A DNA stretch of 32,311 bases, taken from IMG/VR virus record IMGVR_UViG_3300032260_000014, positions 1-32,311 of that record, one strand, 5' to 3'. Position numbers and translations under genes: made by a program. Of this stretch, positions 1-32,311 are shown one piece after another (the stretch's first letter is position 1; every line of letters begins with the position of its first letter). The notes under the pieces are model-generated. The model was not told where the DNA came from and searched no databases. It saw only the letters and a program-made list of their open reading frames with translations. Origin of the DNA: a virus. Its lineage: Duplodnaviria > Caudoviricetes.

Positions 1-1131
1 GAAATAAAAGAAAATAATGCACTTTGGGAGAGGTTGAAACCTAACTATAAAGATGAAGGTGTATTGGGTCGTGAAAGAATAGAAACTAAAAATGGTTGTG
101 AAATAAACCTTCGTTCTGCTGATAGTACTGCAAGAGGACTACATCCAGATTGGATTGTAATTGATGATTATGGAAATAATAATTGGATTTATAGTCAACA
201 ACAAAGAGAAAAAGCCATAGAAACTTTCTATGGAGATATTCTAAAAACAGCAGAAAGAGGTGGTACAATTAATGTAGTCGGGACCCCCTTTCACGAGAAG
301 GATTTATATGCTCACATAAGAGAAAATGATAAATCTTTTAAATATTTTGAATATCCTGCTATATTCCCAGACGGAACAATCATAGCGCCACATAGATGGA
401 ATCTTAAAGAACTTCAACAAGAATACCAAACAAGCGGTTCTTTAATTTTTAGTAGAGAATTATTAGTCGTCCCTATTTCAGATGGAAGCACCATCTTTCC
501 TTGGTCAATGTTGGAAAAATCATTTGTTGGGATGCAAGATTATAGACTTGTTCATAATAGAGATAGTTTCCCAATTAAATTTAAATATGTTACTGTTGGT
601 TGTGATTTTGCTATTAGTGCTAATATTAAGGCAGATAGTACTGTGTTTACAGTGTACGGAATAGATGAATATGAAAATTATTGGTTGCTATATGTTTGGA
701 GGAAACAAGGTGCAGGATACAATGAGCAGATAGCAAAATTAAAAGAAATTGAACGTAATTTTCTACCTGATCAAATCATAGCTGAGTCAAATGGATTTCA
801 GAGAATGATGGCAGAAATAGGTAGAGAGCATAATATAAAGAATATTACAGATTTTATTACTGATGGATGGAATAAAAAAGATCTATATGAGGGGCTCCCA
901 GGTTTAGCTATATTATTTGAGCAAGGAAGAATGAAACTACCACGTGGCGATGCATATAGTAAAGAAATGACTGATTGGCTATGTTCGGAGTTCAATAGTA
1001 TCACAATTAAGCCAGATTCAGGTAAGTTGGAAAGCATGTCATCTAACGATGATGGTCCAATGGCGACATGGTTTGCGATAAAAGGAATTAGTGTTAATAA
1101 AAATAAAAATCTAAATTTTGTGATGGTGTGA
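1..1131 (+). CDS. terL: Terminase large subunit, 5'-truncated by the window edge (ATPase C-terminal part plus RNase H-like nuclease domain)
   Basis: The frame is open from base 1 (EIKENNALWERL...), so the start at 34 is an artefact. Motifs: ARGLHPDWIVIDD (Walker B), VVGTPF (coupling motif), GCDFAIS...ADST nuclease acidic residues, IIAESNGFQ, and C-terminal NDDGPMA. Confidence 0.9.
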   Translation, partial: EIKENNALWERLKPNYKDEGVLGRERIETKNGCEINLRSADSTARGLHPDWIVIDDYGNNNWIYSQQQREKAIETFYGDILKTAERGGTINVVGTPFHEKDLYAHIRENDKSFKYFEYPAIFPDGTIIAPHRWNLKELQQEYQTSGSLIFSRELLVVPISDGSTIFPWSMLEKSFVGMQDYRLVHNRDSFPIKFKYVTVGCDFAISANIKADSTVFTVYGIDEYENYWLLYVWRKQGAGYNEQIAKLKEIERNFLPDQIIAESNGFQRMMAEIGREHNIKNITDFITDGWNKKDLYEGLPGLAILFEQGRMKLPRGDAYSKEMTDWLCSEFNSITIKPDSGKLESMSSNDDGPMATWFAIKGISVNKNKNLNFVMV

Positions 1132-1147
1132 TAATTCACTATCTTTA
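1117..1147 (+). promoter_or_regulatory. Putative Bacteroidota-type promoter (TTTG-N19-TATCTTTA)
   Basis: TTTG at 1117-1120 and TATCTTTA at 1140-1147, with a 19-bp spacer and one mismatch to TAnnTTTG. It would place the transcript start just before the RNA element at 1155. Confidence 0.55.
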
Positions 1148-1154
1148 CAAGACT

Positions 1155-1240
1155 TTCATGGGGGACAGGCTTTATAACCCTTCTTAAATTCCTCACAATT
1201 TAGGATTACCCCTTGAATTTAAATCGGTGAGGCAATTTAA
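1155..1240 (+). ncRNA. Structured leader RNA element, copy 1 (multi-stem junction plus loop-downstream pairing)
   Basis: TTCATGGGG (1155-1163) pairs with CCCCTTGAA (1209-1217). CTTAAATT (1183-1190) pairs with AATTTAGG (1197-1204) around the loop CCTCAC, which is complementary to GTGAGG (1227-1232). The same layout occurs at 28246-28330. Confidence 0.7.
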
Positions 1241-1249
1241 ATTTACAAA

Positions 1250-2236
1250 ATGAATCATTTACAAATTTATTCAGACATTATAAATAATGCTTTAAGTAAA
1301 AATAGAAAAAAATTAAAAAGAGATGATGAAAACTATATTTACTATGAACGTCACCACATTCTACCCAAGTGTTTAGATGGTGGAAATGAAAAAGAAAATT
1401 TAGTTTTGCTTACTGGAAAAGAACATTTTGTTTGCCATAAACTCTTAGTAGAAATTTTCCCTAAAGAAAGAGGATTGATTTGTGCTTATTTTTTAATGTG
1501 CACCACAAACAATATTGATAGACGAGATTATAAGATTAGTTCAAGAGAATATGAAAGGGTAAAAAAAATAGTTTCAGAAAATCATTCAGAATTTATGTTA
1601 GGTGAGAATAACCCTATATATGGGAAGATTGGAGAATTAGCTCCTATGGCTGGGAAAACCCATTCTAAAGAGTCAAAAAAGAAAATTGGCGAAGCTCAAA
1701 AAGGTAAAAAACAAAAAATTGTAAAGTGTATTTATTGTGGTTTTGAAGGTGGAATTAGAAATATGAAAAGATATCACTTCGATAATTGCCTTGAAAATCC
1801 TCAAAGCGATAAAGAAGAAATCTTAAAAAAAAGAAGGGAGGAAAATTCAATGCTTATTGGCAAAAAACAAAAACTAACTATTTGTTCTTGGTGTGGATTT
1901 ACAGGTGGAGATAAAAATATGATTCGTTATCATTTTAATAATTGCCTACAAAACCCATCTTTATCTGAAAAAGATAAAGAAAAAATTATGCAAAATCGTA
2001 AAGACATAAAGGTAAAAACAGTAACTTGTATTTATTGTGATGTAATTATGGACGCTGGAAATGCTAAGAAATTTCATTTCGACAATTGTTTACAAAATCC
2101 AAAAAATAATAAAGAGGAAATTGAAAAAAGTAGAAAACAAAAAATCGTAAAATGTTTATATTGCAATAAAACTGGTGGTGCAGCAAACATGAAGCGTTAT
2201 CACTTCGACAACTGTAAATTCAAAAAAATAATATGA
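1250..2236 (+). CDS. Free-standing HNH homing endonuclease (T4 Mob-like) with a NUMOD3 motif and four C2HC zinc-finger repeats
   Basis: YYERHHILPKCLDGGNEKENLVLLTGKEHFVCHKLL (HNH), PMAGKTHSKESKKKIGEAQKG (NUMOD3-like), and four C-x2-C-x12-H-x3-C repeats ending HFDNC/HFNNC. Confidence 0.85.
   Translation: MNHLQIYSDIINNALSKNRKKLKRDDENYIYYERHHILPKCLDGGNEKENLVLLTGKEHFVCHKLLVEIFPKERGLICAYFLMCTTNNIDRRDYKISSREYERVKKIVSENHSEFMLGENNPIYGKIGELAPMAGKTHSKESKKKIGEAQKGKKQKIVKCIYCGFEGGIRNMKRYHFDNCLENPQSDKEEILKKRREENSMLIGKKQKLTICSWCGFTGGDKNMIRYHFNNCLQNPSLSEKDKEKIMQNRKDIKVKTVTCIYCDVIMDAGNAKKFHFDNCLQNPKNNKEEIEKSRKQKIVKCLYCNKTGGAANMKRYHFDNCKFKKII
1727..2215 (+). repeat. Four intragenic tandem zinc-finger repeats
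   Basis: First Cys codons at 1727, 1883, 2027 and 2153: CIYCGFEGGIRNMKRYHFDNC, CSWCGFTGGDKNMIRYHFNNC, CIYCDVIMDAGNAKKFHFDNC, CLYCNKTGGAANMKRYHFDNC. Confidence 0.9.
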
Positions 2237-3423
2237 TAGAACTCAAAAACGTAGTATCCCTATTTGATGGAACATCGGGAGGTCAAATGGCTTTAAATGG
2301 CAGCAACATTAAATATGAGAATTATTATGCTTCTGAAAATGATAAATACGCAATACAAGCAACAAAAGCTATTTACCCCAACACTACTCAATTAGGTTGC
2401 GTTATTAAATTAAGAAGATATCTAGAAAAGCCTGAATTGTATGAAAGAATGTTAGAAAGTTCTTTTGTAAAACAAGAAAATAAGAAATTGATTTATCATT
2501 GTATAGATTTATTATTAGATGGTGTTGATTTGTTGATGGGTGGAAGTCCCTGTCAAGGATTCTCATTTGCAGGGAAACAATTAAATTTTAGTGATCCAAG
2601 AAGTAAATTGTTTTTTGAGTTTGTTAAAATTAAAGAAATCTTAAAACCTAAATATTTTCTGCTTGAGAATGTAAAAATGAAAAAAGAGTATCAGGATGTT
2701 ATTTCTGAATATATGAGGGTCGATCTTATAGAGATAAATTCTGCTTTAGTGAGTGCTCAAAACCGCAAAAGACTTTATTGGACCAATATTGAAGGAATTG
2801 AACAACCAGAAGATATGGGTATTTTACTGAAAGATATAATTGAAACCAATTCAAATAAAATTGGACGTATGGTTGGTAGAAAATTAAATCCTGAGACTGG
2901 GAAAAGAGATGATTATAATAAAGATATAAAAACAATTCAAAGAATTGAGTCACGTTTCGATAATAAAAGTGGAGCATTAACAACTGTTCAAAAAGATAAT
3001 TTAGTAATAGAGAATGAATTTGTTGATCGTGAAAAAAGTTATTGCATAGATGCAAACTATTTTAAGAAAAAAAGAAGACAGCTTGTATTTTCACATGGCA
3101 TAGAAAAAGGACGCAGACTTTTTGATGGCAAAAACCTTTCACGAAATTATAGAGAAGGTTCAAGAGTTTATTCTTTTGAAGGTAAGGCTGCTACATTAAC
3201 AAGTCAGAGTAAAGGTGGTTCTGGTGGTTATAGTGGACTTTATGGAGACAAAGTTTATTATAGAAAACTAACTCCTCGTGAATGTGGTAGACTACAGACA
3301 GTACCAGAAGAAATAATAGATATAATGTTGTCTTGTGGAATATCAAATTCTCAACTTTATAAAATGCTTGGTAATGGATTCACCATCTCTGTAATATCTC
3401 ATATATTTTCATATTTAAAATAA
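2233..3423 (+). CDS. DNA (cytosine-5)-methyltransferase
   Basis: Motif I SLFDGTSGG, motif IV GGSPCQGFS, motif VI LENV, motif VIII QNRKRLYW, motif IX RKLTPRECGRLQ, motif X YKMLGNG. Confidence 0.95.
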   Translation: MIELKNVVSLFDGTSGGQMALNGSNIKYENYYASENDKYAIQATKAIYPNTTQLGCVIKLRRYLEKPELYERMLESSFVKQENKKLIYHCIDLLLDGVDLLMGGSPCQGFSFAGKQLNFSDPRSKLFFEFVKIKEILKPKYFLLENVKMKKEYQDVISEYMRVDLIEINSALVSAQNRKRLYWTNIEGIEQPEDMGILLKDIIETNSNKIGRMVGRKLNPETGKRDDYNKDIKTIQRIESRFDNKSGALTTVQKDNLVIENEFVDREKSYCIDANYFKKKRRQLVFSHGIEKGRRLFDGKNLSRNYREGSRVYSFEGKAATLTSQSKGGSGGYSGLYGDKVYYRKLTPRECGRLQTVPEEIIDIMLSCGISNSQLYKMLGNGFTISVISHIFSYLK

Positions 3424-3471
3424 AAATATTATATTGTCACATTATTAATTAATCGTATAACTAAATCGTAA

Positions 3472-4854
3472 ATGGAGAAAATTAGTATTAATTTCCTAAA
3501 TGAACTTTTCCTCTCTTGTCTAAATAAAAAAGACGTAATAGAAATAGTTTCAGAACATTTAAAATACCAATTCATTCCTGATGAATTAAAGAGTTACAAG
3601 AAAATACTAAAAAGCATTGTAACTATACATCAAAATACCGATAAACTTCCTAGTATTGGTATAATATCTCAACAACACCAAAAAGATGCACAAGTTCAAG
3701 AAGCATTAACCGAAATAAAAAAGACTTCTTTTCCAGACAAAGAATTAATGATTGATACCCTTCAAGGCTTTATAAAGAACGCTATGTTTGTTCAGTTAAA
3801 CAATAAGTTAAAACTATTATATAATGAAGGCAAGCATGATGATGCCATACAACTACAAGCAAAAGAAAGCGAGCAAATAGTTAATTTCACCATTAAAAAT
3901 AACAACACCTATCTTAGCCCTATCTATGGTGGATTCAATAAAAGACTCAAAGACAAACAAGATAAAAGAGATTTAGGTCAAGATAGAAGTGATAAAATAT
4001 TGTTTGGCATAGAACCACTTGATAATCTTACCTATGGTGGGTTAGATGTTGGTGAAACAGCATTTTGGATGTTACGTAGTGGAGTTGGGAAAAGTACAGC
4101 TTTAAAATGGCACGCAGTATCTGCTGTTAGAAAACATAGAAATGTCTTACATATACAATTAGAAGGTACTAGAGAAGAAGCAGAAAACAAATATGATCAA
4201 ATATGGACAGCTTGTTTATATAATGATATAAAAAAGGGTAACATTTCCGATAAAAAATATCAAAAACTACAAGAAACAATCAACTATTTTCAATCCTATA
4301 ATACCGATATATATGTACATGCTTTTGAAAAATTTGATACAGCTAGTATGATTGATGTCAGAAATTTAGTTATGGATTTTGAAAAGATACATGGTCACAT
4401 TGATGAAGTTATTATTGACTATTTGAAATACCTACACCCTGGAGATGGCATCAAGTATGGTGCAAGCACTCAAGATGTTAAGATGAAAAAAGAAAATACT
4501 GCTGAAAAAATAAAGAATACAGCTGTAGAATTTGGTACAAGAATTATAACAGCGGATCAAGTAAGTGACGTGCCAATGGAAATTTGGAATGATCCTGCTA
4601 AAGTTTTAACAAGACACAATTTAGCTGGAGCTAAGGGATTAGTTGATTCATTTAGTTATACATTTTCGGGGAATCAAACTAATGACGAGAGAAAAAATAA
4701 TCTCATGCGTATTCATTGCGAAAAATTAAGATACTATAAATTACCAGATAAACCTATAAAGATTGCTACTAATTATGAGAGAGGTAGGTTTTTTGACTAT
4801 ACCAGAACTAAAAATTTATTCTTTAATGAAATAGAAAATAAATATATATATTGA
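3472..4854 (+). CDS. dnaB: Replicative DnaB-like (SF4) helicase
   Basis: Walker A RSGVGKS, HIQLEG, Walker B IIDY, TADQ and EKLRY arginine-finger-like motif. It lies next to the primase. Confidence 0.85.
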   Translation: MEKISINFLNELFLSCLNKKDVIEIVSEHLKYQFIPDELKSYKKILKSIVTIHQNTDKLPSIGIISQQHQKDAQVQEALTEIKKTSFPDKELMIDTLQGFIKNAMFVQLNNKLKLLYNEGKHDDAIQLQAKESEQIVNFTIKNNNTYLSPIYGGFNKRLKDKQDKRDLGQDRSDKILFGIEPLDNLTYGGLDVGETAFWMLRSGVGKSTALKWHAVSAVRKHRNVLHIQLEGTREEAENKYDQIWTACLYNDIKKGNISDKKYQKLQETINYFQSYNTDIYVHAFEKFDTASMIDVRNLVMDFEKIHGHIDEVIIDYLKYLHPGDGIKYGASTQDVKMKKENTAEKIKNTAVEFGTRIITADQVSDVPMEIWNDPAKVLTRHNLAGAKGLVDSFSYTFSGNQTNDERKNNLMRIHCEKLRYYKLPDKPIKIATNYERGRFFDYTRTKNLFFNEIENKYIY

Positions 4855-4855
4855 T

Positions 4856-5566
4856 ATGATATACATGGGTTCAAAGAATAGAATAGCAAAACATATTCTT
4901 CCTATTATTTTAAAAGATAGAAAAGATGATCAATATTTTGTAGATGTATTTACAGGTGGAGGTAATTTAATACAGCATGTAGATGGAAATTGTATTGGTT
5001 CTGATATAAATAAATACACCATATCTTTTTTAAATAAAATAAAGGAAGATACAGAATGGATACCAAAGAATATTGCCGACTTTACAAAAGAAGATTATCA
5101 GCTTGTTAAAAATAATAAAGAATCTTTTTGTGATTATGAATTGGGTCATATAGGGTATAATTTATCTTTTGGAGGTAAATGGTTTGGTGGTTGGTGTCAT
5201 AACACCAACCACAAAGATTATGTAAAAGCTGGATATGAGCATGTATTAAGACAAGCAGACAAATTAAATAAACATATCTTTATTTGTTCTAGTTATTTGG
5301 ATTTAGAAATTCCCAATAATAGTATTATCTATTGTGATCCACCTTATCAAAAAACAACTAAATATGATGCAATAAGTAAAAATTTTAACCATGAAGTTTT
5401 TTGGGAATGGTGTCGAATTATGTCAGAATATCATCAAGTTTTTGTTTCAGAATACAATGCACCAGATGATTTTGAATGTGTATGGAAGAAAGAAGTTAAT
5501 ATGAAACTTGAATTAAAAAGTAATTCAACAAAAAGAATAGAAAAACTTTTTGTTTATAAAAATTAA
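4856..5566 (+). CDS. DNA adenine methyltransferase (D12 class, Dam-like)
   Basis: YMGSKNRIA, FVDVFTGGG and catalytic YCDPPY. Confidence 0.92.
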   Translation: MIYMGSKNRIAKHILPIILKDRKDDQYFVDVFTGGGNLIQHVDGNCIGSDINKYTISFLNKIKEDTEWIPKNIADFTKEDYQLVKNNKESFCDYELGHIGYNLSFGGKWFGGWCHNTNHKDYVKAGYEHVLRQADKLNKHIFICSSYLDLEIPNNSIIYCDPPYQKTTKYDAISKNFNHEVFWEWCRIMSEYHQVFVSEYNAPDDFECVWKKEVNMKLELKSNSTKRIEKLFVYKN

Positions 5567-5569
5567 ATA

Positions 5570-6586
5570 ATGGCATTTGACAAACAATCCATAATAGACG
5601 AATTTTCTTTAAAACCTTTTGGATCAAAAGGATGGTTAAGAAGTAATGATTTAGTTTGCCCGAACTGTCAACAAGGTGATGAGTTTGCTCTTAAGTTTAC
5701 TGATAATGGAGCTGTATTGCATTGTTTACATGGAAAGAGTTGTAATAATTACTCTACATCATTAAAGGCTTATTTAAGAAGTATTGGTAAATCTGATTTA
5801 GTTGAATATGAAAGATCAATTAATATCGACACCTTCCCTAGTTTTGATGAGTCTGAAGAGGTTGAAGAAGAAGTTGTGAGCCTTTCTATTAAAAAACCAC
5901 CAATAGCCTTTAAAAGACTTAATTTTGATGAATATTTAGAAAGTAGGAATTTTTTACCAGAACATTATGAATTATTTAAAATAGGAGAATCGAAATTAGA
6001 TCCACGAATTAAGAATCATATCGTATTTCAATTTTTTAATAAAGCTGGGGATTGTATAGCGTGGATGTCAAGAAGTAGAAGATCAAAAGAATGGCATGAC
6101 AATAATCTAAAGAATTTTAGAAACGGTATAGGTAGTTTATCTCTTAGATATAACAATAGTCCTGATACTGATTTTAGTAGAGTGTTGGGCGGAGAGAATG
6201 AAATTACTGAAGAAACAGATACTCTAATTCTTGTTGAAGGAATAATGGACAAGGTTAATGTAGATAAAGAATTAGAGCTATTATCTCAAGAAGAAATTAA
6301 ATGTTGTTTTACATTTGGCAATATAGTGAGTACAGAGCAGATAGATATTATAAATAAGTATAGCAATATTAAAAATATCTATCTATTGTATGATGAAGGA
6401 ACTATAACACAAAGCAAGCATTATGGATTGCTTTTAAGTGAAACAAATAAAAATATACAAGTGTGTGAAATTAAACAGAAAGGTGTAGATCCAGGAGACT
6501 TAAAATCTACACAATTATTACAAATATTAGAAGAATCGGAAAATGAGTTGAATTTTAATATATCAAAAATAGATGGAATCGTGTGA
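5570..6586 (+). CDS. DNA primase (zinc-binding domain plus TOPRIM)
   Basis: N-terminal CPNC...C..C zinc site, TOPRIM LVEGIMD, LYDEG and DPGDL. Downstream of the helicase. Confidence 0.85.
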   Translation: MAFDKQSIIDEFSLKPFGSKGWLRSNDLVCPNCQQGDEFALKFTDNGAVLHCLHGKSCNNYSTSLKAYLRSIGKSDLVEYERSINIDTFPSFDESEEVEEEVVSLSIKKPPIAFKRLNFDEYLESRNFLPEHYELFKIGESKLDPRIKNHIVFQFFNKAGDCIAWMSRSRRSKEWHDNNLKNFRNGIGSLSLRYNNSPDTDFSRVLGGENEITEETDTLILVEGIMDKVNVDKELELLSQEEIKCCFTFGNIVSTEQIDIINKYSNIKNIYLLYDEGTITQSKHYGLLLSETNKNIQVCEIKQKGVDPGDLKSTQLLQILEESENELNFNISKIDGIV

Positions 6587-7082
6587 CAGTAATAAACGTA
6601 AGAGTAGGGATCAGAAGTTTTATGAGTTCTTTATAATACTTCAAAAAGAATATATAGTTGCGGAGCTTCGCAAAAAAATCTATGCTGACATTGCAGGAAA
6701 GAAAAAGAGTGAAGAAATTATGGCAGGTAAGAAGAAGAAAATCTTTGATATTGCTATGAAAAATTCTATAAAAACTATTTTCCCTGATATGGCTTTAGGT
6801 AAAACTTCTTTGTATGATGAAGAGCTTAGAACTAAACTTTATGGAGAAATTTACAATAATGATGGAAAAATGCCTAATTTTATTTACAGAGATGATAATC
6901 AAAGAAGGATTCTTGGTGAAAAAGATAAGAAATATTATTTTATGCTTGGGGCTGAAGTTCTTGTAAAGAATAGTGAAATTGGAAACATTCAAGATGTTGA
7001 TTTTGAAAAAGAATTATGTTGGGTAAAAGTAGGTGTAGATACTGATGAATATAAATTTATAGAAGTAAGAAGAATTTTATAA
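6573..7082 (+). CDS. Hypothetical protein
   Basis: 169-aa ORF overlapping the primase stop, co-oriented; no motif recognised. Confidence 0.7.
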   Translation: MESCDSNKRKSRDQKFYEFFIILQKEYIVAELRKKIYADIAGKKKSEEIMAGKKKKIFDIAMKNSIKTIFPDMALGKTSLYDEELRTKLYGEIYNNDGKMPNFIYRDDNQRRILGEKDKKYYFMLGAEVLVKNSEIGNIQDVDFEKELCWVKVGVDTDEYKFIEVRRIL

Positions 7083-7090
7083 AAATATAT

Positions 7091-7121
7091 TTTGTTTATT
7101 AATATATTTAATATATCTTTG
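7091..7121 (+). promoter_or_regulatory. Bacteroidota sigma-A type promoter
   Basis: TTTG (7091-7094), a 19-bp spacer and TATCTTTG (7114-7121): an exact consensus match in the intergenic gap. Confidence 0.8.
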
Positions 7122-7145
7122 CATTTATTGATTAATTTATAAACT

Positions 7146-8459
7146 ATGGATGTAGTAAAATGTTACACAATAGGGACTACTGTGTATTGGTCTGATGAAA
7201 AAAATGAATATGAGGGGATTATAATAGATGATCTTGGTAAAGATCGGATTAATATTCTTTGTGTGAAGATTAACACAAAAAGAGTTTGTAAAAAAAAGAA
7301 TATAATAAGAGAATTAATTTATACTAAAAAAGGAAAAATGGCTATAGATGTAAAAAAAACGTTGTTAACGAATAAATTTAAGAAACATGGTAAAGACCAA
7401 TTACTTACTTATGTAAGAGGAACAGGATTTACTGATGAAGAAAAGGAAGTCATAACAGAAATTCTTATTCTTAGAGGGATTAAAAAAGAAGATATCTTAG
7501 AGGAATTAGAATTATTGACTCAAGAAGAAATTATTGAGGAAAAAGTTGAGGTGGTTATTGAAGAAAAACAAGAAGCCTCTGAAGAAATTTTAGAGGTTAA
7601 TAAAACCCAAAGAAGAGATATTTTATATGTTGATCCTAGAGTATTGGCAACAGAAGAAGGATTTAATACTAGATTTGATTTTGGTGAGATAGATGAGTTA
7701 AAAAATAGCATTATTGAAAATGGCGTAAGAATACCATTGAGAGGATATAAAGAAGGTGAGATTTTCATTCTTACTGATGGCCATAGAAGATTAATGGCAA
7801 CAATGAAAGCTATTGAAGAGGGTGTTGATATTGCTAGAGTTCCTTTTATTTCTGAGAAAAAAAGATCACTAGAAGAAAGGTTACTTGATATTCTTTTATC
7901 TAATGATGGGAAAAGGTTAACCTCCCTTGAGTTAGGAGAAACTTATAGAAGATTAGTTACACATGGATATAGTTATGCCGAAATTGCTAGAAAAATTGGT
8001 AAAACTGCTAATCATGTATCTGATATGGTGAAGGTTGCCGAATCATCCAAAGAGTTAAAGGGGATGATTAAAGAAGGGAATGTTTCAGCAAGTTTAGTGT
8101 CTGAGGTTAAAAAAAGACTTAAAAATGATGAAAAAGCTGAAAATATTCTTAAGAAAAAAGTGAATGAAGCTAAGAAAAAAGTTGAAGAATCTGGCAGTGA
8201 TGAACCAGCAAAAGTCACTAGAAAAGATTTAAGCGAGAATGTTGTTAAAAAAGAATATCCTAAAAAAGAAATTCCAGCTATTTTAGATATTGATGACAAT
8301 GAAGATAGCAATGATGTAAAAAAAGAATTAAAAGAGAAGAATTTCTTTTCTAAAGATGAGGTTATTGTTTTACTCAAAAAGCAAGTAAAATCTTGTCAAG
8401 ATAAACTACCTAAGCAATTTCAAGCAAATTTAAATGATATAGAGTTAGTATTAATTTAA
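7146..8459 (+). CDS. ParB/Srx-like domain protein with HTH and charged C-terminal tail
   Basis: EEGFNTR...ELKNSIIENGV...LTDGHRRL (ParB arginine patch) and SYAEIARKIGKTANHVS (HTH). An alternative start is possible at MAIDVKK. Confidence 0.8.
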   Translation: MDVVKCYTIGTTVYWSDEKNEYEGIIIDDLGKDRINILCVKINTKRVCKKKNIIRELIYTKKGKMAIDVKKTLLTNKFKKHGKDQLLTYVRGTGFTDEEKEVITEILILRGIKKEDILEELELLTQEEIIEEKVEVVIEEKQEASEEILEVNKTQRRDILYVDPRVLATEEGFNTRFDFGEIDELKNSIIENGVRIPLRGYKEGEIFILTDGHRRLMATMKAIEEGVDIARVPFISEKKRSLEERLLDILLSNDGKRLTSLELGETYRRLVTHGYSYAEIARKIGKTANHVSDMVKVAESSKELKGMIKEGNVSASLVSEVKKRLKNDEKAENILKKKVNEAKKKVEESGSDEPAKVTRKDLSENVVKKEYPKKEIPAILDIDDNEDSNDVKKELKEKNFFSKDEVIVLLKKQVKSCQDKLPKQFQANLNDIELVLI

Positions 8460-8469
8460 TCGGTATATA

Positions 8470-8736
8470 ATGGCAGATTCAAAGAATAAAACGACAGCGC
8501 CAAATGGGTGGTATTTAGCTAATATTAATATCTTGAATGGTAAGGGTATTAAAATAATTGGAGCTGAATTACTCACAGAAGCTAAAGGTAAAAACGAAAG
8601 AACCTTTTGTCTATGGTCACCTTCTTTAATAATGAAGGATGAGCCACAATGGAAACCTTCTGAAAGACCAGATAAAAAAGATTGGTACTTCAAGATTGCA
8701 AATGAAAGCGAATTAAGAGATTTTTTTAACTATTAA
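8470..8736 (+). CDS. Hypothetical protein
   Basis: 88-aa ORF, tightly packed in the operon. Confidence 0.65.
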   Translation: MADSKNKTTAPNGWYLANINILNGKGIKIIGAELLTEAKGKNERTFCLWSPSLIMKDEPQWKPSERPDKKDWYFKIANESELRDFFNY

Positions 8737-8748
8737 AAATACGGTAAA

Positions 8749-8970
8749 ATGACAAAAACTAAAATTACAACTAAAAGAAAGGAGAGTGATAAAAACACTT
8801 CAGTTGGTGTACTTGATAATAAATCCAAAGTAGTTACTTTTATCAAAGATGAAACTGCTAAATTAAAAAAATTAAAGAAAATAGTTGGCAATAAGATCAC
8901 CTATTATGAAACAAGAGATAAGGGTGTAGTAAAACAAAAATCAGGTGAATTTTTAGGATTAAATAAGTAA
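8749..8970 (+). CDS. Hypothetical basic protein
   Basis: 73-aa Lys-rich ORF, tightly packed. Confidence 0.6.
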   Translation: MTKTKITTKRKESDKNTSVGVLDNKSKVVTFIKDETAKLKKLKKIVGNKITYYETRDKGVVKQKSGEFLGLNK

Positions 8971-8973
8971 AAG

Positions 8974-9714
8974 ATGAATAAAGAAGAAGTATTAAAAAAT
9001 TGTACAATTGAAGGTAATATAGTTAAATTACCAGATACGCAACTCGATAGAAAATTATATCAAGATGTAGCTAAATCACTTAATTTAATAGGTGGTAAAT
9101 GGAAAGGTGGTAAAGTAATGGGATTTGTTTTTCAAGAAGACCCTACTGAATTACTTGCTCAAATATCAAATGGTGAAAAAAGAAACCTTAAAAAAGAATA
9201 TCAGTTCTTTGGAACTCCTGAAGGATTAGCAGATAAATTAGTCTTGCTTGCTGGTATATCAAAAGATCATTATATATTAGAGCCAAGTGCAGGACAAGGC
9301 GCTATAGTGAAAGCAATAAATAGAGTACATCCATTTCATATCGTTCATTGTTTTGAATTAATGCCTATTAATCAAACATTTTTAAGTAAAATAGATACTG
9401 TTAATCTAATTTCAGATGATTTTTTAAGCACTCCAATATCAGGAAGGAATACATATGATAGAATAATTGCAAATCCACCATTTACAAAAAATCAAGATAT
9501 TGACCACATAAAGCAAATGTACAATAGGCTTGGTGAAAATGGGCGTTTAGTTTCTGTTGCTTCTTTGAGTTGGGTTAGTGGTAGTCAAAAAAAGCAAATT
9601 GAATTTAGAGAATGGCTATTATCGCTTAATGCTCAAGTCTTAGATATTGAACCAGGAACATTTAAAGAAAGTGGCACTATGGTGGGTGGTAAAATTATTG
9701 TAATTGATAAATAA
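8974..9714 (+). CDS. SAM-dependent amino (N6-A/N4-C) DNA methyltransferase-like protein
   Basis: YQFFGTP, ILEPSAGQGAI (SAM binding) and IIANPPF (catalytic). Confidence 0.88.
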   Translation: MNKEEVLKNCTIEGNIVKLPDTQLDRKLYQDVAKSLNLIGGKWKGGKVMGFVFQEDPTELLAQISNGEKRNLKKEYQFFGTPEGLADKLVLLAGISKDHYILEPSAGQGAIVKAINRVHPFHIVHCFELMPINQTFLSKIDTVNLISDDFLSTPISGRNTYDRIIANPPFTKNQDIDHIKQMYNRLGENGRLVSVASLSWVSGSQKKQIEFREWLLSLNAQVLDIEPGTFKESGTMVGGKIIVIDK

Positions 9715-9716
9715 CT

Positions 9717-9983
9717 ATGTCTAACGAAGATTTTTTTAAAAAAGCTTATGGTTCTATTTGTAAAATGCAAATAGAAAAAGATAAGAGATATGCTAATTCA
9801 GCATTAAAGCCTTTAAATATATTTGCTAAACATCATCCTTATGGAGCTAGATTAGATGAAAAATTAGCAAGAGTACAAAATAGTGATGAATTAAGGAAAA
9901 ACGATATAGCTGATATTATTGGTGGCTGTATGTTGCTATGTAAAGATAGAGGATGGGATAATTTTGATGATTTAATTGATTAA
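9717..9983 (+). CDS. Nmad1/DUF1599-like all-alpha protein (nucleotide-modification-associated)
   Basis: KDKRYANSALKP...ARLDEKLARVQN...DIADIIG matches the pattern I recall for this family. Confidence 0.6.
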   Translation: MSNEDFFKKAYGSICKMQIEKDKRYANSALKPLNIFAKHHPYGARLDEKLARVQNSDELRKNDIADIIGGCMLLCKDRGWDNFDDLID

Positions 9984-9987
9984 ATAA

Positions 9988-12900
9988 ATGAATAAACTAC
10001 AACAATATCTTTCAGACAATTTAATAGATTTTAAGGTTGAATCTAATTCAATAGTCAACATAAATGATTTAGGGTTATTCTTATTTATAGAACCTAAAAA
10101 CGATATCATTATATTGCCTTCTTTTGAATTGAATTTATCTGAAGAGGAAAAAAATATTGATGTTGATTTTTATTGTTTCCAGTTTGGTGAAAATTTCTAT
10201 TATACCGAAAGTAATAATGATTTAACATTAAAGCCATTAAAATATTTAAATAAATACGTAAATGATTTTGATTTAAGTATACCATTTCTTGGCTTGCATG
10301 GGGGATATGAATTATTGAATGGATCAAGAAGCTATAATGATTGGATTCAGAAAGCAAAATTTTTGAATATCAACACATTAGCTATCTGTGAAAAAAACAC
10401 ATTAGCTGGTACTCTTAAATTCCAAATGGCTTGTAAGTCTAATAATATTAAATCTATTATTGGCGAACAAGTAGCTGTAAAAGATGGTGAGAATTTATTT
10501 CAATTCAAGTGTTATGTGAAAAATAAAGAGGGGTGGGAGAATTTATTGGCAATCAATAAAGAAATTACAGTAACTAATCATGGATTTATCGACAGTAGTG
10601 TATTTTTAAGGCTTGTAGGTGGATTATTTATTGTAATTGACACAAAGTACTCATCATATTCTAAAATGTTGCCATATGATCTAAATATATCTGAATTATT
10701 CTATCAAATAGATACTGTTGAATTTTCTAATAATGAAAAAGATAAAGAGTATCTTCTTAACTTAAAAAATTTCATAAATCAAACTAAAATAAAACCTCTT
10801 TTTATAAGTGATGCATATTATTTAGATAAAGAGGATTTTAGAGTAAAAAAGATATTAAATGCTGTAAGTAATATTAGAGATTATGGAAGTAAGAATCAAT
10901 ACTTTAAAACAGTTGAAGAAAACTTTGCATTATTATCAGTATTGTTTGATGATGAAAATAAATGCTTTGATTTATTTGAAAAATCTATAATTAATTTAAA
11001 TGATTTAGCAGGTAGGTGTGATTTTGAAATAGAAACAGGTGTTAAATATCTTCCTAAATATATAATGACTGAAGAAGAAAAGAAAACACACAAAACAAAA
11101 GACAATATGTTTTGGTCATTAGTGCAAGAAGGTATAGATGCTAAATTACCGAAAGAAGGTGATTTGCAAAAATATGAAGAAAGAATAATTGAAGAACATG
11201 AAGTAATTCAATTAGTAATTTCTGAAGCTGGTGATGGCATTGATTATTTTTTAATTTCATGGGATATTATTAGATTTTGTCATGAAAATGATATATTGGT
11301 TGGACTATCCAGAGGTTCGAGTGCTGGAAGCCTGTTGGCGTATTTGCTAAATATCACAAAAATAAACCCCTTTGATTATGATTTATTATTTAGTAGATTT
11401 TTAAATGTAGGAAGGGTTAAAAAGGGTGCTCTCCCAGATTTTGACATTGATTTTCAGACACTTAGAAGAAGTGAAGTAAAAAAATACATAGAGCAAAAGT
11501 ATGGTGTAGATAATGTTTGTTCAGTAGGTACTTATACAACTCTCCAATTAAGAGCAGCTTTAAAAGATATTGCCAGACAAAGAAATGTAGAATTTGGTAC
11601 TGTTAATTATATAAGTCAAGCACTGGAGGTTAGTAGTGGAGATTGGGAAGATATTTTTAAAACAGCTTTTGCTAAAAAACAAGTGAAAGATTTTATATTA
11701 AATTATCCAGATGTTGTTGATGATATTCAATTAATATTAAAGCAACCTAAAAGTAATTCTATTCATGCTTGTGCAACTATTATTGTGCCAGATGGTAGAG
11801 ATATTTTTCAATCCTTTCCTGTGAGATTAGGTGAAAAAGATGGTGAAACAATGGTTGTTAGTGAATGGGAAGGTAATGAACTTGAAGCAGCTGGTTTTTT
11901 AAAAGAAGATATTTTAGGCGTTCTACAACTTGATAAGTATAAATTCATTATTGATTTAATAAAAGAAATTACAGGTGAGGTAATTGATATTTATAGCATT
12001 CCTCTAAAAGAAGAAGGTGTTTATGAATTATTTAAAAAGGGATACAATGGAGATATATTTCAATTAGGAACAGTTGGAATGACCAATTATTGTAAGGATA
12101 TGAAGCCTGAAAACATATATGAGTTAATTGATGCTATTTCTTTGTATCGACCTGGAGCAATGGATGTAAATGCCCATAATGAATATGTGTTAAGAAAATT
12201 TGGAGAAAGAGAAGTTACTTTTCATTGGGGTACTGAAAATATCCTAAAACACACCTATGGGTTAATTATATATCAAGAACAAGTTATGCAAATAGTTCAA
12301 GAATTAGCTGACTTTGATGAAGTTACGTCTGATGATATCAGAAGATGTGTTTATCCAGATTCATTATTATGGACTAATAATGGTTATGAAAAGATAAAAA
12401 ATTTAAGCAATAAAGATAATGTCTTAACATATTCTGATATAGAAATAAAAAATAAAACAAATAAAGTAAGAAAATTTTTTAATAGTGGAAGTAAGAGATG
12501 TATTCGTTTAGTTTTTGATGGAGGTAGGGAAATTATTTGCACTGAAGACCATAGATTTTATACAAATAAAGGTTGGATTGAGGCTCAGTATTTAATAAAT
12601 AATGAATTGTATTGTTTACATGAATTACAAGAGAAGTATGGTAATTGTGATGTAAGTATGGATAAATTATATCTTACTATAGCTTTAATTACAGAAGGCT
12701 ACTTTATGAAAGAAGTAACCTTCTCAAATAAAGATGTTGATGAAATTAATAAATTTAAGAAGGCTTATAGAAACTATTTTAAAAAAGAAGTTAAGTATGA
12801 ATATATAGATAAAAATAATGTAACTGCTCTTCATTTAGATATTGATATAGTTGAAGAATTAGAGCTAAATAAAGTTAAATCAGTAGATCAAGTTTTACCT

Positions 12901-14595
12901 GATTATTTTTTACAATTAAACAAAGAAGGTTGGTTGTTTTCATTGGCTAAATTAATAGATTTTGATGGGTACGTAGATAAAGAAGGAAGAGTATATTATT
13001 GCTCTAAATCTAAAAAGTTGATAGATCAAATTCATTTAATGTTTGAGTGTTTAGGGGTTAAAGCAAATATAGTTACTAGATATAAAGAAAAATATTTATG
13101 TAATTATTATGAAGTTTATATTGGAGATTCAAGAGATTTACCTATAGTTCATGAAAAATTAAAAAAGTATAGTTATAAATTGCAAAACTTTAAAGGAGAG
13201 ATTAATAACGGCAAAAATTATACAAAATATATGATTCCTTTTGATATATGGAATCCAATTATAGAAAAATTGATCAATAATAGTGGATATAAAAGGAATG
13301 AGTTAATAAAAGTTTCTGGAAGATATTTTAATAAAAATATCTCTATAGATAAATTATCTAATATTTTAACTATAGTTGGTAGAAGTAAATTGTTAGAATT
13401 TTTTATTAAAAAGAATGTTTTTTGGGAAAAGGTTGTTGATATACAGGACTATGGAGTATCTGAAGTTTATGATTTCACTATGAATTCAGGATGTGTTCCT
13501 CAAGCATATGTGAATGGATTACTTGTTCATAATTCAATGGGTAAGAAAAAGAAAGATGTTATTGATAAATATAAAGAGCAATTTATATTTAAAGTAGTTG
13601 AAAAAGGTTGTCCAGAAGCTGAAGCAGAAATCATTTGGCATGAATTAGAAGTGCATTCAGGATATAGTTTTAATAAGTCCCACGCAGCGTCTTACGCTAT
13701 TACAGGATACATTGGGCAATGGTTTAAATATCATTATCCATTACAATTCTGGACTTCAGCATTTCAATTTGATACTCCTAATCCGAAAAAAAGCAATATA
13801 GGTAGGTTTATTAGTGAAATTCATAGAACTGATAACTTTATAAAAATACAACCACCAGATATAAATGAAAGTGGTGAAGGTTTTATGTCAAATCCTGATA
13901 AGATGGAAATCTATTGGTCAATTAGTAAAGTAAAGCAAGTTGGTGAAAAGGCTCTAGAAGTTATAATAGATGAACGAACTAATAAAGGAGAGTTTTTTAG
14001 TTTAGAAGATTTTCTTAGTAGAATTGACAAGCGTGTAGTCAATAAAGCAGTTGTTATTAATTTGATTTTGTCGGGTAGTTTTGATGAATTAGAGAATATC
14101 AATCATGTTGGTGATAGGAAAATACTTATTAATAAATATTATGAGTTTACAGGAGCTAAAAGAGAGAAAGATGATGTTTATTTAATTAATCATGAAAATT
14201 ATTGGTGGCAAATTAAACAAAAAGAATTAAGTGGTTTTGGTGATATTGATTATATTACATTTTTAAAAGACAAAACTGAATTTAGTCCTAAAAAATATAT
14301 TAGTGGATTTGATTTACCCGAAACAAAAGAAGATAGTAATGTTTTGATTGCAGGATTAATAAAAAGATTTGTTGTAAGGGTTACTAAAAAGAATGATGAA
14401 TTTTGTCGGGTAACTCTTGACAATAACAATGAAGAAATTGATATTGTTATTTGGAATGAAACCTATCAAGGATTAAACTCAGAAAGTTTTGAGGTTGGTA
14501 AGATTTTAACATTAGAAGGTAAGGTGGTGAAAGATAATTATAAAGGTGGAAATGTTATACATTCTTTTGAAAAAACTAAAGTTATTTTTATTTAA
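9988..14595 (+). CDS. dnaE: DNA polymerase III alpha subunit (family C) with intein
   Basis: PHP domain (LHGGYELLNG, SDAYY), SRGSSAGSLLAYLL, catalytic PDFDIDF, KEDILG, YSFNKSHA and a C-terminal OB fold. Confidence 0.97.
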   Translation: MNKLQQYLSDNLIDFKVESNSIVNINDLGLFLFIEPKNDIIILPSFELNLSEEEKNIDVDFYCFQFGENFYYTESNNDLTLKPLKYLNKYVNDFDLSIPFLGLHGGYELLNGSRSYNDWIQKAKFLNINTLAICEKNTLAGTLKFQMACKSNNIKSIIGEQVAVKDGENLFQFKCYVKNKEGWENLLAINKEITVTNHGFIDSSVFLRLVGGLFIVIDTKYSSYSKMLPYDLNISELFYQIDTVEFSNNEKDKEYLLNLKNFINQTKIKPLFISDAYYLDKEDFRVKKILNAVSNIRDYGSKNQYFKTVEENFALLSVLFDDENKCFDLFEKSIINLNDLAGRCDFEIETGVKYLPKYIMTEEEKKTHKTKDNMFWSLVQEGIDAKLPKEGDLQKYEERIIEEHEVIQLVISEAGDGIDYFLISWDIIRFCHENDILVGLSRGSSAGSLLAYLLNITKINPFDYDLLFSRFLNVGRVKKGALPDFDIDFQTLRRSEVKKYIEQKYGVDNVCSVGTYTTLQLRAALKDIARQRNVEFGTVNYISQALEVSSGDWEDIFKTAFAKKQVKDFILNYPDVVDDIQLILKQPKSNSIHACATIIVPDGRDIFQSFPVRLGEKDGETMVVSEWEGNELEAAGFLKEDILGVLQLDKYKFIIDLIKEITGEVIDIYSIPLKEEGVYELFKKGYNGDIFQLGTVGMTNYCKDMKPENIYELIDAISLYRPGAMDVNAHNEYVLRKFGEREVTFHWGTENILKHTYGLIIYQEQVMQIVQELADFDEVTSDDIRRCVYPDSLLWTNNGYEKIKNLSNKDNVLTYSDIEIKNKTNKVRKFFNSGSKRCIRLVFDGGREIICTEDHRFYTNKGWIEAQYLINNELYCLHELQEKYGNCDVSMDKLYLTIALITEGYFMKEVTFSNKDVDEINKFKKAYRNYFKKEVKYEYIDKNNVTALHLDIDIVEELELNKVKSVDQVLPDYFLQLNKEGWLFSLAKLIDFDGYVDKEGRVYYCSKSKKLIDQIHLMFECLGVKANIVTRYKEKYLCNYYEVYIGDSRDLPIVHEKLKKYSYKLQNFKGEINNGKNYTKYMIPFDIWNPIIEKLINNSGYKRNELIKVSGRYFNKNISIDKLSNILTIVGRSKLLEFFIKKNVFWEKVVDIQDYGVSEVYDFTMNSGCVPQAYVNGLLVHNSMGKKKKDVIDKYKEQFIFKVVEKGCPEAEAEIIWHELEVHSGYSFNKSHAASYAITGYIGQWFKYHYPLQFWTSAFQFDTPNPKKSNIGRFISEIHRTDNFIKIQPPDINESGEGFMSNPDKMEIYWSISKVKQVGEKALEVIIDERTNKGEFFSLEDFLSRIDKRVVNKAVVINLILSGSFDELENINHVGDRKILINKYYEFTGAKREKDDVYLINHENYWWQIKQKELSGFGDIDYITFLKDKTEFSPKKYISGFDLPETKEDSNVLIAGLIKRFVVRVTKKNDEFCRVTLDNNNEEIDIVIWNETYQGLNSESFEVGKILTLEGKVVKDNYKGGNVIHSFEKTKVIFI
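12346..13533 (+). mobile_element. Intein (396 aa) with LAGLIDADG homing endonuclease in DnaE
   Basis: It splits the conserved IRR|SMGKKK motif, starts CVYPDS and ends LLVHN before Ser+1. Block B is CTEDHRF; LAGLIDADG-like motifs are TIALITEG and LAKLIDFDG. Confidence 0.93.
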
Positions 14596-14610
14596 TCATA
14601 ATATATTTTA

Positions 14611-14618
14611 TATATTTG
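14611..14618 (+). promoter_or_regulatory. Putative -7 promoter element TATATTTG
   Basis: Exact TAnnTTTG in the intergenic gap, 13 bp before the ATG; no clear -33 TTTG. Confidence 0.5.
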
Positions 14619-14631
14619 TAAAAACTAAAAC

Positions 14632-14820
14632 ATGAACACTCCAGAAACAAGAACATCAGATAATATATGTGATGATTGTGGCCAAGCTTATTTAAGTAGA
14701 GCACAAAGAATGGATGGAACTAGAGTAATGACATTCCATCAAGGTCAATGCGGTTTATGCGAAGATCACAAGCCAATTACACACATAGAAAATTATAACT
14801 TTTTAAAAGAGCAGAAATAA
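14632..14820 (+). CDS. Small zinc-binding hypothetical protein
   Basis: CDDC...CGLC; the stop overlaps the next start (TAATG). Confidence 0.65.
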   Translation: MNTPETRTSDNICDDCGQAYLSRAQRMDGTRVMTFHQGQCGLCEDHKPITHIENYNFLKEQK

Positions 14821-15344
14821 TGGATAAAGAAACAACAATAGTACATTTGAGGACAAAAATTGCAGCTATAACTCCAACAGCTTGGAATTATGATTTTGAT
14901 CCTGATGAAATTTTTAAAATCAATCCATACAACATAGTAGGTGAATTAATAACTATTCCTGTGTTGGTTAATAGATTAGGTAATTTAGTGGCTGAATTAA
15001 ATACTTACATTAAAAGACAAAAAGCTGAATTAAAAATAGCTGAAGCTGATGTAGCTAGAATTTTTCGTAAAGATCAAAATGCAGCTGGTATGAAGAAACC
15101 AACTGTTCAAGAAATGGATGATCATTTAACACTTGATTTAGTTTTAAAAGATAAGAGATTTAAATTAATAAACCTCGAAGGTGATTTGCAGAAATTAGAA
15201 TCAATGCATGATTCAGCACAAAAGAAGAGTTTTAATATTGGAATTTTAGGAAGACATCTAGTTCCAGCAGAATTTGAAACAGAGCTAATAGAAGGTTCAA
15301 TAAATGGCGTAATGATTAAATTAAGAGATAAAAGAATACAGTAA
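14820..15344 (+). CDS. Helical protein, possible UvsY-like recombination mediator
   Basis: Coiled-coil character, size and position upstream of the SSB-like gene and recA. The function is inferred. Confidence 0.45.
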   Translation: MDKETTIVHLRTKIAAITPTAWNYDFDPDEIFKINPYNIVGELITIPVLVNRLGNLVAELNTYIKRQKAELKIAEADVARIFRKDQNAAGMKKPTVQEMDDHLTLDLVLKDKRFKLINLEGDLQKLESMHDSAQKKSFNIGILGRHLVPAEFETELIEGSINGVMIKLRDKRIQ

Positions 15345-15390
15345 TAGCTGTAGTTAATAATTAAATATAAACAAATTAAATTTTAGAAAA

Positions 15391-16806
15391 ATGAGTAGCA
15401 TTTTAGAAAACATCAAAAAGATGAGAGAGCAAGCTGAAGCAGCTAAAACAAAGTATTTTACTCCGAAAGGAGGAAAAAATATGTCTCCTAAAGACTTTGT
15501 TGAGGGTATAACTTCAATGAGAGTAGCTCCAAGTCATAGTTCAGAATTTCCATTACCATTTGTACCATTCAGATCAACCTATTTAGAAGTTGAGCTAGGA
15601 ATTGACAAATTGATGAAGTGGAATATAGAGAAATTGATTAAAGATAAATCTTTACTTAAGCCATTTGGTGTTGAGAAAATTGAAGATTTGTCAGATTGGG
15701 ATGATGATAAGTTGAAATCTAAATTGAAAGAAATTTTAGGAGATTCATTCCAAATGAAGGTTAATAAGAAAATTTTTATTGCTACTATGCATGGGAAAGA
15801 AGGTGATAAGGATTTATTAGAAGAGTATATTAAATTTGTTGTTGGTAAGGTTAATGGCGAATGTGAAAGAGATGAAGCTAAAAAGAAACTGTCTCCTATT
15901 TTTGGATTTAGAGATAGTACTGGAAAGTGGAACTCAGGCATTAATCCAGGAACAAATTTTGTATTTTATGGTTTTGATTGGGGAACTAAAAATCTATTTA
16001 AGGTTGAAATTTATGACAACATGATGGATAAGATTGAAGAATTGTATATGAAATTCGATACCCCTGAAACACCATTAACTATTGATCCATTTTCTCATCC
16101 AAGTGAAGGTATTGCAATTGATTTCGATAAATACAAAACTGAAAAAGGTAAATGGGCATTTAGAATTACAGATACGTTATACATGCATAAAAAACATGGA
16201 ACATATCAGCAATTCCAAAAGTCATTTGAACTTGAAGAGGAGCAATTGAAACAATTAGCAGAAGTTGATCCATTGTATAAATTATTTGGTCGTGGATCAT
16301 TTAGAAAATCTGATTTTGAACTTCAGGTAAATGGATTACTTTTATTTGATGCCAAACATGAATTTAATGCCTTTGAAAATAGTGATTTTTTAGCTATTTA
16401 TACTGAAATAGAAAAACAATACGAGGGTGAAGTTGAAGAAAAAGAAGAAGGTGTTGATAGTTCTATTGAAGAAACTAAATCAGGTAGTGATATTGATAAA
16501 ACCTTTGCAACCAAACCTCTGCAAGTTCAACAACAAGAAGCTGAAGCAGCTAAAAAAGTAGAAGGAAGTATTGATGATGAGGAGGCTGAATTAAAGGCAG
16601 CTTTAGCTTTGATTAAGAAAAATAAAGCTAAAAAAGCAGCTGAAGCTAAGAAAACAGCAGCCAAAAAAGATGATCCTCTTAAAAATACTACCATTGAAGA
16701 AAACAGTTTTAAAGAAGATGAGAAAGAAACTCCTCCTGCAACTGAACCAACAGCAATGAATGCTAAATTAGCAGCATTAAGAGCTAAAACAGCAAACAAG
16801 AAGTAA
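15391..16806 (+). CDS. Probable single-stranded DNA-binding protein (gp32-like) with a long charged tail
   Basis: Aromatic-rich core (IDPFSHPSEG), acidic and Ala/Lys low-complexity C-terminal third, location in the recombination module, and a following terminator hairpin. Confidence 0.5.
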   Translation: MSSILENIKKMREQAEAAKTKYFTPKGGKNMSPKDFVEGITSMRVAPSHSSEFPLPFVPFRSTYLEVELGIDKLMKWNIEKLIKDKSLLKPFGVEKIEDLSDWDDDKLKSKLKEILGDSFQMKVNKKIFIATMHGKEGDKDLLEEYIKFVVGKVNGECERDEAKKKLSPIFGFRDSTGKWNSGINPGTNFVFYGFDWGTKNLFKVEIYDNMMDKIEELYMKFDTPETPLTIDPFSHPSEGIAIDFDKYKTEKGKWAFRITDTLYMHKKHGTYQQFQKSFELEEEQLKQLAEVDPLYKLFGRGSFRKSDFELQVNGLLLFDAKHEFNAFENSDFLAIYTEIEKQYEGEVEEKEEGVDSSIEETKSGSDIDKTFATKPLQVQQQEAEAAKKVEGSIDDEEAELKAALALIKKNKAKKAAEAKKTAAKKDDPLKNTTIEENSFKEDEKETPPATEPTAMNAKLAALRAKTANKK

Positions 16807-16815
16807 TATTTTTAT

Positions 16816-16847
16816 AAGAAGTGGGGTAAAACTCACTTCTTTAATTT
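16816..16847 (+). terminator. Intrinsic terminator-like hairpin
   Basis: AAGAAGTGGG (16816-16825) pairs with CTCACTTCTT (16832-16841), followed by a T-rich stretch. Confidence 0.65.
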
Positions 16848-16861
16848 CAAATAATCGTAAA

Positions 16862-17929
16862 ATGAATCCAGCATTAGCAGCAATAAGTAATGATTGGCAT
16901 ATAGAGTCAAAAAATACTGAACAAATAATAGGTTTAATTAAACAAAAAATTAAGTTAGCTAAGAAATTAGAAACAACTACTCTAATTTGTTTAGGAGATG
17001 TATTTCAGAGTAGACAAGCACAGCCATTGAATGTATTAAAATGTTTTGAAAAAATATTAGATTTAATTGATGAAGCAGGAATGGTACTCTATTGTATTGC
17101 TGGGAATCATGATAAAACTGACTATTCTAGTGAAGATTCTTTCCTTGATCAATTTCAATGGCATCCATCATTAAAATTATTTAATGTAATTTCTGGAGAT
17201 ATAGTTTTAGGGGGGGGTATACATTTACAATTTATACCATTTTTTGAAGAAAGTAAATATATTGATATATTGGATTCATTGATTAAAGATAATGCTATCC
17301 ATTCTTCAAACCCTAGAAGGATTTTATGTTCTCATCAAGCCTTATCGGGTTCGGTAAATAATGATGGATCAAAAATTGAAAATAATATTAAACCTTCATT
17401 ATTTGAGAATTTTTTCAAAGTATTCTTAGGTCATTATCACAATCAAAGTCAAATAGGAAGGAATATATTCCACCTACCTAGTTTACAAGCCAATAATTTT
17501 GGTGAAGATAATGAAAAGGGATTTACGGTATTATATGCTGATGGTAGTCATGAATTAGTAAATAGTATATTCCCTGAATACCATACAATTAAAATTGATC
17601 TTGATAAAGTCAACAAAGAAGAACTGAATCAATTAAAGAAAGATGGTTCACAATTAATTAAGGAATCTGATGCTAATATTAGATTTAAGATTGAAGGCAG
17701 TAGCGATAAAGTTGGAGCTATAAAAAGTGAAGAATTTACTGCATTAGGCATAGACGTAAAAAAGGAACATAAAACTATCATAAAATCAATCGAGAAAGCT
17801 AAAATAGGCGAAGTTATTATTTATGATAATACAACAATTTTAGATAAATTTGATAAATTCTGTGAAACAGAAGAATATGACAATATTGAATATGGTAAAA
17901 GTTGCTTAACTAAAAAACTAAAAGAGTAA
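16862..17929 (+). CDS. sbcD: SbcD/Mre11-like metallophosphoesterase nuclease
   Basis: NDWH, LGDVF, AGNHD, SHQ and LGHYH motifs. Confidence 0.9.
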   Translation: MNPALAAISNDWHIESKNTEQIIGLIKQKIKLAKKLETTTLICLGDVFQSRQAQPLNVLKCFEKILDLIDEAGMVLYCIAGNHDKTDYSSEDSFLDQFQWHPSLKLFNVISGDIVLGGGIHLQFIPFFEESKYIDILDSLIKDNAIHSSNPRRILCSHQALSGSVNNDGSKIENNIKPSLFENFFKVFLGHYHNQSQIGRNIFHLPSLQANNFGEDNEKGFTVLYADGSHELVNSIFPEYHTIKIDLDKVNKEELNQLKKDGSQLIKESDANIRFKIEGSSDKVGAIKSEEFTALGIDVKKEHKTIIKSIEKAKIGEVIIYDNTTILDKFDKFCETEEYDNIEYGKSCLTKKLKE

Positions 17930-18921
17930 TGAAAGAAGACAATAAGGCAATTAAAAATGTATTAGATACAATTAAAAAGAAATTTGGCAAAGAGTCTATA
18001 GTTGGTGAATTAGTTGAAGTAGAAAGAATTTCATCTAGTTGTATTAGTTTAGATTTAGCATTAGGTGGTGGATATCCAACAGGTAGAGTGATTGAAATTA
18101 GAGGTTGGGAAAGTTCTGGAAAGACCACAGTTGCTCTACATTTGGCAGCAGAAATTCAGAAAGCAGGTAAAAGAGTTGGTTATGTTGACACTGAGCATGC
18201 TTTAGATCTATTCTATGCATCAAATTTAGGTGTTGATGTGGATATTACAGCAGATGATCCACAATTTGTATTATCACAACCTGACTCTGGTGAAGAGGCA
18301 ATGGGTATTGCTCGTGAAATGGCTGTTTCAGGTGAATTTGGTTTAATTGTTTTAGATTCAGTTGCTGGATTAGTTCCTAAAGCCTTGATACAAGGTGAGG
18401 TGGGTGATCAAAAAATGGGAGTAATTGCTAGACTTATGTCACAATGGATACCTGCATTAGTTGCTCCAGCTAGTAATAGTGGAACTATTATTTGTTTTAT
18501 CTCTCAATATCGTGAAAAAATTGGTGTTATGTTTGGTAATCCAACTACTACTACAGGTGGTCATGCTCTTAAATTTTATTCTAGTCAAATCATAGAAGTC
18601 GCTAGGATAGGTCAAAATAAAGATGGCGATAAGGTTTTAAGTAATAAAACTAGAGTAAAAGTTCTTAAAAATAAAGTTGCAGTGCCATTTAAGCAAGCTG
18701 AATTTGATATTGTTTTTGGTGAAGGAATTGATTATACAGCTGATGTTTTAGATATAGCAACTGAACTTGAAATAGTTAAAAAGTCTGGAAGTTGGTATAG
18801 TTATATTGATACTAAATTAGGACAAGGTAGAGCTGGTGTTATTGATCTTTTAAAAGACAATCCAGAATTGTATGAAGAAATTGAAGGTAAAGTTAAAAAT
18901 GAATTAGGTTTAAAATCGTAA
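17929..18921 (+). CDS. recA: Recombinase RecA
   Basis: GWESSGKTT, DTEHALD, VLDSVAGLVP, GVMFGNPTTTTGGHALKFY, KNKVAVPF and KSGSWYSY. Confidence 0.98.
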   Translation: MKEDNKAIKNVLDTIKKKFGKESIVGELVEVERISSSCISLDLALGGGYPTGRVIEIRGWESSGKTTVALHLAAEIQKAGKRVGYVDTEHALDLFYASNLGVDVDITADDPQFVLSQPDSGEEAMGIAREMAVSGEFGLIVLDSVAGLVPKALIQGEVGDQKMGVIARLMSQWIPALVAPASNSGTIICFISQYREKIGVMFGNPTTTTGGHALKFYSSQIIEVARIGQNKDGDKVLSNKTRVKVLKNKVAVPFKQAEFDIVFGEGIDYTADVLDIATELEIVKKSGSWYSYIDTKLGQGRAGVIDLLKDNPELYEEIEGKVKNELGLKS

Positions 18922-18926
18922 ATATT

Positions 18927-20936
18927 ATGTGGTATCCTATAGGAATAATATTAAATAATTTTAAAAGCTTTGAATATCAAGAATTTCCCTTCAAAAAGGG
19001 TGCTTTTCTTGTTCAAGGTGTCAATAAAACAGATGAAGGACAGCAAAGTAATGGATCTGGTAAAAGTGCTCTTAGAGAAGCCCTTTGTTATGTTTTGGAT
19101 TTACCATTAATTGCTGAAAGTTTAACTGATTTAATTAATGATAACAATGGCGCTAAAAGTTGTTCTGTTGGCTTTAGTCTCAAAAATGTTTTATCAAATC
19201 AAGAGCTAACTATAACCAGAACCACACCACTAAAAGGCAGCAGCACTCTAGTTATAATATTAAATGGTGAAGATCAAAAAGACAAATTTGCTACAGTTCC
19301 AGAAGGCAATAAGTTAATTATTGAACTATTAGGTGTTAGTAAGGAAGATCTTACCAATCATTACATTATTTCAAAAGAAAAATATAAAAGTTTTTTCTCT
19401 AGTTCAGATAAGCAAGTTAAAGAGCTTATTGGTAGGTTTAGTAATTTTAATAAAATTGATGGCGTAGAAGATATTGTTCAAAAAGATATTGATAAATTAG
19501 AATATAAACTACATGTCAATGAAAATGATTTATCAAAGTTAGAAGGTAAAGTTGAAATACTACAAGAACAATTAGAAGCAGAAAAAAATATTGACACTTC
19601 TTTAGTTAAGAGTGCTATGATTACTGAGTTTGAAAATGCTATAATTAAACATAAAGAAACTATTCAAAACAATAAAGATAATATTGTAATTTCTGAAAAT
19701 AAAATTAAGGAGTATAAGCAACAAGCAATCACTGAAAAGGCCGTTTTAAAGGTTTACAATGAAGAATTAGCGGATTTAAAGGAAGTAAGGTATGATGAAG
19801 CAATAAAAGCCTTAAATCAAGAGAAAAAGGGTGTTTTGTTAGAGAAAATTAAAATAGGTGATTCTATATCTGAATTAAATGAGAATTTAAAAGAATTTAA
19901 TAAATTTAAGATAGAAGTTGAGACAACCATTGAAGGTTCTATCAAGTGCCCTAAATGCTTACACGAATTTATTCTTGATAGTGAATTAAGTGTCGAAGAA
20001 GCACGAAAAACATTACCACAAGTTTTAGAAGAAATTGAAGGTATTAATAGCAACTTACAATTACAAGGCACACAATTAGATGAGCTTGATAAATCCATTG
20101 GTAAATTCCATGAAAAGATTCAAGATTATGATTCTAAAATTACTGAATTTGGCAACCTTAAGAGAGGTATAATCAAAAAGAAAAGCTCTAAAGAGGATGA
20201 TATTAATGACTTAACTACAAAAATTAAGTGGGAAGAAACTTGTATTGTTAATTTTTTAAATGGGATTGAATATACAGACAAGTACATTAAAGAAGCTGAA
20301 AAAGGTATTGAAGAGACTAAAGCTAAGGAAATAACAACACGTGAGAAAGAAATTCAAGAACAAATTGATTCATTAAACGAAGAGGGTGTAGTTGAGCAAG
20401 AAAAAGAAATTCAAAGAATCAAGGATGATATTTTTGATGTTGAGCAGTGGATTATTCGATTTAAGAAATTTAAATCTAGTTTAGCAAATGAATCTTTAGA
20501 AATTATACAAGGCTATGCCAATATGTATCTTCAGAAGATGAAAACTAATATTAGCCTTCAATTAGAAGGATATAAGACTCTTAAGAATGGTGACATAAGA
20601 GAGAAAATTACACCTATTATTTTAAAAAATGGTATTCAAAAGGGTACTGGAAGTTTAAAGAAATTTTCAGGTGGTGAAAGAGTTCGAGTAGATATAGCAA
20701 CAAGTGTATTGGCATTACAGAACTTAATTAATAATAGCTCACCTACAGGTGGATTAAATTTATTATTTACGGATGAAATCACTGAAGGTGTGGATGGATT
20801 AGGATTAGAAAATCTAGCTAAAAGTATAAGTGGATTAGATAAATTTTGTTATATAATTTCACATGTTCAACATGAAAGTGTTAATGAGAATATATTGACA
20901 ATCGAAAAAGTTAACGATATAAGTAAAATAATTTAA
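18927..20936 (+). CDS. sbcC: SbcC/Rad50-like SMC ATPase
   Basis: Walker A SNGSGKS, coiled coils with the CPKC zinc hook, signature FSGGE, Walker B LFTDE and the ISH loop. Confidence 0.92.
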   Translation: MWYPIGIILNNFKSFEYQEFPFKKGAFLVQGVNKTDEGQQSNGSGKSALREALCYVLDLPLIAESLTDLINDNNGAKSCSVGFSLKNVLSNQELTITRTTPLKGSSTLVIILNGEDQKDKFATVPEGNKLIIELLGVSKEDLTNHYIISKEKYKSFFSSSDKQVKELIGRFSNFNKIDGVEDIVQKDIDKLEYKLHVNENDLSKLEGKVEILQEQLEAEKNIDTSLVKSAMITEFENAIIKHKETIQNNKDNIVISENKIKEYKQQAITEKAVLKVYNEELADLKEVRYDEAIKALNQEKKGVLLEKIKIGDSISELNENLKEFNKFKIEVETTIEGSIKCPKCLHEFILDSELSVEEARKTLPQVLEEIEGINSNLQLQGTQLDELDKSIGKFHEKIQDYDSKITEFGNLKRGIIKKKSSKEDDINDLTTKIKWEETCIVNFLNGIEYTDKYIKEAEKGIEETKAKEITTREKEIQEQIDSLNEEGVVEQEKEIQRIKDDIFDVEQWIIRFKKFKSSLANESLEIIQGYANMYLQKMKTNISLQLEGYKTLKNGDIREKITPIILKNGIQKGTGSLKKFSGGERVRVDIATSVLALQNLINNSSPTGGLNLLFTDEITEGVDGLGLENLAKSISGLDKFCYIISHVQHESVNENILTIEKVNDISKII

Positions 20937-20938
20937 GT

Positions 20939-21091
20939 ATGAGTGGATTTGGAAGGGTAAAAGTACATGATTTAGGATCAACAGGTGGAGATTCTAGGGA
21001 TGAATGTAGTTGTTTTGAGTGTAAAATATATAGAGCAACCAAGCCATCAAATTGGATTAAGTTATTAATATTTTTAAAAATAATTAAATAG
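20939..21091 (+). CDS. Small hypothetical protein (50 aa, not in the ORF track)
   Basis: ATG 20939 to TAG 21091, MSGFGRVKVHDLG...CSCFEC...; it fills the gap with 2-bp spacers. Confidence 0.55.
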   Translation: MSGFGRVKVHDLGSTGGDSRDECSCFECKIYRATKPSNWIKLLIFLKIIK

Positions 21092-21093
21092 TT

Positions 21094-21333
21094 ATGGCAA
21101 AACCAATATTTATAATAGGAGTCCCTGAGCTTTTAGAAGCAGAATATATAGAGAAGCTAAATAAGGATATAGTATCTAAAATGAAAGATTACCACGTTTT
21201 TGTATATATCGACCAAACCTTAAAAGAGTTTAAATTCCAAGCTTTTTATGAAAAGGATTTCGATGAAGTTAAATTTGAAGAATTAAAGCAAATAATAAAA
21301 GATTCAGTTAGTAATGGCGATAACCAAGAATAA
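21094..21333 (+). CDS. Hypothetical protein
   Basis: 79-aa ORF in the operon. Confidence 0.65.
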   Translation: MAKPIFIIGVPELLEAEYIEKLNKDIVSKMKDYHVFVYIDQTLKEFKFQAFYEKDFDEVKFEELKQIIKDSVSNGDNQE

Positions 21334-21811
21334 TTTAATTTGTAAAATCTACAATAATCAAAAGGTTAATTCCAAAAGGAGAAAACATCCTCCACCTAAT
21401 TATAGTAGGGTGGAATTAAGAGATTGGTTATTTAGTCAACAATTGTTTCATGAACTGTATAATAACTGGAAGAATAATAACTATATTAGCGATTTAAAAC
21501 CTTCTCTTGATAGGAAAAATAGTTATTTATCCTATACCTTGAAAAATATTCAACTCATGACGTGGGGTGAGAATAACCGTAAAGGTAACATAGATAGGAA
21601 AATTGGTATAAATAATAAAAACTCTAAAGCTGTATGTCAGTTTGACAAAGAAGGGATTTTTATCAAAGATTTCTTTTCTCAAAGTGAAGCATCTAGACAA
21701 ACAGGAATTAATAAAACAGGAATATCTTCAGTTTGTAGAGGTAAGGGTAAAGCAGCTGGAGGTTATATTTGGAAATTTAAACAAAATATAAAATTATGTG
21801 GTGGAAATTAA
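21314..21811 (+). CDS. His-Me finger (HNH-like) endonuclease with C-terminal NUMOD1 DNA-binding domain
   Basis: PSLDRKNS...YTLKNIQLMTWGEN and AVCQFDKEGIFIKDFFSQSEASRQTGI...AGGYIWKF. Confidence 0.8.
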   Translation: MAITKNNLICKIYNNQKVNSKRRKHPPPNYSRVELRDWLFSQQLFHELYNNWKNNNYISDLKPSLDRKNSYLSYTLKNIQLMTWGENNRKGNIDRKIGINNKNSKAVCQFDKEGIFIKDFFSQSEASRQTGINKTGISSVCRGKGKAAGGYIWKFKQNIKLCGGN

Positions 21812-22284
21812 TTTATTTAGGTATTTCAATCCTTTCTTTTTCAAGCTTTATAGCTTTTATTTGGATTAAGTATGGTGCTCAAGGGAGTGTTTCTAAAAGT
21901 TATTATAAATTAAGAAAAAAATACAAGGTTGTATTTTCTTTAGCTATTGGTGTATTAGCTATACCATTAACAATGATTGCGGTATCAAGACTAATGTTAG
22001 CTGCTTGTGGTTTAATTACTGTGGTGGGACTTGCTGCTAATTTTAAAGAAAGCAAGCTTGAAAAAATTGTACATATGGTTGGAGCTTTTGGTGGTTCTGG
22101 ATTATCATTATTATCAATATGGCTTTTTTATGGCTTATGGCAAGTTGTAGTTATTGATGCAATTATAGCATTATTTATATCAATCGGTTTATATATTTTC
22201 AATAAGAACACCTATATTTGGTGGATGGAGTTAATAGTAATTGTATCTACATGGGTTGTGTTGTTTATGGACATAATAAAATAA
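21796..22284 (+). CDS. Integral membrane protein
   Basis: About 5-6 hydrophobic segments. Confidence 0.7.
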   Translation: MWWKLIYLGISILSFSSFIAFIWIKYGAQGSVSKSYYKLRKKYKVVFSLAIGVLAIPLTMIAVSRLMLAACGLITVVGLAANFKESKLEKIVHMVGAFGGSGLSLLSIWLFYGLWQVVVIDAIIALFISIGLYIFNKNTYIWWMELIVIVSTWVVLFMDIIK

Positions 22285-22285
22285 T

Positions 22286-22615
22286 ATGGAATTTAAATGT
22301 AATAAAGAGGATTGTGAGGAATTTGATAAAATCATCAAATTTACAGAAGTAAGGGTAAAATATAATAAGCTTACTGATAGTACTGAATATTATAATACTA
22401 AAACTGATCATCAATTAATTTGTCCTAATTGTCTTGAGGTATTAATTGAGCATAAGGGTGAATTTCAAGGATTTGGGGTAGGTAGAAGTACTTTTAACGA
22501 TAAATCACCTCAACAAAAAAGAGAGATCCTTAAAAAGCGTGAAAAGGAACATCAAAAAGGAGATAAAGTTTTTCATGAATACAAGAAATTTAAAGACAAT
22601 GGAGGAAAAGACTAA
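22286..22615 (+). CDS. Hypothetical zinc-ribbon protein
   Basis: CNKEDC...CPNC. Confidence 0.6.
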   Translation: MEFKCNKEDCEEFDKIIKFTEVRVKYNKLTDSTEYYNTKTDHQLICPNCLEVLIEHKGEFQGFGVGRSTFNDKSPQQKREILKKREKEHQKGDKVFHEYKKFKDNGGKD

Positions 22616-22929
22616 TGGCTAAATTAAAAAAACAACAACTAGATTTATTAGAAGATTTATCTAAAGATCACCAAATATATATTATAGTTGATAGGTTTGA
22701 TTTATTTGAACCAGAAATATATGTTTGTAATGACTTTAGAGAAGCTGTTAATGGTGTAGCATTTCATAGTTTAAGGAACTATAAGAAGATTACATCTATA
22801 GTTGATAGTAACTCTACATATGTTAATTCTCCTAGTGCTATAGGTGTTATAAATACAGCAATTGATATCATGATTCCTATTACTCAAGAGAGAAAGTATA
22901 GTGAAACATTTATTTGGATAAAATTATAA
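22615..22929 (+). CDS. Hypothetical protein
   Basis: TAATG coupling to the upstream gene. Confidence 0.65.
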   Translation: MAKLKKQQLDLLEDLSKDHQIYIIVDRFDLFEPEIYVCNDFREAVNGVAFHSLRNYKKITSIVDSNSTYVNSPSAIGVINTAIDIMIPITQERKYSETFIWIKL

Positions 22930-22952
22930 GTATTAATTAAAAATCGTAAATT

Positions 22953-23183
22953 ATGAGTAACGAAACGAATTACTTAACCACTGAAATAGATTTGAGAATT
23001 CAGTATGAAATAGAGACTGGTGTGAATATTCATGATGATTTAATTTTAGGTAACAGCACACCTCTTCCAAAATATGTTAAATATCTTGAAGAAAAAATCT
23101 TAAAGAGTAATATTAAAAAAGTTAATGAATTACTTAGTATTGCTTCTAAAGAAGATGAAGAGGAGGTGAGTTGTGAAAATTAG
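22953..23183 (+). CDS. Hypothetical protein
   Basis: 76-aa ORF in the operon. Confidence 0.6.
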   Translation: MSNETNYLTTEIDLRIQYEIETGVNIHDDLILGNSTPLPKYVKYLEEKILKSNIKKVNELLSIASKEDEEEVSCEN

Positions 23184-23688
23184 AGGAGGTGTTGATCCAG
23201 GGAAACAAGGATATATTACAATCATAATAGACGGCAATATGATAGAATTTTTTGAATTTCCTAAGATCGGTAAGAATGTTGATTTGCACTCTTTAGATGA
23301 AATATTTAAAGGAATCAAAGACTTAGGTGGAGATTTATTATTTATTATGGAAGATGTGCACGCTATATTTGGATCATCAGCTAAAGCTACATTTTCATTT
23401 GGACATATAGTTGGAGCTTTAGAGGTAATGTTGATTGCTAATAGTATTCCCTTTGTTTTAGTTCAACCTAAGAAATGGCAAAAAGAAATGTGGGAAGGTG
23501 TTCCGCTACAGAAAAAATCTTCTTCAACAGGTAAAACAAAAGTTACAGATACTAAAGCTATGTCTTTAATTGCAGCTAAAAGAATTTTTCCTAATGAAGA
23601 TTTAAGAAGAAATAGTAGATGTAAGGTTGCTCATGACGGCAAAGTGGATTCATTGCTAATAGCCGAATACGCACGAAGAAATTACTAA
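23173..23688 (+). CDS. RuvC-like Holliday junction resolvase
   Basis: GVDPGKQG, IMEDVHA, SAKATFSFG, VQPKKWQK and HDGKVDSLLIAEY. Confidence 0.85.
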   Translation: MKIRGGVDPGKQGYITIIIDGNMIEFFEFPKIGKNVDLHSLDEIFKGIKDLGGDLLFIMEDVHAIFGSSAKATFSFGHIVGALEVMLIANSIPFVLVQPKKWQKEMWEGVPLQKKSSSTGKTKVTDTKAMSLIAAKRIFPNEDLRRNSRCKVAHDGKVDSLLIAEYARRNY

Positions 23689-23696
23689 TTATTATC

Positions 23697-23727
23697 ACCC
23701 AAATTAAAAAAGTTTGGGTTTTATTTT
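23697..23727 (+). terminator. Intrinsic terminator
   Basis: ACCCAAA (23697-23703) pairs with TTTGGGT (23713-23719), followed by TTTATTTT. Confidence 0.7.
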
Positions 23728-23755
23728 GTTTTTAAAAATATAGTTTATATATTTG
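23723..23755 (+). promoter_or_regulatory. Bacteroidota-type promoter, copy A of an exact 33-bp repeat
   Basis: ATTTTGTTTTTAAAAATATAGTTTATATATTTG = TTTG-N19-TATATTTG, identical to 25118-25150. Confidence 0.85.
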
Positions 23756-23787
23756 CGTCTTTAATATTATTAACGAAATCAAAAATA

Positions 23788-24450
23788 ATGAGAAATATTA
23801 AAAGAATTATTTTATTAATTGCATTTTTATCAACTTCTTTATTGGCAATTACTCCCAAACCTATTGCTAAATTAAGCGGTAAAATGACATGGGTAATTAC
23901 AGAAACTGTAAAAGCTGATTTTAGCACTGCTATAACCTTAACATTTAAATATGAAGGCTTTTATAGTAATCATTCTGTAGATAGGGGAGGGATGACATAT
24001 ATGGGCATTACTCGTAATTGCCACCCTAAATGGAAAGGGTGGAAGGTCATCGACAAAAAAGGTTATTTAAAATGGAATGAAGAAGTTCCTGAATTACTGC
24101 CTTTGGTTTTAGAATTTTATGAAAATAAATATTGGACCAGTTTAAAACTAAATGAATTATCTTCTCAATTAATAGCTAATGAAATTATGGATAAAGTTAT
24201 CCATAATGGTCATCAAGGTGGCTTAAGATTAGTTACAAGAGCACTTAATACCATTAATGGATCAAAGTTGCATACAAGCTGGAAAATGACTGAAGAAATA
24301 ATTCTAGCTCTACAACAGGTTGATGAAAGAGAATTTATGGAAGCATTTAATATGCATCTTAAAAATAGATATTATTCTATAGTAAATAATAACCCAAGTC
24401 AGAAAATCTTCCTAAAGAGCTGGCTAACACGAATAAATTACATTTCATAA
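23788..24450 (+). CDS. Glycoside hydrolase family 108 muramidase with N-terminal signal peptide
   Basis: EGFYSNHSVDRGGMTYMGIT catalytic motif, FYENKYW, C-terminal SQKIFLKSWLTR, and leader MRNIKRIILLIAFLSTSLLA. Confidence 0.85.
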   Translation: MRNIKRIILLIAFLSTSLLAITPKPIAKLSGKMTWVITETVKADFSTAITLTFKYEGFYSNHSVDRGGMTYMGITRNCHPKWKGWKVIDKKGYLKWNEEVPELLPLVLEFYENKYWTSLKLNELSSQLIANEIMDKVIHNGHQGGLRLVTRALNTINGSKLHTSWKMTEEIILALQQVDEREFMEAFNMHLKNRYYSIVNNNPSQKIFLKSWLTRINYIS

Positions 24451-24554
24451 TGAACAAAAAACTGGAAATATTACTAAAAAGACTCGAAGAGCGCAATAAG
24501 GCAATGGCTTTATTGTTAGACAAACCAAAAGTAAAATCAACTACTAAAAAATAA
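24450..24554 (+). CDS. Small basic peptide (34 aa, not in the ORF track)
   Basis: TAATG coupling; MNKKLEILLKRLEERNKAMALLLDKPKVKSTTKK. Confidence 0.45.
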   Translation: MNKKLEILLKRLEERNKAMALLLDKPKVKSTTKK

Positions 24555-24558
24555 AAGT

Positions 24559-24744
24559 ATGACATTTAAAGTAAAAACTTCAATATTATACATTGAAGAT
24601 GAGGATTTAAAAATCAAGTCAATGTATAAAGATATAGATAACATTAATCAGACCGATATATCAGATAGAGGTATTGTTCTACAAAATAATGTTGTAATTT
24701 TCAAGCGTGGTAAAAAATTGAAAGTATTAAAATCAAGATATTAA
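24559..24744 (+). CDS. Hypothetical protein
   Basis: 61-aa co-oriented ORF. Confidence 0.55.
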   Translation: MTFKVKTSILYIEDEDLKIKSMYKDIDNINQTDISDRGIVLQNNVVIFKRGKKLKVLKSRY

Positions 24745-24777
24745 ATCATCCTAAACAACTAAAAAAATAAACTGTCT

Positions 24778-25116
24778 ATGAAAAACCTAACAGTAGAATT
24801 TAATGTCCTTAAATCAAAAGAAACATATCAAAAAAGAGATTTCTTACTCAGTCTTATTGCTAGTATGATAAGTAACATTCCAGAAAGATGTAATTTCATA
24901 GATAATTTCAGTACACCTATGAAGGTGCATAAAGCTGACGATGGAATGAGTCAGGTAATTGATAGTATATTTGGTTACTATATTTATCTTCATGACAATG
25001 AACCAAGTAATACAGCATTTAAAGCAGCAGCATTTCATGATTTACGTGGCTATTTAGAAGCAAGGGAAGGATTTTCTCCTAGAACTAAGAGCTATATTTG
25101 TTATTTAAAAGAATAA
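24778..25116 (+). CDS. Hypothetical protein
   Basis: 112-aa co-oriented ORF. Confidence 0.65.
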   Translation: MKNLTVEFNVLKSKETYQKRDFLLSLIASMISNIPERCNFIDNFSTPMKVHKADDGMSQVIDSIFGYYIYLHDNEPSNTAFKAAAFHDLRGYLEAREGFSPRTKSYICYLKE

Positions 25117-25117
25117 A

Positions 25118-25150
25118 ATTTTGTTTTTAAAAATATAGTTTATATATTTG
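25118..25150 (+). promoter_or_regulatory. Bacteroidota-type promoter, copy B of an exact 33-bp repeat
   Basis: Identical to 23723-23755. Confidence 0.85.
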
Positions 25151-25177
25151 TAAAGTCAATCAAAAATTATAATCGGT

Positions 25178-25624
25178 ATGAAAAACTTAAAACAAGTACA
25201 AGGGTTCCTTAATAACATTCCTAATATTAATTCTGGTGGTTGTGGTATAGCAGCTCTTGCTATATATAGGTGGCTTAAACAAAATAATCAACTTACTAAA
25301 GATACTAAATTTGTTTATTATTATTTTAGTGAAGATAGAAGTGAAATAAGTTACAATCATTATTTAAATAATTCAAATGTGTTAGAAAATAATAATGGTG
25401 AACCAGAAGCATGTGCTCATGCAGGTATTTATTACAGAAGAAAGTATTTAGACAGTAATGGTAAAATAGATACATGGAAATTTGAACATGACCATTATGT
25501 TAATGAAAAATTTATTGTAAACTCTATTAATAATTTAGGGTGTTGGAATAGTTCTTTTGAAAGATCTCATATAGGCGAGATTGAAGATAGGTTAAATATT
25601 AAATTAAACGATATATATAATTAG
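25178..25624 (+). CDS. Hypothetical protein with a possible papain/transglutaminase-like Cys-His-Asp triad
   Basis: SGGCGIAALAIYRWL (Cys at the start of a helix), then CAHAGIYYRRKYLDSNG. Confidence 0.5.
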   Translation: MKNLKQVQGFLNNIPNINSGGCGIAALAIYRWLKQNNQLTKDTKFVYYYFSEDRSEISYNHYLNNSNVLENNNGEPEACAHAGIYYRRKYLDSNGKIDTWKFEHDHYVNEKFIVNSINNLGCWNSSFERSHIGEIEDRLNIKLNDIYN

Positions 25625-25626
25625 TT

Positions 25627-25884
25627 ATGAAAATAAAGAAGTGGGTTAAGAATTGGCTTTTAAAAAAAGATATAATAGAAATATTTCACGAGTTAGATGG
25701 ATATGAAGAATATAATAGAAAACAATTTCTTAAAGACAAAGTAAAACTTCAAGAAATTGTTGATCGTTATCCATACTTAATACAGAGGAATAATGAATTA
25801 GTAGTTGTAGATGGAAATGTATATAAAATAGTTGGAATTACAATAGGATTAAAATTAATTCAATTGTACGTTATCAATATATAA
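25627..25884 (+). CDS. Hypothetical protein
   Basis: 85-aa ORF in the operon. Confidence 0.6.
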   Translation: MKIKKWVKNWLLKKDIIEIFHELDGYEEYNRKQFLKDKVKLQEIVDRYPYLIQRNNELVVVDGNVYKIVGITIGLKLIQLYVINI

Positions 25885-25894
25885 AATAATTAAA

Positions 25895-27370
25895 ATGACT
25901 GAAAAAATACTAAGTAAATATCAAATTGCAATAGATAAGATTTATACTACTACAAATAAGAATATATTCGTAAGCGCAGGTCCTGGCAGTGGGAAAAGTT
26001 TTTTGCTTCAATATTTACTAAAGAAAACCCCTTTCTATAAAAAATCTATATTGACAGCATTCAATAAAAGTATAGCTGAAGAACTCAAAACAAAAGTTCC
26101 TAGTGGAACAGAAGTAAGTACTATTCATTCTTTAGGTTTTAAAATACTGAGACAAAACGTCTATGGTCAGTTTAAGTTAAATGAAATCAAAACCTTTATC
26201 TTAGCTAAGAAAGTTGTTGAAGATATCTTTAAAAAGCGCAAAAATGGTTACAAACAGTATAGTATCTATCTATTTACTATTGCTAAATTATATGATCTAT
26301 ATAGGTTGAATTTAGCTAGTAAAACTGTTGAAGCTTTAGAGGCACTTGCTGATGAATATAGTGTTGAATTATTAGAAATAACAACTATACAAGATACTTT
26401 GAAAGTAATTGACTATATTGAAAATTACAATAATCAAAGTCATAAAGAAATGATGATTGATTTTACAGATATGTTGTGGTTGGCTTATATTAACGTTGAC
26501 AAAAACTACTTTCCTAAGTATGATGTTGTGTTTGTAGATGAAGTTCAAGATTTAAATCCTTTACAGAGAGAGGTTGTGTTAAGGTTAATTGATAAGGGTG
26601 GTAGATTCATCGCTGTGGGCGATTTTCGACAGGCGATTTATTCTTTCATGGGGTCAAATTTAGATAGTTTCAATAAGCTTAAAAACTACCCTAATACAGA
26701 GGTTTTACCTCTATCAGTTTCTTATCGTTGTGGTAGTAGTATCATTGAAATGGCTAATGGTGTATTTCCAGGATTAGAGGCTTTTGAAGGTAATCCTGAA
26801 GGAATTATTAGAGAAGGTAATTTTAGAGATATTAAAGAAGGTGACATGTTGTTGTGTAGAAATAATCTTCCTTTAATCGAAACCTTCTTAGAGCTCTTAA
26901 ATTTAGGCAAGAAATCATATATAATGGGCAAGGATTTTGGTAATGCTTTAACTAACTTAGTTAATTCAGTTGAATCGGTTGAAGATTTTGAAGAAATGCT
27001 TAATAAAAAAATTGACCAATTACAGAAGCGTGGTATTGATAATCCATTTAACAATAAAGGATATGTTGCTTTAAGAGAGAAAATTGATATTATAAAGTTA
27101 TTAATCGAAAGAAAAGGTTATTCTCTTGAAGAAGTAGTTGGTTTATTTAATAATCTCTTCAGAGATAAGCCAAATTCTAAAGATAGTGTAACACTTTCCA
27201 CAATTCATAAGTCGAAAGGGCTTGAAAGTGAGCGAGTTATCTGGTTATATCCCGAATTAATACCAAGTCAGTATGCTAAAACTGAACTTGAAATGTATCA
27301 AGAAAAATGTTTGCGTTATGTGGTGATAACCAGAACAATAAGTGAATTAATAATTATAAAACAAGGATAA
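25895..27370 (+). CDS. UvrD/Rep-like superfamily 1 helicase
   Basis: AGPGSGKS, AFNK, VDEVQD, GDFRQAIYSF, SYRC, STIHKSKGLE and YVVITR. Confidence 0.93.
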   Translation: MTEKILSKYQIAIDKIYTTTNKNIFVSAGPGSGKSFLLQYLLKKTPFYKKSILTAFNKSIAEELKTKVPSGTEVSTIHSLGFKILRQNVYGQFKLNEIKTFILAKKVVEDIFKKRKNGYKQYSIYLFTIAKLYDLYRLNLASKTVEALEALADEYSVELLEITTIQDTLKVIDYIENYNNQSHKEMMIDFTDMLWLAYINVDKNYFPKYDVVFVDEVQDLNPLQREVVLRLIDKGGRFIAVGDFRQAIYSFMGSNLDSFNKLKNYPNTEVLPLSVSYRCGSSIIEMANGVFPGLEAFEGNPEGIIREGNFRDIKEGDMLLCRNNLPLIETFLELLNLGKKSYIMGKDFGNALTNLVNSVESVEDFEEMLNKKIDQLQKRGIDNPFNNKGYVALREKIDIIKLLIERKGYSLEEVVGLFNNLFRDKPNSKDSVTLSTIHKSKGLESERVIWLYPELIPSQYAKTELEMYQEKCLRYVVITRTISELIIIKQG

Positions 27371-27393
27371 ATTTAAATTAAAACTATTTAATC

Positions 27394-27828
27394 ATGAAAA
27401 CATTAATTTTAACGCTTGTAACGCTTTTATTGTCAATAACGATAGTAAGTGCTCAATTAAAAATAGAAGACCCACACGGATACGTTAATCACGCAACAGC
27501 TGGGGTTTTAATTGGAGCTGGTAGTAATATAATTACTTATCAGTTTTTAATCAAATATACCAATTTAAGTGTCAAACAATGTAAAGTTATTGCATTTTTA
27601 TTTGGTGTGGGGTCTGGATTTTTAGCAGGACATACATGGGAATCTTATCAAATGAAGAATGGTGGATTCTACAGTAAGAATGATATGTTGTTTGCTGGAG
27701 GAGGTTCGACTTTTAGTTCAGTAGGAGTAAGTTTCATTGTGGGATTTAAAGGATCAATTCCTAAAAGCAGACTACCAATTGATTTTGAGGTTGAACCATA
27801 CAATCCACCTTTGGTAAAAATAAAATAG
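27394..27828 (+). CDS. Exported or membrane hypothetical protein
   Basis: Signal peptide MKTLILTLVTLLLSITIVSA and Gly-rich hydrophobic segments. Confidence 0.65.
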   Translation: MKTLILTLVTLLLSITIVSAQLKIEDPHGYVNHATAGVLIGAGSNIITYQFLIKYTNLSVKQCKVIAFLFGVGSGFLAGHTWESYQMKNGGFYSKNDMLFAGGGSTFSSVGVSFIVGFKGSIPKSRLPIDFEVEPYNPPLVKIK

Positions 27829-27872
27829 AATTTTGATGAAATGGATTAATATTAACTATAAATTAATTTATT

Positions 27873-28199
27873 ATGATAACAATAAATGGAAAAACTTACA
27901 AAGGGAACAATTTAACAATTTCAAATAATGAAGTTTATATAGATGGCAAAAAAGCAGACCAACAAGATGATGCAAAAACTATAAATATCAATATTGAGGG
28001 CAATATTGAAGCTGTTAATGTTGATTATTGTGACAAGATAGAAGTAGTCGGTGAATGTGGACTTGTATCATCTAAGAATGGCAACATACAAATAAAGGGT
28101 AATGTTAGTGGAGACGTAACTAATAAGAACGGCAATATTATATGTAGAAATGTTGGTGGTGATGCTGAAACTAAAAATGGTGATGTAATTCATTCATAA
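27873..28199 (+). CDS. Beta-solenoid repeat protein
   Basis: Repeated KNGNI/GNV/GDV units. Confidence 0.65.
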   Translation: MITINGKTYKGNNLTISNNEVYIDGKKADQQDDAKTININIEGNIEAVNVDYCDKIEVVGECGLVSSKNGNIQIKGNVSGDVTNKNGNIICRNVGGDAETKNGDVIHS

Positions 28200-28245
28200 T
28201 CAAATAGAATTTTTAAAATTAAAATTTTTTATTAATTTAGTCGCA

Positions 28246-28330
28246 CTTCTAGGAGGACAGGGTCTGATCACCTTTTGTCTTGGCTCTCACACAAGCAATT
28301 ACTCCTAAAGGTTTTAATCGGTGAGAGTAA
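28246..28330 (+). ncRNA. Structured leader RNA element, copy 2
   Basis: CTTCTAGGAG (28246-28255) pairs with CTCCTAAAGG (28302-28311). An AGGGT/ACCTT hairpin follows. TTG(T)CTTG pairs with CAAGCAA, and its loop segment CTCTCAC (28284-28290) is complementary to GTGAGAG (28321-28327). Confidence 0.7.
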
Positions 28331-28344
28331 TTAAAACAACTACA

Positions 28345-28833
28345 ATGAACAAAGAAAAAAAAGAAGGCATATCTAATAGAGGAAACAGAAAAAACCCTTC
28401 AAATAAAGCTAAAATTATGAAATACAGTGAAGGTAAGGGTCTTGATAATTATAGATTTAATTATAATATCAGTATCAATCAATATGCTGTGTTGAAAAAT
28501 AATTGGGAATTAGATTATATAGATATCGCTGTTTTTTTATCTATCTATACTTTTATAAGTTCTGGCAAGGCTGATTCATATAGAATGATAGATGCTAATA
28601 GTATTTCATGGTATTTTGTTTCAGAAAATAAAATAATAAAAGATTTACCATTAATTCCAATAAACAGTTCTACTGCTATTACAAAAAGAATAACTAATTT
28701 ATGTAAATATAATTTGTTGGTTAGGAATCCAGATAATAGGGTAAATAGTAAAAAACATATTAGAATTGGAAGTGGAGCTAAAAAATATTTTTACAATTAT
28801 GGTAATAGTCAGGAAAGTCCTGATATCACTTAG
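28345..28833 (+). CDS. Winged-helix DNA-binding protein resembling the N-terminal domain of phage replication initiators
   Basis: YNISINQYAV...LDYIDIAVF...WYFVSENKIIKDLPLI...AITKRITNLCKYNLL matches my recollection of such domains. ATG 28345 is preferred over GTG 28321, which lies inside the RNA element. Confidence 0.55.
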   Translation: MNKEKKEGISNRGNRKNPSNKAKIMKYSEGKGLDNYRFNYNISINQYAVLKNNWELDYIDIAVFLSIYTFISSGKADSYRMIDANSISWYFVSENKIIKDLPLIPINSSTAITKRITNLCKYNLLVRNPDNRVNSKKHIRIGSGAKKYFYNYGNSQESPDIT

Positions 28834-28845
28834 TATCAAAAAACA

Positions 28846-28897
28846 TAGAATATTATAATATTCTAGTATTATTTTATTGTAAAATATTATAATATTT
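28846..28897. repeat. Two AT-rich perfect palindromes sharing a 14-bp core
   Basis: TAGAATATTATAATATTCTA (28846-28865) and AAATATTATAATATTT (28882-28897); the cores are 34 bp apart. Confidence 0.75.
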
Positions 28898-28911
28898 CTA
28901 AGTATATATAT

Positions 28912-28958
28912 TAGGCAAAAGGGCAAAATCAAAAAAGATTTCGCCTTCCTAGTTTTTT
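28912..28958 (+). terminator. Terminator-like hairpin
   Basis: AGGGCAAAATC pairs with GATTTCGCCTT (one mismatch), with outer TAGG/CCTA, followed by TTTTTT. Confidence 0.5.
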
Positions 28959-28979
28959 AAAAATTAAAATAGAGAGAAA

Positions 28980-29309
28980 ATGGAAGATCTTACATGGAAA
29001 GAAATGGATATACCAACTATAAATCATTGTACAAATTACTGTCCTAATTGTGGAAGGTATCTAACACCTGATTTATTAGATAAGGAAGCTGATGAAGAAA
29101 TGATGATAATCTACAACTGTAAATGTGGGTGTAGATTTCATGTTGATATGAATGACTATAATTGCGAAACTATAATTGTAATAAGAAGTGGAGTAAAAAT
29201 AGAACATAAAGGAGTTACGTTTAAATCTCTACTACAAAGATTATTTGGAAGAAACTACTTAGGTGGATTTTTATTGATAGGAATAATATTACTTATAATT
29301 TACTGCTAA
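28980..29309 (+). CDS. Zinc-ribbon protein with C-terminal transmembrane anchor
   Basis: CPNC...CKCGC and a hydrophobic C-terminus. Confidence 0.6.
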   Translation: MEDLTWKEMDIPTINHCTNYCPNCGRYLTPDLLDKEADEEMMIIYNCKCGCRFHVDMNDYNCETIIVIRSGVKIEHKGVTFKSLLQRLFGRNYLGGFLLIGIILLIIYC

Positions 29310-29321
29310 AACAAAATAACT

Positions 29322-29591
29322 ATGACATTACTAATTAAAGATACTCCTAAAGAGAAACTAGAAGCTATGATTAAAACTCATGGCTATAAAAAAATAGATA
29401 TAATTGCAGGGTTAGATAGTAGAGATAAAGATTTACACCTAGTAATTTCTATAAATGATATTCCTGAAATAATTATGAATTATATTATGGAAAATTACAA
29501 TATAATATTTTGTTCTAGTAATAGAATAGAATTTTATGAACACAAACCTATTGGAGTAGAAATATATTTTAATGAAGGAATGATATTATAA
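29322..29591 (+). CDS. Hypothetical protein
   Basis: 89-aa co-oriented ORF. Confidence 0.6.
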   Translation: MTLLIKDTPKEKLEAMIKTHGYKKIDIIAGLDSRDKDLHLVISINDIPEIIMNYIMENYNIIFCSSNRIEFYEHKPIGVEIYFNEGMIL

Positions 29592-29611
29592 CACTAAAAA
29601 CCAAATAAATC

Positions 29612-29725
29612 ATGAAAAAATTAATTAGAAAAATAATAACAGCATTTATCCTTATTATGATTGCACTAGTCATAATAAGTTTTTGGTACTATTGTTTTAA
29701 TATAGGAATAGAAGTTGACAATTAA
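29612..29725 (+). CDS. Small membrane peptide (37 aa, not in the ORF track)
   Basis: MKKLIRKIITAFILIMIALVIISFWYYCFNIGIEVDN, with an A-rich leader; it fills the gap. Confidence 0.5.
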   Translation: MKKLIRKIITAFILIMIALVIISFWYYCFNIGIEVDN

Positions 29726-29728
29726 ATT

Positions 29729-30127
29729 ATGGATATACTAAATAACACCCTTTTAAAAGACGACAAGATAAAGAAGAATGAAGTCGAGCAAGTTGTTAAA
29801 GAAAAGATGGAATATACCCTATTGGGGACGTATATCATCAAGAAAGGGCTTAAATTATTCTACTATAATCCTGTTGATGGATCTATTAATGAAGCTATAA
29901 TAAAAACAAGTGATTTATGTATTTGTGAATTAACTGAAGAAGGGTGGATTTATTATGATTCAGAATCAGACCAAACAACTATTGATGGTAGATGTATTTA
30001 CTTTCAAGCATTAAGAATGCAAAGTGCTATTGATAGAGTAGCTAAATTTAAGCAAGGTAAAATAAAAGAATTATTCAACCTTAAGAAACCTAATCCCGAT
30101 GGAATAGATTTCTTTAAACCATTATAA
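29729..30127 (+). CDS. Hypothetical protein
   Basis: 132-aa co-oriented ORF. Confidence 0.65.
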   Translation: MDILNNTLLKDDKIKKNEVEQVVKEKMEYTLLGTYIIKKGLKLFYYNPVDGSINEAIIKTSDLCICELTEEGWIYYDSESDQTTIDGRCIYFQALRMQSAIDRVAKFKQGKIKELFNLKKPNPDGIDFFKPL

Positions 30128-30128
30128 A

Positions 30129-30425
30129 ATGAAAAAACATCAAAATGTAAACTTGCTATTCTTTTTGAATGCAATAATTGGTAGTGTACTTGAATCCTTA
30201 ACTGGAGAATTTACACAAAGAGCAAAACAAAAATTTAGTATTCTTGTTAAGGGAACCAACCAACTAGAAAAAGAGCTTTTAAAGGGCTGTGATTACTTAG
30301 CCCAAGAAACTTATAGTAAGTCATCACTTGCGGTGGCAAGTGTCTTAAATGAGTTCATGGATGCCTACAATGAAGGTAATATGGATGAATTTATAGATTA
30401 TGTTAAACAATTTAAAAATAAATAA
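30129..30425 (+). CDS. Hypothetical protein
   Basis: 98-aa co-oriented ORF. Confidence 0.6.
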   Translation: MKKHQNVNLLFFLNAIIGSVLESLTGEFTQRAKQKFSILVKGTNQLEKELLKGCDYLAQETYSKSSLAVASVLNEFMDAYNEGNMDEFIDYVKQFKNK

Positions 30426-30684
30426 TTATGAATTTATTAGATATAATATATTTTGCAAAAAGAAAGGCAATACGTGATTGTGATTTTAACAATAAAAATA
30501 AATGAACAACAATAAATTTAAATTTTTTTCTTTCGTTATCTGATTTAAGAAATTTTAAATCACCTGAAACAGATGAAATGACAGAAAATTATGCAATTTT
30601 AACTATGAGCAATAGTGATGTGTACTGCATAAGAGAAGATCACTATAAGGATTTAATGAAGAGATTAATTAAAAAACAAAGGAA

Positions 30685-30846
30685 ATGGGAAGACTAATAA
30701 GTAAAGTAGAAGAGAATAAACCAATACCAAAGGTTTATTATTGTAAGAATTGTGGTGAAGAAATCACCAAGGCAGAATACGACCAAAACAGAGAATTGTG
30801 TAGTGGTTGTTTGAATGAGTTTTATAGTGATTTTGGTGGTAATTGA
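30685..30846 (+). CDS. Small C4 zinc-finger protein (53 aa, not in the ORF track)
   Basis: CKNC...CSGC; TGATG coupling to the RNase H gene. Confidence 0.6.
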   Translation: MGRLISKVEENKPIPKVYYCKNCGEEITKAEYDQNRELCSGCLNEFYSDFGGN

Positions 30847-31364
30847 TGGCTATTTCTATTTATACAGATGGATCGGCATTGGCTAAACGAGGACATAAGA
30901 GTCATATGCGAGGTGGTTGTGCAGTAGTTTTTTGCATAAATAATGAAATTAAAAAAACAATTTCAAAAGGTTATACTCTTACTAAAATCGGTAGAATGGA
31001 ACTTACAGCTATCTTAATTGCATTGAAGGTTTTAGCTAAAGATCAAAAAGCAACTATTTATTCAGATTCGATGTATTGCGTTAATTCGTTCAATAAGAGA
31101 TGGTTACAAAAATGGGAACATCAAAATTGGATTGATCTCTCAAAAGAAAAAGGTAAAAGATTAAATGCGGACATTTTAAAACAATTACTTGAAGAATATA
31201 GGAAATTCCCAAGAGGTGCAGTAAAATTTAAGCATATAAGGGGACATCAAGGAAATGAATTTAATGAAAAAGCTGATGAATTGGCTTCTTATCGTAATTT
31301 TGTAGAATTTGAGAAAGATCTTGTTTTAACTGATGAAGAGAAAAAAGTTGAAGGTATTTTGTAA
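30846..31364 (+). CDS. rnhA: Ribonuclease HI
   Basis: IYTDGS, RMELTA, YSDSMY and HIRGHQGNEFNEKADELA. Confidence 0.95.
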   Translation: MAISIYTDGSALAKRGHKSHMRGGCAVVFCINNEIKKTISKGYTLTKIGRMELTAILIALKVLAKDQKATIYSDSMYCVNSFNKRWLQKWEHQNWIDLSKEKGKRLNADILKQLLEEYRKFPRGAVKFKHIRGHQGNEFNEKADELASYRNFVEFEKDLVLTDEEKKVEGIL

Positions 31365-31414
31365 AAACAAGCTATTTTATTTATTTTTATACAAAATTCT
31401 AATCATTCTGTATT

Positions 31415-31609
31415 ATGAGTAAATCAACTATAGAAGATAAAATTAAGCTACAAAATTTAAAGCTTAACTATATAAAGATCAAAGGCAATAAATATAAAAA
31501 ATTTAGAATGAGTGACGAATTGAAATCCTATTACAAAAATCTTAATGATAGAGTTTGTAAATTATTGCAAAAAAGTATTGAAGATTTAAAAAGTCAACTA
31601 CCACTTTAA
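31415..31609 (+). CDS. Hypothetical protein
   Basis: 64-aa ORF, preceded by a weak TTTG-N20-TATTTTTA element (31358-31389). Confidence 0.5.
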   Translation: MSKSTIEDKIKLQNLKLNYIKIKGNKYKKFRMSDELKSYYKNLNDRVCKLLQKSIEDLKSQLPL

Positions 31610-31640
31610 AAGCGTAGAAAGTTTAACCAACCAAAACAAT

Positions 31641-32021
31641 ATGCCATTAGTGATAAAATTAGAAATATATGGGGAAACATATGAACCCTGCATAAGTAAT
31701 GAAAGATTAATTGCTATTATAAATGAAAATTTTCATCCATATGAAAAAATGGAGGTTGTAATGGGAGTTGCAACTAAATTAGAAGATAATGGAGAGAAAA
31801 TTACATTATCAACAAGTCTAATAGAAAGCCTTAATTTAGATCAATTAACTGATTTACAAGTTGTGAAACTAAAAAAAGTATTAAGGAAATTCGCAACAAA
31901 AGAAGCTAAAGAAAATATTCCTAAGAAGAAAAAAGATATTGGGTTTTTCTGGTGGGGAATGTTAGTTACTCTTGTAGGTATCGCCATAGGTGCTTTAATT
32001 ATTTACCTTTATTATAAATAA
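31641..32021 (+). CDS. Hypothetical protein with C-terminal transmembrane helix
   Basis: IGFFWWGMLVTLVGIAIGALIIYLYYK. Confidence 0.65.
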   Translation: MPLVIKLEIYGETYEPCISNERLIAIINENFHPYEKMEVVMGVATKLEDNGEKITLSTSLIESLNLDQLTDLQVVKLKKVLRKFATKEAKENIPKKKKDIGFFWWGMLVTLVGIAIGALIIYLYYK

Positions 32022-32023
32022 AT

Positions 32024-32311
32024 ATGTCTAAAAAAAATAAATTTTATATTCCATTGGTAGGGAAAACTGGCGGAACTACTCTTATAAATGCAGAGAAAAT
32101 ACCAGATATAAAAGAATTGATTCCTACTATTGAGGAAATGATGCTTAATTTAATATCTCAGAAACCAAAGATGGAGAAAGGTGCACCATATTCACCACTC
32201 ATGGTGAGAGTTTCAGAAGAAAAATTTGCAGACCTTGAAAAACAAATTAGACAAAAGAAAGCAGGGCATGTATTCGTAAAAAAAGCATTTGATATTATCA
32301 GTGATACAAAA
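32024..32311 (+). CDS. Hypothetical protein, 3'-truncated by the window edge
   Basis: ATG at 32024 (MSKKNKFYIPLVGKTGG...), open to the last base. Confidence 0.6.
   Translation, partial: MSKKNKFYIPLVGKTGGTTLINAEKIPDIKELIPTIEEMMLNLISQKPKMEKGAPYSPLMVRVSEEKFADLEKQIRQKKAGHVFVKKAFDIISDTK

Follow-up and report, generated by a model that had tools for sequence, protein, structure and literature searches.

Two intergenic islands of this phage fragment share one layout although their stems differ in sequence, which raises the question of whether they are copies of a single structured RNA and, if so, what such an RNA does for the genes that follow it. The window, meaning the whole stretch of 32,311 nucleotides analysed, is a phage fragment of 28.7% GC and carries genes for a terminase, a helicase, a DnaE with an intein, RecA, SbcCD-like proteins, UvrD and RNase H, all on the plus strand; a search of the whole window for tRNA and tmRNA gave no match. 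Shine-Dalgarno (SD)-like words are found upstream of 1 of the 41 window genes. A is the commonest base at positions -3, -6, -12 and -13 of the start regions, and boxes resembling TAnnTTTG lie in several intergenic gaps. TAnnTTTG is the -7 promoter element of Bacteroidota, and a preference for A at the start-region positions other than -3 is likewise a trait of this phylum. A at -3 and the lack of SD sequences are described as Bacteroidota start-region traits in the available text of PMC6847099. Together, the scarcity of SD words, the A-rich starts and the TAnnTTTG-like boxes suggest a Bacteroidota host for the phage.

The two copies are found at 1155-1232 and 28246-28327, both on the plus strand, and share a fold with the order P1, GAC, P2, P3, UUA and the 3' strand of P1. 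The junction of copy 1 occupies 1155-1217 (P1 1155-1163/1209-1217, GAC 1164-1166, P2 1167-1181, P3 1182-1205, UUA 1206-1208) and that of copy 2 occupies 28246-28311 (P1 28246-28255/28302-28311, GAC 28256-28258, P2 28259-28274, P3 28275-28298, UUA 28299-28301). P2 abuts P3 directly, and the unpaired junction bases are GAC before P2, none between P2 and P3, and UUA after P3. The P1 stems that the earlier note had drawn are present in both copies, with a single mismatch apiece, U.U in the first and C.A in the second, and P2 of copy 2 has a G.U at its second pair. The words GACAGG and ATTAC of the earlier layout are also present but are only partly junction, since AGG is the 5' arm of P2, the first A of ATTAC closes P3 and its C closes P1. 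The pattern GACAGG..ATTAC..AATCG has two matches in the window and none in 100 shuffles, and a covariance model with copy 2 as its only sequence recovers copy 1 at 34.8 bits (E 2.8e-6; runner-up E 0.049). The claim of two islands with a common layout is thus confirmed by the sequence, by the pattern and by the copy 2 model.

Folding of single copies gave no stability signal, with z-scores from +0.25 to -1.26. For the full leader, the nested junction (-12 to -15 kcal/mol with the pseudoknot not counted) is surpassed in stability by a long hairpin that the loop and its target form (-20 to -23 kcal/mol); the loop:target helix is common to both folds. The support for the proposed fold is comparative, not thermodynamic. 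The P2 loops of both window copies contain palindromes of 6 nt, TTATAA (within 1171-1177) and TGATCA (28265-28270). As a possible dimerisation signal, such a palindromic loop is found in two of the three sense copies known (the third is described below) and the energies are weak: the self-duplex of the window P2 loops amounts to -1.8 kcal/mol, and the third copy has 4 nt with a wobble.

The P3 loop of copy 1 carries the address CCUCAC (1191-1196), the complement of the target GUGAGG at 1227-1232, which is -23 to -18 from the AUG. In copy 2 the address is CUCUCAC (28284-28290) and the target GUGAGAG at 28321-28327, -24 to -18 from the AUG. Both targets begin 9 nt past P1 and end 17 nt short of the ATG, so that the downstream pairing and the spacing described earlier hold in both window copies. 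The pairing of copy 1 is predicted to be able to extend to 1234-1240 (-16 to -10 from the AUG) and thereby to displace P3. The copy 1 loop pairs with its own target at -9.9 kcal/mol and the copy 2 loop at -13.3 kcal/mol, compared with -7.8 kcal/mol for the best of 39 other window start regions in either case. A promoter-like box on the plus strand precedes each copy, at 1140-1147 and at 28233-28240, with one mismatch to TAnnTTTG in both cases; P1 begins 7 nt downstream of the first and 5 nt downstream of the second, which is the weaker of the two. These boxes are putative promoters. The earlier note had reported such a box before copy 1, where it is indeed present, but it is not peculiar to that copy.

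Copy 1 leads a free-standing gene of the HNH/NUMOD3 homing-endonuclease type (1250-2236, plus strand, 328 amino acids; PHROG 655, E 1e-50; NUMOD3 domain), which is followed by a C5 DNA methylase gene (2233-3423, plus strand). Together with these two genes, the element forms an insertion of 2.3 kb (window 1132-3471) that separates terL from the helicase gene. In a related phage record, L138, the helicase gene follows terL after 13 nt, and the element, the HNH gene and the methylase gene are missing. Copy 2 has no nuclease gene downstream. It leads a gene (28345-28833, plus strand) for a predicted winged-helix protein of 162 amino acids that resembles the N-terminal domain of RepA-type initiators, though the Foldseek match is weak (best E 7e-3, TM 0.44-0.55).

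Related records were reached through a protein unique to this phage group, and 99 kb of them were searched with a covariance model of the two copies, as the earlier note had proposed. The sole match was a third sense copy with covarying helices in the record L318 (3553-3639, 40.7 bits, E 2e-6). It has the same promoter-like box as copy 1, 6 nt upstream of P1, and GGACAG and UUAC are kept while the stem sequences differ. Every helix is retained by means of compensatory changes, as expected for the covarying three-way junction that had been suggested from the two copies. In an alignment fitted to the model, with just three rows, 60 of 63 cells are paired and 13 of 21 pairs are changed on both sides. 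The pairing of loop and target covaries as well: it reads CCUUACC:GGUAAGG in L318, which together with CCUCAC:GUGAGG and CUCUCAC:GUGAGAG amounts to two double changes across the sense copies. The sense targets are 6-7 nt long and end 17-19 nt upstream of the AUG. The known sense copies are three in number and come from two related phages. A refined sense pattern run over the viral collection gave one folded match in 104, the known third copy, and when three copies of the element were compared by blastn with isolated phages, short chance pieces alone were returned.

The AATCG word had also been placed in the conserved layout. It is not part of the core, because it reads AATTG in the third copy, and it is instead a phage-wide motif that lies within 15 nt of the start codon in 6 of the 41 window genes (0.29 expected). 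Exact patterns requiring AATCG(GTGAG) gave 56 matches that were dismissed as chance, with a P1 of merely 0-2 bp, and no element in viral contigs or in GTDB genomes. The somewhat longer word AAATCG(G/T) was observed 2-8 nt upstream of 6 of the 41 window start codons (window positions 3451, 3464, 8458, 16853, 18914, 22942 and 25171) and before the helicase ATG of the relative (L138:11021). This word may be a late promoter or an initiation motif of the phage.

The third copy leads an HNH gene (PHROG E 3e-5), for which no relative was found in GTDB, and this gene is followed by a homologue of the copy 2 gene (L318:4385-4822, 41% identity) that matches PHROG 428, a replication initiation protein, with E 1e-5. 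In the related record L140 a homologue of the copy 2 gene lies downstream of a broken GIY-YIG remnant. No element was found at the homologues in L137, L140 and L141, and the element is therefore not tied to the copy 2 gene. The gene order in L318, the remnant in L140 and the empty site in L138 show instead that it belongs to nuclease cassettes. The copy 2 gene is a passenger of such cassettes, and copy 2 has likely lost its own nuclease gene and now leads this passenger. The association with DNA-binding or nuclease genes made in the earlier note thus stands for the nuclease cassettes, but the copy 2 gene is a passenger rather than a separate kind of target. In L141 the homologue is preceded by a long AT-rich hairpin (1-97), in place of the element, and followed by a GC hairpin (665-690).

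The same core was also found on the opposite strand. When the two-copy model was run on 84 loci, mostly relatives of the copy 1 HNH gene, it gave three weak hits, all directly upstream of HNH genes and on the other strand. A descriptor and pattern scan among 127 loci gave at least 17 hits with a score of at least 18, some of them duplicates. In total the core GAC / none / U(U/A/C)A was found at least 24 times in AT-rich phage contigs, mostly from one jumbo-phage clade, head-to-head with nuclease-type genes of the HNH, GIY-YIG or DUF7487 kind. In a MAFFT alignment of 17 distinct cores, 97.9% of the cells are paired and 14 of 20 pairs are changed on both sides, and the pairing falls to 34-53% when slid. 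G-GAC-AG, U and U(U/A/C)A-C are kept although the stems diverge, and the stems hold 28 G.U against 1 A.C, from which the folded strand can be identified as the GAC one. When a model was made from the 17 cores, with no window sequence in it, the two window copies ranked first and second in the 32 kb (E 5e-6 and 3e-4; next 0.089). Of 50 records searched with this model, 16 gave a total of 27 places, many being training copies; among 85 further loci it was convincing in L003 only, with nothing convincing in the other 84. The model missed the third sense copy in its whole record, G038 (E 0.001, fast filter), and negative results for whole records are consequently weak. Cross-scores between the sense and antisense forms are merely 14-29 bits; we infer homology rather than convergence.

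For each of the 24 distinct opposite-strand elements, an ATG lies on the other strand at a distance of 28-42 nt. One of the facing reading frames runs off the contig, another is a GIY-YIG-like stub of 43 amino acids, and the remainder begin like HNH, GIY-YIG or zinc-finger/DUF7487 nuclease-type proteins. Pfam nuclease-type domains were found in 10 of the 11 facing proteins tested, the others being assigned by BLAST or by visual inspection. On the GAC strand, the downstream gene differs from one element to another. On both sides the element is flanked by an inward-facing GAATATATA-type box, and these boxes would supply a promoter to each of the two transcripts, mRNA and antisense RNA. G003 (L296-L315), a complete record of 405 kb of which 400 kb was read, is an AT-rich jumbo phage with T4-like gene content as judged by eye. 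There, a GAATATATA-type box lies within 140 nt of 61 of 387 reading frames, and 7 of 28 nuclease-like genes carry the element (six found by pattern and one variant by eye), with differing addresses. The element is dispensable, as 21 of these 28 genes do without it; several of them have just a GAATATATA-type box and a short leader.

In the opposite-strand form it is the P2 loop that complements the start region of the facing nuclease gene. This was observed in 24 of 24 elements, over 5-9 bp and mostly within -12 to -3. The address sites differ (AGAGGGA, GGAUAGA, AAGGUUAA, AUGGUUAA and AGUUUGGA) and some are not SD-like. SD-like words precede 5% of the reading frames in G003, and given this and their scarcity in the window, the G-rich targets are not accounted for as ordinary SD sites. 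The specificity of the addresses was assessed by crossing the pairs (3 of 22 rows were dropped because they lacked a reading frame of 60 amino acids, and 6 of 27 loci were left unparsed). Over 19 pairs, a loop with its own site has a mean of -9.7 kcal/mol compared with -4.4 kcal/mol for crossed pairs, and 0 of 100,000 permutations were as good as the own pairing, the 19 pairs being related and non-independent. The own site ranks first for 13 of the 19 loops and among the top four for all 19. Five elements found by model search with no selection for nucleases (L285, L289, L290, L293 and L295) all fit. Because the antisense loop and its site are the same sequence on one strand, they can pair solely between two RNAs. 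The antisense alternative mentioned in the earlier note thus appears to be realised in relatives, where the same core lies opposite the nuclease gene.

The reading that appears most likely, and that we hold with slightly better than even confidence, is that the covarying fold is a 5' mRNA leader that limits the translation of homing-endonuclease cassettes in cis, and the earlier suggestion of limited expression is supported to that extent. The fold, its strand, the covariation of loop and target and the association with genes rest on comparison, and transcription and the direction of the effect are what we infer. Transcription would start a few bases past the TAnnTTTG-like box, so that the RNA begins at P1. 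P1, P2 and P3 would then form around the invariant GAC / none / UUA junction and present the P3 loop, which by comparison would pair with its site upstream of the AUG. This pairing is predicted to extend into the 5' arm of P3 and to cover the message down to about -14 to -6. The covered bases are part of the A-rich initiation region of non-SD hosts, and less initiation would be expected. The core target of the three sense copies (-26 to -18) ends before the A-rich positions (-13 to -3) begin, so that repression would depend on this predicted extension, which gains 4.6 kcal/mol in copy 1, 0.8 in copy 2 and 2.1 in L318. The module may travel with nuclease genes because it helps the phage to tolerate them. 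For the second clade, transcription of this scaffold would be from the opposite strand, and its P2 loop would pair in trans with the nuclease mRNA at -12 to -3. RNA structures that sequester the ribosome-binding site hold down homing endonucleases in T-even phages, according to the portion of PMC2988022 available.

Several observations speak against this translational brake. A promoter placed before a standing lock lacks an explanation, and simple occlusion leaves the invariant junction bases unaccounted for. The L318 loop pairs with the copy 1 site (-11.6 kcal/mol) as well as with its own (-11.3). The sense form uses the P3 loop and the antisense form the P2 loop, and their cross-scores are low. 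A more far-reaching idea, which we regard as possible and put forward tentatively, is that homing-endonuclease cassettes use the GAC/UUA junction as a portable antisense scaffold and re-address it by co-mutation of a loop of 6-9 nt and a tag before the start. It would act through the P3 loop in cis or through the P2 loop in trans, and would provide each of several nuclease genes within a genome with an orthogonal repressor in non-SD hosts. In that case the invariant junction might itself do something, for instance recruit a host factor or cut the bound message.

Other explanations can be weighed against the same observations. The junction of 63-66 nt could be cut from the leader and act in trans on other copies of the mRNA, like the antisense RNA C4. 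Folded by itself the core is a closed unit with P1 joining its ends, only trans pairing is permitted by the geometry in the 24 relatives, and C4 itself has an adjacent P2 and P3 with a variable P3 loop that blocks translation by pairing near the ribosome-binding site (PMC12197685, in the text available). Nevertheless this is rather doubtful, because the target begins just 9 nt past P1 and cis pairing should win; moreover, the long P1 and the junction of C4 are absent, and no processing site or terminator was identified. The conservation of G-GAC-AG, U and U(U/A/C)A-C across divergent stems would suit a junction that binds a host protein, the product of the cassette or a metabolite and thereby shifts the leader between the junction with its pseudoknot and the long hairpin that displaces P3, and all three sense copies have such an alternative fold, with the loop and the 5' arm of P3 paired to the target. 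Such a gated switch is unlikely, however, given that the target is paired in either fold, that the partner proteins are unrelated, which makes a common cognate protein improbable, and that the core occurs on either strand relative to the gene; there is no metabolic gene context either. The effect could also be the reverse, with the element protecting the mRNA end or freeing the last 17 nt and so raising expression. A junction plus a pseudoknot that protects an RNA end is an xrRNA-like topology; each of the three sense copies would have P1 at the very start of its RNA, and 17-19 nt separate the end of the core target from the AUG. We consider this quite improbable, as the match in the 24 antisense relatives falls directly on the initiation region (-12 to -3 in most) of a separate molecule, a placement in keeping with blocking.

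Small ribozymes are known to occur in phage nuclease contexts, which the present context resembles, and the junction bases are invariant with the G.U almost so; the junction might then be catalytic and cleave either its own RNA or the target paired to it. This is very unlikely in view of the some 11 invariant bases, of an address loop that swaps between P2 and P3 and is hard to square with a fixed active site, and of the Rfam searches, which gave no ribozyme match at E up to 5-10. An element acting as DNA (a cruciform, an inverted-repeat unit or an invertible switch) or a guide RNA of the nuclease seems equally remote. It would agree with the inverted GAATATATA-type boxes that flank the second-clade element and with the orientation relative to the nuclease gene, which differs between the clades. 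The excess of G.U over A.C singles out one strand, though, and the GAATATATA-type boxes stand alone before many genes, as promoters would. The invertible switch was rejected, as 0 of the 24 second-clade elements are in sense orientation. Guide RNAs of the omega, reRNA or HEARO type were rejected on the grounds that the partners are HNH/NUMOD3, GIY-YIG and DUF7487 proteins and not one family, and a guide aimed outside its own gene because the match lies in the gene's own start region. The three unrelated nuclease families also leave the nuclease-bound RNA cofactor, which the earlier note had listed as a less likely option, unsupported.

The translational brake can be compared with several known systems. 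Scanned against Rfam at E up to 5, the window gave five weak unrelated matches, and a scan of 13 second-clade loci gave a terminator-like STnc40 match only, in line with the earlier statement that no known family could be assigned. The element is an Rfam-unmatched RNA family of known design, akin to int-alpA and C4 and a member of neither. Like the element, int-alpA (RF02996) is a three-way junction of about 70 nt whose P3 loop is complementary to a site just 3' of P1. Its junction reads UA / GAAAA / CU and thus differs from GAC / none / U(U/A/C)A. At its cut-off of 35.8 bits two true members scored 44.2 and 53.8 bits as controls, whereas neither the window nor any single sense copy had an int-alpA match at E up to 10, and G003, G004 and G038 had no score. 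The member with 53.8 bits (L328:1501-1566, minus strand) has a loop that pairs with 7 downstream bases and a self-complementary P2 loop, which was seen in the two int-alpA members examined and is not a curated feature. This RNA follows a tRNA cluster and leads first the GIY-YIG-type and then an initiator-like gene, the same order as in the L318 cassette.

C4 (RF01695, phages P1 and P7) is likewise a three-way junction with adjacent P2 and P3 and a variable P3 loop whose sequence complements the start region of the gene under its control, and the C4-like architecture noted earlier is borne out in topology. Unlike the element, C4 has a P1 of 17 bp that runs straight into P2, a J3/1 of 8 nt and a1b1 sites, and it controls an antirepressor operon. 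At the 45-bit cut-off, with control members at 67-84 bits, C4 gave no match on the window at E up to 10. The hairpins at the ribosome-binding sites of I-TevI, I-TevII, I-TevIII, segB and Aeh1 mobE (PMC2988022, as far as its available text goes) are like the element in that a start-site RNA structure limits homing-endonuclease translation, and like copy 1 and the L318 copy, though not copy 2, they precede a homing-endonuclease gene. The T-even structures are described there as simple hairpins over an SD site that are freed by a nested late promoter. The element differs by its conserved junction, its variable loop, an apparently non-SD host and the existence of an antisense form. The window box lies upstream of the whole element, and no nested promoter was seen in the sense leaders, where one of late type could escape notice. 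CfrI of cyanophage S-PM2 (PMC12197685, available text) is also an antisense RNA beside a homing-endonuclease gene; it is about 225 nt long, links psbA and F-CphI, and is likened here by gene context alone. A literature search, mainly of papers outside subscription, found nothing on a GAC/UUA junction family, and four words of the element were absent from three of the six supplements of PMC10690425.

In 2010 the translational control of most free-standing homing endonucleases was regarded as not obvious and experimentally unaddressed (PMC2988022, in the text available). The element offers a concrete candidate mechanism common to three nuclease families, together with natural compensatory pairs. 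What stands out is one junction that is used in both orientations with addresses free of SD sequences. As a leader in cis and, from the opposite strand, a candidate antisense RNA, the same core links the leaders of T4 type with antisense RNAs of C4 type. If it works in the way proposed, an address that varies freely and is independent of SD sites could make it a small programmable translational repressor for Bacteroidota. Its novelty is lowered by int-alpA and C4, which already share the design, int-alpA also by gene context in L328.

Some further observations concern mobile genes and structured stretches around the element. The window DnaE gene (9988-14595) has an intein with a LAGLIDADG domain, and TerL of the relative (L138:7997-11020) contains a long insertion that looks like an intein. 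A second endonuclease-like gene in the window (21314-21811, NUMOD-like, PHROG endonuclease VII) has no element upstream. Seven near-identical stretches near position 801 of L087, L088, L099, L114, L118, L120 and L122, apparently with several hairpins, were chance catches of the pattern scan; they may represent a structured RNA or part of an intron, unconnected with the element. In L002 (G007), two elements at 57-126 and 712-773 face each other across one gene of 179 amino acids, and each is head-to-head with the start of its own outward-pointing reading frame, with a different address.
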